DNA of 64,000 nt from Gemmatimonadales bacterium (GTDB lineage Bacteria; Gemmatimonadota; Gemmatimonadetes; Gemmatimonadales; GWC2-71-9): assembly GCA_019637315.1 (NCBI GenBank), contig JAHBVU010000011.1, positions 7,242-71,241 on the forward strand. Reading direction: 5' to 3'. The position numbers and the translations under genes were made by a program. Under the pieces are notes generated by a model. It was not told where the DNA came from and searched no databases. It saw only the letters and a program-made list of their open reading frames with translations. The stretch's first letter is position 1. Each line of letters starts with the position of its first letter. Positions 1 through 64,000 of this stretch are shown one piece after another.

Positions 1-531
1 GCCCTCGACGTAGAACGTGGGCGTGCTCTGGGCGCCGCTCTTGACGGCACCTTCCGCATCCGATCGAATCTGCGGCACCGTTTCTTCCTTCTCGAGACAG
101 GCGCTCATCGCCGACTTGGGCAGCCGGAGCGAGTCGACCAGGGTCATGAAGAAGGGGGCGGGGTTCCGGAGCGGTCCCCAGGTTTCCTGATGCCGGAAGA
201 TCAGATCATGCGCGGGCCAGAACTTCCCGTGCTTTGCTGCGCACATGGCGACCGACGCCGCTGGCACCGCATTCGGGTGAATCGAGGTCAGTGGCAGGTT
301 GACGAAGACCCAGCGCACCTTGCCGGTCTGGATGTACTCGCGGTCGAGGGCCGGGAAGGTCTCGATGGCGTGCCGGCGGCAGTAGGGGCACTGGAAATCC
401 GACATCTCGTAGACGACGATCGGCGCGTTGGGCGACCCTTTGGAGCGGGCCGAGAGCGGAATGTCCTGGGCGTCCGCCAGCGCAGCGAACGCCGTGCCTA
501 ACGAGAAAACGAGGAGGAGTGCACGCAGCAT
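1..531 (-). CDS. DsbA-like thioredoxin-fold thiol:disulfide oxidoreductase, N-terminal part; the gene runs off the window start (start codon at 531, 3' end truncated)
   Basis: Translating the reverse strand from the ATG at 531-529 gives MLRALLLVFSLGTAFAALADAQ (signal peptide), then ...IVVYEMSDFQCPYCRRH... with a CxxC (CPYC) active site, then ...VPAASVAMCAAKHGKFWPAHDLIF. No in-frame stop occurs before position 1. It is missing from the ORF track because it is incomplete. Confidence 0.7.
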   Translation of the reverse strand, partial: MLRALLLVFSLGTAFAALADAQDIPLSARSKGSPNAPIVVYEMSDFQCPYCRRHAIETFPALDREYIQTGKVRWVFVNLPLTSIHPNAVPAASVAMCAAKHGKFWPAHDLIFRHQETWGPLRNPAPFFMTLVDSLRLPKSAMSACLEKEETVPQIRSDAEGAVKSGAQSTPTFYVEG

Positions 532-533
532 GA

Positions 534-1244
534 TCAGTACCTCGGCCGGTGCCGGCCGGTTCGGGAGTCGAGATAGAGGGTATCGCGGCCGAGCGGGACA
601 TTCCAGTACCACTCGCTGTTCGGGTCGATCGGGTCGAGGGCCCGCGCCGTGACCCACCAGGTCCGGCCGACCAGCCGAATCGACGACCAGCCTCCCGCGT
701 TCGTGGTGTCGGCAAAGGGGCGGGCGAAAAAACCGCGGCCGGCGTTGCGCGCTAATCGCCGGAACTCGCGATAGGTGGTATCTTCCCACTGTCGGCTGTC
801 ATCCCTCAAGCGGGCAATGACGGGTCCGACGCTGTCGCGTACGGCGTCCAGCGCCGCTCGTGTTGTGGCAAGTTCGTGATCGATTCGGGTGGCCGAGTCA
901 GCCAGTGCCCGAACCTCCGCATCGTCTGCGCCGCGGACCGCGAGCAGACTGTCCCGTAGCCGTTGCGTGGTCCGCGCTCGTTCACTGGCGCGGACATAGG
1001 CCGCGTACGGCGTCCGAAACAGCCGAAACAGACTGTCGAGTTCCTCCGTATGAGGACGCGGCTCGGCCTGCTCCTCCAAATCAGCGAGGATCCGGTCGCG
1101 GTCGTATGGCAGGAAGGTAACGACGACCCCGGCAGCTGGGGTGTCGACACCATCGAGGTCGGGAACGGACACGCGCACGGTGGTGTCAGGCCGGCCACAC
1201 GCGGCAACGAAGAGGCATGACGCGACGAATGCGGCTCGGGACAC
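534..1244 (-). CDS. hypothetical lipoprotein (signal peptide with lipobox FVAAC-G)
   Basis: 236-aa ORF. The N-terminus MSRAAFVASCLFVAACGRPD has a signal peptide and lipobox. Its stop lies 2 nt upstream of the DsbA-like start at 531. No recognisable catalytic motifs. Confidence 0.5.
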   Translation of the reverse strand: MSRAAFVASCLFVAACGRPDTTVRVSVPDLDGVDTPAAGVVVTFLPYDRDRILADLEEQAEPRPHTEELDSLFRLFRTPYAAYVRASERARTTQRLRDSLLAVRGADDAEVRALADSATRIDHELATTRAALDAVRDSVGPVIARLRDDSRQWEDTTYREFRRLARNAGRGFFARPFADTTNAGGWSSIRLVGRTWWVTARALDPIDPNSEWYWNVPLGRDTLYLDSRTGRHRPRY

Positions 1245-2131
1245 GCGGGAAAGTTAGCCTGATACTGGGCCTGCTCCAATCCGTTGCAGGTGGAGCGGTG
1301 GCGCAGCGTGCCTCGATCGAGTCGCTGTTTCCGCCGTCGCCATCAGGCTATGTCGTCGACGAGGCCCGGATCATTCCCACCGATCGCTCGGCGAGCATCG
1401 CGGCCCGGATCGATCTCTTACGTCAGCGGACCGGCGCCGAGATCGCGGTCGTAACGCTGCCGACCCTCGGGAGTTACGAGCCAGTCGATGTTGCCGTGGC
1501 CATCGGCCGCACCTGGAAGGTCGGCGCGGCGGCTGAAATCGGCGACGCCCGCCGCAACGCCGGCGTCGTGATGCTGATCGTGCCGAGGACCGATTCCACC
1601 GCCGGCCGGATCTTCATCGCGACGGGTCGCGGTGTCGAGGGCTTTGTGACGGATGCGGTTGCCGGCCGGATTCGCGATCGGATGCGGCCGCTGCTGTCGG
1701 CGGGCGAGTACGGGGCCGGGATCGAGCGTGGGGTGACGGATCTGGCCGCGGTCATCGCGAGCGGCTTTGGGGTGAACGACACGAGTCTCGTGGGCGCAGA
1801 TCGTTCGATCTTTCAGCGAGACGACCGGATCATTCCCGGCGAGGCCGTCGGGATCATCATCGCCGGTGTGATCATCCTGATCGTGATGGCGATTGCGATT
1901 TCGCGCGGGGGCGGTGGCGGTCCAGGCTCGGGGCGCGGGGGGCGTTACGGTCCGAGGCGGGGCCGCAACGATGACCTGGCCTATTGGCTTGGTGCGGTGC
2001 TGGGCAGCCAGATGGGGCGCCGGTCCGGCGGCGGTTGGGGCGGAGGCAGCTGGGGTGGCGGTGGCGGCGGGTTTGGCGGCTTCGGTGGCGGCGGCGGGTT
2101 CAGCGGTGGTGGCGCGGGAGGGAATTTCTGA
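1217..2131 (+). CDS. TPM-domain (TLP18.3/Psb32/MOLO-1, YgcG-like) protein with a C-terminal TM helix and a Gly-rich tail
   Basis: 304 aa. Signal-peptide-like N-terminus, a TPM-like core (VVDEARIIPTDRSASIAARIDLLRQRTGAEIAVVTLPTLGSYEP...GVVMLIVPRTDS...IFIATGRGVEG...AGRIRDRM), a hydrophobic segment IIIAGVIILIVMAIAI, then a GGGWGGGSWGGGGGGFGGFGGGGGF tail. The start is uncertain: the ATG at 1217 (or 1229) overlaps the divergent lipoprotein start at 1244. Confidence 0.8.
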   Translation: MTRRMRLGTRGKVSLILGLLQSVAGGAVAQRASIESLFPPSPSGYVVDEARIIPTDRSASIAARIDLLRQRTGAEIAVVTLPTLGSYEPVDVAVAIGRTWKVGAAAEIGDARRNAGVVMLIVPRTDSTAGRIFIATGRGVEGFVTDAVAGRIRDRMRPLLSAGEYGAGIERGVTDLAAVIASGFGVNDTSLVGADRSIFQRDDRIIPGEAVGIIIAGVIILIVMAIAISRGGGGGPGSGRGGRYGPRRGRNDDLAYWLGAVLGSQMGRRSGGGWGGGSWGGGGGGFGGFGGGGGFSGGGAGGNF

Positions 2132-2853
2132 TGCGGCCAGATGTCAGCGTGATCATCGACAAAGTCGGCGTCAGCGTAAGCGAGTCGTTAGGCGCGACCG
2201 CCTCGGCCGTGCTGTACGGCTCCGCCGCCCGTGGTGAGCATCTCGACGACTATTCGGATATCAATGTGTTGCTGGTAACGCAGTCGCTCGAGCCGTTGGT
2301 GCTCCAGCGCCTGCGAGCGGCAATCGAACCGCTCCGGGCCCATTCCCGGGTTCCGCCGTTGATTTTTACGTTCGACGAATGGCGCCGTTCGGCCGACGTC
2401 TTCCCGATCGAGATCGTCGACATGCAGGTGGCTCGTCGCATCCTGGCCGGGGCTGATCCGCTGGAGCGGATGGTGGTCGCCCCTGCCGATCTCCGGCGGG
2501 CGCTCGAACGCGAGTTTCGTGGTAAGCTGCTGCGATTGCGCCAGGCGTATGCCTTGCTGGACGATCAGCCGGCTCTTCTGGCGGAAACGGTGGTGCGCAG
2601 CCTCTCCGTGCTGGGGGTGCTCTTTCGTGCCACCCTCGTGCTTGCCGATGGCGGAGCTCCCATCGCAACGCCGGAGACGATCGAGCGGGCGGCGACCGTG
2701 ATCGGTTTCGACGCCGAACCGGTGCTGTCGATCTATCAGGAGCGCGGGATCAATCGGCCCGCGGTTGGGCGCAGCACGACCGAACAGTACCTTATGGCGG
2801 TCGATCGCGCCGTGCAGTTCATCGATCAATTTCATCTCGGAGGGACCCCGTAA
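2131..2853 (+). CDS. nucleotidyltransferase-domain protein (Pol-beta/KNTase-like NTase with a C-terminal helical extension)
   Basis: The ATG at 2131 overlaps the TGA of the TPM gene (TGATG). The N-terminus carries the minimal NTase motif YGSAARGEHLDDYSDINVLLV (GS...D.D). It is followed by a ~140-aa helical region, giving KNTase-like two-domain organisation. The ORF-track entry 1984..2853 is a 5' extension that overlaps the TPM gene. Confidence 0.65.
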   Translation: MRPDVSVIIDKVGVSVSESLGATASAVLYGSAARGEHLDDYSDINVLLVTQSLEPLVLQRLRAAIEPLRAHSRVPPLIFTFDEWRRSADVFPIEIVDMQVARRILAGADPLERMVVAPADLRRALEREFRGKLLRLRQAYALLDDQPALLAETVVRSLSVLGVLFRATLVLADGGAPIATPETIERAATVIGFDAEPVLSIYQERGINRPAVGRSTTEQYLMAVDRAVQFIDQFHLGGTP

Positions 2854-3419
2854 TGCTTGCCGTGATTCGCCCCATTGCGTTGGCTGCGCTCGTGATCGCC
2901 GCCGGAACCGGGTGCGGGTACAATCAGATCCAGGCCAAGGACGAGGGCGTCAACAAGGCGCTCGGCGACGTCCAGGCGCAGCTGCAGCGGCGGGCCGACC
3001 TGATTCCCAACCTCGTCGAAGTCGTCCGCGGCGTTGCCAGGCAGGAATCGACCATTTTCATCTCGGTCGCCGAGGCGCGTTCGCGGCTGGCGGGTGCGGT
3101 GCAGTCGGGCAGCGTGGCCGAGATGGCCCAGGCCGACGAAGCGCTTCGCCAGCCGCTCGGGCGGTTGCTGGCGCTGGTGGAGAACTACCCCGAGCTCAAG
3201 TCGAACCAGAACTACCTCGACCTCCAGAGCCAGCTCGAAGGCACCGAGAATCGCATCTCGGTAGCCAGGCAGGACTATAACGGTGCGGTCCGCGACTTCA
3301 ATACTTACATCCGGACGTTTCCGTACAACCTGACGGCCAAAATTTTTGGCGCGGGAACGGCAAAACCGTACTTCGAGGCGAGCCCGGGCGCTGAAGCGGC
3401 GCCGCAGGTCAAGTTCTAG
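2853..3419 (+). CDS. lemA: LemA family protein
   Basis: 188 aa with an N-terminal TM helix. The LemA hallmark NQIQAKDEGVNKALGDVQAQLQRRADLIPNLVEVVRG...ENYPELKSNQNYLDLQSQLEGTENRISVAR is present. The ATG at 2853 overlaps the TAA of the NTase gene (TAATG). Confidence 0.85.
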   Translation: MLAVIRPIALAALVIAAGTGCGYNQIQAKDEGVNKALGDVQAQLQRRADLIPNLVEVVRGVARQESTIFISVAEARSRLAGAVQSGSVAEMAQADEALRQPLGRLLALVENYPELKSNQNYLDLQSQLEGTENRISVARQDYNGAVRDFNTYIRTFPYNLTAKIFGAGTAKPYFEASPGAEAAPQVKF

Positions 3420-3426
3420 CGGGAGG

Positions 3427-4347
3427 TCAGTCGGTGACGACGTCCGGGAGCAGGTAGCGCAGCGGATTGACCGGACGGCCGTTGACGTGGACTTCGTAGT
3501 GCAGATGGGGGCTGGTGGAGAGACCGCTATTGCCGACCAGGGCAATCCGCTGGCCCCGTTCGACCCGATCGCCCGCCCTCACGAGCAGCCGTGAGGCGTG
3601 GGCAAACTTGGTGACGATACCGTAGCCGTGATCGATCACCACCATGTTGCCGTAGCCCGTTTCCCATCCCGAAAACGTGACACGCCCGCGTGCCGGCGCT
3701 TCGATCGGCGTTCCCATCGGTGCGGTGATGTCGACGCCCTCGTGCGGCCGTGCGACGTGGAGAATCGGGTGCTCGCGCATGGCGGCAAAGGCGCTGCTCA
3801 GCCAGCCCGTCGTCGGCATGATCGACGGTGTGGCGGCCAGTCGGTCGGTGTGCGAAGCCAGGCTGTCGGCCGCCTCACGGAATGAACGCGTCAGCAAGTT
3901 GGCCCGTCGGATCAGGGCGTCGACATCGACTCGGACCGCGCTGGCGCGCAACTCGAGCTCGCCGGGTGCTTCCGTCCGATTGTCCAGCGGGGCCGGGCCA
4001 CCGATACCGGCGGCGTGCACCTGCGGGTCGATCGGCTGCAGGTTGGCGAGCAGCCGGATCCGGTTGTCGTGGATTTCGAGCGCGGAAATCGAGTCGGTCA
4101 GCCGAGCCAGCCGGCCCTGAATGGTCTGGAGGTCTGCCGCCAGCCGCGTATTCTCTTCGGCGATGGCCTGGGCCTGATACATGTTGATCGAGCGGGCCAC
4201 CGTTCCGTAGCCCAGGAAGAGCGCGACGATCACCGCACCCAGCGCGAGAATGGCGCCGAGCTTCACGGCAGTTTCGGTAATCTCGATGACGCGAGAGGTA
4301 CTCGAACCCTGCGGAACAACGATGACAGTCCAGCGGCTCTTCTTCAT
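3427..4347 (-). CDS. M23 family (LytM-type) metallo-endopeptidase with an N-terminal TM helix and a coiled-coil region
   Basis: The C-terminal catalytic domain has intact zinc motifs: HEGVDITAP (HxxxD) and ...GNSGLSTSPHLHYEVHVNG (HxH). The start is taken as the ATG at 4347 (MKKSRWTVIVV); the longer ORF-track N-terminus has no support. Confidence 0.8.
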   Translation of the reverse strand: MKKSRWTVIVVPQGSSTSRVIEITETAVKLGAILALGAVIVALFLGYGTVARSINMYQAQAIAEENTRLAADLQTIQGRLARLTDSISALEIHDNRIRLLANLQPIDPQVHAAGIGGPAPLDNRTEAPGELELRASAVRVDVDALIRRANLLTRSFREAADSLASHTDRLAATPSIMPTTGWLSSAFAAMREHPILHVARPHEGVDITAPMGTPIEAPARGRVTFSGWETGYGNMVVIDHGYGIVTKFAHASRLLVRAGDRVERGQRIALVGNSGLSTSPHLHYEVHVNGRPVNPLRYLLPDVVTD

Positions 4348-4511
4348 GCCCACCTGGCACGGACTTCGGCCTGCCGTTGGTGCTGACGGCTGACGTCCGG
4401 CGCGATACGATGTGACGGGCTGTGCGCCCTGCGATACCTGGCAGAACCAGGCCCCCGGCGGCGTCCGTCCGCAAGTTTCCCGCCTGACGGAGCCGACCAA
4501 TTATGCGTCTC

Positions 4512-4540
4512 GATCGCAGCCCTGTCAAGCGGCTGCGATC
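4512..4540. terminator. GC-rich inverted repeat (10-bp stem gatcgcagcc / ggctgcgatc, 9-nt loop), 30 nt downstream of the metG stop on the minus strand
   Basis: A perfect inverted repeat read directly from the DNA. The downstream tract is not U-rich, so this is hairpin-only evidence. Confidence 0.3.
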
Positions 4541-4569
4541 GACGAGTTATCGTGTTGCCCCGCAACGAG

Positions 4570-6093
4570 TTACGCGACGGTCTGAGTCGGGGGTTTTGGG
4601 AACAGGATGTCGGGACGTGCAACAGTCAGTCCGGTGCCCGACGCGTTCTGCAGCAGGGCCCAGGCTTCCCGGTCGATCGGGGTGGAGTATCCCAGGGCAG
4701 TCCAAATTTTCGCGGATCGGTCCGGCAGGTACGGCGAGACGAGCACGGCCAGCCGGGTCAGCACTCGGTGGAGTGCGGCGAGCACGGTATCGAGCTCCTG
4801 GTCGGCCCGTGCTTTGGCCAGACTCCACGGGGCAGACCGGGTGATGTACAGGTCGGCCGCGGTGACGAGTCCCCAGGCTGCTTCCAGCGCCCCTTTGAGA
4901 TCGTAGCCATCCAGGGCCGACACATAGGCGGGGATGAGTTCCTCCCGCGCCGTTCTGTCGAGCACGGTGTCCGGACCGGCCGGTACCAGGCCGCCCCGGT
5001 ACCGCTCGATCATGGCGAGGGATCGGGCAGTCAGGTTGCCGATTCCGTCGGCCAGGTCCGAGCCATAGCGCGCATCGAACCGGTCCCAGGTAAAGTCGCC
5101 GTCGCTCTCGAAGCCGACTTCCCGCATCAGGAAGTAGCGGAGCGCGTCGGAACCGTGGCGGTTGATGGCGTCGTCGAGATTGACCGCCGTGCCCGCTGTT
5201 TTGGACATCTTGGCGCCGAGCCATTGGACGTATCCGTGCGCCCAGACGGCCCGAGGCGGGGCAATCCCGGCAGCCAGGCACATGGCTGGCCAGAGCACGC
5301 AATGGAATCGGGAAATGCCTTTGCCAATGATATGAAGATCGGCTGGCCAGAGGCGCTGATAGCCCTCGTCCGGAAATCCGGTGGCCGAGAGGTAGTTGAT
5401 GACGGCGTCGAACCAGACATAAATGGTATGCTGGCTGCTCTCGGGAAACGGAATGCCCCACGGCAATCGTGACCGTGAAATCGAGATGTCCTGCAGGCCG
5501 CTTTCGAGCAGCCGCAACATCTCGTTCCGCCGGATCGCGGGTTCGACGCTCAGCTCGCCTGAGTTGATCATGCCGAGCAAGCGATCGCCATAGGCGGAGA
5601 GGCGGAAGAAGTGGTTCTGCTCCCGGGTTGGGACCAGCGCGAGCGTCGGGTGCTCGGCGCACCGGCCGTCGGTGACCTGGCTCTCGGTCTTGAATTCCTC
5701 GCATCCGGTGCAGTAGAGGCCTTCGTAGTCGGCGAGGTAGACGTCGGCGGGGCTCCGCTCCTGGATCCGGCGGAGCAGCTCCTCGACGGCGCGCACGTGC
5801 CGTGCTTCGGTGGTGCGGATCCAATCGTCGTTGCTGCAGTCGAGCCGCTGCCAGAAGCGGGCAAACCTCTCCGCCATGCCGTCGACCCAGGCCTGGGGCG
5901 TGACGCCGTGGCGTTCGGACATCTGGATCACGCTCTGCGAGTTCTCGTCCATTCCCATCAGGAAATGCACGTCGTCACCCCGCAGTCGTCGGTAGCGCGC
6001 AATGACGTCGGCGCCGACCTTCTCGAGCGCGTGCCCGAGGTGCGGGTCGCCGTTGGAGTAGTCGATGGCGGTGGTGAGGTAGAACTTGGCCAC
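4570..6093 (-). CDS. metG: methionine--tRNA ligase, short form without the C-terminal tRNA-binding domain
   Basis: 507 aa. Class-I aaRS motifs DPHLGHALE (HIGH-like) and GAKMSKTAG (KMSKS-like). Full-length collinearity with MetRS, including the zinc knuckle CTGCEEF. Confidence 0.95.
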   Translation of the reverse strand: MAKFYLTTAIDYSNGDPHLGHALEKVGADVIARYRRLRGDDVHFLMGMDENSQSVIQMSERHGVTPQAWVDGMAERFARFWQRLDCSNDDWIRTTEARHVRAVEELLRRIQERSPADVYLADYEGLYCTGCEEFKTESQVTDGRCAEHPTLALVPTREQNHFFRLSAYGDRLLGMINSGELSVEPAIRRNEMLRLLESGLQDISISRSRLPWGIPFPESSQHTIYVWFDAVINYLSATGFPDEGYQRLWPADLHIIGKGISRFHCVLWPAMCLAAGIAPPRAVWAHGYVQWLGAKMSKTAGTAVNLDDAINRHGSDALRYFLMREVGFESDGDFTWDRFDARYGSDLADGIGNLTARSLAMIERYRGGLVPAGPDTVLDRTAREELIPAYVSALDGYDLKGALEAAWGLVTAADLYITRSAPWSLAKARADQELDTVLAALHRVLTRLAVLVSPYLPDRSAKIWTALGYSTPIDREAWALLQNASGTGLTVARPDILFPKPPTQTVA

Positions 6094-7164
6094 TTACACG
6101 TCCGGTGTCGAAGGATTCGAAGGTCCGCTGCCGCCACGTCCCCGACGGCGGCGTCGTCGCTTGCTGCGCCCGCCCGGACGTTCGGCCGGGGTCGGCTGCT
6201 CCGGCTCGCTCGGTGTCGGCGCCGCTTGATGTGTGGCTTGCTGCGCTTGGGGCTGGCGCGGGCGCTCGGTCCGCGCGCGCTCCGAGGGAGCGGGGCTCTG
6301 GGGGGCCGCGGGGGCCTGGTCGACGCCGGCCATTTCCTCGCGCAGATCGGCCAGCAGGACCGTCCGATGCCCGTGCTCGTCGCTGCGGAGGAAGACCCGC
6401 TCGCGAAAGATGTCGACCGCGATGACCTTTTCGGAGCCCCGCCCCGTGCGCACCGCCTTCCCCTCCTTGGGAAAGCGCTTGCGCGATGTGACATAGAACT
6501 CGTGCTCGTACTTGAGGCAGCAGAGCAAGCGGCCGCACCCGCCGGAGATCTGGGCCGGATTGAGCGAGAGATGCTGATCCTTGGCGAGCGCCAGGCTGAC
6601 CGGGTCGAGCGACTTGAGCCAGGTCGAACAGCAGTACTCCTTACCGCAGCGCCCCACGCCGCCCAGGCGCGCGGCTTCGTCCCGGACCCCGATCTGGCGC
6701 AGCTCGATCCTGGTCTTGAACGTCGTGGCCAGGTCACGCACCAGGTCGCGGAAGTCGACCCGTTTTTCCGCCGTGAAGTAGAAGGTCAGCTTCTTGCGAT
6801 CCCATTGCCACTCGGCGTCCGACATCTTCATTTCGAGGCCGTAGTGCCGGACCCGCTCTGCGGCGCGGATTCGGGTCGTGTCCTCCGAGCGCCGGAGGTC
6901 GTTGGCCACCCGGATTTCTTCCTGGGTCGCGACGCGGAGGACCGGTCGGGTCGGAGCGGGCGGAGTGCTTCCGGAGGCGCAGCCGCTGCAGCCGGCCGCA
7001 CACTTCTTGGCGGCCGTGTCGCCGGTAACGCCGACGCGACCGAAATCGAGACCCCGCTCCACCTCCACGATGACCGGTTGGTGGAGGTGCAGGGAGTCGG
7101 GCTCACCCCAGAGAAAGTAGTCTTTCCGGTTGCCCTTGAAGCGTACTTCGACGGTGGTCGGCAT
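6094..7164 (-). CDS. PSP1 C-terminal domain protein (RicT/YaaT family)
   Basis: The N-terminus MPTTVEVRFKGNRKDYFLWGEPDSLHLHQPVIVEVERGLDFGRVGV and the Cys cluster GRCGKEYCCSTW...GGCGRLLCCLKYEHEF are typical of the family. Low-complexity Arg/Pro-rich C-terminus. Its start overlaps the accA stop by 1 nt and its stop abuts the metG start. Confidence 0.8.
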   Translation of the reverse strand: MPTTVEVRFKGNRKDYFLWGEPDSLHLHQPVIVEVERGLDFGRVGVTGDTAAKKCAAGCSGCASGSTPPAPTRPVLRVATQEEIRVANDLRRSEDTTRIRAAERVRHYGLEMKMSDAEWQWDRKKLTFYFTAEKRVDFRDLVRDLATTFKTRIELRQIGVRDEAARLGGVGRCGKEYCCSTWLKSLDPVSLALAKDQHLSLNPAQISGGCGRLLCCLKYEHEFYVTSRKRFPKEGKAVRTGRGSEKVIAVDIFRERVFLRSDEHGHRTVLLADLREEMAGVDQAPAAPQSPAPSERARTERPRQPQAQQATHQAAPTPSEPEQPTPAERPGGRSKRRRRRRGRGGSGPSNPSTPDV

Positions 7165-8123
7165 CAGACCTCCGCGAAGACCCCCATCGACGAGTACTTG
7201 TCGGCGCGGCGGCGGACCAGCTTCTCGGGGCGGATCTTGCGAAGCTCGCTGACGTGTTTGACCAGCGTGGCTCGGAGCGACTCACCGGCGGCGTCCGGGT
7301 CCTGGTGCGCACCGCCGACCGGTTCCGCGATGATCTCGTCGATGATCTTGAAGCGCAGCAAATCGGTTGCGGTAATCTTGAGGGCCTCCGCGGCGCGCTC
7401 GCGCTGACTGGCGTCCTTCCAGAGAATCGCTGCGCAGCCTTCGGGCGAAATCACCGAGTAGACCGAGTTCTCGAACATCAGCACCCGATCGGCTACACCA
7501 AGTGCCAGCGCACCGCCCGAGCCGCCTTCGCCAATGACGCAGCTGACGATCGGGGTGGGCAGCGCCGCCATTTCGAGAATGTTGGTGGCCAGCGCTTCGG
7601 ACTGTCCCCGCTCCTCGGCGCCGATGCCGGGGTAGGCGCCCGGGGTGTCGATCAGGGTGACGACGGGCGCATGGAACCGGGCCGCCAGCTTCATCAGCCG
7701 GAGCGCCTTGCGATAGCCTTCGGGGTGCGGCATCCCGAAGTTGCGCCGGATGTTTTCCCGGGTGTCCCGCCCCTTCTGGTGCCCGATCACCATGACTGTC
7801 TGGCCGGCCAGGCGGGCCCAGCCGCCGACGATCGCGAGGTCGTCGCGGAACAGGCGGTCGCCGTGCAGCTCGACGAAATCGGTGAAGATGGAGCCGAGGT
7901 AGTCGAGGGTGTAGGGACGCTTGGGGTGCCGTGCCACACTGACCCGCTGCATCGGGGTCAGGTTCCGGTAAATGTCCTGGCGCAGACTGGTCAGCTTGTT
8001 TTCGAGGGTCGCAATTTCCTCGTCGACATCGATTTGCCGCTCCTCGCCAACACGGCGAAGCTCCTCGATCTGGCGTTCCAGCTCGAGCAGGGGCTTTTCG
8101 AAGTCCAGGGTATGTACGGCCAT
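7164..8123 (-). CDS. accA: acetyl-CoA carboxylase carboxyltransferase alpha subunit
   Basis: 319 aa, collinear with AccA (…RNFGMPHPEGYRKALRLMKLAARFHAPVVTLIDTPGAYPGIGAEERGQSEA…). Confidence 0.95.
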   Translation of the reverse strand: MAVHTLDFEKPLLELERQIEELRRVGEERQIDVDEEIATLENKLTSLRQDIYRNLTPMQRVSVARHPKRPYTLDYLGSIFTDFVELHGDRLFRDDLAIVGGWARLAGQTVMVIGHQKGRDTRENIRRNFGMPHPEGYRKALRLMKLAARFHAPVVTLIDTPGAYPGIGAEERGQSEALATNILEMAALPTPIVSCVIGEGGSGGALALGVADRVLMFENSVYSVISPEGCAAILWKDASQRERAAEALKITATDLLRFKIIDEIIAEPVGGAHQDPDAAGESLRATLVKHVSELRKIRPEKLVRRRADKYSSMGVFAEV

Positions 8124-8125
8124 AT

Positions 8126-11100
8126 CTATCCGGCTTTCACCAGCCTCACGGCATCGGGCCCGAGCAGGGTCCGAAGCGAGTGGACCAGATCTTCTTCAGG
8201 GGTGACGCGAAGCCGGCGGGACTGCATCCGGGCCGACTCCCCGTTGCCATCGTTCCACTCAATATAGACCGGCGCCGGCCCATCGTGGCTGGCGCACAGC
8301 GCGGCCACGGCCCGCATGTCGTTGGCCGAAGGCGGGTTAGGAGCCGACCACCGGATCGACAGGGCCACCGCGCCGATCTTCCGGAAGTCTGACAGCATCC
8401 GGGCCGACTCGACCACGAACGGGGCGCGGTCCTCGCCCCGGTCCCGCTGGCTGTACCCCCCCGTCAGCAGCATGCAGCCGTCGACCACGATGGTTCCGTT
8501 GAGCTGGGCCCAGGCGTCGGGAAAGACCAAGGCCTCTGCCGTGCCGTGAAAGTCCTCCAGCACGAGCCGAGCGTACTCTTTGCCGGTCTTCTTCGAGATC
8601 TGGCGTTTGACGGCCGTCACGACGGCGCCGATGGTGACCTGCTGTTCACTCCAGGTTGCCAGGGTCGCCGTGGTTCGGGTGCCGAACAGCTCGACCTCGC
8701 TCCGGTACGGCTCGAGCGGATGACCCGAGATGAAGAAGCCCAGCAGCTCTTTTTCCCGGGCCAGCCTCTCTGCCTCGGTCCATTCCGGCAGGTCGGGCAA
8801 GTCCGACGACTGCGGACGTGCTGGCGCCGGGGCGTCCCCGAAGAGCGATCCCTGGCCAGCCTCCCGTTCCTGGTGGAGAAGTTGCGCCTCGCCGAGGGCG
8901 TTGTCGAGGGCCGCCATGAGCTGGGCCCGGTGCCCCGGGAGCGAGTCGCAGGCCCCGGCCGCAATCAGCGATTCGATGACCCGCTTGTTGCAGAGCCGCA
9001 GGTCGATCCGGGTGACGAGGTCGGTCAGACTCGTGATCGGCCCCTCGGTGCGGGTGCCCACGATCGACTCGATGGCGCCGCGGCCGACATTGCGTACGGC
9101 GCCGAGTCCGAAGCGAATCCGGGTATCCTCGACCACGGTGAACTTGAAACCCGATTCGTTGACGTCTGGCGGCAGCACCTCGAGCCCGAGTTCGCGAGCC
9201 TCGTTGATGTACTGCACGACCTTGTCGGTGTCGCCGATCTCCGATGACAACAGCGCCGCCATGAACTCGGCCGGGTAGTGGGCCTTGAGCCAGGCGGTCT
9301 GGTACGACAGGATGGAATAGGCGACGGAATGTGACTTGTTGAAACCGTAGCGACCGAAGGTTTCGATCTGGCCCGACAATTCTTCCATCAGGTCGGCATC
9401 GTGCCCCAGAGCTTTGCCCCGCTCGACGAACTTGCCGAGTTCTTTCTTGATCAGCTCGGCGTCCTTCTTACCGACCGCCTTGCGGAGCACGTCGGCTTCG
9501 GCGAGCGAGAAGCCCGCGAGCACGTTGGCAATCCGCATCACCTGTTCCTGGTAGGTGATGACGCCGTAGGTCGGCTCCAGCACGTCGACGAGCGACGGGT
9601 GCGGGTACGACACCGGTTCCTGGCCCAGCTTCCGCTTGATGAACACCAGATGCATGCCGGTGTCGAGCGGTCCTGGGCGGAGCAGTGCGTTCGAGGCGAC
9701 CAGATCGTCGAAACGGTCGCAGCGCATCTGGCGGAGCGTTTCGGTGGCCAGCGACGATTCAAACTGGAAGACGCCGGCGGTTCGGCCGCGGCGGAGCAGT
9801 TCGTAGACGGCCGGGTCGTCGAGAGACAGACCGCTCATGTCGAGGTCGACGCCATGCCGATCCTTGACCATGTTGACGGCATCATGGATCACGGTCAGTG
9901 TCTTGAGGCCCAAGAGATCCATCTTGAGCATGCCGACTTTCTCCAGCGCCACCATGTCGTACTGCGTAATGATGGGGGCCTCACCGTCCTGCGAGGCGCC
10001 GGCGCCTTTGGTCGGTGCGGTGCAAACCGGGACATACTCCGGCAGCGGCCCCGGGGCGATGACTACGCCAGCTGCGTGGACCGACAGGTGGCGTGAAATT
10101 CCTTCGATTCGCGACGCCAGCTCTGCCATCCGGGCGTACTGCGGCGAGAGGCGGACCAGTTCCGACAGCTCCGGAACCTTCTTGACCGCCTCTGGAATCG
10201 TCAAACTGTAGGCCGGTCCTGACGGAATCAGCTTGGTGATCTTGTCCGCCTCGCCGGGCGGAATCTTCATGACCCGCGCGACGTCCTTGACGGCGGCGCG
10301 GGCCTTCATCGTGCCGAACGTGACGATCTGGCCGACGCTGTCGCGCCCATACCGGTTCCGGACATACTCGATCACTTCGCCGCGGCGCTCGAAGCAGAAG
10401 TCGACGTCGATGTCGGGCATCGAGACGCGTTCCGGGTTGAGGAAGCGCTCGAAGAGCAGGTCGAACTGGAGTGGGCAGACGTCGGTAATGCCGAGACTGT
10501 AGGCCACCAGCGAACCGGCGGCCGAGCCACGGCCGGGTCCGACCGGGATACCGCGCTCTCGCGCGGCCGCGATGAAGTCCTGCACGATCAGGAAGTAGCC
10601 CGAGTACCCCGCGGTGATGATGACGCCGAGCTCATAGCGGAGCCGCTCGGTCACGGCGTCCGGCAGCGGCGTGCCATAGCGCCGCTCCGCTCCCTGCGTA
10701 GCGAGGTCGGTCAGCAGTGCGTTGTCGTCGGCGTATCCCTTGGGGCGGGGAAAGCCGGGAACGTAGTAGCGCTTCTCGAAGTCGAACTCGCAGAGGTCGG
10801 CGACCTTGACCGTGTTGTCGAGCGACTCCGGCACCTGCGAGAAGAGCTTGCGCATCTCCTCTTCGCTCTTGACGTACGTTTCCGAGCCAGTAAAGCGGAA
10901 ACGCTTCGGGTCGTCGAGGTCGGCGCCGGTGCCGATGGCGAGCAGTACGTCGTGGGCCTCGGCGTCTTCTCTGCGGAGGTAGTGGGCGTCGTTGGTGGCT
11001 ACCACGGGCAGGCCCAGGTCGCGCGAGAGCTCGAGCATTCCGTCGAGCACCTTCTTCTCGTCGGGAATGCCGTGATCCTGAATTTCGAGCCAGAACCCCT

Positions 11101-11608
11101 CGGGGCCGAAGGTCTGCGAGAACCACTGCGCGGAGCGTTTGGCCTCGTCATACCGGTCGGCGCGCAGGCTTAGGGCCACCTCGCCAGACAGGCAGGCTGC
11201 CAGGCAGATGACGCCTTCGGCGTGCTCGGCGAGCACCTCTTTGTCGATCCGGGGGCGGCGGTAAAAACCCTCCACGTAGCCGATCGAACTCAGCTTGATC
11301 AGGTTCTTGTAGCCGACCCGGTTCTTGGCCAGCAGCACGAGATGGCTGTAGTGGGCCGGTGCGTCGGCCGGCTTCTGGTTGGAGCGCCGGTCGCCGAAGG
11401 CGAGATACGCTTCGAAGCCGAGAATCGGGCGGATCTTGCGGGCTCTGGCGGCCTCATAGAACTCCCAGGCGCCGTGCATGTTGCCGTGGTCCGTCACGGC
11501 CAGGCTGTCCATACCCAAGCTGCGAACGTAGTCGACCAGGACCGGGATCTGGTTGGCCCCGTCCAGCAGGGAGTACTCGCTGTGGGTGTGGAGATGGACG
11601 AAACCCAT
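8126..11608 (-). CDS. dnaE: DNA polymerase III alpha subunit
   Basis: 1160 aa. N-terminal PHP domain (FVHLHTHSEYSLLDGA), polymerase core and a C-terminal OB region. Its stop is 2 nt from the accA start. Confidence 0.97.
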   Translation of the reverse strand: MGFVHLHTHSEYSLLDGANQIPVLVDYVRSLGMDSLAVTDHGNMHGAWEFYEAARARKIRPILGFEAYLAFGDRRSNQKPADAPAHYSHLVLLAKNRVGYKNLIKLSSIGYVEGFYRRPRIDKEVLAEHAEGVICLAACLSGEVALSLRADRYDEAKRSAQWFSQTFGPEGFWLEIQDHGIPDEKKVLDGMLELSRDLGLPVVATNDAHYLRREDAEAHDVLLAIGTGADLDDPKRFRFTGSETYVKSEEEMRKLFSQVPESLDNTVKVADLCEFDFEKRYYVPGFPRPKGYADDNALLTDLATQGAERRYGTPLPDAVTERLRYELGVIITAGYSGYFLIVQDFIAAARERGIPVGPGRGSAAGSLVAYSLGITDVCPLQFDLLFERFLNPERVSMPDIDVDFCFERRGEVIEYVRNRYGRDSVGQIVTFGTMKARAAVKDVARVMKIPPGEADKITKLIPSGPAYSLTIPEAVKKVPELSELVRLSPQYARMAELASRIEGISRHLSVHAAGVVIAPGPLPEYVPVCTAPTKGAGASQDGEAPIITQYDMVALEKVGMLKMDLLGLKTLTVIHDAVNMVKDRHGVDLDMSGLSLDDPAVYELLRRGRTAGVFQFESSLATETLRQMRCDRFDDLVASNALLRPGPLDTGMHLVFIKRKLGQEPVSYPHPSLVDVLEPTYGVITYQEQVMRIANVLAGFSLAEADVLRKAVGKKDAELIKKELGKFVERGKALGHDADLMEELSGQIETFGRYGFNKSHSVAYSILSYQTAWLKAHYPAEFMAALLSSEIGDTDKVVQYINEARELGLEVLPPDVNESGFKFTVVEDTRIRFGLGAVRNVGRGAIESIVGTRTEGPITSLTDLVTRIDLRLCNKRVIESLIAAGACDSLPGHRAQLMAALDNALGEAQLLHQEREAGQGSLFGDAPAPARPQSSDLPDLPEWTEAERLAREKELLGFFISGHPLEPYRSEVELFGTRTTATLATWSEQQVTIGAVVTAVKRQISKKTGKEYARLVLEDFHGTAEALVFPDAWAQLNGTIVVDGCMLLTGGYSQRDRGEDRAPFVVESARMLSDFRKIGAVALSIRWSAPNPPSANDMRAVAALCASHDGPAPVYIEWNDGNGESARMQSRRLRVTPEEDLVHSLRTLLGPDAVRLVKAG

Positions 11609-11844
11609 CGTCGGAAGACCTTAGACTCTGCGGCGGCCAGCGGGCCACCCCAATGAAGCGTGCCTCCCGATCCGGCTCCGGACGCGGCTCCGGTCAGGGG
11701 GGCACAGTGTAAGCCTTGTCGCTGGTCGGAGGCCTTCGCGCGGGCTATTTTTTGCAGGGTACCAAAGCGCGCATCCGACAGCGTTTCGGAAGCTATCCAC
11801 GATAGCTGACGTTGTCAAAACACCTTGATTTTCAACGAGTTACC

Positions 11845-13584
11845 ATGCAGCTGGCCGATTCAAATGCGCGCGGTACCCGGGGCCGATTCCTGATCGCTGC
11901 TGTGGCGGTTTCCGCCCTGGCATCCTGCAGCTCGGAACCGACCGATCCGGTTCCACCGCCTCCGCCCCCGTCGGCCGGTGTAGCGGCCTGTGCCAGCCAG
12001 CCGGTTACCCAGCTGGCGGTGGGCCAGCATGCTCTGATCGACCCGGCGACCCGGAACGGCTGTGTTCGGGTCCCGGTCGCCGGCGCCGAGGGTGCCGAGT
12101 ACCTCTTGGTCGTGGCGTCCGGGACGGGCGCCAGGTCAGCCTCCGGCATTGCAGGCCCCTACCATCTTGCCGTCGGGAACCCAGCACTGGCGGTCTCTGC
12201 CGCGGCGGCCGCCATACGGGACGACGAGCCGTTCCGGATCGGCCGCCGAACCGCCGCAGACGACTTTCACGACATGCTGCGGCGGAAAGAGGCCGAACTG
12301 GTGGCGAGCGGCGCGGCGCGTACGCCCGTAGCACCGGCTCCGGGTATCGCCGCTGCTCCGCCCGTGGTGGGACACCAGCGCACCTTCAAGACCTGTCGGA
12401 CCGTGACGTGTGCGCAGTTCGACGACGTCGTCGCGGTGGCGCGCTACGTCGGCACCAAGGCCGCGATCTACATGGAAATCGACGTCCCCAAGGTCGACAC
12501 CCTTCTCGAAGTCGACTTTCAGGACCTGGGACGGACCTTTGACGTCTACCACTATCCGATCAATCTCGCGGCGTTCGGGGCGGAGTCCGACCTGGACAAC
12601 AACGAGCGGGTCGTGATTCTGCTCACCAAGTCAGTCAACAACCTGACACCCGACTGCACCAACGGCCGGGTGCTGGGCTACTTCTATGGCGCCGACCTGC
12701 TGACCGGCCCCAACTCGAATCAGGGAGAGATCTTTTACACCCTGGTTCCGAGTCCGGCGACGGCCACGTGTTCTGCCGTGAGTCGAACCGCTGCGGTACG
12801 GATCATCAAGCCGACTCTGATTCACGAGCTGCAGCACATGATCAATTGGAATCAGCGCGTCATCCGGCGCGGGCTCAGTGCCGAAGAGACCTGGGTCAAC
12901 GAGGCCTTGAGTCATTTCGCCGAGGAGCTGGCCGGGCGTCTCATTCCCGATGCAGAGTGCCCGGGGTACTCCTCGTGCCGGAGCCAGTACATCTCGTCGA
13001 ACATCATCAACTCGTACGACTATCTGGCCGATCCGGAAAGCCATTTCCTGGTCTATCCAACCTCGTCGAACGGCAGTCTCGAGGAGCGGGGTGCGAGCTG
13101 GTTGTTTCTCCGCTGGGTGGTCGATCACTTTGCCACCGATTCGATCCTGGGCGGCGATTTCACCCCGAGCCTGGTGAGTGCGGCAGGCGGAGCGGCGTCG
13201 TTTGCGGCGCGCACCGGCGTGTCGTTTGCCGACCTGGTCACCGAATGGCATATGGCGAATTATCTCGACGACATGCCCGGGTTCGTCGCGACCAGTTCGC
13301 GTCTGCGTCTCAAGAGTTGGGGACTGCGGGGCGTCTGGACCAATCCGGTCAATCAGTCGACCGCCACTCCGCCCGGGCCGTTCACTGGATTCCCACTCAC
13401 TCCGGAACAGGTTAGCGGCAACTACACCCGGACGGGCACGCTGCGGGGGGGCAGCGCACGACACCTCCGCCTGGTCCAGAGCGCCAACGGTGCAGCCCTC
13501 GACGTGCGGCTGGCCCGGAATGCGGCCGGCGACGCCATCGACCCCGCCCTCGGGGCCCGATTTGGCATCGTCAGGATCCGTTAG
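11845..13584 (+). CDS. putative secreted zinc metallopeptidase (lipoprotein) with a gluzincin-type HExxH...NEALSH motif
   Basis: The start is taken as the ATG at 11845 (MQLADS...). Signal peptide plus lipobox (LASC), a Pro-rich linker, then LIHELQHMINW ... TWVNEALSHFAEE. The HExxH followed by NEAxS at thermolysin-like spacing suggests a gluzincin-type peptidase. Family is unassigned. Confidence 0.55.
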   Translation: MQLADSNARGTRGRFLIAAVAVSALASCSSEPTDPVPPPPPPSAGVAACASQPVTQLAVGQHALIDPATRNGCVRVPVAGAEGAEYLLVVASGTGARSASGIAGPYHLAVGNPALAVSAAAAAIRDDEPFRIGRRTAADDFHDMLRRKEAELVASGAARTPVAPAPGIAAAPPVVGHQRTFKTCRTVTCAQFDDVVAVARYVGTKAAIYMEIDVPKVDTLLEVDFQDLGRTFDVYHYPINLAAFGAESDLDNNERVVILLTKSVNNLTPDCTNGRVLGYFYGADLLTGPNSNQGEIFYTLVPSPATATCSAVSRTAAVRIIKPTLIHELQHMINWNQRVIRRGLSAEETWVNEALSHFAEELAGRLIPDAECPGYSSCRSQYISSNIINSYDYLADPESHFLVYPTSSNGSLEERGASWLFLRWVVDHFATDSILGGDFTPSLVSAAGGAASFAARTGVSFADLVTEWHMANYLDDMPGFVATSSRLRLKSWGLRGVWTNPVNQSTATPPGPFTGFPLTPEQVSGNYTRTGTLRGGSARHLRLVQSANGAALDVRLARNAAGDAIDPALGARFGIVRIR

Positions 13585-13650
13585 GCGAGCCTGCTGCCTG
13601 GCGGCGTGGCTTGAGCCCGCCGCCGGGTGGAGGCAGATTCCGCCATACCA

Positions 13651-14529
13651 ATGAAGGCTCTCCTCCTGCTGCTCGGCGTGGCCGCGGCGTTTCCGCTAGC
13701 TGCGCAAACGACTCGGCCAACGCCCGCCATCGTGTCGTTTCCGGCCAACGTGCGCGCTGCCGGTCTGGCCGGCGCCGGTGCGGCAATGCCCGGGTATGCC
13801 GGCTCAGTCTTCAGCAATCCCTCGGGGCTCGCCCCGATCCGGGCGCTGAGTCTCGAGGGCACCTTGGCTCGTCTGCCCGATCGGTCGACCTACACGATGG
13901 GTAGCGCGGCCTTTCGGATCGCCGATTTCAATCTCGGGGGCGGTTACCAGTACCTCCGGTTGCCGCGGGCCAGCCCGATCTACGACAACCTCAGTTGGGT
14001 GGCTACCGCCGTCTACCGTCGAAGTGGTCTGGCCTTGGGCACCAGCGCCAAGTACGTCTCGGTCGAAGACTCGGCCGGAACAGTGGCCCGCGCGGTGACC
14101 TCGGACATCGGTGCCACGGTCGCGTTCTTCGACATCGCGGCGCTGGCGCTTTCGGTTCACAACGTGGGTGAGTGGACGGTCTCGTCCGGCGGGCTCGAGC
14201 TGCCGCGCACCTGGCGCCTTGGCTTCAGCATGAATCTGCTCGATACCTACTCCAATGGACGCCTGTTGGCCACGATCGAGACGGCCTGGACCGAGCGACA
14301 GAGCCGTCGCACCGTTTTCGGCCTCGAGGCCGGTGCGGTGTTTTACGGGCTCGGGCTGATCGGACGGATCGGGCACGGCGGACAGCCGGATGGCGTCTCC
14401 GGAACCCTGTCGAAGACGACCTACGGCGGCAGCCTCGTCGCGGGCAGCGCGCGGTTCGACTACGCCTATCAGCCGGAGAGTCCCCTGGGCAAAGGCGTCC
14501 ATCTGTTCGGCGTCCGCTGGACCCCGTGA
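13651..14529 (+). CDS. putative outer-membrane beta-barrel protein (signal peptide MKALLLLLGVAAAFPLAAQ)
   Basis: ~290 aa after the signal peptide, with alternating Gly/aromatic-rich amphipathic stretches typical of OM barrels (…GYQYLRL…SWVATAVYRRSG…RLGFSMNLL…YAYQPE…). No family assignment is possible from sequence alone. Confidence 0.5.
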   Translation: MKALLLLLGVAAAFPLAAQTTRPTPAIVSFPANVRAAGLAGAGAAMPGYAGSVFSNPSGLAPIRALSLEGTLARLPDRSTYTMGSAAFRIADFNLGGGYQYLRLPRASPIYDNLSWVATAVYRRSGLALGTSAKYVSVEDSAGTVARAVTSDIGATVAFFDIAALALSVHNVGEWTVSSGGLELPRTWRLGFSMNLLDTYSNGRLLATIETAWTERQSRRTVFGLEAGAVFYGLGLIGRIGHGGQPDGVSGTLSKTTYGGSLVAGSARFDYAYQPESPLGKGVHLFGVRWTP

Positions 14530-14546
14530 GAAAGAAGCGGATCGGC

Positions 14547-15677
14547 ATGGGAATCCTGATTGCAGCCGTCGCGCTCTTCGTCGGCTACGGCGCCGCGTAC
14601 CTCGCGAGCGACGACGTGCGCTACCTGAGCCGAGCAGGCCTGGAACAGACTCGCATCCTGCAGAAGCGGAAGCCGCTCGAGCAAATGCTCCGCGACACGA
14701 CGATTCCCGCCCGCGACCGGGCGTTTCTGCAGCTGGTTCTCGACGTGCGTGAGCATGCGGCGGCCATCGGCCTGGAGGCCAAGAACACGTACACGGCCTA
14801 TACCGATGTCGGGCGCGACACCCTGCTTCTGTCGCTGACCGGCTCACGCAAGGACTGCATTTGTCCGGTCACCTGGAAGTATCCCATCGTTGGCCGGGTG
14901 CCGTACAAGGGATTCTTCGACGTCGGGATGGCAGAGCGGGAGGCGACAAAATGGGCCGAGCGCGGTTATGACATCTCGCTTAGGCCTGCGGCCGCATACT
15001 CGACCCTCGGCTGGTTCAACGATCCGCTCCTCTCGACTGCCCTGGTGCGAGATTCCGTCGAACTGGCTGCGCTGGTCTTTCATGAGATTGCCCACAATAC
15101 CCTGTACGTCAAAAGCGCCACGCCCTTCAACGAGAGCGCGGCGCAGATGATCGGGTATCGTGCAGCCGAGGAGTTTTTCCGCGGGCGGGGCGACTCGATC
15201 CGAGCCGACCGGGCCCGCGATCGCTGGCTCGATGAGATCGTCCTGGCCGAGTACTATCGCGAGCTGATCGATACGCTGACGACGTTTTACGACAGCAAGC
15301 CCGAAGGCGCTGCGCTCGATGAAGGGAGGGCGGCCATCGGTCGCTGGTCGAAGGACCGGTTGGAGGGACCGATCGGTGCGCGGCTACGTACCTATCAGGT
15401 TGCAAGACTGGCCGAGCGGCCGATCAACAATGCTCAGCTGGTCGGGGTACTGATCTACCGAACCCATCTCGATTGGTTCGAGCGCTGGTACCAGCAGCAC
15501 GGGGGCGAGGTGGCCCGGAGTGTGGCCGAACTGATCAAGCTGATGGAAGGCGCCGAGGGCAGTGCTGCGTTCGAGCGACTGGCGGCAGCGATCGGGGTCG
15601 ACCCTGCCGCTGCCGCGTCGGAACTCAGCGGCCTGCCAGGGCCGGACTCGGTTCTGCCGGAGCGGGCGGCGCCTTGA
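14547..15677 (+). CDS. predicted zinc aminopeptidase (COG4324/DUF2265-like, HExxH) with an N-terminal TM anchor
   Basis: The start could be the ATG at 14547 (MGILIAAV...) or the GTG at 14526, which overlaps the upstream stop. TM helix, then a domain with LVFHEIAHNTLY...FNESAAQM (HExxH + NES). Confidence 0.6.
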   Translation: MGILIAAVALFVGYGAAYLASDDVRYLSRAGLEQTRILQKRKPLEQMLRDTTIPARDRAFLQLVLDVREHAAAIGLEAKNTYTAYTDVGRDTLLLSLTGSRKDCICPVTWKYPIVGRVPYKGFFDVGMAEREATKWAERGYDISLRPAAAYSTLGWFNDPLLSTALVRDSVELAALVFHEIAHNTLYVKSATPFNESAAQMIGYRAAEEFFRGRGDSIRADRARDRWLDEIVLAEYYRELIDTLTTFYDSKPEGAALDEGRAAIGRWSKDRLEGPIGARLRTYQVARLAERPINNAQLVGVLIYRTHLDWFERWYQQHGGEVARSVAELIKLMEGAEGSAAFERLAAAIGVDPAAAASELSGLPGPDSVLPERAAP

Positions 15678-18600
15678 GCTCCCGAATCGCGTTGCGGTAA
15701 CGTTCGATGTTGGCCTTCTTGACACCTTCGTAGCCGCGAATCATGTCGGGCAGGCGGGCCAGGGCGACTGCCCGGGCATGCGTTGCGCCCGACAGTGCAG
15801 CCAGTTCCGCTTCGATCATCTCCCGGTATTCGTCGATCAGGGCCCGTTCGAGCCGACGGATGCCGTCCCGGCCAAACGGGTCGAGCCAGGATCCGCGAAG
15901 ACCGCGTGCCGAGCGGAGCAGCCGAAACATGGGGCGGAACCAGCTTCCCAAGGCGAGCTTCCGTTTGAGTCCCATGGCGCGGAGGGCCGGCGGATGCAGC
16001 CGGTACTGGATTGCGGCGCCGGCTCCAACCGCATCGTCGAGGGCGGTCTGGAACGCCGGGTCGAGCATCAGGCGGGCAACCTCGTACTCATCCTTGTAGG
16101 CCATCAGCTTGTAGAAGTACCGGGCCGTTGCCTCCGCCAGCTCCGAGCCGAGCCCGAGCGACTGCTCGCGCTGAGCGACCTGGGCGACAAAGCCGAGGTA
16201 GCGCTCTGCGTAGCTGGTGTTCTGGTACGCGATCAGGTCGGCCGCGCGGTTCGTGAGCAGCCGTTCGAGCTCCGGGCTCGTTGCGGCAGCCTCGATCTGA
16301 CCACGCAACCCGTCGGGCAGGACCGGCGCGGGTTGTGACACCGGGGCGCTGCTCGCACCGGTGGAAATCGGCGTTTCGGGTTGCCATGCCGGGTCGATCA
16401 CGAGCTGGCGCCCCAGTCGGAACGCCTGGGTATTCATTGCCGCCGCAGCGCCGTTCAGGGCAATGGCTGCCTCGATCTTGCTTGCGGCAATCGGAACCAC
16501 GCCCGCCTGATAGGCAGCGCCAACCACAATGAAATTGGCCGCCAGGTGTGAACCGAAATAGCGGTCGGCCAAACTCTCGGCGTCGAGGTACACGTTGGCG
16601 TCAGCGCGCGTGGCGGCATCGATGCGGCGGTGCAGCATGTCGCCGGAGGGAAAGCCCACCGCGGCATTCCGCACCATCAGGCCGGTTGGAATGCGGCTCG
16701 ACGAGACAATGGCGACGGTGCGATCGGGCCGTGCTCGCACGAGATGTCGCGCGTCGGCGGCGGTCAGGACGTCGAAGCCGATGTATGCGTCGGCCTCGCC
16801 GATGCCCACCTTGTTCGACATCTCCTCGGCGGTGGCCGCGATCTTCAGGTGGGACACGACCGCGCCACCCTTCTGACTCAGCCCGGTCTGGTCGAGGCAG
16901 CGCACCGAGCGCCCGTCGAGCAGCGCGGCCGTGCCCAGGACCTGATTGACGGTGACGACCCCGGTGCCGCCGATACCCATGAAGTACAGATTCGCGCCGG
17001 CAGTGACCCTCCGAGCCGGTTCCGCCAGCGCAGCCGCCGGAATCTCGAACATCGGAGCTGGCGGCTTGGCAGCGTGCCGGGACGAGGCGCCCTGCTGGCT
17101 GGGCACCGCGGTCACGAACGCGGGACAATCGCCGTCGAGGCAGGAGTAGTCGGTGTTGCAGGACGACTGATGGATCCGGGTCTTGCGACCGAACTCGGTG
17201 TCGACCGGCATCACGCTGAGGCAGTTCGACTTGACGCCGCAGTCACCGCAGCCTTCGCAGACCCGCTCGTTGATCACCACTCGGAGCTGGCGTTCCGGCG
17301 CGAGGCCGCGCTTCCGGCGACGGCGCAGGTCGGCGGCGCAGTGCTGATCGTAGATCAGGGCGGTGACACCCGGCGTTTCGCGGAGCTCGCGCTGCGTCGC
17401 GTCGAGGGTATCGCGAGACCGGACCTCGACGCCCTTCGCGAGCGTGACGCCGCGATAGCGATCGAGCTCGTCGGTGAGCACGACGGTGCGCTTGACCCCC
17501 TCGGCGGCGAGCTCGCGGGTCAGATCCGGAATCGCGATGCTGCCGTCGGCATGCTGGCCGCCTGTCATCGCGACCGCGCCGTTGTAGAGAATCTTGTAGG
17601 TGATATTGGTCCCGGCGGCAACCGCCTGGCGGATGGCCAGCGAGCCGGAGTGGAACAGGGTACCGTCGCCGATGTTCTGGAAGATGTGAGAGGTACCCGA
17701 GAACGGCGCCGCCCCGACCCACTGGGCGCCTTCGCCGCCCATCTGGGTAAAGCCCGCGCCGACCCGCTCCATCGTCACCGCCATGCCGTGGCACCCGATG
17801 CCAGCGGCTGCAATCGAGCCCTCGGGCACCACGGTCGACCGGTTGTGCGGGCAGCCCGAACAGAAGTACGCCAGTCGCTGCGCCGCCAGTCCGAGCGGAG
17901 CTGCCGGTGCTGCGCGGCCTCCAGTTACCCTGGCGAGTCGGGCGCCGATGTCGGGAAGTCGCGCCTCGAGGCGTCCGGCGATCAGCGGGAGCAGCGTGTC
18001 TGCGTCGAGCTCGCCATGGCCGGGAATCAGAATCCGCTCCTGCTCATCCCGCTTGCCGACGACTCGTGGCCGATCGGGCATGCTGTAGAGCGCGTCGCGG
18101 ACCAGCAGTTCGAGGAAGGATCGCTTTTCCTCGAGGACCAGGACCTCTTCCAGGCCAGTCGCGAAGCGCCGCAGGCTGGGCCCGTCGAGCGGATAGAGCA
18201 TATCGATGCGCAGGAGACGAATCCCGGCGCGGTGCAGATCGGCCTCCGTCAGGTCGAGCCGTGACAGGGCCTCGCGCAGGTCGAGGTACGTCTTACCCGC
18301 GGCGACGATGCCGAGCCAGGCGTTGGCCGGATCGACCACGACGCGATTGAGGCCGTTGGCCACGGCAAAGTGGCGGGCGGCCTCGAGCCGTCCTTCCCAG
18401 AGCTCCTGCTCGAGCTGGAGGTTGTACGGCGCGAACAGGGTATGGCTCTGGGTTGGCGCCCATGGCTTGCCGCCGAACTCGAACTCCGGGCGGATCCAGT
18501 CTGATTGCTGCGGAGAAACGCGAGCCGTCGAGAACTCGTCGGCCACGTTGGTCGTGATTTTGACGCCGACCCAGAGGCCCGAATAGCGCGAGAGCGCGAA

Positions 18601-19161
18601 ACCCTTGAGTCCCAGATCGATGACGCCCTGGACATCGCCGGGGTAGAGCACCGGCATCTGCGCATCGAACAGCGCGACTTCGGAGGCGGACGGAACGGTC
18701 GAGGATTTCGAGGCCGGATCGTCGCCGGCAACCGCGAGGACGCCGCCGTGCTTGCCCACGCCCGTCAGGTTGGCATGGCGGAAGGCATCGCCGGTGCGAT
18801 CGACGCCTGGGCCTTTGCCGTACCAGATCCCGAGCACACCGTCGTAGCGCGGCTGAGGCAGCAGGTTTGCCAACTGCGCGCCAAAGACCGCGGTGGCGCC
18901 GAGGTCCTCGTTCACGCCGGGAAGAAAGGTGACCTGGTGTGCGGTCAGGATCTTGCCGACTGCCGCCAGTGCCGAGTCGTAGCCGCCGAGGGGAGAGCCG
19001 CGATAGCCGGAAATCAGGGTGGCGGTATTGAGACCGGCGCGTCGATCGGCACGGTGCTGATCGAGCGGCAACCGGACCAGGGCCTGCACGCCGGACAGCG
19101 CGATGGTGCCATCTTCCAGCAAATACTTGTCGTCGAGCGACGAACGGGCGCGGTCGGTCAT
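15625..19161 (-). CDS. indolepyruvate/2-oxoacid:ferredoxin oxidoreductase, fused alpha-beta form (IOR family)
   Basis: 1178 aa. A TPP-binding N-terminal region, a ferredoxin-type Cys cluster CEGCGDCGVKSNC...CNTDYSCLDGDCPAF, and a C-terminal beta/gamma-like domain. Its 3' end overlaps the convergent aminopeptidase gene by ~50 nt. Confidence 0.9.
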   Translation of the reverse strand: MTDRARSSLDDKYLLEDGTIALSGVQALVRLPLDQHRADRRAGLNTATLISGYRGSPLGGYDSALAAVGKILTAHQVTFLPGVNEDLGATAVFGAQLANLLPQPRYDGVLGIWYGKGPGVDRTGDAFRHANLTGVGKHGGVLAVAGDDPASKSSTVPSASEVALFDAQMPVLYPGDVQGVIDLGLKGFALSRYSGLWVGVKITTNVADEFSTARVSPQQSDWIRPEFEFGGKPWAPTQSHTLFAPYNLQLEQELWEGRLEAARHFAVANGLNRVVVDPANAWLGIVAAGKTYLDLREALSRLDLTEADLHRAGIRLLRIDMLYPLDGPSLRRFATGLEEVLVLEEKRSFLELLVRDALYSMPDRPRVVGKRDEQERILIPGHGELDADTLLPLIAGRLEARLPDIGARLARVTGGRAAPAAPLGLAAQRLAYFCSGCPHNRSTVVPEGSIAAAGIGCHGMAVTMERVGAGFTQMGGEGAQWVGAAPFSGTSHIFQNIGDGTLFHSGSLAIRQAVAAGTNITYKILYNGAVAMTGGQHADGSIAIPDLTRELAAEGVKRTVVLTDELDRYRGVTLAKGVEVRSRDTLDATQRELRETPGVTALIYDQHCAADLRRRRKRGLAPERQLRVVINERVCEGCGDCGVKSNCLSVMPVDTEFGRKTRIHQSSCNTDYSCLDGDCPAFVTAVPSQQGASSRHAAKPPAPMFEIPAAALAEPARRVTAGANLYFMGIGGTGVVTVNQVLGTAALLDGRSVRCLDQTGLSQKGGAVVSHLKIAATAEEMSNKVGIGEADAYIGFDVLTAADARHLVRARPDRTVAIVSSSRIPTGLMVRNAAVGFPSGDMLHRRIDAATRADANVYLDAESLADRYFGSHLAANFIVVGAAYQAGVVPIAASKIEAAIALNGAAAAMNTQAFRLGRQLVIDPAWQPETPISTGASSAPVSQPAPVLPDGLRGQIEAAATSPELERLLTNRAADLIAYQNTSYAERYLGFVAQVAQREQSLGLGSELAEATARYFYKLMAYKDEYEVARLMLDPAFQTALDDAVGAGAAIQYRLHPPALRAMGLKRKLALGSWFRPMFRLLRSARGLRGSWLDPFGRDGIRRLERALIDEYREMIEAELAALSGATHARAVALARLPDMIRGYEGVKKANIERYRNAIRELKAPPAPAEPSPALAGR

Positions 19162-19170
19162 TCTCGGAAT

Positions 19171-20775
19171 CTATGCTTGCGAGGCTCGAAGCGCCTGTTT
19201 GTCGATCTTACCGATCGGCAGCATCGGCATATCCGTTGCGACGACGAATCGTTTGGGAACTTTGTAGTTTGCGAGGGCGGCTCGGCAGTGCTGTTCCAGA
19301 TCGTCGGGCGTCGGCGACCGGCCCGGATGGACCAGCACGAAGGCGTGACCGACTTCCTGGAAGGTCGGGTCTGCGACGCCGATCACCGCCGCCATGGCGA
19401 CATCGGGATGGCTTTCCAAAACTATCTCGATCTCGCGCGGGTAGACATTGTAGCCGCCCGACTTGAACATCTCCTTGAGCCGGCCGATCAGCCGGTAGCT
19501 GCCATCGGGGTTGACCGTGCCGAGGTCGCCGGTGTGCATCCAGCCGTCGGCGGTAAAGAGCGCCGCAGTGGCCTCGGGGCGGTTCCAGTAGCCGAGGGTG
19601 AGGAAGTCGCCGCGGACCTGGACCTCGCCGGTCTCGCCGGGGGGCAGGGCGGTGCCGTCGCTGGCTGCGATACGCATCTCGTACTCGTCGACCGGCCAGC
19701 CGATCGATCCGGCGAGGACTTCGATGCTGTCGCTGTCGAAGGTAAAGGTGACCGAGCCGACGGTTTCGGTCAGGCCGTAGGCGCTTGCCAGGTCGGGACA
19801 TTTGGTGCGCAGTCGCTCGATCAGGGTGACCGGGGCTGCCGCGCCGGCCCAGATGATCAGCTGCACCCGCGAGAAATCAGTAGCTTCGAAGCGCGGGTGG
19901 CGGGCCAGGTACTCCAGCGCAGTCGGCACGTGGCCCAGGACGGTGGCGCCTTCCTGCTCCAACAGCTCGAGCATGCCGCCCGGCTCGAACTGCTCCTGGA
20001 AGATGAGGGCGCCGCCGGGTACCAGGGTGTCGCAGGTGATGTCGCCGGCGCAGCCGATATGATTGATCGGCAGATTGTTGACCATGCGAAGCGGCTGAAC
20101 GGGCCAGACACCGTGCTGGACGCGAGCCACCCGAATCAAGCCGTGGTGACTGATCAGGGCACCTTTCGGCTGGCCGGTCGTGCCGCTGGTGTAGACGATC
20201 AGGCAGGGGTCCGTCGTGGAGACGGATGCCCGCACCTCGGTAAGCTGCGTATCTGACAGGGCAGCCCCGGCCTCGAGGAAGCGCTTGCGTGAGTCGGGGG
20301 CCTCGTCGGGGCCGTCGAGGGCCACCCACTGTCGCACCCCGGGGTGCGCAGCGGCCAGAGCCGCGAGGTCGGCGCGGTAGTCGCGGTCGCCCACCGTCTG
20401 TCGTGCAAAGACGAGCGATGGGGTCGCGTCGCCCAGGACGTAGTCGAGCTCGCGGCGCTGATAGCGGGGATTCAGGCCGACCCAGATGGCGCCGATCGAT
20501 GCCGCGGCCAGAAACGTGACGTAGAAATCCGGGTGGGGCGTGGACAAGGTTGCCACTCGATGCCCGGGACGCACGCCGGCCGCGAGCAATGCTCGTGCGT
20601 AGTTGTCGACCTGATCGGCCAGCTCCCGGTATGACCACCGCAGCGGCCGGAAGATGACGGCGTCTCGGTCAGGATCGATGCCGGCCCAGTACCTCGGGTA
20701 GTCACTGATCAAATCCAGCCGAGGAGGCCGCTTCGCTTCGGGAAGCGGGCGAGCCGGCCGGACCGTCCGGGTCAT
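19171..20775 (-). CDS. AMP-dependent acyl-CoA synthetase/ligase (FadD-like)
   Basis: AMP-binding signature IVYTSGTTGQPKGALISHHG, a YGLTE motif and a C-terminal GKIDKQAL. The start is taken at the ATG at 20775 (M10 of the ORF), 1 nt from the MaoC stop. Confidence 0.85.
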   Translation of the reverse strand: MTRTVRPARPLPEAKRPPRLDLISDYPRYWAGIDPDRDAVIFRPLRWSYRELADQVDNYARALLAAGVRPGHRVATLSTPHPDFYVTFLAAASIGAIWVGLNPRYQRRELDYVLGDATPSLVFARQTVGDRDYRADLAALAAAHPGVRQWVALDGPDEAPDSRKRFLEAGAALSDTQLTEVRASVSTTDPCLIVYTSGTTGQPKGALISHHGLIRVARVQHGVWPVQPLRMVNNLPINHIGCAGDITCDTLVPGGALIFQEQFEPGGMLELLEQEGATVLGHVPTALEYLARHPRFEATDFSRVQLIIWAGAAAPVTLIERLRTKCPDLASAYGLTETVGSVTFTFDSDSIEVLAGSIGWPVDEYEMRIAASDGTALPPGETGEVQVRGDFLTLGYWNRPEATAALFTADGWMHTGDLGTVNPDGSYRLIGRLKEMFKSGGYNVYPREIEIVLESHPDVAMAAVIGVADPTFQEVGHAFVLVHPGRSPTPDDLEQHCRAALANYKVPKRFVVATDMPMLPIGKIDKQALRASQA

Positions 20776-20776
20776 C

Positions 20777-21286
20777 TCAGGCGTTCTCGTGCTTGCTGGC
20801 AATCCGGGCGTGGCCGGCGGAGCCGTTGACCCAGAGCGCCAACCACTCTGCGACGAGGGCGGGGCGGGTTTTACCCTCGATCTCGACCGTGACCCCGTAC
20901 TTGAAGCGCGCTTCGCCAGGGCGCGGCTCGGTTCGATCGAGCAGTGTGAAGCGCGCCCGAATACGGCTGCCCACCGGGACAGGTTCGATCAGGCGGACGC
21001 GGTCGAAGCCGTAGTTGAGGCCGTAGCCGTCGCGGTCGACGCTGTCGGAGCCGCTCCAGCCCAGCACCTCGTGGCTCAGGTGCGTCAGGAGCGACATGGT
21101 CAGAAAGCCGAACGACACGGTTCCCCGAAACGGGCTGTGCTCGGCGCACCAGGCGGGGTCGACGTGCATGGGATCGGCGTCGCTGGTGACCTTGGCAAAG
21201 GCATCGACGCGATCCTGGTCGATCAGGAGCCACGAGGAGACACCGATCTCCTGTCCGATCTGATGCAGGCGTGCGGGCTGAGTCAC
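20777..21286 (-). CDS. MaoC-like hot-dog-fold (R)-specific enoyl-CoA hydratase/dehydratase
   Basis: MaoC dehydratase core (SWLLIDQDRVDAFAKVTSDADPMHVDPAWCAEHSPFRGTVSFGFLTMSLL…). A GTG start at 21286 is proposed because the upstream 33 codons of the ORF overlap the divergent M20 gene region. Start uncertain. Confidence 0.7.
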   Translation of the reverse strand: MTQPARLHQIGQEIGVSSWLLIDQDRVDAFAKVTSDADPMHVDPAWCAEHSPFRGTVSFGFLTMSLLTHLSHEVLGWSGSDSVDRDGYGLNYGFDRVRLIEPVPVGSRIRARFTLLDRTEPRPGEARFKYGVTVEIEGKTRPALVAEWLALWVNGSAGHARIASKHENA

Positions 21287-21414
21287 AAACGACCCTCCGA
21301 TCTGGGTTCGGAGCGGAATATAACACTTGTTGTGTAAGAGGGGTGGCGGGGGAAGCGGCCTGCGACTGGAATCCGCTCCCCGCATCGGCTAGATATGGGG
21401 CTCCCTCATCCTAT

Positions 21415-22833
21415 GTGAATGCCGTGGCCCTCAATTCAAACGCCATTGACCAGCAGCGCGACCGCATGCTCGCGGAGCTGGTCGAGTTTCTCTCGATTCC
21501 GAGCATCAGCGCCCTGCCGCAGCACGCCACCGATTGCCGCCGGGCAGCTGACTGGCTGGTGCGCCGGTTGCAGCGGCTTGGATGCCCCAAGGTGGAGGTC
21601 ATCGAAGGCAACGGCCACCCGGTGGTCTATGCGGAGAGCCCGGCGGTCCCCGGGGCGCCAACCCTGCTCATCTACGGGCACTACGACGTGCAGCCGGTCG
21701 ATCCGCTCGACGAATGGGTCTCGCCGCCCTTCACGCCAACGGTGCGTGATGGCCGTCTCTACGCGCGCGGCGCCGCCGACGACAAAGGTCAGGTCTTTTG
21801 TCTTCTCGAGGCCTATGGCGCGGTGCTCGATGCCGAGGGCAAGCCGCCGATCAACATTCGTTTCATGATCGAAGGCGAGGAGGAATCGGGCGGTCACGTG
21901 ATCCAGGACCTGCTGGCGCGCGAGCCCGAACGGGCTCGGGCGGATGCCGTCCTGGTCTGCGACATGTGCTACTTCGATGCTGGCTGGCCCGGCGTGTACA
22001 CCGCCCTTCGCGGCATGTGCTACGCCGAGATCCAGGTGCGCACCTTGCAGCGGGATCTCCACTCGGGTTCTTACGGCGGGGCCGCGCCCAATGCCCTCGA
22101 GACCCTGGTCCGGCTGCTGACCGACCTCAAGAAGCGCTCGGGCAAGATCAACATTCCCAAGCTCTACAAGTCGGTCGAGAAGCCCTCACGCGCCGAGCGG
22201 GACGGCTGGAACAGCCTCCCATTCGACGAGGCCCGATTCCTCAAGGAGGAAGTGACCGGCCGTGCGTTGACCGGGGTCGAAGAAGCCACCGTGCTGGAGC
22301 GGATCTGGGCGCTGCCAACCTTCGAGATCCACGGCATCAAGGGTGGGTTTGTCGGTGAGGGGGCCAAGACCGTGATTCCCGCGGTCGCCACCGCGAAGGT
22401 AAGCCTCCGCCTGGTGCCTGGGCTGACGTACGAGAAGGTGTCGAAGTGGCTTGCCAAAGCAGCAGCGAGGCTGGCGCCCGACTACGCTGATGTCACCGTA
22501 ACCATCCTCCACGGTGGCGATCCGATTCAGATGGATGTCAGTCACCCCGCGTTCGGCAAACTCGACGAAGCATTCCGCGAGGTCGTCGGACGCGGTACCG
22601 TGCCGGTGCGTGCTGGCGGGTCGATTCCCGTGGTAGCTGACTTTGCGAAGTTGGGTGCGCCCGTGGTGCTGAGCGGAATCGGGCTTCCCGATGACGGTCT
22701 GCACTCGCCTAACGAGAAGCTGGATCTTCAGCAGCTCTGGGACGGCGTGGTGGTGTTCGGCAGGTTCTTCGAGAAGCTGGCGGAGAAGGGAACCGCGTCG
22801 ACGGGTCAGGCGGCAACGGCTCCGGAGGCGTGA
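21415..22833 (+). CDS. M20/M25/M40 family dipeptidase (ArgE/DapE/CPG2 superfamily)
   Basis: LIYGHYDVQPVD ... ARGAADDKGQVF ... MIEGEEESGG metal-binding motifs plus a dimerisation domain. The start is ambiguous: an in-frame GTG at 21415 or the ATG at 21466 (MLAELVEFLSIPSIS). Confidence 0.85.
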   Translation: MNAVALNSNAIDQQRDRMLAELVEFLSIPSISALPQHATDCRRAADWLVRRLQRLGCPKVEVIEGNGHPVVYAESPAVPGAPTLLIYGHYDVQPVDPLDEWVSPPFTPTVRDGRLYARGAADDKGQVFCLLEAYGAVLDAEGKPPINIRFMIEGEEESGGHVIQDLLAREPERARADAVLVCDMCYFDAGWPGVYTALRGMCYAEIQVRTLQRDLHSGSYGGAAPNALETLVRLLTDLKKRSGKINIPKLYKSVEKPSRAERDGWNSLPFDEARFLKEEVTGRALTGVEEATVLERIWALPTFEIHGIKGGFVGEGAKTVIPAVATAKVSLRLVPGLTYEKVSKWLAKAAARLAPDYADVTVTILHGGDPIQMDVSHPAFGKLDEAFREVVGRGTVPVRAGGSIPVVADFAKLGAPVVLSGIGLPDDGLHSPNEKLDLQQLWDGVVVFGRFFEKLAEKGTASTGQAATAPEA

Positions 22834-22845
22834 GCCCTTGCAGGA

Positions 22846-22870
22846 GGCGTGCGGCCATACGCCGCACGCC
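22846..22870. terminator. perfect 10-bp GC hairpin (ggcgtgcggc-catac-gccgcacgcc) between the convergent M20 dipeptidase and hypothetical genes
   Basis: Inverted repeat read from the DNA, positioned 13 nt after the + strand stop and 7 nt after the - strand stop. Acts as a bidirectional terminator-like structure. Confidence 0.5.
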
Positions 22871-22876
22871 TCGATG

Positions 22877-23425
22877 CTATTCCGGCTCGGGCGGTCGCTT
22901 GAAGGTGCCCGAGTAGCGCGCTTCCGTTCGCGCCTGGAGTTCATCGACGCCAATCAGCGCGCGAACCGAGGCAATGATGCCGGCGACGACATCATCGGCC
23001 CAGTAGGCATCCGGCTGCTCTGCCTTTGGCAGCGCAGCCGATTTCGCTTCGAGGAAGCGAATCGCAGTGGCAATCCATTCGCTCTGAGCGCCTTCGACCA
23101 GGGACCATGAGGCCGTGGCCCGCAGTTCCATTTCGGACAACTCCGATAGCAGGCCGTCGATGCCCTCCGTGACTGCAGCCGATCGCAACTGCTCGGCGAT
23201 GGCCGTGAGAAGGGCGGCCCGCTCAGACTCCTGCGGCTCCGGCAGCGGCGCGAGGTAGTGGCGCTGATCGGCCACCATTTCCGCCAGACGGACGCAGACA
23301 GCCCGAATACTCGGCATGAGCGCCGGTGGAACCTCCTGCGCCCATCGAGAGGCAGCCTGGAGGATATCCCTGACCTTGTCGCCTGCGGCGGCGTCGATCT
23401 TCGCGCGATCCATCGGTTGAGCCAT
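22877..23425 (-). CDS. hypothetical protein (alpha-helical, no recognisable motif)
   Basis: 182-aa ORF downstream of lipB in the same orientation, with a terminator-like hairpin just after its stop. Confidence 0.4.
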   Translation of the reverse strand: MAQPMDRAKIDAAAGDKVRDILQAASRWAQEVPPALMPSIRAVCVRLAEMVADQRHYLAPLPEPQESERAALLTAIAEQLRSAAVTEGIDGLLSELSEMELRATASWSLVEGAQSEWIATAIRFLEAKSAALPKAEQPDAYWADDVVAGIIASVRALIGVDELQARTEARYSGTFKRPPEPE

Positions 23426-23518
23426 AACGCGGGAAAGATAACCGATTGGGGCGGCCAGTGGCCAATTGCAGGACTCGGCTACGAAGAGTGGTGCGTTCGG
23501 CGGGCCTGTTGCTCTGGA

Positions 23519-24223
23519 CTACGATGCGGTCGCGATCGGTGCCAGATCGGCGGGGCTGCCGATAATCGTGGCGCGATCGAAGATCCGCCCGAACGCCTCC
23601 GTCACGGCCTGACGTACCCGCGCGTCCAACTCGCCACTGTGCCCGCTCGAGCCGAGTTCGGTCGCGATGCTGGTCATGGTAACGCCGTGAATGCCGCAGG
23701 GAACGATCCACTGAAACAGATCGAGTGCGGTGGTGACGTTGAGGGCAAAGCCATGAAAGGTGACCCAGCGCTTCACGTGGATGCCGATGCTGGCAATCTT
23801 GCGACCGCCGGTCCAGACGCCGGTGAGCCCTGGATTGCGATCGGAGGGCACCCCGAGCTGAGCAAGCGCATCGATCAGCGCCTGCTCGAGCTGCCGGAGG
23901 TACCAGTGAAGATCGGGTCGATGCGACTCGAGGTGGAAGATCGGGTATCCGACGAGCTGCCCGGGGGCGTGCAGGGTGACATCTCCCCCCCGCTCGATCT
24001 CGAACACCTCGAGGCCCCGGGCCTCGAGCGTTAGGCGGTCGAAGGGCAGGCTGGTTGCCCGGGTGCCGCGGCCGAGCGTCACGACGGGGTCGTGTTCGAC
24101 GAGTAGCAGGAGGTCCTCGGTCCGGCTGCCCTCGACCCGCTCCCGGCAGAGGCGCCGCTGCAACTCGAGCACTTCGCCGTACGGACGGCGGCCCAGGTCA
24201 ACGACCCGAATTGCCGCTGTCAC
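23519..24223 (-). CDS. lipB: lipoyl(octanoyl) transferase
   Basis: 234 aa. LLLLVEHDPVVTLGRG, a catalytic-Cys context (WIVPCGI) and …KIASIGIHVKRWVTFHGFALNV… typical of LipB. Confidence 0.9.
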   Translation of the reverse strand: MTAAIRVVDLGRRPYGEVLELQRRLCRERVEGSRTEDLLLLVEHDPVVTLGRGTRATSLPFDRLTLEARGLEVFEIERGGDVTLHAPGQLVGYPIFHLESHRPDLHWYLRQLEQALIDALAQLGVPSDRNPGLTGVWTGGRKIASIGIHVKRWVTFHGFALNVTTALDLFQWIVPCGIHGVTMTSIATELGSSGHSGELDARVRQAVTEAFGRIFDRATIIGSPADLAPIATAS

Positions 24224-24726
24224 GACGCCTCAGGACGACGCCGGGATCGCAATAGTGCCGCGGCTCCAAATGCCAGAACCGCGAGGGCAGCGAAGCCGAC
24301 TCGGCTCGGCAGGCCGTCCGGATTCGGCGACACTAACGCCAGCGCCGCCTGGTCTGCAAGAACGGTCGTGGCAAAACCGGCCACGAAGGTGCCGAGTGCC
24401 GCCATGATACCGACGACACCGCGGCGGAAGGGATCGCGCGTCGGCGCTGAGAGCCGCCAGGCGATGATGCCGGCCGCGAGGCAGGAGAGGATGGCGCCCG
24501 CGAACAGCAGCTGAATCGGGCCGCTTGCCAGGGCGTTCGACAGCGCGGCCCGGGCGTCGGGCGCCGCCGGCGGAGGAGCTCCCATCTGCAGGGTGCGAAC
24601 CGCGAAGCTGACGATCGCGGTAATGCCGATCCCCGTCAGCACGGCAATGGTCAGGGATCCAAACACCAAGCCGACGGGCGTTGCCGTCGGCTCGGTCTGA
24701 TTCGGAGTGGGCGTACCGGTCGTCAT
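24220..24726 (-). CDS. hypothetical integral membrane protein (4 predicted TM helices)
   Basis: 168-aa hydrophobic ORF between lpd and lipB. Its stop overlaps the lipB start (ATGA), implying co-translation with the lipoylation genes. Confidence 0.5.
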   Translation of the reverse strand: MTTGTPTPNQTEPTATPVGLVFGSLTIAVLTGIGITAIVSFAVRTLQMGAPPPAAPDARAALSNALASGPIQLLFAGAILSCLAAGIIAWRLSAPTRDPFRRGVVGIMAALGTFVAGFATTVLADQAALALVSPNPDGLPSRVGFAALAVLAFGAAALLRSRRRPEAS

Positions 24727-24729
24727 GCC

Positions 24730-26124
24730 TCAGGTATGGATGACGCGGCCCATCGAGTCGAGCGCCGCCTCGGCAATCGCTTCGGAGAGCGTCGGGTGGG
24801 CATGGATGGCGAGATCGACTTCTTCCACCGTGTACTCGTTTTCGCGCGCCACGGCGAGTTCGTGGATCATCTCGGACGCATGGCCTCCGACGATCGTGGC
24901 GCCCAGGATTTCGCCGTACTTCTTGTCGCGAATGATCTTGACGAAGCCTTCGGTGTCGTTCGAGGCCCGTGCCCGCCCGTTGGCGCTGAAGGGGAACTTG
25001 CCGACCTGATAGTCGAGCTTCTTCTCCTTGCACTGATCTTCCGTCAAACCGATGCTGGCGACTTCTGGATGGCAGTACGTCACGCTCGGCACGTTGTCGT
25101 ACTTGATCGGATGCGGCTTGTGTCCGGCAATGACCTCGGCGACATAGGTGCCTTCGCGACTGCCCTTGTGCGCCAGCATCGGCGGACCGGCCACGTCGCC
25201 GATGGCGTAGTAGCCGGCGGCGGTGGTTTCCAGTGTTGCGAGGTTGACCTGAATGAAGCCGCGATCGGTCAGCTTGATCCCGACCTTGTCGAGGCCGATG
25301 TCTTCGGTGTTGACCGCGCGCCCCGCCGCCATCAGAACCTTCTCGACGGTAATCGTTTCGGTCTTACCGCCTGCTTCGACTTCCAGCGTCACGTCGTTCG
25401 CACCGACCGTGGCCTTCTTGACCTTGGCGCCGGCGAGCACGGCAATGCCGCGCTTCTTGTAGCTCTTGGTCAGCACGTCGGACGCGTCGGCGTCTTCGAT
25501 CGGGATGATCCGCGGCAGGGCTTCGATCAGGGTGACCTTGGATCCGAACGCGTTGAAGATGTCGGCAAACTCGGAACCGACCGCGCCCGCGCCGACGATC
25601 GCAATCGAGGCCGGCACCTTCTCGAGGAACAGGGCCTCATCGGAGCTGATGACCGTGGTCTTGTTGATCTCGAGTCCAATGGCGGGAATGCCTTTGACGC
25701 GAGAGCCCGTCGCAATGATGACGGCCTTGTTGGCGCTGTGCGTATCGCTGCCGACCTTGACCTTCTTGCCGGGCAGCAGCGTTCCGGTCCCTTTGATAAC
25801 GGTGATTTTGTTCTTCTTCATCAGGAACTCGACACCCTTCGAGTTCTGCTCCGACACCTGGCGCGAGCGCTTCATGGCCACGCCGTAGTTGCCTTTGACC
25901 TCACCGACCTCGATGCCGAGCGCCTTGGCATCATGGCTGATCAGATTGAGTGCGTAGGCACTGTGCAGCAGCGCCTTGGTCGGAATGCAGCCGATGTTGA
26001 CGCAGACGCCGCCCAGCTTTTCCTTTTCGACGACCGCCGTCGAGAGACCGAGCTGCGCAGCGCGAATGGCCGCGACGTAACCGGCGGGACCGCCGCCGAG
26101 CACGATGACATCAAAGGTGGACAC
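24730..26124 (-). CDS. lpdA: dihydrolipoyl dehydrogenase (E3)
   Basis: 464 aa. FAD-binding GGGPAGY, redox disulfide GGVCVNIGCIPTK, NAD-binding and dimerisation domains. Confidence 0.95.
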   Translation of the reverse strand: MSTFDVIVLGGGPAGYVAAIRAAQLGLSTAVVEKEKLGGVCVNIGCIPTKALLHSAYALNLISHDAKALGIEVGEVKGNYGVAMKRSRQVSEQNSKGVEFLMKKNKITVIKGTGTLLPGKKVKVGSDTHSANKAVIIATGSRVKGIPAIGLEINKTTVISSDEALFLEKVPASIAIVGAGAVGSEFADIFNAFGSKVTLIEALPRIIPIEDADASDVLTKSYKKRGIAVLAGAKVKKATVGANDVTLEVEAGGKTETITVEKVLMAAGRAVNTEDIGLDKVGIKLTDRGFIQVNLATLETTAAGYYAIGDVAGPPMLAHKGSREGTYVAEVIAGHKPHPIKYDNVPSVTYCHPEVASIGLTEDQCKEKKLDYQVGKFPFSANGRARASNDTEGFVKIIRDKKYGEILGATIVGGHASEMIHELAVARENEYTVEEVDLAIHAHPTLSEAIAEAALDSMGRVIHT

Positions 26125-26182
26125 AGCAACCTCGAGGGTCAGGGTTGAAAGGCGGCGCCGCGCGTCGCCCGAGTCACAAGAG

Positions 26183-27505
26183 TCACCACACCAGGGCGAC
26201 GGGATTCTCCAACAGCTGCTTGAGCGTCTTCAGGAACTCGGCGCCGGTGGCGCCATCGATGACGCGATGATCGCACGACATGGTGATTCGCATCCGCTTG
26301 CGCGGCACGATGGTGCCGTTGACCACTGCCGGAATGGTGGCGATCGATCCGATCGCGAGAATCCCGGCCTCGGGCGGATTGATCACGGCAGTGAAGTGCT
26401 CGATGTCGAACATGCCGAGATTCGAAATCGAGAACGTGGCGCCGGTGTACTCGTCGGGCTGCAGCTTGCGGGCCCGCGCCCGGCCGGCGAGCTCCTTGGC
26501 CTCGGCGCCGATTTCGAGCAGTGACTTTCCGTCGGCGTTGCGGATGATCGGCGTAATCAAGCCGTCTGGAATTGCCACCGCCATACCGACATGGATTTCG
26601 TTCCACTGGCGGATATGGTCGTCCTGCCACCAGGCGTTGACGGCCGGGTGCGCACGAAGCGCCAGCGCGGTGGCGCGCACCACCAGGTCGTTGAACGAGA
26701 CCTTGGCGGCGTCGCCGTAGGCACCCTTGAGCTGGTCGCGGAGATCGGCGGCGCGCTCCATGTCGATTTCCGACGTGAGATAGAACGTCGGAATCGGCCC
26801 GATCGACTGCACCAGCCGCTTGGCGATGGTCTTCCGGATCTGCGACAGCGGAACGTCGACGAACGCCGGGCCGGCCGGCTTGTCGGCCTGCCGAAGGGAT
26901 CGTGCGGGTGCAGCAGCGGCCGACGACGCGGCAACGCCGTCGAGGTCGCGCTTGATGACCCGACCTTCCGGGCCGGACCCGCTGACCCGCGCGAGGTCGA
27001 CGCCCTTCTCGGCTGCGATCTTCCGGGCCAACGGCGACGCCTTGACTCGTCCGGTTGCTGCGGAGGAGGCAGACACCGGCTCTGCAGCGGTCTTGGCGGG
27101 CGCGGCCTTGGCAGACTCATCTTTGGGGGAATCGTCTTTGGGCGAGTTGTCCTTGGCCGGCTCCTCCGCAGGCGCATCTGCCGGCGTGGCGGCGGCGGCC
27201 TCGGGCTTGGCCTTCTTGTCGCCCTTGGGCGCTTCGGGCGCGGCCTTGCCTCCGTCGACATTCTCGCCCGGCTCACCGATCCAGCCGACGAGGTCCGATA
27301 CCGGCACGGTGGTGCCTGCCGCCACGGCCTGCTTGAGCAGGACCCCGGCACCGCGGGCGACCAGTTCCATGACGGCCTTGTCGGTTTCGACTTCGGCCAG
27401 CACGTCGCCGACGGCGACAGGGTCGCCCTCGTTCTTCTTCCACTCGACGAGGCGCCCTTCCTCCATCGTGGGCGAGAGCGCCTCCATCACGATCTTGGTG
27501 GCCAT
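26183..27505 (-). CDS. pdhC: dihydrolipoamide acyltransferase (E2) of a 2-oxoacid dehydrogenase complex, probably pyruvate dehydrogenase
   Basis: One N-terminal lipoyl domain (lipoyl-Lys in …VETDKAVMEL…), an Ala/Pro/Lys-rich linker, an E3-binding domain and a catalytic domain (DHRVIDGA). Substrate specificity (PDH vs acetoin vs BCKDH) cannot be decided from sequence alone. Confidence 0.9.
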   Translation of the reverse strand: MATKIVMEALSPTMEEGRLVEWKKNEGDPVAVGDVLAEVETDKAVMELVARGAGVLLKQAVAAGTTVPVSDLVGWIGEPGENVDGGKAAPEAPKGDKKAKPEAAAATPADAPAEEPAKDNSPKDDSPKDESAKAAPAKTAAEPVSASSAATGRVKASPLARKIAAEKGVDLARVSGSGPEGRVIKRDLDGVAASSAAAAPARSLRQADKPAGPAFVDVPLSQIRKTIAKRLVQSIGPIPTFYLTSEIDMERAADLRDQLKGAYGDAAKVSFNDLVVRATALALRAHPAVNAWWQDDHIRQWNEIHVGMAVAIPDGLITPIIRNADGKSLLEIGAEAKELAGRARARKLQPDEYTGATFSISNLGMFDIEHFTAVINPPEAGILAIGSIATIPAVVNGTIVPRKRMRITMSCDHRVIDGATGAEFLKTLKQLLENPVALVW

Positions 27506-28482
27506 CAGCGATACAGCACTTTCTTGGCGGCGTCCTGAATCTTGGCGGCATCGACCTTGGCCGCCCGCTCCAGGAACTTGTTGTACGGCATGGGCACGTC
27601 AGCGCCGGTAACCCGCAGGACCGGGGCGTCGAGCGCATCGAAGGCCTCGCGCTGAATCGTGTCGACCACCTGCGCCCCAACGCCTGCAAAGGACCAGCCC
27701 TCCTCGGCGACGACGCAACGATTGGTCTTGGCAACCGAGGTCAGGATCGCTTCGACATCGAGCGGCCGAATCGTCCGCAGGTCGATGACTTCGGCTTCCA
27801 CTCCATCCGCAGCAAGCGCCTCCGCCGCCTTGAGCGACGGGGCCACCGTCTTCGAATGGCAGATGATCGTCACGTCGTTGCCGGCGCGCTTGATGTCTGC
27901 CTTGCCGATCGGGACCACATGATCCTCGTCCGGCACTTCGTCCTTCAGGTTGTAGAGCATCTCGCCTTCGATGAAGACGATCGGGTCGTCGTCGCGAATG
28001 GCGGCCTTGAGCAGACCCTTGGCGTCGGCGGGCGTGGCCGGCGCGATAACCTTGAGCCCCGGGATATGGGCGTACCAGCTCTCGAACGCCTGCGAATGCT
28101 GGGCAGCGAGCTGCAGCGCGGCGCCACCGGGCCCGCGGAACACGATCGGTACCCCGACCTGTCCACCCGACATGTAGCGCATCTTGGCGGCGGAATTGAC
28201 GATCTGGTCGATCGCCAGCAAGGCAAAGTTCCAGGTCATCATTTCGATGACCGGCCGGAGGCCGACCATCGCGGCGCCGACGCCGATGCCGGTAAAGCCC
28301 AATTCGGCAATCGGGGTGTCGACCACCCGCTTGGGGCCGAACTCCTTGAGCAGACCGCGGCTGACTTTGTAGGCGCCGTCGTACTCGGCCACCTCTTCAC
28401 CCATCAGAAAGACGCGGTCGTCGCGCGTCATCTCTTCGCGGAGCGCCTGATTGAGCGCGTCACGATACGTGACCGTAGCCAT
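27505..28482 (-). CDS. pdhB: 2-oxoacid dehydrogenase E1 component beta subunit (pyruvate dehydrogenase-type)
   Basis: 325 aa, transketolase-like pyrimidine-binding and C-terminal domains. 1-nt overlaps with both flanking genes (TGATG). Confidence 0.92.
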
Positions 28483-29528
28483 CAGTTGCTGCCCTCCTCG
28501 CCTGTCGGTGCGTACACGTCGGTGAAGAGCTCCGACGGATCCGGGTCGGGCGATTCTTCCGCGAAGGTGTAGGCGTCGTCGACTTCAGCGGCGACATCGG
28601 CCTCGAGGGCCTGGTGCTGCTCGTCGTTCCAGTACCCGGCGCCTCGCATCACATCGGCCAGCACCTGGATCGGATCGCGGCGCCGGTACTCGTCGACCTC
28701 TTCCTTGGTGCGGTAGGTGCCGTGCGCTGCGTCGGACATCGAGTGGCCGACGTAGCGGTACGTCTTGATTTCGAGCAGGGTCGGCTTCGACTCCGCCCGC
28801 GCCCGATTCACGGCGGCCTCGACCGCCGCACGCACCGTAAGCACGTCCTGCCCATCGACCGTTTCCGCCGGCATGTCGTATGAGGTGCCGCGGTCCGAGA
28901 GGCTCGTTACCGCTGCGGCGCGCGAGACGGCGGTGCCCATGCCGTAGCCATTATTCTCGACGATGAAAATGGCGGGCAGCCCCCAGAGTGACGCCATGTT
29001 GAGCGTCTCGTGGAAGGCGCCGATGTTGACTGCTGCCTCACCGAAGAAGCAGACACAAACCTGATCGCCGCCGCGGTACTTGTGGGCGAACGCGACGCCC
29101 GCAGCGAGCGGAATGTGGCTGCCCACGATGCCGTGGCCGCCCAGGAATCCGAGCGAGGCATCGAACAGGTGCATCGAGCCGCCCTTGCCCGACGAACATC
29201 CGGTCGCCTTGCCGAACAGCTCGGCCATCACGGCCCGGCTCGTCATGCCGCGAGCGAGGGCGTGGCCGTGTTCACGATAGGCGCTGATGATGTGATCGTC
29301 GGGGCGCAGGGCGGCCATGGTGCCGACGGCCACCGCTTCCTGGCCGATGTAGAGGTGACAGAACCCGCCGATCTTGCCCATCGAGTAGGCCTCGCCGGCG
29401 CGCTCCTCGAACCGGCGGATCAGGAGCATTTGCCGCAGGAAGGAGCGATGGAGGGCTTGGGTGGCCTCGTCCGGCGGCTTTTGAACCGGCGGCTTGGCAC
29501 TCGACGTCTTCTTGGTCGTTGTCGTCAT
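28482..29528 (-). CDS. pdhA: 2-oxoacid dehydrogenase E1 component alpha subunit (TPP-binding, pyruvate dehydrogenase-type)
   Basis: The start is taken at the ATG at 29528 ([10 protein letters not shown]...), immediately after the lipA stop. A TPP motif ([19 protein letters not shown]…N) is present. The 84-codon N-terminal extension in the ORF track overlaps lipA and is rejected. Confidence 0.9.
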
Positions 29529-30490
29529 GAGTTCGCTTTGGAAGCCTTGGCCTGGTCGACTTGCTCCCAGGCGTGATAGCTGGATCGGGTGAGGGGGCTG
29601 GCTTCCACGTGATCGAAGCCCATCTCCATCCCGATGACCTTGAGTTCGGCAAACTCCTCGGGGGTGTAGTACCGAGCAATCGGCAGGTGGCCGTCCGAGG
29701 GCCGAAGGTACTGGCCGAGGGTAAGAATGTTCACGTCCGAACGCCGCAGATCCCGCATCGCGTGCAGCAGTTCGTCCCACTCTTCACCGAGGCCCAAAAT
29801 GATGCCGGACTTGGTGAGTCCGTCGGGCACCAGCTTGCGGGCATTCGCGAGCACTTGCAGGGCGCGCGGATAGCGTCCGCCCGGTCGGGCCAAGCGGTAG
29901 AGTCGCTCGACCGTTTCAAGATTGTGGTTGAGAATGTCTGGCCGGGCCTCCATCACGATGGCCAGTGCCTTTTCCGATCCCTTGAAATCCGGAATCAGCA
30001 CTTCGACCGAGGTCTGCGGCAGGCGCTTTTTGATCTCGGTAATACACCCGGCAAACGCCTCGGCGCCCCCATTCTCGAGGTCGTCGCGGTCGACCGAGGT
30101 AATCACCACATGCTGCAATTCCATCTGCGCCACGGCGTCGGCCAACCGGATCGGCTCGACCGGGTCGTAGGGTGCCGGGGTACCGTGGGCCACCGCGCAA
30201 TAGGCGCAGTTGCGGGTGCAGACGTCGCCCAGGATCATGAAGGTGGCGGCTTTGTGTTCCCAGCATTCGCCGATGTTGGGGCAGCGGGCCTCCTCGCACA
30301 CGGTATGCAGGCCCAGGTCCCGCATCAACTTCTTGATCTTGATATAGTTACCGCCCCCCGGGGCTTTGACCTTGAGCCAGGAGGGCTTGCGCTCGAGGGG
30401 AGCCTCTGCGACCGCGAGCGGGCGCCCGGCTTCCGGAGCGGCGGGGGAACGGGTCAGTTGCACCAGCGGCAGCGCCAACGTGATCTCCAA
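29525..30490 (-). CDS. lipA: lipoyl synthase (radical SAM)
   Basis: CPNIGECW plus CTRNCAYC (auxiliary and radical-SAM cluster Cys motifs). 321 aa. Confidence 0.93.
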   Translation of the reverse strand: MEITLALPLVQLTRSPAAPEAGRPLAVAEAPLERKPSWLKVKAPGGGNYIKIKKLMRDLGLHTVCEEARCPNIGECWEHKAATFMILGDVCTRNCAYCAVAHGTPAPYDPVEPIRLADAVAQMELQHVVITSVDRDDLENGGAEAFAGCITEIKKRLPQTSVEVLIPDFKGSEKALAIVMEARPDILNHNLETVERLYRLARPGGRYPRALQVLANARKLVPDGLTKSGIILGLGEEWDELLHAMRDLRRSDVNILTLGQYLRPSDGHLPIARYYTPEEFAELKVIGMEMGFDHVEASPLTRSSYHAWEQVDQAKASKANS

Positions 30491-30646
30491 TGCTGAGAGC
30501 GGAATCCAACCCAGAAGAATAGTCGCGAAACGGCACGGCGAGAAGCGGCGGCGGGGTATGGTCTAACCTGTTGCCTGAGGCCAGTTTGCAGGTCCGGATT
30601 CTTGCCCCTGGTGCCGGCTGCCAAGGGGCGATATTCATTTCCTTCT

Positions 30647-31204
30647 GTGACCACATTCTACTTCGTCTGCGTGGGTATCGGCGGCGCCCTCCTGCTGCTC
30701 CAGACCGGGCTGAGCATTTTCGGGCACAACCATGACGGCGGGCATCACGATCTCGGCGGCGACGGCGGCCTGGACCTGTTCAGCGTCCGCACCCTCGCGG
30801 CGGGCGCGGCGTTCTTCGGGATCGGCGGCTTGGCCGGGCAGTGGCTGGGCCTGGGCAGCCTTCTCTCGCTGCCGATCGGCGTCGTGGCCGGGTTCGGATC
30901 GATGCTTGGCGTAGCGCATGCCACGCGGGTGCTCCGTCGGCTCGACAGCGACCGGAGCGCGCACGTCGCCATGGCCATCGGTGAGGCCGGGTTCGTCTAC
31001 CTCACTGTGCCGGGCCAGCGCGCGTCGGCCGGCAAAGTGCACGTGACGCTCAACGGTCGACTGGCCGAGCTCAACGCAGTTACCGACGGAGCGACGCTTG
31101 CCACGGGTTCAGCCGTTCGCGTAGTGGATATCGTAGACGACGAGACGATCGTGGTCGCGTCCGACTCGGTTGCCGATACCGGCAGCCATTCCCGTTTGCC
31201 CTGA
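30647..31204 (+). CDS. NfeD-like membrane protein (TM helices plus C-terminal OB-fold), partner of the downstream flotillin
   Basis: Hydrophobic N-terminal two thirds, then a C-terminal beta-rich segment (GKVHVTLNGRLAELNAVTDGATLATGSAVRVVDIVDDETIVV) resembling the NfeD OB-fold. A GTG start at 30647 is proposed; start uncertain. Confidence 0.55.
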   Translation: MTTFYFVCVGIGGALLLLQTGLSIFGHNHDGGHHDLGGDGGLDLFSVRTLAAGAAFFGIGGLAGQWLGLGSLLSLPIGVVAGFGSMLGVAHATRVLRRLDSDRSAHVAMAIGEAGFVYLTVPGQRASAGKVHVTLNGRLAELNAVTDGATLATGSAVRVVDIVDDETIVVASDSVADTGSHSRLP

Positions 31205-31211
31205 GGCCCCG

Positions 31212-32789
31212 ATGTTAGACCTTCCGCTCTGGTCGATCCTGGCCGTTCTCTTCGGTTCGGCGCTGATCGTCGGTTTCGTGTCGATGGTGGTCAAACGGTA
31301 CAAGCGCTGCCCCGCCAATCGGGTGCTGGTCATTTCCGGGAGAGTCGGCGGTGACGGCGTGGCGCGGTGCATCTCGGGCGGCGGTGCCTTCATCTGGCCG
31401 GTGATCCAGGAGTACGCCTACCTGAGTCTCGAGCCGATCCAGATCGAGATTCCGCTTCGCGATGCCCTGTCGCTCGAGAACATCCGAGTGGCGGTGCCCA
31501 GCGTTTTCACGGTTGCCATCGGGACGGAGTCGGAGGTGCGCCAGAACGCCGCCATCCGGTTGCTCGGCCTGCCTCACGATCAAATCAAGCGCCAGGCCCA
31601 GGACATCATCTTCGGGCAGATGCGGCAGGTGATTGCGTCGATGGGGATCGAAGAGATCAATCGCGATCGGGACGGATTCCTGCACAAGGTTCAGAAGTCG
31701 CTCGAGCCGGAGCTCAAGAAGATCGGCCTGGTGCTGATCAACGTGAACATCACCGACTTGAAGGATGATTCCGGCTACATCGAGGCCATCGGCAAAAAGG
31801 CAGCAGCGCAAGCCGTGCAGCAGGCCCGCGGCGACGTGGCCGAGCAGGAGAAGCTCGGCGAGGTGCGTGTGGCCGATGCCGAGCGCGAGCGGACCGTTCA
31901 GGTGGCCAGTGCCTCCAAGCTCAAGGAAATCGGCACCCGCGAGGCCGAGCGGGACACCGCAGTGCGGGTTGCCGAGCTCGCGAAGGAGCAGACGGTAGCT
32001 GAGCAACGCGCGGTGTTCGCGCGGGATGCGCAGGTCAAGGATGCGGAGCGAGAGCGGCGCGTGGCCATTGCCGCAGCCGAGGCCACAGCGATCGCGGGCG
32101 AGGTCGAGTCGCAGACCATGATCGTGGCCAGCCAGGCGCAGTTGCAGCTGCGCCAGGCCGAGGCGTACCAGCTCACCGAGATCAAGAAGCGCGAGGCCGA
32201 GGCGCTGGTCCGCGAGGCGCAGAACCGGGCGCTGGCCAAAGCCGCGATAGCTGAGGCAGAGCGAGTCGAAGCCGAGCGACGCGCGGCGCTGGAGGCGCCG
32301 GCCAAAGCCGAGAAGGCTCAAGTCATCGTCGAGGCGGAGGCGGCTGCTGAGCGGCGCAAGCTCGAGGCCGCCGCAGAAGCCCAGGCCATCTACATGAAGC
32401 TCGAGGCCGAGGCGCGTGGCCAGTATGAGATCCTGGCCAAGAAGGCGGCGGCCCTCAAGGAAATCGTCGCGGCCTGCGGGGGTGCCAAGGAAGCGTATCA
32501 GCTGATGATGCTCGAGCACCTCGACACCCTGGCGGAAACCTCGGCCAAGGCGATTTCCAACATTAAGTTCGACAAGGTGGTGGTGTGGGAAGGCGGGGCC
32601 GGGGCCGGTTCGGGTGGCGCGGCCAACTTTCTGCAGAGCATGGTGCGTACCTTGCCGCCGATGATGCAGGTGATGCGGGACATCGGCGGGGTCGAGCTGC
32701 CCGGCTTCATGGGCAAGCAGGAGGCCGATCCGGCTGGCAATGGCCCGCCGGGGCAGGCGGTGGTTCCGGTCGAACGCCCGGCGGAGTAG
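31212..32789 (+). CDS. flotillin-like SPFH/Band-7 protein (YqiK/FloA-type) with a long Ala/Glu-rich coiled coil
   Basis: N-terminal TM helix, an SPFH domain (…VISGRVGGDG…IWPVIQEYAYLSLEPIQIEIPLRDALS…), then a ~250-aa EA-repeat coiled coil. The start is taken at the ATG at 31212, 8 nt after the NfeD stop. Confidence 0.85.
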   Translation: MLDLPLWSILAVLFGSALIVGFVSMVVKRYKRCPANRVLVISGRVGGDGVARCISGGGAFIWPVIQEYAYLSLEPIQIEIPLRDALSLENIRVAVPSVFTVAIGTESEVRQNAAIRLLGLPHDQIKRQAQDIIFGQMRQVIASMGIEEINRDRDGFLHKVQKSLEPELKKIGLVLINVNITDLKDDSGYIEAIGKKAAAQAVQQARGDVAEQEKLGEVRVADAERERTVQVASASKLKEIGTREAERDTAVRVAELAKEQTVAEQRAVFARDAQVKDAERERRVAIAAAEATAIAGEVESQTMIVASQAQLQLRQAEAYQLTEIKKREAEALVREAQNRALAKAAIAEAERVEAERRAALEAPAKAEKAQVIVEAEAAAERRKLEAAAEAQAIYMKLEAEARGQYEILAKKAAALKEIVAACGGAKEAYQLMMLEHLDTLAETSAKAISNIKFDKVVVWEGGAGAGSGGAANFLQSMVRTLPPMMQVMRDIGGVELPGFMGKQEADPAGNGPPGQAVVPVERPAE

Positions 32790-32853
32790 CTCTGGACAGA
32801 GCTGCGCAGCAGAGGTACCGTATTAGGGTCCTGACAATCCGATCGACGATCCC

Positions 32854-33537
32854 ATGCGCAGCCTGTCTGTTGCAACGGTTCTGGTGGTTGGCCTGGCTTC
32901 GGCGGCCAGTGGCCAATCCGTTCGGGCGTCCAACCAGACGGTGACCACCCGCCTGGAACAGAGCCACGGCGGGTCACTCGAACAGGTGATCTACGTTTCG
33001 AACCGCTCCTCCGAGAACATCCTGCTCACCAGCATCCGCCTGATGGACTGCGAAAATGTTCAGGGGAGTTGTGCGTCGCGTCGGTTCAAGACCAAGGTGT
33101 CGGCAGGCTCGACCGCGCTGGTTCACCGGGTGCGCCCACGCGACCCCGACCGGGGTATGTCGTTCCGGTACACCTTCACCTGGGAGCCTGAGGCGCCTGA
33201 GGGACCGTCCGCGAAGGATGTCGCGCGCGACGAAACGGCGCTCGAGGTCGACACGGTGCTCGTGTCACCCAAGGTGATCGATATCAAGGTTGGGGAAACC
33301 CTCGACTTGGGGCAGCTCCTTTCGATCCGGGCGCAGAACGCTGCTGGGCAGCCGCTACCGCGAGTCTTTTTCTACCCCAAGTTGGAGCTGGGTGAAGCGT
33401 TTCTCCTGCTCGAGAACTCCAAGATCACCGGCCTCGCGGTTGGTACTGCCGCTTTGACGATCGGTGCCAGCTCGGCCCCGAATCCCGTGGCGCCAAGGAA
33501 GGGAGCGTCGCAAGTCCTGATCAACGTCATCCCCTGA
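32854..33537 (+). CDS. secreted hypothetical protein with a C-terminal Big_2-like (bacterial Ig-like) segment
   Basis: Signal peptide MRSLSVATVLVVGLASAASGQ. The C-terminal …VIDIKVGETLDLGQLLSIRAQNAAGQPLP…ITGLAVGTAALTIGA resembles a Big_2 fold. Confidence 0.45.
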   Translation: MRSLSVATVLVVGLASAASGQSVRASNQTVTTRLEQSHGGSLEQVIYVSNRSSENILLTSIRLMDCENVQGSCASRRFKTKVSAGSTALVHRVRPRDPDRGMSFRYTFTWEPEAPEGPSAKDVARDETALEVDTVLVSPKVIDIKVGETLDLGQLLSIRAQNAAGQPLPRVFFYPKLELGEAFLLLENSKITGLAVGTAALTIGASSAPNPVAPRKGASQVLINVIP

Positions 33538-33555
33538 CCGGACTGACGCTCAGCC

Positions 33556-34392
33556 CTATTCAGGGAGCTCGGTGTAGCGCTCTCCAGCAGACACGCGGGC
33601 CGGTACCGTGTTGCCGCGAACCGGTGCGGGGCAGGGCAGGACGGGGTTGTAGGCGCAGTACGGATTGCGGCTTCGATTGAAGTCGAGCAGGAACCGACCG
33701 TTCGCCAGAGGTTGCAGGGTGACGAAACGCCCCGCCGGGTAGCTGCCCTGACCTGCTGTGGCATCTCGGAAATAGATCACCAGCTCCGCTGGCAGGTCCG
33801 CCCTCCGGGCGGGGGTTTCGACCACGAGGAGTGTTACTGACGAGCCTCCTGCGCGAATCGTAACCGACCCGGCACGGCGAGCCTCGATCTCGATGCCGTC
33901 GAGCGCCAGCATTCGCATCACGCCGCCTTGTCCCGACCGTTCCAGGCTGACCTCGTGCCGCCAGGAGGAGTTGTAGGGGAAGTAGGTCGGCGGAGCAGCC
34001 GAAGGTGCTTCGGTTCGGTAAACCGTCACCGTGGTTCGGGTTGGCGGGCCGGCCGCCACGACCTGGTAGCTGCCCAGGGGTGCGGCACGGTCTCGGACCA
34101 GCGGATGTGAGGTACCGTCGACAGTCAGGACAACGCTGCCGTTGCGTTCCGTCATCACTCCGAGGGGTGTGTCGGCCAAGGGTACGTCGGCGTCTGCCGG
34201 GCCCAGCGTCAGCCGGCGGCCCACCGGGTGGTGCGCGACGGCGCGGCGCGGTGAAGTCGCGGCGTCCGCCAGCCATGCCGTAAAGGCGCGACGCTCGGCC
34301 TCAAGGTCGGCAGGGACGGTTGTCTGGGCAACGGCGGGACTTGTCATCATTCCGAGCAACAGCGACTGCGCCAGCCGGTGTCGTGCCAGCAT
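33556..34392 (-). CDS. DUF1684 domain protein
   Basis: Characteristic C-terminal motif …FNRSRNPYCAYNPVLPCPAPVRGNTVPARVSAGERY. Signal-peptide-like N-terminus. Its start is 5 nt after the thiO-like stop. Confidence 0.7.
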   Translation of the reverse strand: MLARHRLAQSLLLGMMTSPAVAQTTVPADLEAERRAFTAWLADAATSPRRAVAHHPVGRRLTLGPADADVPLADTPLGVMTERNGSVVLTVDGTSHPLVRDRAAPLGSYQVVAAGPPTRTTVTVYRTEAPSAAPPTYFPYNSSWRHEVSLERSGQGGVMRMLALDGIEIEARRAGSVTIRAGGSSVTLLVVETPARRADLPAELVIYFRDATAGQGSYPAGRFVTLQPLANGRFLLDFNRSRNPYCAYNPVLPCPAPVRGNTVPARVSAGERYTELPE

Positions 34393-34397
34393 GCCTG

Positions 34398-35504
34398 CTA
34401 CCAGCTCCAGAACCGCCCGGGGCTGAGCGCCCGGACGCCGTCGAAGGTGGCCTCACGCGCCATCAGGTGTGTCAGCGCAATGCCAGTGATTCCGGCGAAC
34501 AGAATGCCGTTCCGGCCGTAGCCGGTGGCGTACCACAGATTGGGCGCTTCGGGTTCGGCGCCGAAAATCGGCAGGCCGTCCGGGGTGCCGGGTCGCAGGC
34601 CGGCCCACCGGCGGGTTACCGGCGCCGACCCCAGGACCGGGATCAACTCGTCGGCAATGCCCGCGACCTCCTGTTCGCCGCTCGCGGTTGTTTCGACCGT
34701 GAACCCCGCGTGTTCCACGGTCGCTCCGCAGAGCGCCTCGCCGGCGCGTTCGAGTACGTAGCCGTGCGCACCGTAGACGATGGCAGGAGGAATGTGCTTC
34801 GGCCACGGCTTGGCGATCATCTGGCCCCGAACCGGCTCGACCGACACCGGCCGCGGCAGACCGCTCAGGCGCCCGGTCCAGGCGCCGGCGGCCAGAACGA
34901 CCTCCCCGGCAGCGTAGCTGGCGTGTTCGCTTTCGACACCGGTAATCCGGCCGCCTTGCCGCACTAATGACGTGATTGTGTCAGTAACGAACCGTGTGCC
35001 CGACCGGATGGCGCTGGCTCGGAGTGCTTCGACCAGTCGGACCGGATCGACGGCGCCGTCCTGGGGTGCCCAGAGCGCGCCCCGGTTGCGACCAACCCAG
35101 GGAAACTCGCTGCGCACTTCGTCCGGGTCGAGCCAGTCGGCTCGCTGGCCGTGCTGGCGCTGCCAGGCCACCGCTGAACGGAGCAGCGAGTCATCGGCCT
35201 CCGTCACCGCCAGGCGAAGGATCCCGCTTTCGACCAAGCCGATGTTGATGCCAGTCTCGTCTGCCAGCTCGGCGGCACGGTCCCGATAGTACTCGCGCCC
35301 GGCCACGCCCAGCTCGAACAGTGGGGTGTCTTCGCGGGTCTCGATCTGGGGTGCCAGCATGCCGGCCGAGGCGCGCCAGGCTTCGCCGGGCTTGGAGCCG
35401 GGGTCGATCAGGAGGACACGACGACCGACGCGGGACAGCTCCCGAGCCGCTGCGGCGCCGACCGGGCCGGCACCCACAATCACAACATCATGAGAATTAG
35501 TCAC
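34398..35504 (-). CDS. FAD-dependent oxidoreductase of the DAO family (glycine oxidase ThiO-like)
   Basis: The N-terminal VVIVGAGPVGAAAAREL dinucleotide fold and overall DAO-domain collinearity. Glycine-oxidase specificity cannot be established. Confidence 0.8.
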   Translation of the reverse strand: MTNSHDVVIVGAGPVGAAAARELSRVGRRVLLIDPGSKPGEAWRASAGMLAPQIETREDTPLFELGVAGREYYRDRAAELADETGINIGLVESGILRLAVTEADDSLLRSAVAWQRQHGQRADWLDPDEVRSEFPWVGRNRGALWAPQDGAVDPVRLVEALRASAIRSGTRFVTDTITSLVRQGGRITGVESEHASYAAGEVVLAAGAWTGRLSGLPRPVSVEPVRGQMIAKPWPKHIPPAIVYGAHGYVLERAGEALCGATVEHAGFTVETTASGEQEVAGIADELIPVLGSAPVTRRWAGLRPGTPDGLPIFGAEPEAPNLWYATGYGRNGILFAGITGIALTHLMAREATFDGVRALSPGRFWSW

Positions 35505-35584
35505 TTAGGATCCGGACGAAACTTTCTGAAACGTCCCGCGTACAGTAGATTCCTGATGTCATTCTTCGCTGGAGGAAAGGTACC

Positions 35585-35809
35585 ATGGTCCGAGGTCTCG
35601 TAGGTTTCGCTGGGGTTTTCGTCCTGTTCCTGGTCGGGATGAAGGTCATCGGCTTCCTGATTGGAGGCGCGATCGGGCTGATCCTCAACCTGCTGTGGTT
35701 TGCCTTCCTGGGCTGGCTGATCTACCTGGTGATCAAGGTGGTGAGCCCCTCAACGGCGCAGAATATTCGCGAGACGATTCGCGGACGCTCGAGTTCGAGC
35801 GAAGTCTAG
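35585..35809 (+). CDS. small hydrophobic membrane protein (74 aa, 2 TM helices)
   Basis: The ORF is strongly hydrophobic and helical (VFVLFLVGMKVIGFLIGGAIGLILNLLWFAFLGWLIYLVI), followed 21 nt later by a perfect 13-bp hairpin. Confidence 0.45.
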   Translation: MVRGLVGFAGVFVLFLVGMKVIGFLIGGAIGLILNLLWFAFLGWLIYLVIKVVSPSTAQNIRETIRGRSSSSEV

Positions 35810-35830
35810 CCCGACCGGCAGGACAGCAAC

Positions 35831-35863
35831 GAGCCCGGATCGTTCATCTGACGATCCGGGCTC
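35831..35863. terminator. perfect 13-bp hairpin (gagcccggatcgt-tcatctg-acgatccgggctc) followed by GGTTGTAT; bidirectional terminator between the small membrane protein gene and the DUF3108 gene
   Basis: Inverted repeat read from the DNA, sitting between convergent stops (35809 + and 35895 -). Confidence 0.5.
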
Positions 35864-35894
35864 GGTTGTATCCGCTCCTGGGGGCGGTCGTAAC

Positions 35895-36635
35895 CTAGTC
35901 GGCGTTGGCGCTTTCGATTCGGGACAGCCGAAGCGTGACCGAACCAAACGCCATCTTGGAGCGGATCTGCACCGGGATCCGGTCGGCGTCGTCGGTAATC
36001 CAGAGGCGGGCATCGGCGCGATCGGCAAACATGCCGCGGTCATCGATGACCGGATTCAAGACCCAGCAGACGACCTTGCGTCCATCCGGCAGGGTCATCT
36101 CTTCCTTCTTGAGCACCCGAATCAATAGCGGGTTCTTGTCGTTCATGAAGTACTTGTCGAACCGGTAGCTCTTGCCCACCTCGAATTCGGCGGTCCGGAC
36201 GAAATACAGGAACGATGCATCGTCCAGAGGATGACTTGGCGTTGCTTCTTTGTTGTCGCGGCCGCGCTGCCGGAAGAAGCCTGAATCCGGATAGATGTCA
36301 TAGTCGCGGATCCGGTTCCGATCGTTTTCCGTGTTGTCGTTGCGGAAGCGGAGCGATTTGAAATCACGCACGGTCGTCCACGACTCCAGCACGGACTTCA
36401 GCCTGAACACAAAGTTTCCGCCCTCGAGCTGAAAGCGAAACCGGAAGGTTTCCTCGCCGCGAACCGTGTCCATGCCGGCAACGTGGATGGAGCCTTCGCC
36501 GAGCTTGAGCATGCCCATACGGGCGTCATAGACGAAACGCTCACCGACCTTGAACGGATACCGGGCCGCAGCCGAGCTGTCCGGCGGCGGGGCCGCCGCG
36601 AGCAGAACGGCAAGTGAGACGACGGTTGGCATCAT
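35895..36635 (-). CDS. DUF3108 domain protein (secreted, signal peptide MMPTVVSLAVLLAAA)
   Basis: The start is taken at the ATG ATG pair at 36635/36632, which overlaps the GT2 stop (ATGA). Beta-rich domain with a …YRFDKYFMNDKNPLLIRVL… pattern typical of DUF3108. The Arg-rich N-terminal extension in the ORF track is rejected. Confidence 0.6.
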   Translation of the reverse strand: MMPTVVSLAVLLAAAPPPDSSAAARYPFKVGERFVYDARMGMLKLGEGSIHVAGMDTVRGEETFRFRFQLEGGNFVFRLKSVLESWTTVRDFKSLRFRNDNTENDRNRIRDYDIYPDSGFFRQRGRDNKEATPSHPLDDASFLYFVRTAEFEVGKSYRFDKYFMNDKNPLLIRVLKKEEMTLPDGRKVVCWVLNPVIDDRGMFADRADARLWITDDADRIPVQIRSKMAFGSVTLRLSRIESANAD

Positions 36636-37417
36636 GCAGCACCTCCTTGTTCTCGTCGCCGGCCGGCGCGGGCGGCGGCCCCTCGTTCGGCCTGGACCAC
36701 CCGTCGGACCACGCCGCTCGACGACCATAGCGATCGCGCCATCGACCATGGAGCAATCCGGCGGGGCCGGGTTTTCAGGTCGTGCCGCTCGGTAAATGAG
36801 ACGGTTTCGATCCTGCGGGCGTGCACGGCCGCGCGTCCGACCAACTCGGCGTTGACGGCCCATCCCTCCGAAACCAGCACGGGCTCAGGCGACTGGAACA
36901 CAGACCGAAGGGTGGCCAGGCGGAAGCCGAGGAAGCCCGAGGTCGGATCTTTGACGCCCGGCACGCCGGCGCTCTTGCCGAGCAGGTAGCCGCTCCAGAG
37001 GCGGGTCCAGCGGTAGCCCCGGTCCCAGGCCGGGTCGATGGCGCCCTCGCCCACGACCATATCGGCCCCGCTGTCGAAACGGCGAATGAACTCCTGCAGC
37101 AATTCCGGGCCATGGGAGAAGTCACCGTGCATCAGGATGGCCGCATCGCGCTTGGGGCGATTGGACGAGGCGACGGCCTGGCGCAGAAGGTTCTCCGCCG
37201 TGGCGGCGTAGCCGCGGCGGGTCCGATCCGAGTGGTAGGTCAGCGGGAGCACCTGAGCATAGGTCTCCAGCACCTCACCCGTGTGATCGGTCGAGCCGTC
37301 GTTGCCGACCATGACATGGTACTCGCGGCCAAGCGACTCGAACACCTTGCGGATCTTCCAGAGCACGAGCCCGACGGTTTCCGCCTCGTCGTGGCTCGGG
37401 ATGCAGACGTAAATCAT
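36632..37417 (-). CDS. family 2 glycosyltransferase (DPM1/GtrB-like polyprenyl-phosphate sugar transferase)
   Basis: MIYVCIPSHDEAETVGLVLWKI…MVGNDGSTDHTGEVL… (GT-A fold with a DxD-like region). Confidence 0.85.
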   Translation of the reverse strand: MIYVCIPSHDEAETVGLVLWKIRKVFESLGREYHVMVGNDGSTDHTGEVLETYAQVLPLTYHSDRTRRGYAATAENLLRQAVASSNRPKRDAAILMHGDFSHGPELLQEFIRRFDSGADMVVGEGAIDPAWDRGYRWTRLWSGYLLGKSAGVPGVKDPTSGFLGFRLATLRSVFQSPEPVLVSEGWAVNAELVGRAAVHARRIETVSFTERHDLKTRPRRIAPWSMARSLWSSSGVVRRVVQAERGAAARAGRRREQGGAA

Positions 37418-37423
37418 TCTCCG

Positions 37424-38503
37424 TCAACGTGCTAGGACGACAGAACGATAAACGCGCCGGACCCCCTCGACCATCCCGGGCAGGTCGAACCGGGCAACTG
37501 CCTCCCGGGCCCGTTCCAGGGTCCAGGCTCGGCGCACCGCATCGCTCAGCATGAGGTCAACCGCCTCGGCCACGGCCGCCGGCGATCCGGGCGCCGTCAG
37601 GATCCCGGCACCGCCCTCGAGGAGCTCAGGGGTGCCGCCCACTCGGGTGGCCACGACGGGAACGCCGAGGGCCATGGCATCGAGGATGGAGGTGCCGAGG
37701 CCCTCGTCCGTCGAGGTCGATACGAACACCGAACTCGCCGCGATCAAGGGGCGGGGGTCCTCGACCTGGCCGGCCAGGTGGACGAATCCGGTCGAGCCCG
37801 AGGCGGTGATGGCGGCCTCGAGTTCGGGGCGAAGCGGGCCGTCTCCGACCAGGAGCCAATGCAGGTCCCGTCGCTTGCTGTGTAATGATCGGGCGGCCTC
37901 GATCAGGGTCCGGTGGTCCTTCTCGGCGGTCAGCGCGGCTACCGAAACGGCCACCGGTGCTCCGGCCGGGATCCCGAACCGGCTGTGGAGCGGTGCAGCC
38001 GTGGTGGCTCGGGTGGCTTCGAGGTCGACGGCCGAGTGTACCACCGTGGTGCGGGCCGGGTCGATGCCGCTCGTGAGCAGCGCCTCCCGGACCGCCTCGG
38101 AGATGGCGATGATGCGGTCGCTGCGCACCCAGAAGCCCGGACGTCGAAGCGGGAACGTCACCCGTCGGGTGACCACGAGGGGCACCCGGACAGCCAGCCT
38201 GGCCAGGCCGGCAACGACCAGGGCATGGGGGTCGTGCGCATGGAGCAGCGATGGAGCGGCCCGGGCGGCTCGGACTGTGGCGAGTACGGCGCCGGGCGAC
38301 AGGGCGACTGACCAGCGCACGCGGTGACAGGGAACCCCGATCACATCGAGCTCGGCTGCCAATCGGCCCTGCGAGGCAGTGATGACGAGTTGGGGGACGC
38401 CGACGCGGGCCAGGCCGTGGGCGAGGAGTAGGACCTGTCGCTCGCCGCCGCGCCACTGCCGTCCCGCCGCGACATGGATGACGCGGGGGAAAGCTGAAGT
38501 CAC
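37424..38503 (-). CDS. family 4 (GT-B fold) glycosyltransferase
   Basis: C-terminal GT-B sugar-nucleotide binding motif …FVSTSTDEGLGTSILDAMALGVPVVATRVGGTPELL… (EX7E-like). Confidence 0.85.
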   Translation of the reverse strand: MTSAFPRVIHVAAGRQWRGGERQVLLLAHGLARVGVPQLVITASQGRLAAELDVIGVPCHRVRWSVALSPGAVLATVRAARAAPSLLHAHDPHALVVAGLARLAVRVPLVVTRRVTFPLRRPGFWVRSDRIIAISEAVREALLTSGIDPARTTVVHSAVDLEATRATTAAPLHSRFGIPAGAPVAVSVAALTAEKDHRTLIEAARSLHSKRRDLHWLLVGDGPLRPELEAAITASGSTGFVHLAGQVEDPRPLIAASSVFVSTSTDEGLGTSILDAMALGVPVVATRVGGTPELLEGGAGILTAPGSPAAVAEAVDLMLSDAVRRAWTLERAREAVARFDLPGMVEGVRRVYRSVVLAR

Positions 38504-38985
38504 TGTCGGAGAGAGTCCGGGAACAGCGGACAGTTTCTGTCCTCGAAGGCCGCGACCGTCGTGCGCAGGCCGATCATCGGCAGCACCCGATCCGAGACGT
38601 GGACCGAACCCAGGATCGGTGCTCCGCGGATCGGATTGCCTTCGTAGAGCAGTACCCCGCGCGGGCCGACCACCGGGTCGACCAGCAGGATGCCGAAGCC
38701 CTTTTCCGGGAGCGGCGGGAAGGGCCCATCGACGCCGACGATCCAGGTGCTGTCGGTCTGGCCGACCAGCCCCCGTTGGGCGGCGCCAACCGCAATGCGA
38801 ACCGGGAGCACTTCCGGCATCGGGACGGTCACCGTCGCCATCGTTTTACCTGGGTGGGTGAACTCCTCCAGCAGCATGGTCGGCCCCGCCAGTGCGGCAA
38901 TGCCGCACCGGGTGGCCCGCTCCGACAGGCTGCATCCTGCCAGCAGCAGGAGGGCGATCGGTGCAGCGAGGGCAGGGAGGCGCAT
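38500..38985 (-). CDS. hypothetical lipoprotein (signal peptide MRLPALAAPIALLLLAGCS)
   Basis: The start is taken at the ATG at 38985. Its stop overlaps the GT4 start (ATGA). The longer ORF-track N-terminus is judged an artefact because a convincing divergent gene begins 42 bp away on the + strand. Confidence 0.5.
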   Translation of the reverse strand: MRLPALAAPIALLLLAGCSLSERATRCGIAALAGPTMLLEEFTHPGKTMATVTVPMPEVLPVRIAVGAAQRGLVGQTDSTWIVGVDGPFPPLPEKGFGILLVDPVVGPRGVLLYEGNPIRGAPILGSVHVSDRVLPMIGLRTTVAAFEDRNCPLFPDSLRQ

Positions 38986-39027
38986 GGTTCCCAAAGATAC
39001 CATCGGGCGGTAACATTTGACGCCACT

Positions 39028-39606
39028 ATGGGATTCGAAGAACTCAAGGCCCGACTCGACCGCCTGCTGAACGAGCAGGGGCTCGGCCGCCTCGGTCGCA
39101 GTCAGACGGGCATCCTCCACGACGCGCTGGTCGATCTCAAGGTCGGTCTCAAAGACATGACCGACGCGCTCGACCGCACGGTCCGGGAACTGGCTGCTGA
39201 GCAAGAGCATCTGGCTGCCGCGCTTCGCCGAGGTCAGCTGGCCGACGACATCAACGACAGCGAAACGGCCACGATTGCGCGCGAGTTCGCTGATCGTCAT
39301 CGGCAGCGAATCGGGCTCTTGGAGCGCAAGCAGGCAGTGCAGCAGGACGAGCTCGCGCTTGCGCAGCAGGAATACGACACGCTGGCCGACCGCTACCGGG
39401 TTGCCCGTCGGGGCATCGGCGACGCGGGCTCGCGCGGTCCGGGTAGCGAGGACGAACTTGCCGGCGGACCTGCCGGCATGGCTGACCCCACCATCGATTC
39501 CGAGGAGTCGAGCCTGCTCAAAGCCCGACTCGATCGGCAGCGGGCCGAGTCGGTCGCGGATGCGCAGTTGGAGATGCTCAAACGCAAGATGGGGAAAGGT
39601 TCATGA
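39028..39606 (+). CDS. hypothetical coiled-coil protein, translationally coupled to the POT transporter
   Basis: 192 aa. Heptad-like Leu/Ala/Arg/Glu-rich sequence (MGFEELKARLDRLLNEQ…). Its stop overlaps the transporter start (ATGA). Confidence 0.45.
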   Translation: MGFEELKARLDRLLNEQGLGRLGRSQTGILHDALVDLKVGLKDMTDALDRTVRELAAEQEHLAAALRRGQLADDINDSETATIAREFADRHRQRIGLLERKQAVQQDELALAQQEYDTLADRYRVARRGIGDAGSRGPGSEDELAGGPAGMADPTIDSEESSLLKARLDRQRAESVADAQLEMLKRKMGKGS

Positions 39607-41156
39607 CCGGGTCCGATTCGACCGCACCTACCGAAGCCGCGCTGGCAGCCGACCGCCGATTCTTTGGACATCCGTTGGGCCTCTCCACCCTCTTCTTTAC
39701 CGAAATGTGGGAGCGGTTCAGCTTCTACGGCATGCGGGCCATCCTGATCCTGTTCATGGTGGCGCCGGTGACCGAGGGCGGTCTGGGCCTGCCGGTATCG
39801 GAGGCCGGGGCGATTCAAGGAACCTATACCGCCATGGTCTATATGATGACCATGGCGGGCGGTTGGTTCGCCGACAAACTGATTGGACTGCGCCGCTCCG
39901 TCTTCTGGGGCGGCGTTTTGATTATGGCGGGTCATATCAGTCTTGCCTTTCCCGGACTCGGGCCGTTCTACCTCGGCCTGATCCTGCTCGTGCTGGGCAC
40001 CGGGTTGCTCAAGGGCAACATCTCGGCCATGGTCGGTCAGCTCTACTCGCCCGACGATACTCGTCGCGACGCTGGCTTCTCGCTCTACTATATGGGCATC
40101 AATCTGGGCGGCTTTCTGGGGCCGCTGGTGTGCGGCTTCTTCGCGCAGTCGGAAGGATTTCGGTCCACGCTGGCCGGGTGGGGCATGCAGCCGGAGAGCG
40201 CCTGGCATTTCGGCTTTGCCGCCGCTGCGGTCGGCATGTTCTTCGGTTTGATCCAGTATCAGCTCGGCCGGAAGCGGTTTCCGGAGCGAGCGGAGCGTCC
40301 GCTGGGGTTGGCGCATCCGGCCGAAGGTCCGACGGCCTGGCGCTGGTTCCGGGTCGTAGCGACGGTGGTGCTCGGTGCGGTGGTCGTGACGGCGTTGCTG
40401 CATCGGATGGAGGCGATCACGGTGACAGCGGCTGGGTTTGCCGGCTTCATCGACGCCTTTCTGATCTTCCTCACCGTGGGCTTCTTTACCTGGCTGTTCA
40501 CCGTTGCCAAGTGGACCCCGGAGGAGCGGAAGCGGCTGATCGTCATCGTGGTGCTCTTCCTGGGGGCGGCGGTATTCTGGGCCGGGTTCGAGCAGGCGGC
40601 CTCCACGCTCAACCTGTTTGCCGATCGCAACACCGCAAACACGTTCTTCGGCTGGTCGTATCCGCCCTCCTGGCTCCAGTCGGTCAACTCGTTCTTCATC
40701 ATCGTGTTTGCGCCGATCGTCGGTCTGATCTGGCTCAAGCTGGGCACCAAGAATCCGTCCCAGCCGGCGAAGTTTTCGCTGGGTCTCTTCTTTCTCGCGG
40801 CCAGCTATGCGCTGATGGTGCTGGGCGCGTTATCCGCAGCAAGCGGCGAGCGAGTCAGCCCGATGTGGCTGATCGGCTGCTTCTTTCTGCAAACCGTGGG
40901 TGAGCTCTGCTTGAGCCCGGTGGGTCTCTCGGCCATGTCCAAGCTGGCGCCGAACCGGGTCCAGGGGCTGATGATGGGGGTTTGGTTCCTGGCATCGGCG
41001 GTGGGGAACAAGGTTGCGGGGCGGGTGGGCGGCTTGTACGAGTCGTTCTCTGTGCCCTCGATCTTCGGTGCGAATGCGGTCTTCGTGCTGGTCTTTGCGG
41101 TGCTGATGGCGCTCTTGGTGGTGCCGATCCGGCGGATGCTGGCGGCGCGTTCGTAG
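39603..41156 (+). CDS. proton-dependent oligopeptide transporter (POT/PTR2 family, DtpT-like), MFS fold
   Basis: PTR2 signature FTEMWERFSFYGMRAILILFM and ~14 TM helices. Confidence 0.9.
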   Translation: MTGSDSTAPTEAALAADRRFFGHPLGLSTLFFTEMWERFSFYGMRAILILFMVAPVTEGGLGLPVSEAGAIQGTYTAMVYMMTMAGGWFADKLIGLRRSVFWGGVLIMAGHISLAFPGLGPFYLGLILLVLGTGLLKGNISAMVGQLYSPDDTRRDAGFSLYYMGINLGGFLGPLVCGFFAQSEGFRSTLAGWGMQPESAWHFGFAAAAVGMFFGLIQYQLGRKRFPERAERPLGLAHPAEGPTAWRWFRVVATVVLGAVVVTALLHRMEAITVTAAGFAGFIDAFLIFLTVGFFTWLFTVAKWTPEERKRLIVIVVLFLGAAVFWAGFEQAASTLNLFADRNTANTFFGWSYPPSWLQSVNSFFIIVFAPIVGLIWLKLGTKNPSQPAKFSLGLFFLAASYALMVLGALSAASGERVSPMWLIGCFFLQTVGELCLSPVGLSAMSKLAPNRVQGLMMGVWFLASAVGNKVAGRVGGLYESFSVPSIFGANAVFVLVFAVLMALLVVPIRRMLAARS

Positions 41157-41175
41157 CCGGGATGCGCAGGGTGGC

Positions 41176-41209
41176 AAAGGCCCGATTCGCGGCGGCGAAT
41201 CGGGCCTTT
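41176..41209. terminator. perfect 15-bp hairpin (aaaggcccgattcgc-ggcg-gcgaatcgggccttt); bidirectional terminator after the POT gene and the convergent hypothetical gene
   Basis: Inverted repeat read from the DNA, lying 20 nt from both convergent stops. Confidence 0.55.
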
Positions 41210-41228
41210 CTCGTCGGGATTGGCGTTG

Positions 41229-41648
41229 TTACTGAGGAGCCTGGTCTGGAAGGCTTGCCCCGTCCTGATCGAGCGCCTCCGCCCATGCCTCCCACTCTGG
41301 TACCGGCTCACGGCTGCGATGGATGGCTTCGTCGAGCACGGCGCGGGCTCGTTCGGCCAGAGACTGCGCGGCCTCGGCTCGCCCCTCGAAGCGTTCCAGG
41401 GCGCTCTCCAGCGCCAGGAGCTGGGCATAGCCGTGAATCCGGTGCGGGTCGATCAGCAGCTCGGCGACACGGGTCGGGTCGAGGTGGGCGGCCAGGCGAT
41501 CGATCGGCCCCAGCAGGGTGGCGTATGCCTGGGCCAGCTCCTCTCGCACGATTACCAAGGTCAGGCTGCGGTCGCCGCGCAGCAAGCGGGCTATCAGCGC
41601 AGCGAGCTGCTGGATCCAGCGCAGGACGATGTCCCGTTGCATCGGCAT
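41229..41648 (-). CDS. hypothetical alpha-helical protein
   Basis: The start is chosen at the Met at 41648 to avoid overlapping the PhzF gene. Downstream hairpin terminator. No motifs recognised. Confidence 0.35.
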   Translation of the reverse strand: MPMQRDIVLRWIQQLAALIARLLRGDRSLTLVIVREELAQAYATLLGPIDRLAAHLDPTRVAELLIDPHRIHGYAQLLALESALERFEGRAEAAQSLAERARAVLDEAIHRSREPVPEWEAWAEALDQDGASLPDQAPQ

Positions 41649-41685
41649 CTGTCGTACCCCGATTGAACCCGCCGACGCCGATGCG

Positions 41686-42540
41686 TCAGGCGCCGTGGCT
41701 GTAGCTGTTGGCCGCGCCTGTCGGGTTTCCGGTGCCGGGGGCATCGACTTCACCACGGACCATGGTCACCGCATGGCCGGCGAGGTGAACCCGGTCGTCG
41801 ACGATCCGGGTCTCGACTACGCCGCCGCGCCGGGAGGCCTGGTAGCCAACCATGGTACTCTTGCCGAGCCGGGGCGCCCAGAACGGGGCCAGGGTGCAGT
41901 GCGCCGAGCCAGTGACGGGATCCTCATCGATGCCGACGGCCGGCGCAAAGAAACGAGAAACGAAATCGGTTTCCTTGCGGTCGCCAGGTGCGGTGACGAT
42001 GACGCCGCGCGCGTTGATGCTCTTGAGGGCTGCAAAGTTGGGCATCACGATGTGGACGTCGACTTCGCGGTCGAGCATGACCAGGTAGTCGGGTTGCGCC
42101 GCGCGGTTCGAGTAGACGAGGCCGCCGGGCAAGTTGAGCGCGGCAAAGAATCCCTCCGGCGGAGCAACTGGAACCACCTCCAGGCTCGGGAAGTCGAGCA
42201 CGATGCGGTCGTCATGTTCCCGTCGCGCGGTCAGCACGCCGCTCCGGGTATGAAAGCGCGCAGGCTGGCGCGGATCGAGCCGACCCGAGGTCCACAGGAA
42301 GTGACCCGTGGCGAGTGTGGCGTGGCCGCAGAGGTCGACTTCGATTTCCGGCGTGAACCAGCGGAGGTTGAAGCCGTCGGCCGTCGGGCTGACAAAGGCG
42401 GTCTCCGCCTGGTTGAGTTCGTTGGCAAGAGACTGCATCCAGGTGTCGGGCACCGGGTGGTCGAGCCAGCAGACCCCGGCGGGGTTGCCCCGAAACGGGC
42501 GACTGGTGAAGGCATCGATCAGCCAGAGTGGAGCGGGCAT
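41686..42540 (-). CDS. PhzF family phenazine-biosynthesis-like protein (DAP-epimerase-fold isomerase)
   Basis: N-terminal …LIDAFTSRPFRGNPAGVC… and …DEDPVTGSAHCTLAPFWA… motifs typical of PhzF/YddE. Confidence 0.85.
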   Translation of the reverse strand: MPAPLWLIDAFTSRPFRGNPAGVCWLDHPVPDTWMQSLANELNQAETAFVSPTADGFNLRWFTPEIEVDLCGHATLATGHFLWTSGRLDPRQPARFHTRSGVLTARREHDDRIVLDFPSLEVVPVAPPEGFFAALNLPGGLVYSNRAAQPDYLVMLDREVDVHIVMPNFAALKSINARGVIVTAPGDRKETDFVSRFFAPAVGIDEDPVTGSAHCTLAPFWAPRLGKSTMVGYQASRRGGVVETRIVDDRVHLAGHAVTMVRGEVDAPGTGNPTGAANSYSHGA

Positions 42541-42609
42541 CGGATTCTCCTCGAGGTGAGGTTCTCTCCCCTACGACGTTCGGTTCAGAATGGTGCCGGC
42601 GCCGGTCAT

Positions 42610-43587
42610 CTACTGCCCCGGCACCTCGGCGTGGTGGCAGGCGACCTCGCTTGCCCCGATCGGTCGCAGGATCGGTCGCTCCGCAGCGCAGCGGGCGTTT
42701 CGGGCCGGATGGAAGCAGCGGCCGAGGAACGGGCAGCCGGCTGGCGGCGCCGTCGGGCTTGGCGGGTCGCCCGCGAGCACGATGCGCTGGCCCTGTTGCC
42801 CCGGGGTTGGTGACGGCACCGCCGAGATCAGCGCCCGGGTGTACGGGTGGCGCGGGTGGTCGAGGATCTCGTCGCGCGGTCCGATTTCCACGATCAGACC
42901 GTAGTACATCACTGCGACCCGGTGAGACAATTGTCGCACCACGGACAGGTCGTGGGCAATGAACAGGTAGGCCAGGCCCCGGTCGCGCTGCAGGTCGAGC
43001 AGCAGGTTGATGACCTGGGCCTGGACCGAGACGTCGAGGGCCGAGACCGGTTCGTCGAGCACGATGAAGGCGGGATCGACCGCCAGAGCGCGGGCAATCC
43101 CGATCCGCTGGCGCTGCCCCCCGGAGAACTCGTGCGGATACTTGTCTGCCGCCGACCCGTCCAGGCCGACTTCGCCGAGCAGCTCTGTCACCCGCCCGCG
43201 AATGGCGCGAGGCGGTACCAGACGGTGAATCTCGATGCCTTCGGCAACGGACGCCCCGATCGTCATCCGCGGGTCGAGCGAGCTGTACGGGTCCTGAAAG
43301 ACGATCTGCATTCGTTTCCGCAGCTGTCGCATTGCGTTTCGGTCCGCTTGGCGCACATCGACGCCGTCGAATCTGACTGTTCCCGCGTCCGGTTCGACCA
43401 GGCGGAGCAGCGCGCGGCCGGCGGTCGTCTTGCCCGAGCCCGACTCACCGACCAGGGCAAGGGTTTCCCGTTCCGCGACCGTGAAGGACACGCCATTGAG
43501 GGCGTGGGTCACCCGATCGGCGCGGATCCACCCGGTTGGCCGCCGGTAGTGCTTGACCAGTCCGACCACCTCGAGCAGCGCGCTCAC
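42610..43587 (-). CDS. oligopeptide/dipeptide ABC transporter ATP-binding protein (OppF/DppF-type)
   Basis: Walker A GESGSGKT, ABC signature FSGGQRQRIGIAR, Walker B FIVLDEPVSALD and a C-terminal Opp-type extension. A GTG start at 43587 overlaps the oppD stop (GTGA). Confidence 0.9.
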   Translation of the reverse strand: MSALLEVVGLVKHYRRPTGWIRADRVTHALNGVSFTVAERETLALVGESGSGKTTAGRALLRLVEPDAGTVRFDGVDVRQADRNAMRQLRKRMQIVFQDPYSSLDPRMTIGASVAEGIEIHRLVPPRAIRGRVTELLGEVGLDGSAADKYPHEFSGGQRQRIGIARALAVDPAFIVLDEPVSALDVSVQAQVINLLLDLQRDRGLAYLFIAHDLSVVRQLSHRVAVMYYGLIVEIGPRDEILDHPRHPYTRALISAVPSPTPGQQGQRIVLAGDPPSPTAPPAGCPFLGRCFHPARNARCAAERPILRPIGASEVACHHAEVPGQ

Positions 43588-44561
43588 GGAGAGACCCCCT
43601 CGACCAGCCAGCACTTGGCCTCGTGTCCCGGCGTAACCAGCCTTCGGGGCGGTATCTCGGTGCTGCAGGGGCTGATCCGTTCGCCACAGCGCGGGTGAAA
43701 GCGGCACCCGGCAGGCCAGTCGTGCGGCAGCGGTACCGAGCCGGCAATCTGAGCCAGCCGCTCGATCGGTCCGGTCAGGCGTGGCATCGAGCGGAGCAGG
43801 GCGCGAGTGTAGGGGTGGGCCGGCGCCCGGAAGAGGCGCTCGGTTGGTGCGCTTTCGACGAGCTGTCCCGCGTACATGACCAGGACCCGGTCGCTCTGCC
43901 CGGCTACCACGCCCAGGTCGTGGGTAATCAGCAGCGTCGCCATGCCACGCTCGGCGCGCAGCCGATCGAGCAGCTCCAGAATCTGGGCCTGGACCGTGAC
44001 GTCGAGCGCGGTGGTCGGCTCGTCGGCCACGAGGAGGTCGGGTTCGCCAGCCAGCGCAATCGCGATCATGACTCGCTGTTTGAGCCCGCCCGAAAGTTCA
44101 TGCGGGTAGGCGCCGTAGCGTCCGGCGGGGTCGGGAATGCCGACTTCCTCGAGCAGGGCAACGGCGCGGTCGCGTGCCTCACTCCCGCTCAGCTTGCGGT
44201 GCGCCAGCACGGCTTCGCGAACCTGATAGCCGATCGTCAGCACCGGGTTGAGACTGGTCGACGGATCCTGGAAGATCAGGCCGATCTGACCGCCACGGAT
44301 CGCGCGGAGCGCCTCGCCCCTGAGGCTCATGACGTCGAGGTCGCGGAGGCGGATGCTGCTGCCCGGCGCAATCACGCCGGGATGCGGAACGAGCCGCAGC
44401 AGTGCGAGGCTGGTCAGGCTCTTGCCCGATCCCGACTCGCCCACGAGTGCCACTCGTTCCCCCGGATCGATGCTGAAGCTGACGCCGTCGACCGGTACCG
44501 ACAGCCCGGCCCTGGTCGGGAAGGTGATCCGCAGGTTCTCGACCGTGAGGAGGGCGGTCAT
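43584..44561 (-). CDS. oligopeptide/dipeptide ABC transporter ATP-binding protein (OppD/DppD-type)
   Basis: Walker A GESGSGKS, signature [15 protein letters not shown], Walker [13 protein letters not shown] and a C-terminal Cys-rich Opp extension. ATG at 44561 ([10 protein letters not shown]…) overlaps the permease stop (ATGA). Confidence 0.9.
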
Positions 44562-45400
44562 GCGCTGCGGGGGTCGAAGGCGGCGCGGAGCGCGTCGCTC
44601 ACGAGACTCGTGGCCAGCACGGTCACGACAACCGCGATACCCGGGAAGAACAGGGTCCACGGCGCGGTCGTCATCGCGTTGCGAGCGTCGAATACCATGA
44701 CACCCCACGACGGGGTGGGCGGTTGCACGCCGACGCCCAGGTAGGAAAGTCCGGCTTCGAGCAGGATGACGTCGCCGATGCTCAGCGTGGCACTCACCAG
44801 AATGACCCCGGTCACGTTGGGGAGGAGATGCCGAAAGATAGTCCGGAATCGCCCGGCGCCGAGCGCCTGCGCCGCCTGGAGGTAGCCTTCCGACCGGAGC
44901 CGGAGCACCTCGCCGCGGACCAAGCGACTGGTGCCGAACCAGCCGGTGGCGCCGATGACGAGGATCAGCACCGGAATCGGCATGCGTTCCCAGACGACCA
45001 GGAGGAGTAGCAGGATGAAGAGGCGCGGCACCGCGAGCGCCGCGTCGACGATACGCATCAGGACCGAATCGACCACGCCGCCCAGAAATCCGGCAGCGAG
45101 GCCCACCGCGGTGCCGATGGTGAGCGAAAGGAGCACGGCGATGACCGCGATCGAGAGGGAGATCCGGGCTCCGGTTGCCACGCGTGCCAGGACATCTCGG
45201 CTCATGCCATCGGTGCCGAAGGGGTGGCTCAGGCTCGGTCCTTCGGCGGCGGCGCCCAGATCCGGCATTGCGGTCGGGTCCGGCAGCACGAGCGGGCCGA
45301 TCAGGGCAAAGAGGACTAGCGCCAGGAGGAGCAGGAACCCCGCCTTGCCCGACGGCGCCCGCCAGGCCGCGAGCAGCGTGGCGAAAAGTGAGCCGGTCAT
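44558..45400 (-). CDS. ABC peptide transporter permease (OppC/DppC-type)
   Basis: The start is taken at the ATG at 45400 (MTGSLFATLLAAW…), overlapping the OppB stop (ATGA). BPD-transporter fold with an EAA-like loop. The long N-terminal extension in the ORF track overlaps OppB and is rejected. Confidence 0.85.
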   Translation of the reverse strand: MTGSLFATLLAAWRAPSGKAGFLLLLALVLFALIGPLVLPDPTAMPDLGAAAEGPSLSHPFGTDGMSRDVLARVATGARISLSIAVIAVLLSLTIGTAVGLAAGFLGGVVDSVLMRIVDAALAVPRLFILLLLLVVWERMPIPVLILVIGATGWFGTSRLVRGEVLRLRSEGYLQAAQALGAGRFRTIFRHLLPNVTGVILVSATLSIGDVILLEAGLSYLGVGVQPPTPSWGVMVFDARNAMTTAPWTLFFPGIAVVVTVLATSLVSDALRAAFDPRSA

Positions 45401-46371
45401 TCGGCTCGCGTCCTCGGATCGAGGGCCTGATACGCCAGATCGGTCAGCACGCCGCCCATCAGCACGGCGCCGGACACGAGCAGCGAGGTTGCCATCAGGA
45501 CCGGATAGTCGCGAGTTGCAATGGCGCCAGCTGCGAGGGAGCCGAGTCCGGGCCAGTTGAAGACCGACTCGACGAAGACCGCACCTGATACGAGGACCGG
45601 GAGCCAGAGTCCGAGCAGCGTCAGGACCGGGAAGAGCGCGTTGCGCCAGGCATGCCGCCAGATCACGGTTCGCTCGGTCAGGCCGCGCGCGTAGGCCGCG
45701 CGGACGAAGTCGAGGCGGAGAACCTCGAGCATGGCGCTCCGCTGGTAGCGCATCGTCGCGGCGAGGGTGACGACGGACAGGGTAACGGTGGGCAGCACCA
45801 GGTGGGCCAGGAGGTCGCCGGTGCGGACCAGCCAGCCCGCGTCGGCCGGGAGCAGCGGGTCGGTCATTTGCGCAGCTGGCAGCAGGCGCCACTTGATGGC
45901 AAAGAGCGACACCAGCACCAGGGCGAGCCAGAAACTCGGCGCCGCATAGCCGGCCAGCGAGATCCGGGTCAACCATCGATCGAGCCGAGAGCCGCGCCGC
46001 CTGGCCTGCAGCACGCCGAGCCAGACGCCGAGCGTCAGATTGACGAGCAGGACCGTCACACCGAGCAGGAGTGACGGGCCGAGCCGGCTCTGGACCAGGT
46101 CGCCGACGCGGACGGGATAATACTCGATCGAGACACCGAAATCGCCGCGTACCGCTGCGGACAAGAACCCAGTCAGCTGCGTAGCGATCGGCTGATCGAG
46201 CCCGAAGATGGCTTCGAGGCGGGCCCGTTCGGCCGGGGCGACGGGGCGGTCATCGGTCAGGCGGGCCAGCGGATCGCCTGGGGCGAGCCGCATCAGGATG
46301 AAGAGGAGGACCGCCACCACGGCAAAGGTGGCGGCGGCCTGGAGCAGACGGCGGATCAGCCAGCGGGTCAC
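45397..46371 (-). CDS. ABC peptide transporter permease (OppB/DppB-type)
   Basis: 324 aa, 6 TM helices, BPD_transp_1 domain. Confidence 0.9.
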   Translation of the reverse strand: MTRWLIRRLLQAAATFAVVAVLLFILMRLAPGDPLARLTDDRPVAPAERARLEAIFGLDQPIATQLTGFLSAAVRGDFGVSIEYYPVRVGDLVQSRLGPSLLLGVTVLLVNLTLGVWLGVLQARRRGSRLDRWLTRISLAGYAAPSFWLALVLVSLFAIKWRLLPAAQMTDPLLPADAGWLVRTGDLLAHLVLPTVTLSVVTLAATMRYQRSAMLEVLRLDFVRAAYARGLTERTVIWRHAWRNALFPVLTLLGLWLPVLVSGAVFVESVFNWPGLGSLAAGAIATRDYPVLMATSLLVSGAVLMGGVLTDLAYQALDPRTRAE

Positions 46372-46376
46372 GCCGC

Positions 46377-48011
46377 CTAACGCTGATCCCGTGCGATCCG
46401 GCGAGCCGGATCGACCGACCAGCGCCAGAGATCGGTCCAGGTGCCGTCCGGGCGGATGCTGACGTCGCGGTAGCGGCGGTGCACCACGAGCGCCTGGGCC
46501 GGGGAGTAGAGGAAGACTGCGGGGTAATCGCGCTGCAGGATGGCGATGGCATCATGCCACCGCTCTGCCGCCGCCGAGCCGGTGGCCCGAACGGCCGCAG
46601 CGTAGGCTTCATCGAAGCTCGGGTTGCAGGCTGATCCGACGTTACTTCCGCCCACGCCGGCGCACGACCAGCTCTGCACCAGCCCGGCCGGGGTCGGCAC
46701 CAGGGTTGCCTGCGAGAAGTCGATGTCGAACTCACCTTTGCCCCGACGCTCGGCCCAGACCGGTCCGTCGAGCCGCTGCAGCTCGACCTGGATGCCGACC
46801 TGGCGAAGCATGGCCTGAATCGGCTCGGCCATGCTGACCCGCGGCGTGCTGGTGCCAGGGTAGATCAGGCGCAGGGTCAGCCGTGCGCCGTCTTTGTCGA
46901 GATAACCGTCACCGTCGCTGTCGCGCCAGCCGCGCGACGCCAGGATCCGGCGGGCCTCCGCCGGGTCGAACGCCGGGCCTTTGGCGGTGTGACGACGAAT
47001 CCAGGTGGCCTGTCCCATCGGGCCGTCGACGATCGATGCGTAGGGTCCGAAGACCGACCGGACCAGGCGCTGGCGATCGATTGCGAGGGAGATCGCGTGG
47101 CGAACCTCGCGATCGGCCAGGATCGGATGGGGCTGGCTGCGATTGCCGGCGGCCCGCTGGTTGAACAGCAGATACCCCACGCTGAACGACGACTGCGTTT
47201 TGATATCGAGGTGCGGCTGCTCCATGATCGGCGTGATCTGGCGCGGCAGCAGCGACGCTTCGTACGCGTCTGCGGTGCCGTCGAGCACCAGGTTGAGCTG
47301 GGCTTCGGCGGCGCGCACCACCAGGAAGACGACCCGATGAAGCTTGGGGGCGCCCAGGAAGAAGTCGGGCACGGCGGCGAGCTCGAGCTGGCGACCCGGT
47401 TCGAGTCTGCCCCAGCGAAAGGGCCCGTTGCCGACCGGTCGGGACACGTAGGCCGATGAGGCCAGCCGGGCCGCCGGGATGGTGTCGAGGAGGTGCGCAG
47501 GAAGCGGCACCGCGTTCGAGACGGCGTCGAACATCTGGTCACCATAGGCGTGACGGAACCGGAAGGTGACCTGCCGGGGTCCCGTCGCCGTGACCGATGC
47601 GATGTTCCGCAGCAGCAGCGCGTAGGTGGGCGAGACCGTCGAATCTCGCGCCCGATTCACGCTCCAGACCACATCCCGCGGCGTGACCGGGGTGCCGTCG
47701 TGCCACCGCGCCCGCTCGTCGAGTTCAAAGACGAGGGTGACCGAGTCGGTCCGTCGCCAGGAGCGCGCCAGGGCGGGCTCGTAACTCTTCTCGTCGGTTG
47801 TGACCATCCGCCGCCCCAGCCGAGCCAGGGGCAGGAAGAGCAGGCTGGCTACGTCCGTGTTGGCCTTGGCCAGCGAGAGGGTCGGCACCGGCAGCGTTGG
47901 TTCGGCGCCGATGACGATCGAAATGGTGCCGGACTGCCCGTCGCGCTGGGCGGCCGCCGGGGCAGCCACCAGCATGACCAGCAGCCCTGCCAGTGTTGAA
48001 CGAGCAGGCAT
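46377..48011 (-). CDS. ABC transporter substrate-binding protein, family 5 (OppA/DppA-type)
   Basis: 544 aa with a signal peptide and collinearity with SBP_bac_5 proteins. Confidence 0.9.
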   Translation of the reverse strand: MPARSTLAGLLVMLVAAPAAAQRDGQSGTISIVIGAEPTLPVPTLSLAKANTDVASLLFLPLARLGRRMVTTDEKSYEPALARSWRRTDSVTLVFELDERARWHDGTPVTPRDVVWSVNRARDSTVSPTYALLLRNIASVTATGPRQVTFRFRHAYGDQMFDAVSNAVPLPAHLLDTIPAARLASSAYVSRPVGNGPFRWGRLEPGRQLELAAVPDFFLGAPKLHRVVFLVVRAAEAQLNLVLDGTADAYEASLLPRQITPIMEQPHLDIKTQSSFSVGYLLFNQRAAGNRSQPHPILADREVRHAISLAIDRQRLVRSVFGPYASIVDGPMGQATWIRRHTAKGPAFDPAEARRILASRGWRDSDGDGYLDKDGARLTLRLIYPGTSTPRVSMAEPIQAMLRQVGIQVELQRLDGPVWAERRGKGEFDIDFSQATLVPTPAGLVQSWSCAGVGGSNVGSACNPSFDEAYAAAVRATGSAAAERWHDAIAILQRDYPAVFLYSPAQALVVHRRYRDVSIRPDGTWTDLWRWSVDPARRIARDQR

Positions 48012-48835
48012 TACGTATCCCTCGAGACCAGGTGGCTACCGCTCCCAAGTCCAAGTATCGGATCGATACCTATCGTAATGTAGCGCCGCGCGTTGCAGAA
48101 CCTCGTCGGGCCGGTCGGGCGCGACCGGCTGGAGGCCCGCTCCAGCCAGGGCAGCCGTGACGGCGGCGGCGGCCGTGTCGAACGTCACGGTGTGGCCCAG
48201 CACGGCGCTGAGGGGCGCCTCGGGCGGTTCGGTCGGCGGTGCCGCGTGGTGGACCGACCGAACCAGCGATTGATCGTCTGCCAGGAGGAGGGAGCCGTGC
48301 TGGAGCAGCGCGGTGTCGCCCCGCCGCTGGGCACTGCCCAGGACCTTCTTGCCACCGATGACGATCTCGCCCCCGACGGGGGCGGCAAAGCAAGGGCCGC
48401 TGCCGAGCCCGGGGACGCTCCGATCGTCCGCCAGGTCGGCAGCTGCACCTAGCGTGGCCACGGCGCGCGCCAGCACCGCATGGATGGCGCGATAGGCCGT
48501 TTGCAGCGAGCCATACGTCGCGACCGGGGCCGCTACCGCGTAGGTCAGCTCCCGCGCGTGCCAGACGCCCCGACCACCGGTCGGTCGGCGGACGCAATCG
48601 AGGCCCAGCGCGTCGATCCGGGCGCGGTCATAGCGGCGGGCAGCGGGTTCGTGGCGGCCGAACGAGAGGCAGTGGGGTTCCCAGCGGTAGAGCCGCCAGA
48701 GCTGGCGGCCCGTGGTCTCGGCCCAGTCGAACATGGCGTGGTCGACGGCCATGTTCTGCCAGCCCGGTCTGGGCTGGGTGTCGATCCAGAACTCGCCCGA
48801 GCCGATCGTGGCCTCGGGCGAGGGTGATGCGTGGC

Positions 48836-51691
<2,856 letters not shown>

Positions 51692-51716
51692 GGTCGTAGT
51701 GACGTTCCGATGGTGT

Positions 51717-51756
51717 TCAAATGCAAATGCCCCGAAGGCGTCTCACCCCCGGGGCA
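51717..51756 (-). terminator. GC-rich stem-loop (gccccg…cggggc with an internal CUUCGG) followed by U-rich AUUUGCAUUUG on the minus strand, between gcvH and gcvP
   Basis: Read from the DNA. Could be an intrinsic terminator or attenuator within the gcvH-gcvP transcription unit. Confidence 0.35.
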
Positions 51757-51796
51757 CCGCGACAGCGTTGACAAGCGTATCCGATCCGGAGGTGCG

Positions 51797-52186
51797 TTAG
51801 GCGCCGATGTGGGATCGATACGCAGCTGCGTCGAGCAGCCCGTCGAGCTCTGCCGGGTTCGACGCTTTGAGCCGAATCATCCAACCATCGGAGAACGGCG
51901 TCCGGTTGACGAGGGCCGGATCGGTGTCCAGCGCGCCGTTGACCTCGACGACCTCACCGGCAACCGGCGAGTACAGGTCGGAAACGGCTTTGACAGCTTC
52001 GATCGTGCCGAAGGCCTGATGGGTCGAAAAGGTGTCGCCCACTTTGGGCAGATTGACGAAGACGACGTCACCCAGCTCGCCTTGTGCGTATTCAGTGATA
52101 CCGATTTCGATCACGCCGGCCTCGCCCGTCTGGCGAATCCATTCGTGTTCGGCGGTATAGCGGAGGTCGTCCGGGACGTTGGCCAC
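51797..52186 (-). CDS. gcvH: glycine cleavage system H protein (lipoyl carrier)
   Basis: 129 aa with the lipoyl-lysine context …FGTIEAVKAVSDLYSPV…. Confidence 0.95.
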   Translation of the reverse strand: MANVPDDLRYTAEHEWIRQTGEAGVIEIGITEYAQGELGDVVFVNLPKVGDTFSTHQAFGTIEAVKAVSDLYSPVAGEVVEVNGALDTDPALVNRTPFSDGWMIRLKASNPAELDGLLDAAAYRSHIGA

Positions 52187-52241
52187 CGGGTGGTTCCTTG
52201 TGGTGAGACGGGTAACACGATACCCCGCAGGGGGGGCAGGG

Positions 52242-52856
52242 TCAAGCCGAGAGACCGTTGGCCCGCCGGATCAGGTCGGTCCAGACGGCGCGCGCGCGAG
52301 CTTCGAGGTCGTCGAGGCTGCCGTCGTTGTCGATTACGTAGGTGGCGCGGGCGCGTTTTTCCTCGGATGGAATCTGCGCCTCGATCATCGCTTGCGCGGT
52401 TTCCGGGTCGAGGCCGCGGATCCGTTCCATCCGGGCGCGACGGGTTTCGATCGGAGCATCGACCAGCACCACCGCATCGAAGCTCGCGGGGTCGAGTACT
52501 TCGAAGAGCAGCGGAATGTCTTGGACCACGATTGGAGTGCCGGCCTGGCGAGCCTCGGCCATGATGCCGTCGCGGCGGGCCCGTACGGCGGGGTGGGTAA
52601 TGGCGTTGAGCTTTTTGCGCGCCGCCGGGTCGTTGAAGATCAAGGCGCGGAGCACCCCGCGGTCGAGGGTGCCGTCCGCCGCCAGAATCTCCCGGCCGAA
52701 CTCCTCCACCATGGCCTTGAACACCGCCGTGCCAGGCTGCTGCAGCTCGTGGACGATGGCATCGGCATCGATGACGACGGCGCCCCACTCGGCAAACATT
52801 CGGGCCACTGACGACTTGCCCGAGGCGACATTGCCGGTGAGGCCGACGCTGAGCAT
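52242..52856 (-). CDS. coaE: dephospho-CoA kinase
   Basis: Walker A GLTGNVASGKSS and CoaE collinearity. Confidence 0.92.
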   Translation of the reverse strand: MLSVGLTGNVASGKSSVARMFAEWGAVVIDADAIVHELQQPGTAVFKAMVEEFGREILAADGTLDRGVLRALIFNDPAARKKLNAITHPAVRARRDGIMAEARQAGTPIVVQDIPLLFEVLDPASFDAVVLVDAPIETRRARMERIRGLDPETAQAMIEAQIPSEEKRARATYVIDNDGSLDDLEARARAVWTDLIRRANGLSA

Positions 52857-52858
52857 GC

Positions 52859-53464
52859 CTACAGAATCCTGGTCTGGTCTTCGTCCTGCCTGGGCACCCG
52901 ATGGCAGCGGCGGCAGCGCGCTTCGTACGCTTCGGTGCCGCCCACCATGATCGTGGGCGAGTCCCAGCGCGCGGGCCGACCGCCGATGAGCCGCTGGTTG
53001 CGACAGGCGAGGTCGCCGCAGACGACACAGATGGCCTGCAGCTTGGTGACGTCTTCGGCCACCGCCATCAGCGGTCCCATTTGGCCGAAAGGCTGCCCGC
53101 GAAAATCAGTATCTGTTCCGGCCAGGATGACCCGAACGCCGCGCTCGGCCAGCGAGGTGGCCACGGCGGTCACTCCATGGTCGAGGAACTGTGCCTCGTC
53201 GATCGCGACGACTTCGGTATCGGGCCGTACCTGCCGAAAAATCTCGGCGGCCGAGTCGATCGGAACGGCCTCGATGTCGGCGCCGTTATGACTCGAGACG
53301 CGGGCCACGCCGCCGTAGCGGTCGTCGAGGTGGCTCTTGAAGACCTGGACGCGGCGGCGGGCAATCAACGCCCGCCGCACCCGCCGGATCAGCTCTTCGC
53401 TCTTGCCGCTGAACATGACACCGGCAATGACCTCGATGGTGCCGGTACGCGAGGCGTGATACAT
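52859..53464 (-). CDS. tdk: thymidine kinase
   Basis: The start is taken at the ATG at 53464 ([26 protein letters not shown]; P-loop). C-terminal zinc ribbon CVVCG…CRRCH. Confidence 0.9.
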
Positions 53465-53525
53465 CCGCGCTTTCCTGGGGTTCGGACGAGAAGGAGTCCG
53501 ACGATAGATGACCAGCCGGATCGGG

Positions 53526-55031
53526 TCAAGCCGGTCGTCGCGGGGGACGGCTGCCGTCTCGGGGCTTCCGGTCTCGCGGCGCCCGGTCCCGCGATTCGCG
53601 ATCCCGTGAATCACGATCGCGAGAGTCGCTCTCGCGGCTCCGGTCGAGTCGCGCCGCCAGGCGGCGTCCCTTGTACTCGTGGCCGGCGAGCTTCTCGGCG
53701 GCGTTGATCGCGTCGAACTCGCTCGTCATTTCCACGAGTGAGAAGCCATCGCGGAGTTCCAGCCGACCAAGCGTGTCTCGCTTGACGCCGGCGCCGAGGA
53801 CCACGCTGAGCAGCTCGGCCGGGGTTGCACCGTCTTTGCGACCGAGATTGATCCAGACCTTGGGATGGGGCGACGTCAGCGGCGCGCTTGTGGCTGCGGG
53901 CGCGGGTGCTCGGGTCCGGGCTTCGGTCCAGAGGCTCTGGACGGCCACCGCCACCTCGGCGCCGCTCCAGCGGTCCAGCAGCGGGGCGACGGTGGCGTAA
54001 GCTCCCCGATCGATCGGGCCTTCCAGTCGGGAGCGGATGGCGCGCCGATCTTCCTGAATGGCTCGCTCGGCCTGGTCGAGGCCGCCGGGCAGCGTCAGTG
54101 GGTCGATCCGCCCGGCAATCCGGGCAAAGTAGCGCTCGGCGCCCGGGGCAATCAGCACGACGCTCGTGTCGAGGGCGGCCTGGGCGAGCAGTTCCGGCGG
54201 GGGGGCATCGAAAAAGATCGTGGCCGGTCCGGCGGGAATGGCGCCGGCCACCGGTCGGGCGGTGACACCATGCCCGGCGAGTCGTTCGGTCAGCGCCTCG
54301 TGCGAGTCGGCCGACGCGGTCCAGACTTCGACCTCGTCCAGGTTGAGCAGGTCGGCGGCGCGGGCCACGGCGGCGAGCCGGTCATCCCAGCGGACCGCGG
54401 CACCGCGGACCCGGCCGAGCTGCGCCGGCTGGGTCGGGTTGGCCAGCGGCCCCATGGTCGGTGCGCGCCAAGCGTAGCGTTCGGCGAAGGTGGCGGTCCC
54501 TGCCGGGTCGGTCGTCACGACGACCCGCTGGGTTTCCTTCGGCAGGTCGGCAAAGATCGGCACGAAGCCTTCGTCGGACAGCTCCAGTTCAGGCCAGATG
54601 ATGACCACGCCCCGGATCCCATCGGTGCGCAGCTGGCTGCGGCGGAGCAGTTCGGTGGTGGTGGCGAGGGACAGGACCAGCGCGGCAACGCGGCTGGAGG
54701 CGAGGTGGTGCGCGGCCCGACTGGGATTCGGCGCGACGGCGACCGTGATGCCGGCTTGTCGACCGGCCAGCGCAACGGCCTGGCCCCAGGCTTCGAGGGA
54801 CGCGTCCGGGGCGATGACCAGGACCGGTCCCGCCTCGGCCGATTCGGCCGGGCGCCCGAGCAGGGCGGCAAGGACGGGAAGGGTGTAGGCCGGGGCCGGC
54901 GGGGCAGCCAAGACGAGGCTGTTGCCGCGGGCGGCTACGGCGGCGGCGGATGCTACCCCAAAGGCTTCCAGCGACCCGCTCACCGGCGGGTTGGTCAGTT
55001 CGACGTCGGACACGGGTACCTCGATTGTCAA
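53526..55031 (-). CDS. DEAD-box-helicase-like protein with degenerate ATPase/helicase motifs and an intact DbpA-type C-terminal RNA-binding domain plus an RD/RS-rich tail (putative pseudo-helicase)
   Basis: Collinear with DEAD-box proteins, but every ATPase/helicase motif is substituted: Walker A AxTGSGKT becomes [14 protein letters not shown] becomes [13 protein letters not shown] becomes [12 protein letters not shown] becomes WPEL, SAT becomes TTD, and HRIGRTGR is absent. The C-terminus …[47 protein letters not shown]… matches the DbpA/DeaD RNA-binding domain, followed by [14 protein letters not shown]…. Confidence 0.65.
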
Positions 55032-55051
55032 TGAAACGGCTCGTTACGCCC

Positions 55052-55070
55052 GGGTGCGGCCCAACCGCAC
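55052..55070. promoter_or_regulatory. 7-bp inverted repeat (ggtgcgg-cccaa-ccgcacc) in the 129-bp divergent intergenic region between the pseudo-helicase gene and aspC; a TTGACT -35-like hexamer lies at ~55095
   Basis: Read from the DNA. This is the only sizeable non-coding gap in the neighbourhood, so promoter or operator function is inferred only. Confidence 0.2.
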
Positions 55071-55160
55071 CGGTATCAGCATAACACCGTAATCTAACAT
55101 TGACTTCGCTCGGGCAACCCACGAACCTTCGCGAAACCTCAACTTCCCGAGCAAATCCCC

Positions 55161-56387
55161 GTGACGAAGGTGCTTCGCCTCCCCGATCCTGTGTCCAGCA
55201 ATCTGACCCACATCAAAGGTTCCGAAACGGTCGCCATCAACGCCGAGGCGCGCCGACTCCGTGCGTTGGGCAAGGACGTGGTCGACCTGAGCGTCGGGGA
55301 GCCTGACTTCGATACGCCGGCGCCGGTGGCGCAGGCGGGAATCCAGGCGATTCAGAAGGGGCAGACCCGGTATCCGCCCAACGTCGGCATTCCGGAACTA
55401 CGGAACGCCATGGCCACCCATTTGAGCCAGCTCTCGGGAGGCCGCGCGGTCGATCCGGATCGCTTCGTGATCAGCTCGGGGTCGAAGCAATCGCTCTTCA
55501 ACGCCTGCTTTTCGCTGTTCGGGCCGAAAGACAAGGTCCTGATTCCGGCGCCGGCCTGGGTCTCGTATCCCCAGATCGTGCACCTCTCGCGGGCCGAGCC
55601 GGTGATGGTGCCGGGCGAAGTCGAGTGGGGGCTCAAGGTCAGCGTCAAAGATCTCGATCGGCACTTCGACAAGCTCGTGCGCGGCATCATTCTCTGCTCG
55701 CCGTGCAATCCGACCGGGGCGGTCTACACCCTGTCAGAACTTCGTGCCATCGGCGACTGGGCCCGGAAGCACAACATCTGGGTCATCAGCGACGAGATCT
55801 ACCGCCGGATCTACTACGGGCCGGGGGCGGCTCCGTCGTTCTTCGACCTGCCGGACGAGTATCTCGAGAAGACCGTCGTCATCTACGGCGCCAGCAAAGC
55901 GTATGCGATGACCGGCTGGCGGATCGGCGCGGCCTACGCGCCGCCGACCATCGTCAAGGCCATGGCCAACCTGCAGTCGCACACGACGACCGGGGCCAAT
56001 CATCCCGCCCAGGTAGCGGCGGCAGCGGCCTTTTCGGATCCCAAGGTCGAGCAGGAAGTCGTCAAGATGACGGCCGCATTTCGTCGGCGGCGCGATCGGC
56101 TGGTCGAGCGGTTTCGGACCGAAGCGCCCGGCATCGAGTTCGTCGAGCCGCTGGGTGCGTTCTACCTGTTCTTCCGGGTCGACGGCATTCGCCAGAAGCC
56201 GGTGGTGACCGGTACCAAGTTCTGCGAACGCCTGCTCACCGAGCACGGTGTGGCGGCGGTGCCGGGCGCCGCGTTCGGCGACGACCGTTGGATTCGGCTC
56301 TCGTACGCCGCGTCGGACAAGGATCTCGAGAAGGCGATCCATCGGTTGATGCGCTGCATCGCGGAGTTCGAAGCGGGCGGGGTGTGA
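55161..56387 (+). CDS. pyridoxal-phosphate-dependent aminotransferase, class I (aspartate aminotransferase-like)
   Basis: GTG start. …SGSKQS…, PLP-lysine context …YGASKAYAMTGWRIG…, and AAT-I fold collinearity. Confidence 0.9.
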   Translation: MTKVLRLPDPVSSNLTHIKGSETVAINAEARRLRALGKDVVDLSVGEPDFDTPAPVAQAGIQAIQKGQTRYPPNVGIPELRNAMATHLSQLSGGRAVDPDRFVISSGSKQSLFNACFSLFGPKDKVLIPAPAWVSYPQIVHLSRAEPVMVPGEVEWGLKVSVKDLDRHFDKLVRGIILCSPCNPTGAVYTLSELRAIGDWARKHNIWVISDEIYRRIYYGPGAAPSFFDLPDEYLEKTVVIYGASKAYAMTGWRIGAAYAPPTIVKAMANLQSHTTTGANHPAQVAAAAAFSDPKVEQEVVKMTAAFRRRRDRLVERFRTEAPGIEFVEPLGAFYLFFRVDGIRQKPVVTGTKFCERLLTEHGVAAVPGAAFGDDRWIRLSYAASDKDLEKAIHRLMRCIAEFEAGGV

Positions 56388-57313
56388 GTACGCGGCTCCT
56401 CTTTGCACGAGTGCGCCGGGCGATTGAGGGCACCCCCGGCGCCGTGGCGGCCTCGACCATGCCGCCGGCTGTCGAGGGGCGCCCCGATGTCTACCGCCAG
56501 ATCCAGTCGACCGTCGTCGAAGGGTCGACTCTTGCCGTGCATCCGGTGACCCGGAGCCCGTGCCCTGAGCCGATTGCTTTTCTCGACGGCACGCAGCGCT
56601 ACGAAGTCGTCAGTTATGTCGGCACTTCGCCGGTGGTGGCGGCCCTGATTGGCGCCGCGGTCCGCCTCCGGGTCGACGGGCAGTTCCGCACGGTGGCGCA
56701 CGACGGCGGCCGGCTGCTGATCGGTGCGCCGAATGCGCTGGCTGCCTTTGCCGATCGGCTGCCGGATTTTGGCCGGGTCGAGCTCGATCTCGACGGCCCG
56801 GTTCATCCCCTCGAAGAACTCGAGAAGGCGCACCGAGCGGTCGATGACTACCGCAGCGCGCTGGAGTGGCGGGTCGCTGCGCAGTTTCGCCGTGACGATC
56901 CGTCCTGGCTCGTCGTCGACGGTGTGTTACCCCATTTCGATCGGCTCGGGTCTGATCCGCGCGTCATCGGGGTGTCGAAAAGCCACGCGACGCTGCCCTT
57001 CGACGATCCCGAGACCAGTCACCTGTACTTGTCGCTGCCGCAGGGGCACCGGACCAGTGTGTTCCGCCCCGCGACGCCCCACGCGGCACCGGTCGATTCC
57101 TGGGCGCTTCGACTCTGGGCGCACGAGGGCAAAGATCTTTTCCACGGCCTGGTGCGCATCGAAGTCGCGGCCCGCACCGAGCGGGCTGAGCACGCCGAGC
57201 GCGTCTCGGGCTGGCTCCTGGCCGAGCGGGCCCCGATTGCTCGGCCCGACGCGCGGTGGGACCGCTTGCTGTACGGCGTGGCCCAGGTCGAACGCCATTT
57301 GAGGGCCCGATGA
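56384..57313 (+). CDS. NurA-like 5'-3' nuclease (RNase-H-like fold), partner of the HerA-like ATPase
   Basis: GTG start overlapping the aspC stop (GTGA). ~310 aa. Candidate catalytic motifs …IAFLDGTQRYE… (DGS/T-type Asp motif) and …RVIGVSKSHA…. Its stop overlaps the HerA-like start (ATGA). The call rests mainly on size, motifs and position immediately upstream of herA-sbcD-sbcC. Confidence 0.55.
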   Translation: MSTRLLFARVRRAIEGTPGAVAASTMPPAVEGRPDVYRQIQSTVVEGSTLAVHPVTRSPCPEPIAFLDGTQRYEVVSYVGTSPVVAALIGAAVRLRVDGQFRTVAHDGGRLLIGAPNALAAFADRLPDFGRVELDLDGPVHPLEELEKAHRAVDDYRSALEWRVAAQFRRDDPSWLVVDGVLPHFDRLGSDPRVIGVSKSHATLPFDDPETSHLYLSLPQGHRTSVFRPATPHAAPVDSWALRLWAHEGKDLFHGLVRIEVAARTERAEHAERVSGWLLAERAPIARPDARWDRLLYGVAQVERHLRAR

Positions 57314-59223
57314 TCGGACGTGTCGTCGCGACGGAGCTCAAACCGAGTACGCCGCATCAGTTCCTGTTTTGGACCGCGCGAGACACGGCCGTAGGCATCG
57401 GTTCCATCGTCCGGGTCGAGTCGCCCGGGCGATCAGTCTATGGCGTCGTGACGGATGCGTTTGCCTATTCGGACCTGGCAACCCCGATGGACGCGGTCTA
57501 CGGCGCCGACGGCGATCCCAACAGCCCGGTCGAGCCCAGCGAGCGGAGTGAGATCCGCCTGTTCCAGACCGCCGTGCTGCGCCACGAGCCGGAGGAGCCA
57601 CTGCAGGCCGTGCCGCTCGGTGAGGTGCACCTTGCCTCCGACGAAGATGTGGCCTTTGCGCTCAGGATGGACGCCTACATCGGCGGCGACAAGCCGACCG
57701 GCGTGCCCGTCGGCGTCTATGCCGCAGGCGGGCTCGAGGCTCCCGTGTACCTCGACGCCGACTTTCTGCTTGGCCCGGAAGCCGCGCATCTCAACATTAC
57801 GGGGGTGTCCGGTCTGGCCACGAAGACTTCGGCGGTCGAGTTCTTTCTGACCTCGATTTTTCAGCGGTTTCCGCCGCACAAAGGGCGGGTCGCGGCGCTC
57901 TGCTTCAACGTCAAAGGCCCTGACCTGCTGTTTCTCGATCGGCAGGGCACCCTGAACGACCAGGATCGCCACCTGTATGACCGGCTCGGTCTCGAGCCGC
58001 GGCCCTTCGATCGGGTGCGCTACTTTGCGCCGTTCAAGAATGACGGCGTCAATCTCAACACCCTGCGCACCAATCCCGAGCTGATTCCGACCGAGCCGCT
58101 CGTCTGGGGCCTTCGCGAGGTACTGGACTACACCGAAGTGCTGCTCAACCGCGACGACATCGATGCCAAGGCCGACGGCTTCATCGATTTCCTGGCGGAG
58201 CGGGTCGTCGGCAAAGAGTTTAATGACGAGGTGTCGGGGCAGACCTTTGCGGTGCGCAGCTTTGCCGAGCTCGAAGACTTCTTCAAGGCGATCTTCAACT
58301 TTCTCGAAACGACTCGGGGCAGCGAGATCTGGCGCACGCATCATGTTGCCACCATTCGGAAAATCCGCAATCGGCTTGGCAATATCAGCACCCGGTCCAA
58401 GGGCTTGGTGACCGACAACGGTGAGGTCAATGATTTGCCGTGGGGCGAGTTCGGCGACCGGACCGTCTATGTCGTGGACGTCGCGGGTCTCGATCCGCTG
58501 GCGCAGGATCTCGTCTTTGCGCGGATCGTGTCCAAGCTGCGCGAACATCTCGAGCGTCGGGATCTTGGCGTCGAGCACGTCGCGGTCTTCGTCGACGAGC
58601 TCAACAAGTATGCTCCGCAGGAAGGGCACGACACCTACGTTCGGAAGATGTTGCTCGACCTTTCCGAGCGGGGTCGCTATCTCGGCCTGGTGCTCTTCTC
58701 GGCGCAGCAGTTTCGCTCCCAGGTGCACAAGCGGGTCGTCGGCAATGCGGGTACGGCGGTCTACGGCCGGCTCGATGCGGATGAGCTCGCTACGCCGGGG
58801 TACGGGATTCTGTCGCCGGCCATCAAGGCCAAGCTGGCGGCGCTGCCCAAGGGCGAGCTGATGATCCGTCACCCGCATTTTACCCAGCCCATCTTTCTTC
58901 GTTTTCCGCGGCCGTCGGTACTGTCGGGGCGGGAAGGCATCGATCGCTATCCGCCGGAACCCGAGGTGCCGTTCGAGGATGCCGTGGTGCGCCGGCTCCG
59001 GGCCCTCGAACCAGGCTTGCCCGGCAATCGGATCAAGGACCTGATTGCCGGCCGAGCTCAGGATGACGTGGTGCGGGCGCTCCACGCCACCATCCGCAAC
59101 CGGCCAGGCGATGTGGTCGCCTTCTTCGTCAAATGCCTCGGCCGCGAGGTTCGAACCCGGTCGGTGGCACCGACCAACGGCGGGGTTACCCGCCTCAAGA
59201 GCGTCGACGACCCCTACGCCTGA
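57310..59223 (+). CDS. HerA-like hexameric ATPase/helicase (FtsK-HerA superfamily, DUF87-type) with an N-terminal HAS-barrel
   Basis: N-terminus MIGRVVATELKPSTPHQFLFWTARDTAVGIGSIVRVE…SVYGVVTDAF is a HAS-barrel. Walker B …VAVFVDELNKYAP… and a sensor region …LGLVLFSAQQFRSQV… are present. The expected P-loop position reads HLNITGVSGLATKTSAV, which is not a canonical GxxxxGK[ST]. Confidence 0.75.
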   Translation: MIGRVVATELKPSTPHQFLFWTARDTAVGIGSIVRVESPGRSVYGVVTDAFAYSDLATPMDAVYGADGDPNSPVEPSERSEIRLFQTAVLRHEPEEPLQAVPLGEVHLASDEDVAFALRMDAYIGGDKPTGVPVGVYAAGGLEAPVYLDADFLLGPEAAHLNITGVSGLATKTSAVEFFLTSIFQRFPPHKGRVAALCFNVKGPDLLFLDRQGTLNDQDRHLYDRLGLEPRPFDRVRYFAPFKNDGVNLNTLRTNPELIPTEPLVWGLREVLDYTEVLLNRDDIDAKADGFIDFLAERVVGKEFNDEVSGQTFAVRSFAELEDFFKAIFNFLETTRGSEIWRTHHVATIRKIRNRLGNISTRSKGLVTDNGEVNDLPWGEFGDRTVYVVDVAGLDPLAQDLVFARIVSKLREHLERRDLGVEHVAVFVDELNKYAPQEGHDTYVRKMLLDLSERGRYLGLVLFSAQQFRSQVHKRVVGNAGTAVYGRLDADELATPGYGILSPAIKAKLAALPKGELMIRHPHFTQPIFLRFPRPSVLSGREGIDRYPPEPEVPFEDAVVRRLRALEPGLPGNRIKDLIAGRAQDDVVRALHATIRNRPGDVVAFFVKCLGREVRTRSVAPTNGGVTRLKSVDDPYA

Positions 59224-59320
59224 CCTGTGGTGGAGTCGCCCCCGCACGAACCCGCCGGTCGCCGACCTCGAACCCCTCGGACGAGGTGACCGGGGCGCGA
59301 CTCTTGGGCTAGATTAGACC

Positions 59321-60499
59321 GTGCTGCTCGCTCACCTTGCCGATCTGCATCTCGGCTACCGCCAGTATTACCGTCAGACCGCCGCGGGCATCAACCAGCG
59401 CGAGGCCGACGTCGCGCGCGCGTTCGTCCAGGCGGTCGATCAAGTCATTGCCAAGCAGCCTGACGTCATTGTCGTCGCGGGCGACCTGTTCCACGCGGTG
59501 CGCCCGACCAACCAGGCCATCATTCACTGCTTCCGGCAGTTCCAGCGGATTCGAGAGGCGCTTCCCGCTGCAAAGGTCCTGATCGCGGCCGGCAACCACG
59601 ACACGCCTCGGGCCACCGAAACCGGTTCGATCCTCAAGCTCTTTGCCGGTCTCGGGATCGAGGTGGCGACGGACGACGCGGCCATCGTGCGGTATCCCGA
59701 CCTCGATCTGGCGGTCAAGCTGGTGCCGCACGCCGCGCTGGTAGCCGACGACCGGCCGCGTCTCGATCCCGAGGGTGACGAGCGCTACCAGGTTCTGGTG
59801 CTCCACGGCGACACCCCCGATCTCGACCCGCTCGACCGCTGGTGGGCCGAGCCGGGCGGGGCGGCGGTCGATCCGAGCGAGTTTGCCGACCCCCGTTGGA
59901 ACTACGTCGCGCTCGGTCACTATCACGTCATGCTGAAGGTTGGCCCGCACGCCTGGTATTCGGGGGCGCTCGACTATGTCACCCCGAACCCCTGGGGCGA
60001 ACTGGCGAAGCAGAAGGCGCACAAGGTTCCGGCCAAAGGGTGGCTCCTGGTCGACCTCGAAACCCGCCAAGTCATGCCGCAGTACCTCGAGTCAGCCAGG
60101 CGGCTGATCGACCTGCCACCGATCGAGGCGCGGGACCTCGCCGCGTCGGAGATCGACCGAGCTATCCAGGAGAGGCTGGCCAGTATCCGGGGCGGGTATG
60201 CCGAGCAGCTGGTTCGCCTGGTTGTGCGGGATGTGCCCCGGTATGTCGCTCGCGAGCTGGATCATGCGGCGATTCGCACCGCCAAGGCCACCGCGCTCCA
60301 TTTCCGTCTCGATCTGCGGCGACCGGAAGTGCATCGGACGGTCGGGGTTGGTGCGCCTGGAGCGCGCCAGACGCTGACGGACGTGCTGAGGGGCTTCCTG
60401 GCTCGGCGCCCTTTGCCTGAGCGGGTCGACCGCGATGCCTTCGTGACTCGCGGGACGGCCATGCTCGATGCGGTTTCGGCGGCGGCGTCGGAGGGCTGA
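59321..60499 (+). CDS. sbcD: Mre11/SbcD-family DNA-repair nuclease (calcineurin-like phosphoesterase)
   Basis: GTG start. Phosphoesterase motifs I DLHLG, II GDLFH, III GNHD, IV LHGD, V GHYH. Confidence 0.9.
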   Translation: MLLAHLADLHLGYRQYYRQTAAGINQREADVARAFVQAVDQVIAKQPDVIVVAGDLFHAVRPTNQAIIHCFRQFQRIREALPAAKVLIAAGNHDTPRATETGSILKLFAGLGIEVATDDAAIVRYPDLDLAVKLVPHAALVADDRPRLDPEGDERYQVLVLHGDTPDLDPLDRWWAEPGGAAVDPSEFADPRWNYVALGHYHVMLKVGPHAWYSGALDYVTPNPWGELAKQKAHKVPAKGWLLVDLETRQVMPQYLESARRLIDLPPIEARDLAASEIDRAIQERLASIRGGYAEQLVRLVVRDVPRYVARELDHAAIRTAKATALHFRLDLRRPEVHRTVGVGAPGARQTLTDVLRGFLARRPLPERVDRDAFVTRGTAMLDAVSAAASEG

Positions 60500-62928
60500 T
60501 GCAGATCCGGCGCCTCCGTCTGCTCAACTTCCGGCAGCATGCCGACACCACGCTCGCGTTCGAGTCCGGGCTGACCGGGATCATCGGACCGAACGGCGCC
60601 GGCAAGTCCACCCTGCTCGAGGCGGTGGCCTGGGCGATGTACGGTACCCAGGCGGCCCGCGGCACCCGCGACAGCATCCGGCGTCGCAATGCACCGCCGC
60701 GGTCCCGGGTCGAGGTCGAGCTCGAGATTGCCATCGGAGCCCAGGTCTATCGGGTGGTGCGGTCGCTGCAGACGGCGGCATTGTACCAGGACGGGGGTCC
60801 CTCGCCGATTGCCAACAGCGGCGCGGCCGTCACCGACAAGATCACCCGCTTGCTGGGGATGACGCGGGACGAATTCTTCAACACCTACTTCACGGGTCAG
60901 AAGGAACTGGCGATCATGGCGTCGATGTCGGCGCCGGAGCGGGCCAAGTTCCTGAGCCGGGTGCTGGGCTACGAACGTCTGGCCATGGTTCAGCTCAAGT
61001 TGCGCGACGAGCGAACCGGTCTCCGGGGAGCGTTAGGCGTGGCCGAGTCTGCGCTGGGCGACCTGGCGGAGCTCGACCGCGAGGCGGCGGAGGTCGAAGC
61101 GCGGGTCGCCGCCGCGGATACCGCGCTGGGCACAGCCGGCGCCCGACGCGAGACGGCCGATGCCGTGCTGGCCTCGCTGGCGCCGGAATGGGAAGAGGCT
61201 CAGCGCCGTCGTGATGAAGTCGCCGCGATCCAGACCGACCTGAGCATTGCCGAGCATGCGGCAGTCGAGGCCAAGCGTGCCTTCGAAGCAATCGACCTCG
61301 ATATGGCGGATGCCATTGCCGCCAGCACCAAGCGGGAAGAGCTGGCCCCTCGTCTGGCGGATTGGGACGCGCTGGTGGCCCGACGTGACGGGCTCGAACA
61401 GGCTGCGTCGGCGTTTTCCGAGCGGCGGGCCATGGATGCTCAGGCGGCTGAGGTTCGCAAGCTCCTGGCCGGTCAGGAGACGCGGCTGAGCGAACTGCCC
61501 GATCAGGCCCGCCTCGATGCGGCTCGGGCGGAGCTGGCGATTCTGCAGGAGAGCGCCCACCAGGCTGCGCACACGCTCGAAGAGCAGCGGACCGAGTGGG
61601 TCCGCGAAAAGCAGGACGCCGAGACGATGCGGAAAGGGCTGCTCAACGAATACGAAGAAGTGGCGGAGCAGAAAGCGCGTCTCGAGGCGGCCGGCGCAGC
61701 CGGGATCTGCCCGACCTGCGGTAAGCCGCTCGGTGCGGAGTATGGCGGCGTGCTCGACGATCTGGAAGGGCGCCTGGCCGACATCCGCGGCGACGGCAAG
61801 CACTATCGGGCCCGGATCGATCAGCTCTCGAGCGAGCCCGAGGGTGTTGTGGCGGCCAAACGGGTGCTGGAGCAGGCCGAGGCCGATCTCAAACGTCTGA
61901 CCGCGGGAGTCGGGCGGATGACGGAGGCGGTGGCGGAGCGGGTCCGGATCGAGGCGGCTCTGGTCGCGCAGCGGGAACGGCTGGCCGACCTCGATGCCCG
62001 TCTCGCGGCGACGCCGTCGTCGTACGACGAAACCGAACACGTTCGTGTGCGCGCTCGTGTTGCCGAGCTGACGCCGCTGCGGGATGAACTGATGCGGATC
62101 GCGGCCCGGGCGGATCGTGCCCCCGAGCTGCTCCAGAAGGCTACTGCGGCCGAGCAGCACTTGACGCGGCTCGAAGCAACTGCTCAGGCGCTGCGGGACA
62201 AGCTCTCCGCGCTGGGATGGTCCGTCGAGGCGTTTGCCCTGCTCAAAGAGACGTTCCTGGCAGCCGAGCGCGAGGCGCGTGACGCCCACCTGGCTTTGGT
62301 ACGGGCGCAAGCCGAGCATGCCGCTGCGCTGGAGCAGCGAGCCTCGCTGTCACGGCGGCGGGAGGAGCGTGATCGGCGTCTTGCCGAGGCCGAGCGTTTG
62401 CGGAGCGACCTGGCCATGAACCAGGAGTTGGATCGGGCCTTCAGTGAGCTGCGGGATGACCTCAATGCGGCCTTGCGTCCCGACCTGGCGGATGCGGCCT
62501 CGACCCTGCTGCGAGATCTCACCAATGGCCGGTACACGGACCTGGAACTGGACGAGGACTACCTCGCCACCATCGTGGACGACGGCGAGCCCAAACAGGT
62601 CATTTCAGGCGGTGAAGAGGATGTCACCAACCTGGCCTTGCGGCTCGCCATCAGTCAGATGATTGCGGAGCGGGCGGGGCAACCGTTTTCGCTGCTGATC
62701 CTCGATGAGGTGTTTGGTTCGCTCGATGAGGAGCGTCGCAACGCCGTGATGGATCTGCTGCGCGGCCTGGCCGATCGGTTCCCCCAAGTGATTCTGATTA
62801 CGCATATCGAGTCGGTGCGCGACAGCTTTGATCGGATTGTTCGGATCGACTACGATGTCGAGTCCGGGGTTGCCTCCGCGCGGGAGGAAGATCCGCAGCG
62901 AGGCGGGATGTCGCATGCCGCGGCGTGA
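60499..62928 (+). CDS. sbcC: Rad50/SbcC-family SMC-like ATPase with a CxxC zinc hook
   Basis: The ATG overlaps the sbcD stop (TGATG). N-terminal Walker A GPNGAGKST, a ~600-aa coiled coil with the central hook CPTCGKPL, and a C-terminal signature/Walker B/D-loop …LLILDEVFGSLDEER…. Confidence 0.9.
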   Translation: MQIRRLRLLNFRQHADTTLAFESGLTGIIGPNGAGKSTLLEAVAWAMYGTQAARGTRDSIRRRNAPPRSRVEVELEIAIGAQVYRVVRSLQTAALYQDGGPSPIANSGAAVTDKITRLLGMTRDEFFNTYFTGQKELAIMASMSAPERAKFLSRVLGYERLAMVQLKLRDERTGLRGALGVAESALGDLAELDREAAEVEARVAAADTALGTAGARRETADAVLASLAPEWEEAQRRRDEVAAIQTDLSIAEHAAVEAKRAFEAIDLDMADAIAASTKREELAPRLADWDALVARRDGLEQAASAFSERRAMDAQAAEVRKLLAGQETRLSELPDQARLDAARAELAILQESAHQAAHTLEEQRTEWVREKQDAETMRKGLLNEYEEVAEQKARLEAAGAAGICPTCGKPLGAEYGGVLDDLEGRLADIRGDGKHYRARIDQLSSEPEGVVAAKRVLEQAEADLKRLTAGVGRMTEAVAERVRIEAALVAQRERLADLDARLAATPSSYDETEHVRVRARVAELTPLRDELMRIAARADRAPELLQKATAAEQHLTRLEATAQALRDKLSALGWSVEAFALLKETFLAAEREARDAHLALVRAQAEHAAALEQRASLSRRREERDRRLAEAERLRSDLAMNQELDRAFSELRDDLNAALRPDLADAASTLLRDLTNGRYTDLELDEDYLATIVDDGEPKQVISGGEEDVTNLALRLAISQMIAERAGQPFSLLILDEVFGSLDEERRNAVMDLLRGLADRFPQVILITHIESVRDSFDRIVRIDYDVESGVASAREEDPQRGGMSHAAA

Positions 62929-63868
62929 GCGCCTGACCGGTCCGATACCGATCGGGGTCGAGGGGATCGGTGATCTCAACCAGCTGTTTTCGGATGCGTT
63001 TACCGATCGCTACCACCGGGATGGGATGATGGGGGTCCGGGTTCCTCCGCTCAATCCGGCCATCTGGCGTTACGCCCTCGCGGTGGCGGGGGATGGTGCC
63101 ATGCAGTGGCGTGACCAGTCGGGAGCGCTGGCTGCGTTCAACCTTGCCCGGGTGTCGGGAACGGAAGGGTGGATGGGTCCGCTGGCGGTGCGTTCGGATT
63201 TGCAGCGTGGTGGCGTGGGTCGTCTGATCGTGCGGGCGGGCATCGACTATCTGCGCGAGCGCAGCTGCCGAGTCATCGGGCTCGAAACCATGCCGCGCAC
63301 CGTCGAGAATATCGGTTTCTACAGTGGACTCGGCTTTCGCCCCGGCCATCTCACGATTTCGATGCAGCTGGCCGTTCCGCGCGGGGCTGGTGTCCCGGCG
63401 CTGCGGAGCGGAGACCTTGGTGATCGGGACCTGTGGCGGCCGCAGGGTCGCCGCCTGCTCGATCGGCTCGCCCCGGGGGTCGACTTCACCCGGGAAATCG
63501 ACGAGACGCTGACACAGGGCATCGGTGATCTGTCCGTCGTCGCGGACAGCGGCGAGTGGCTGGCGTTTGCGCTCTGGCACGATGTGCCCCTGGCCCAGGG
63601 GCGCCCGGTCGAAGAGATTCGGATCCTCAAGGTTGCCGCGGTCGATCCGGCCGCCTTCTGCCGGGTCATCGACGGTGTCATGGTTGCAGCAACGGCTCGG
63701 GGCATCCATCGATTAGGGGTGCGGTGTCAGACGGCGCAGGCTGCGGCCTATGAGGCCCTGCTCGACCTTGGATTCCGAGCCCATTGGACCGATCTCCGGA
63801 TGTCGCTCCGCGACTTGCCTGAACAGCGGCCGGCTGAAGGAATCGTACTTTCGAACTGGGAAATCTGA
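62915..63868 (+). CDS. GNAT-family N-acetyltransferase (two GNAT-like halves)
   Basis: The ATG at 62915 overlaps the 3' end of sbcC by 14 nt. Acetyl-CoA-binding-like …LQRGGVGRLIVRAGIDYL… (Q/RxxGxG/A motif) and a second GNAT-like half (…EEIRILKVAAVDP…). Confidence 0.7.
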   Translation: MPRRERLTGPIPIGVEGIGDLNQLFSDAFTDRYHRDGMMGVRVPPLNPAIWRYALAVAGDGAMQWRDQSGALAAFNLARVSGTEGWMGPLAVRSDLQRGGVGRLIVRAGIDYLRERSCRVIGLETMPRTVENIGFYSGLGFRPGHLTISMQLAVPRGAGVPALRSGDLGDRDLWRPQGRRLLDRLAPGVDFTREIDETLTQGIGDLSVVADSGEWLAFALWHDVPLAQGRPVEEIRILKVAAVDPAAFCRVIDGVMVAATARGIHRLGVRCQTAQAAAYEALLDLGFRAHWTDLRMSLRDLPEQRPAEGIVLSNWEI

Positions 63869-63881
63869 GCGACAGGGCTGC

Positions 63882-64000
63882 TCAACGAACCGTGAGACCT
63901 ACGGTGAACTGGTAGAGTGAGGCAATCACGTCGTCGACCCGTCCGGTGCGGAGGGTGATGTCGCCGATGGCGGCCACCAGCGCACCAGCATTGAAGGTGA
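63882..64000 (-). CDS. 3' end of an unidentified minus-strand gene that continues beyond the window
   Basis: The reverse frame reads …TFNAGALVAAIGDITLRTGRVDDVIASLYQFTVGLTVR* with the stop at 63884-63882, convergent with the GNAT gene. Too short to identify. Confidence 0.3.
   Translation of the reverse strand, partial: TFNAGALVAAIGDITLRTGRVDDVIASLYQFTVGLTVR

What the first reader, a model, noticed from the sequence alone, without database searches (positions are those of the whole stretch)
57310..59223. HerA-like ATPase with an apparently non-canonical P-loop (GVSGLATKTS instead of GxTGSGKS)
At the position where HerA/FtsK ATPases carry Walker A, the protein reads HLNITGVSGLATKTSAVEFF. Read this way, there is a two-residue insertion and no Gly preceding the Lys. 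Walker B (VFVDELNKYAP) and the sensor region look intact.
Either this is a lineage-specific P-loop variant that still binds NTP, or the ATPase is impaired and the protein acts as a scaffold for NurA/SbcCD. The DNA (ctcaacattacgggggtgtccggtctggccacgaagacttcggcg) was re-read, so the peptide is not a translation slip.
Basis: seen in the sequence. Interest (0 to 1): 0.55.

Follow-up and report, generated by a model that had tools for sequence, protein, structure and literature searches.

The report
Bacterial HerA with family-typical odd P-loop
The unusual ATP-binding loop is really there, but it is the normal, conserved version found in a whole family of bacterial HerA DNA-repair motors, one of which (from Deinococcus radiodurans) has been crystallised with ADP and shown to be an active ATPase, so the gene is an ordinary working member of a known family.

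Summary
The gene at 57310-59223 (+) encodes a 637-aa HerA-like protein reading HLNITGVSGLATKTS, and it has no GxxxxGK[ST] anywhere.

The "impaired ATPase / scaffold" reading is not supported:
- **Closest solved relative.** D. radiodurans HerA (PDB 7F6D/7WRW/7WRX) reads [10 protein letters not shown] at the same position.
- **Published function.** In its ADP complex, K175 contacts the beta-phosphate and T176 binds the metal. K175 mutants lose ATPase activity (PMC9960219). These residues are K172/T173 here.
- **Family-wide motif.** G-x-S-G-x-A-x-K-T-S occurs in all 98 site-covering sequences among the best 150 family representatives, down to 27-35% identity.
- **Purifying selection.** GVSGLATKTS is unchanged in all 80 Gemmatimonadota loci. 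The 77 loci matched with their flanking residues give 76 distinct DNA versions of that stretch.
- **Catalytic residues.** Walker B (D429/E430), the beta2 K202/D205 and arginine R456 are invariant in the family.

By spacing, the loop is one residue longer than the canonical one, not two.

The gene lies in a NurA-like / HerA / Mre11 / Rad50 cluster, which recurs across Gemmatimonadota and in two other bacterial lineages.

Verdict: a functional DNA end-resection translocase, a new member of a known kind, and of low interest.

The parts
56384..57313 (+). NurA-like nuclease gene (309 aa), the upstream partner of herA. Its stop overlaps the herA start (ATGA).
   Evidence: A 100% identical 309-aa protein is annotated as hypothetical in a Gemmatimonadales MAG. 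There is no Pfam or PDB sequence hit. The AF2 model has pLDDT 82.7. Its best Foldseek hits are D. radiodurans NurA 7f6d_G (E 3.7e-11), TM1739 1zup and S. solfataricus NurA 2ygk. Residues such as D68 (FLDG), D179 (VVDG) and H201 are invariant.
57310..59223 (+). herA gene (637 aa), a bacterial NurA-associated HerA hexameric translocase/ATPase.
   Evidence: phmmer against PDB gives one hit, D. radiodurans HerA 7f6d_B, at E 4.6e-38. The family profile hits it at 3.9e-126 over the full length. Foldseek's top 7 hits are D. radiodurans HerA chains, followed by archaeal and defence HerAs.
57331..57471 (+). N-terminal HAS-barrel segment (residues 8-54).
   Evidence: Pfam PF09378 scores 23.1 bits, E 7.8e-5, just under the 25.2-bit cut-off. 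Some close homologues carry a precomputed PF09378 hit.
57802..57831 (+). Variant Walker A / P-loop, G165-V-S-G-L-A-T-K172-T173-S174.
   Evidence: The DNA is confirmed. The loop aligns column for column with drHerA G168-ISGVAT-K175-T176-S177. It is invariant in 38 close homologues. G165, G168 and K172 are invariant, and S167, A170 and S174 at least 90% conserved, in 55 homologues of 27-51% identity. It sits between predicted beta1 (160-164) and alpha1 (169-186).
57904..57924 (+). beta2 segment FNVKGPD, holding K202 and the catalytic acid D205 (equivalent to drHerA K217 and D220).
   Evidence: K202 and D205 are invariant in alignment A2. The correspondence is counted from the alignment. Roles are taken from PMC9960219.
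58585..58617 (+). Walker B, VFVDELNKYAP (D429/E430, equivalent to drHerA D487/E488).
   Evidence: D429 and E430 are invariant. The drHerA Walker-B mutant is ATPase-dead.
58663..58686 (+). SERGRYLG segment holding R456 (equivalent to drHerA R513, the trans-acting arginine).
   Evidence: R456 is invariant. It aligns with ERGRSLG of drHerA. The role of R513 is stated in PMC9960219.
59321..60499 (+). Mre11/SbcD-type phosphoesterase gene (392 aa).
   Evidence: Pfam Metallophos scores 4.8e-11. NCBIfam Mre11_Sulfo scores 8.1e-20 and sbcd 8.8e-17, both below their cut-offs.
60499..62928 (+). Rad50/SbcC-type SMC-like ATPase gene (809 aa), with a canonical Walker A (GPNGAGKST) and a CPTC zinc-hook motif.
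   Evidence: Pfam hits are SMC_N 1e-21, AAA_23 and SbcC_Walker_B. NCBIfam Rad50 PRK03918 scores 1.2e-55. The sequence is read.

Best explanation
The gene encodes a working HerA ring translocase of the bacterial NurA-associated type, whose prototype is D. radiodurans HerA.

Its nucleotide-binding loop, G-V-S-G-L-A-T-K-T-S, is the standard Walker A of this family. It is one residue longer than GxxxxGK[ST], with small residues (Ala, Thr) where canonical HerAs have the single Gly before Lys.

By homology:
- K172 contacts the beta/gamma-phosphates and T173 binds the Mg2+/Mn2+ ion.
- D429/E430 (Walker B) and D205 (end of beta2) complete the catalytic site.
- R456 reaches into the neighbouring subunit's site in the hexamer.

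The N-terminal HAS barrel docks a dimer of the NurA-like nuclease encoded immediately upstream. ATP-driven DNA translocation feeds a broken DNA end to NurA for resection, together with the Mre11-Rad50 pair encoded downstream.

Shown here: the sequence, family membership, conservation of all catalytic residues, the NurA fold of the partner, and operon conservation. Inferred from the prototype: nucleotide binding, hexamer formation, NurA/DNA-stimulated ATPase activity, and the resection role.
For: 1. D. radiodurans HerA is the only PDB sequence hit (E 4.6e-38). It carries [10 protein letters not shown] aligned to GVSGLATKTS.
2. The family profile matches it at 3.9e-126 end to end.
3. The AF2 model's top 7 Foldseek hits are drHerA chains, E 4e-29 to 8e-27.
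4. PMC9960219 reports that the Walker A lies between beta1 and alpha1, that K175 pairs with the ADP beta-phosphate, that T176 binds Mg2+, that K175 and D487/E488 mutants lose ATPase and resection, and that ATPase is stimulated up to 70-fold by NurA plus DNA. My count from the alignment puts K175/T176 exactly on the K-T of ATKTS.
5. T. thermophilus HepA, a bacterial HerA homologue preceded by a NurA gene, is reported to have ATPase activity. Its P-loop sequence was not examined here.
6. Of the best 150 family representatives (50% clusters), 98 carry the 9-residue motif G-x-[STA]-G-x-[AGS]-x-K-[STN]. None has a canonical motif at the site. The rest are fragments or frameshifted entries.
7. In 55 members of 27-51% identity, G165, G168, K172, K202, D205, D429, E430, R456 and Q467 are invariant.
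8. All 80 Gemmatimonadota loci encode GVSGLATKTS. The 77 loci matched with their upstream flank give 76 distinct DNA versions of that stretch, with only synonymous changes in the ten motif codons.
9. The upstream ORF has a NurA fold.
10. The NurA-like / HerA / Mre11 / Rad50 order is kept in most Gemmatimonadota loci. It also occurs in a Dehalococcoidia contig and a candidate division WS2 contig.
Against: - No biochemical data exist for this protein or for any Gemmatimonadota member.
- Identity to drHerA is only about 26-30%.
- The AF2 model is mediocre (mean pLDDT 67, about 53 over residues 161-170), so the loop geometry is not established here.
- drHerA R154, proposed to contact the gamma-phosphate in trans, is Asp151 here and varies in the family.
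- Pfam and NCBIfam do not recognise the ATPase domain.
- drHerA is itself a weak ATPase with Mg2+, 10-100-fold below S. solfataricus HerA. 'Active' may therefore mean slow and partner-gated.
Confidence: 0.85

Rival explanations
1. The altered P-loop has crippled ATP hydrolysis, and the protein serves mainly as a passive ring or scaffold that holds NurA and Mre11-Rad50 on DNA.
For: The loop lacks the Gly before Lys and is one residue too long. The prototype drHerA and Thermus HepA have low stand-alone ATPase activity.
Against: The same loop binds ADP in drHerA, and its Lys is needed for ATPase and for resection. The Walker A Lys/Thr, Walker B D-E, the beta2 Lys/Asp and the arginine finger are all invariant over a family down to 27% identity. 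The loop codons show only synonymous change in 77 loci. A scaffold would not need this conservation.
Confidence: 0.05
2. The longer P-loop is a functional adaptation. It keeps basal hydrolysis low and shifts metal preference (Mn2+ over Mg2+), so that the motor fires only when NurA and DNA are bound. On this reading the kinetics or cofactor use differ in kind from archaeal HerA.
For: drHerA is 10-100-fold slower than S. solfataricus HerA with Mg2+. It is enhanced by Mn2+ and stimulated up to 70-fold by NurA plus DNA. The variant loop is fixed in the whole family, and positions K-2 and K-1 admit only small residues: A/G/S and T/A/S/C/G.
Against: This is correlation only. The same paper offers another possible cause, since residues 220-260 partly block the ATP site. 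No loop-swap experiment exists. It overlaps with, rather than excludes, the best explanation.
Confidence: 0.08
3. The gene belongs to an anti-phage defence system built on a HerA ATPase (such as SIR2-HerA, DUF4297-HerA or MADS), not to DNA repair.
For: There are weak PADLOC hits: mad8 at 1.8e-7 and HerA 'Type III coevolved' at 5.9e-6 for HerA, and mad3 at 4e-36 for the Rad50-like protein. Defence HerAs appear among the Foldseek hits at E about 1e-16 to 1e-13.
Against: The neighbours are a NurA-fold nuclease, Mre11 and Rad50, not SIR2 or DUF4297. The PADLOC hits are partial and superfamily-level. The cluster sits next to an aminotransferase gene in conserved synteny across dozens of Gemmatimonadota genomes, which is unlike a mobile defence island. 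The defence HerA sampled (8wiv) has a canonical GSTGSGKS loop.
Confidence: 0.02

Closest known systems
Deinococcus radiodurans HerA (PDB 7F6D, 7WRW, 7WRX), the bacterial NurA-HerA end-resection complex
   Same: Full-length homology (profile E 3.9e-126, and the top Foldseek hits). The same variant Walker A ([10 protein letters not shown] against GVSGLATKTS). The same Walker B (DELNKYAP), beta2 FNVKG-x-D and ERGR arginine. A NurA-fold partner is encoded immediately upstream.
   Different: Only about 26-30% identity. drHerA R154 is Asp here. This protein has an extra, partly helical C-terminal tail of about 90 residues. Here herA is also followed directly by Mre11-Rad50 genes; from my own knowledge, not tested here, the D. 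radiodurans sbcCD genes lie elsewhere in that genome.
Thermus thermophilus HepA/HerA (TTC0147)
   Same: A bacterial HerA homologue preceded by a NurA gene, with a HAS barrel and Walker A/B motifs. It is a hexamer with low ATPase activity and has repair phenotypes (PMC5448004).
   Different: I did not have its sequence in hand, so whether it shares the motif is not verified. In Thermus it has additional roles in competence and transjugation.
Archaeal HerA (S. solfataricus 4D2I; T. kodakarensis 9X1L)
   Same: The same overall fold (Foldseek E 1e-15 to 6e-19) and the same HAS-barrel, RecA-like core and helix-bundle plan. The same four-gene partnership with NurA, Mre11 and Rad50.
   Different: They have a canonical 8-residue Walker A (AATGSGKS, AVTGAGKS), one residue shorter between the beta1 His and the Lys. 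Sequence similarity is detectable only over the C-terminal half. By published account, their ATPase with Mg2+ is much higher.
Defence-system HerAs (SIR2-HerA / Nezha, DUF4297-HerA)
   Same: The HerA fold. Weak profile hits over the Walker B half.
   Different: A canonical GSTGSGKS loop in the one sampled (8wiv), different partner proteins and a different genomic setting.

Membership tests
Bacterial NurA-associated HerA (D. radiodurans HerA type) | End-to-end sequence and fold similarity to drHerA | tested here: met
   phmmer gives 4.6e-38. The family profile gives 3.9e-126 over profile positions 4-544 and chain residues 9-604. Foldseek's top 7 hits are drHerA chains, with TM about 0.65-0.70.
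Bacterial NurA-associated HerA (D. radiodurans HerA type) | Walker A of the form G-x-S-G-x-A-x-K-T-S, with the Lys and Thr that bind phosphate and metal | tested here: met
   GVSGLATKTS aligns with [10 protein letters not shown] (K175/T176). The motif is present in all 98 site-covering representatives.
Bacterial NurA-associated HerA (D. radiodurans HerA type) | Walker B D-E, catalytic acid at the end of beta2, and a trans-acting arginine | tested here: met
   D429/E430, K202/D205 and R456 align with D487/E488, K217/D220 and R513, and are invariant.
Bacterial NurA-associated HerA (D. radiodurans HerA type) | N-terminal HAS-barrel domain | tested here: inconclusive
   Pfam PF09378 scores 23.1 bits, below the 25.2-bit cut-off. 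The region aligns with drHerA, but the model's confidence is low for residues 50-100.
Bacterial NurA-associated HerA (D. radiodurans HerA type) | An adjacent gene for a NurA nuclease partner | tested here: met
   The upstream ORF's model (pLDDT 82.7) best matches drNurA, TM1739 and S. solfataricus NurA. There is no sequence-level hit.
Bacterial NurA-associated HerA (D. radiodurans HerA type) | Hexameric ring, DNA/NurA-stimulated ATPase, and DNA translocation | not testable with these tools
   This needs purified protein. It is known only for the D. radiodurans and Thermus homologues.
Canonical Walker A P-loop NTPase motif GxxxxGK[ST] | A literal match to [GA]xxxxGK[ST] | tested here: not met
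   There is no match anywhere in the 637 residues. The distance from first Gly to Lys is 7 rather than 6, and the residue before Lys is Thr.
Pfam/NCBIfam HerA-type ATPase models (e.g. DUF87) | A profile hit at or above the curated cut-off | tested here: not met
   No ATPase-domain family was reported, even at E up to 10. NCBIfam gave nothing.
Anti-phage HerA systems (SIR2-HerA, DUF4297-HerA, MADS) | A HerA gene paired with the system's effector (SIR2, DUF4297 or the mad genes) | tested here: not met
   The neighbours are NurA-like, Mre11 and Rad50. PADLOC gives only weak partial hits.

The most novel reading that the evidence does not exclude
The 9-residue Walker A (G-x-S-G-x-A-x-K-T-S) is a defining shared trait of every bacterial NurA-linked HerA, and it is the structural cause of their very low basal, Mn2+-favoured, NurA- and DNA-gated ATPase. 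On this reading it is a built-in 'safety catch' on an end-resection motor. It would also be a rare natural example of a P-loop that works with an extra residue and no glycine next to the lysine.
Probability: 0.15. Interest if true: 0.45.

Novelty: new member of a known kind. Interest (0 to 1): 0.15.

Why it matters
The practical value is for annotation:
- This large bacterial HerA family has at least 1,342 clusters at 50% identity.
- Pfam and NCBIfam did not recognise its ATPase domain.
- Members are mostly labelled 'ATP-binding protein' or 'hypothetical protein'.
- Their NurA partners get no sequence-level hit at all, and only a fold comparison recognises them.

Knowing that the family's Walker A is G-x-S-G-x-A-x-K-T-S prevents members from being misread as dead ATPases. 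It also helps flag complete archaeal-style NurA-HerA-Mre11-Rad50 repair clusters in Gemmatimonadota, Chloroflexota and other bacteria.

Mechanistically, the one-residue-longer P-loop is a modest curiosity. It could be probed by loop-swap mutants in the already crystallised D. radiodurans protein.

Tried and rejected
- **Genome scan.** It gave operon and codon-level conservation but no taxonomic breadth. Breadth came from the 50%-cluster search and a few contig look-ups.
- **Papers not held.** Cheng 2015 (J Bacteriol), Iyer 2004 and Rzechorzek 2014 are not in the library. The K175 mutant result is therefore cited second-hand from PMC9960219.
- **Motif search in papers.** A literal search for the motif strings found nothing relevant. 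I could not find an explicit published remark that the loop is non-canonical.
- **Short pairwise alignments.** Aligning the P-loop region against three canonical HerAs gave inconsistent gap placement. The S. solfataricus alignment, one of four equally scoring ones, showed a one-residue gap next to the loop. The other two shifted register. HMMER's profile alignment to T. kodakarensis HerA stops at the first loop Gly. The 'one extra residue' claim therefore rests on spacing counts (Gly to Lys 7 against 6, His to Lys 12 against 11), not on a residue-level structural superposition.
- **NurA partner by sequence.** Single-sequence and profile searches against PDB and Pfam found nothing. Only the fold comparison identified it.
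- **Alternative start.** I considered the GTG at 57256 and rejected it on homologue lengths and the ATGA overlap.
- **Defence-system reading.** Considered and rejected on gene context.
Full report
**1. Observation**

It lies inside an ORF that runs to the stop at 59223. The ORF can start at GTG 57256 or ATG 57310. ATG 57310 is the likely start for two reasons. The closest homologues are 636-637 aa and begin at the same Met. The ATG also overlaps the stop of the upstream ORF as ATGA.

The 637-aa product reads ...AAH160-LNIT-G165-VSG168-LA170-T171-K172-T173-S174-AVEFF. A regex scan finds no [GA]xxxxGK[ST] and no GK[ST] anywhere in the protein. The only other K[ST] is at residue 630, in the disordered tail. 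Walker B, VFVDELNKYAP, is at residues 426-436. The peptide and the absence of a canonical P-loop are therefore real.

**2. What the protein is**

- phmmer against all PDB chains returns a single hit, D. radiodurans HerA (7f6d_B), at E 4.6e-38.
- A profile of 55 diverse family members hits the same chain at E 3.9e-126 over its whole length. Archaeal and defence-system HerAs are reached only through the C-terminal, Walker-B half, for example 9x1l at 7e-16 and 4d2i at 1.8e-7.
- An AlphaFold2 model (mean pLDDT 67, pTM 0.67) places the motif between strand 160-164 and helix 169-186.
- The model's seven best Foldseek hits are D. radiodurans HerA chains, at E 4e-29 to 8e-27. T. kodakarensis HerA, SIR2-HerA and S. 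solfataricus HerA follow.
- Pfam reports only a sub-threshold HAS-barrel hit, at 23.1 bits against a cut-off of 25.2. It reports no ATPase-domain family even at E up to 10. NCBIfam reports nothing.

**3. The motif in the solved relative**

In the alignment, D. radiodurans HerA reads [21 protein letters not shown] opposite HLNITGVSGLATKTSAVEFFL. Counting along that alignment puts the Lys and Thr of ATKTS at K175 and T176.

The structure paper (PMC9960219) reports the following:
- The Walker-A motif lies between beta1 and alpha1.
- D487/E488 form Walker B.
- D220, at the end of beta2, is the catalytic acid, with K217 nearby.
- R513 acts in trans.
- Citing Cheng et al. 2015, mutating K175 or D487/E488 impairs both ATPase activity and DNA resection.
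- The ATPase is weak with Mg2+, 10-100-fold below S. solfataricus HerA.
- It is enhanced by Mn2+ and stimulated up to 70-fold by NurA plus DNA.

That test is met.

T. thermophilus HepA is another bacterial HerA homologue preceded by a NurA gene, and it is also reported to have ATPase activity (PMC5448004). I did not see its P-loop sequence.

**4. Conservation**

*Size of the family.* The all-against-one HMMER search finds 1,342 cluster representatives (50% identity) at E <= 1e-3, and 313 at E <= 1e-30.

*The motif across representatives.* Among the best 150, 98 contain G-x-[STA]-G-x-[AGS]-x-K-[STN]. The remaining 52 are fragments that do not reach the site, or visibly frameshifted entries. None has a canonical motif at that place. 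The column make-up of the 98 is:

| Position | Residues (count) |
|---|---|
| 1 | G 98 |
| 3 | S 94, T 3, A 1 |
| 4 | G 98 |
| 6 (K-2) | A 93, G 3, S 2 |
| 7 (K-1) | T 63, A 21, S 10, C 2, G 2 |
| 8 | K 98 |
| 9 | T 90, S 7, N 1 |
| 10 | S 95, T 3 |

Both positions before Lys accept only small residues. That fits a loop packed tightly against phosphate; this point is an inference.

*Catalytic residues.* In 55 full-length members of 27-51% identity to the window protein, the invariant columns are G155, G165, G168, K172, K202, D205, D429, E430, R456, Q467 and G486. They map onto drHerA as follows:

| Window residue | drHerA residue | Role (PMC9960219) |
|---|---|---|
| K172 | K175 | Walker A Lys, contacts beta-phosphate |
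| T173 | T176 | binds Mg2+ |
| K202 | K217 | beta2 Lys near the catalytic acid |
| D205 | D220 | catalytic acid |
| D429/E430 | D487/E488 | Walker B |
| R456 | R513 | trans-acting arginine |

*Codon level.* All 80 related Gemmatimonadota loci encode GVSGLATKTS. The 77 loci matched together with their upstream flank give 76 distinct nucleotide versions of that stretch, with synonymous variation at every motif codon and no amino-acid change in it. This is strong purifying selection on the whole catalytic apparatus and does not fit a decayed ATPase.

*One exception.* drHerA R154 is Asp151 here and varies in the family.

**5. How the loop differs from the canonical one**

Canonical HerA loops read directly from PDB chains are RHFAILAVTGAGKSNT (T. 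kodakarensis), RHLAILAATGSGKSNT (S. solfataricus) and RHSAVLGSTGSGKSTT (SIR2-HerA 8wiv).

- The conserved His at the start of beta1 is 11 residues from the Lys in these three chains. It is 12 residues away in drHerA and in the window protein.
- The first loop position is 6 residues from Lys in GxxxxGK, and 7 here.

The simplest reading is G-x-[ST]-G-x-(G to A)-(+1 small residue)-K-[ST]. That is a one-residue lengthening, not two.

Short pairwise alignments did not settle which residue is the inserted one, and my model is too uncertain over residues 161-170 to say. A residue-level superposition of 7WRX on 4D2I or 9X1L would settle it.

**6. Surroundings**

- **Upstream ORF, 56384-57313.** It is 309 aa and 100% identical to a hypothetical protein of a Gemmatimonadales MAG on a 4.4-Mb contig. 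It has no Pfam or PDB sequence hit, even with a profile. Its model (pLDDT 82.7) best matches D. radiodurans NurA (7f6d_G, 3.7e-11), TM1739 (1zup) and S. solfataricus NurA (2ygk). It is a NurA-fold nuclease.
- **Downstream genes.** An Mre11/SbcD-type phosphoesterase lies at 59321-60499. A Rad50/SbcC-type ATPase with a canonical GPNGAGKST loop and a CPTC hook lies at 60499-62928.
- **Conservation of the order.** The NurA-like / HerA / Mre11 / Rad50 order is kept in most of the 80 Gemmatimonadota loci. It recurs around family members of about 29-30% identity in a Dehalococcoidia contig (there the partner has a weak Pfam NurA hit) and in candidate division WS2. Two other members have only an upstream partner of about 300 aa.
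- **Defence systems.** PADLOC gives only weak, partial superfamily hits. The cluster lies in conserved synteny next to an aminotransferase gene. This argues against a defence island.

**7. Mechanism**

Shown here: family membership, an intact and conserved catalytic set, a NurA-fold partner, and a conserved repair operon.

Inferred from the D. radiodurans prototype:
- The protein forms a hexameric ring.
- K172/T173 bind nucleotide and metal.
- D429/E430 and D205 catalyse hydrolysis.
- R456 couples neighbouring sites.
- The HAS barrel docks a NurA dimer.
- ATP-driven translocation feeds DNA ends to NurA for resection, alongside Mre11-Rad50.

Rivals:
- **Dead scaffold.** Contradicted by the conservation and by the prototype's biochemistry.
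- **Defence-system HerA.** Contradicted by the gene context.
- **Longer loop tunes the ATPase.** It may set the low basal, Mn2+-favoured, partner-gated activity. This is possible but untested, and it refines rather than replaces the main explanation.

**8. Novelty**

The protein is a new, uncharacterised member from a Gemmatimonadales MAG. It belongs to a family whose prototype has a crystal structure with nucleotide bound at the same variant loop.

I found no paper in the searchable library that spells out the motif or comments on its departure from the Walker consensus. The family-wide 9-residue loop is therefore an under-remarked detail rather than a discovery. Interest is low.

Noticed in passing
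window 56384-57313 (+): The ORF upstream of herA is a NurA-fold nuclease that no sequence library recognises (Pfam, NCBIfam and PDB profile searches are all empty). It evolves much faster than HerA: 36-57% identity against 67-86% across the same 80 loci.
   Followed up: yes
window 59321-62928 (+): The Mre11-like and Rad50-like proteins score higher on archaeal Mre11/Rad50 NCBIfam models than on bacterial SbcD/SbcC models. Rad50 PRK03918 scores 1.2e-55 against sbcc 2.1e-27, and Mre11_Sulfo 8e-20 against sbcd 9e-17. All are far below the curated cut-offs. With NurA and HerA they form an archaeal-style four-gene cluster in a bacterium.
   Followed up: partly
window 53526-55031 (-): In this 501-aa protein, only a C-terminal DbpA RNA-binding domain is detected (E 1.6e-8). 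The N-terminal 390 or so residues give no DEAD or Helicase_C hit, and the tail is rich in R-D/S-R repeats. It may be a degenerate DEAD-box helicase relative.
   Followed up: no
family members P0202 and P0171: Two full-length relatives depart further from the loop consensus. P0202 reads GISGLAAKNS, with Asn instead of the metal-binding Thr/Ser after Lys. P0171 reads GMAGLAGKT.
   Followed up: no
window 57760-57762 (HerA residue D151): R154 of D. radiodurans HerA was proposed to contact the gamma-phosphate from the neighbouring subunit. It is Asp here and is not conserved in the family, so that contact is probably not general.
   Followed up: partly
L081 3987-10590; L083 4058-10092; L084 and L086: The same NurA-like / HerA / Mre11 / Rad50 order occurs in a Dehalococcoidia contig and a candidate division WS2 contig. 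Two other distant members (P0193, P0166) have only the upstream partner of about 300 aa, with no Mre11/Rad50 nearby.
   Followed up: partly
window 57433-59247 (-) and other long antisense ORFs: A 604-aa ORF runs antisense through the whole herA gene, and similar long shadow ORFs cover neighbouring genes. This is expected in very GC-rich DNA and is not evidence of genes.
   Followed up: no
database entries P0147, P0164, P0206: Several cluster representatives of this family are frameshifted across the P-loop region, with Arg/Pro/Ser-rich nonsense upstream of an intact FNVKGP. They could mislead automated motif tallies.
   Followed up: no
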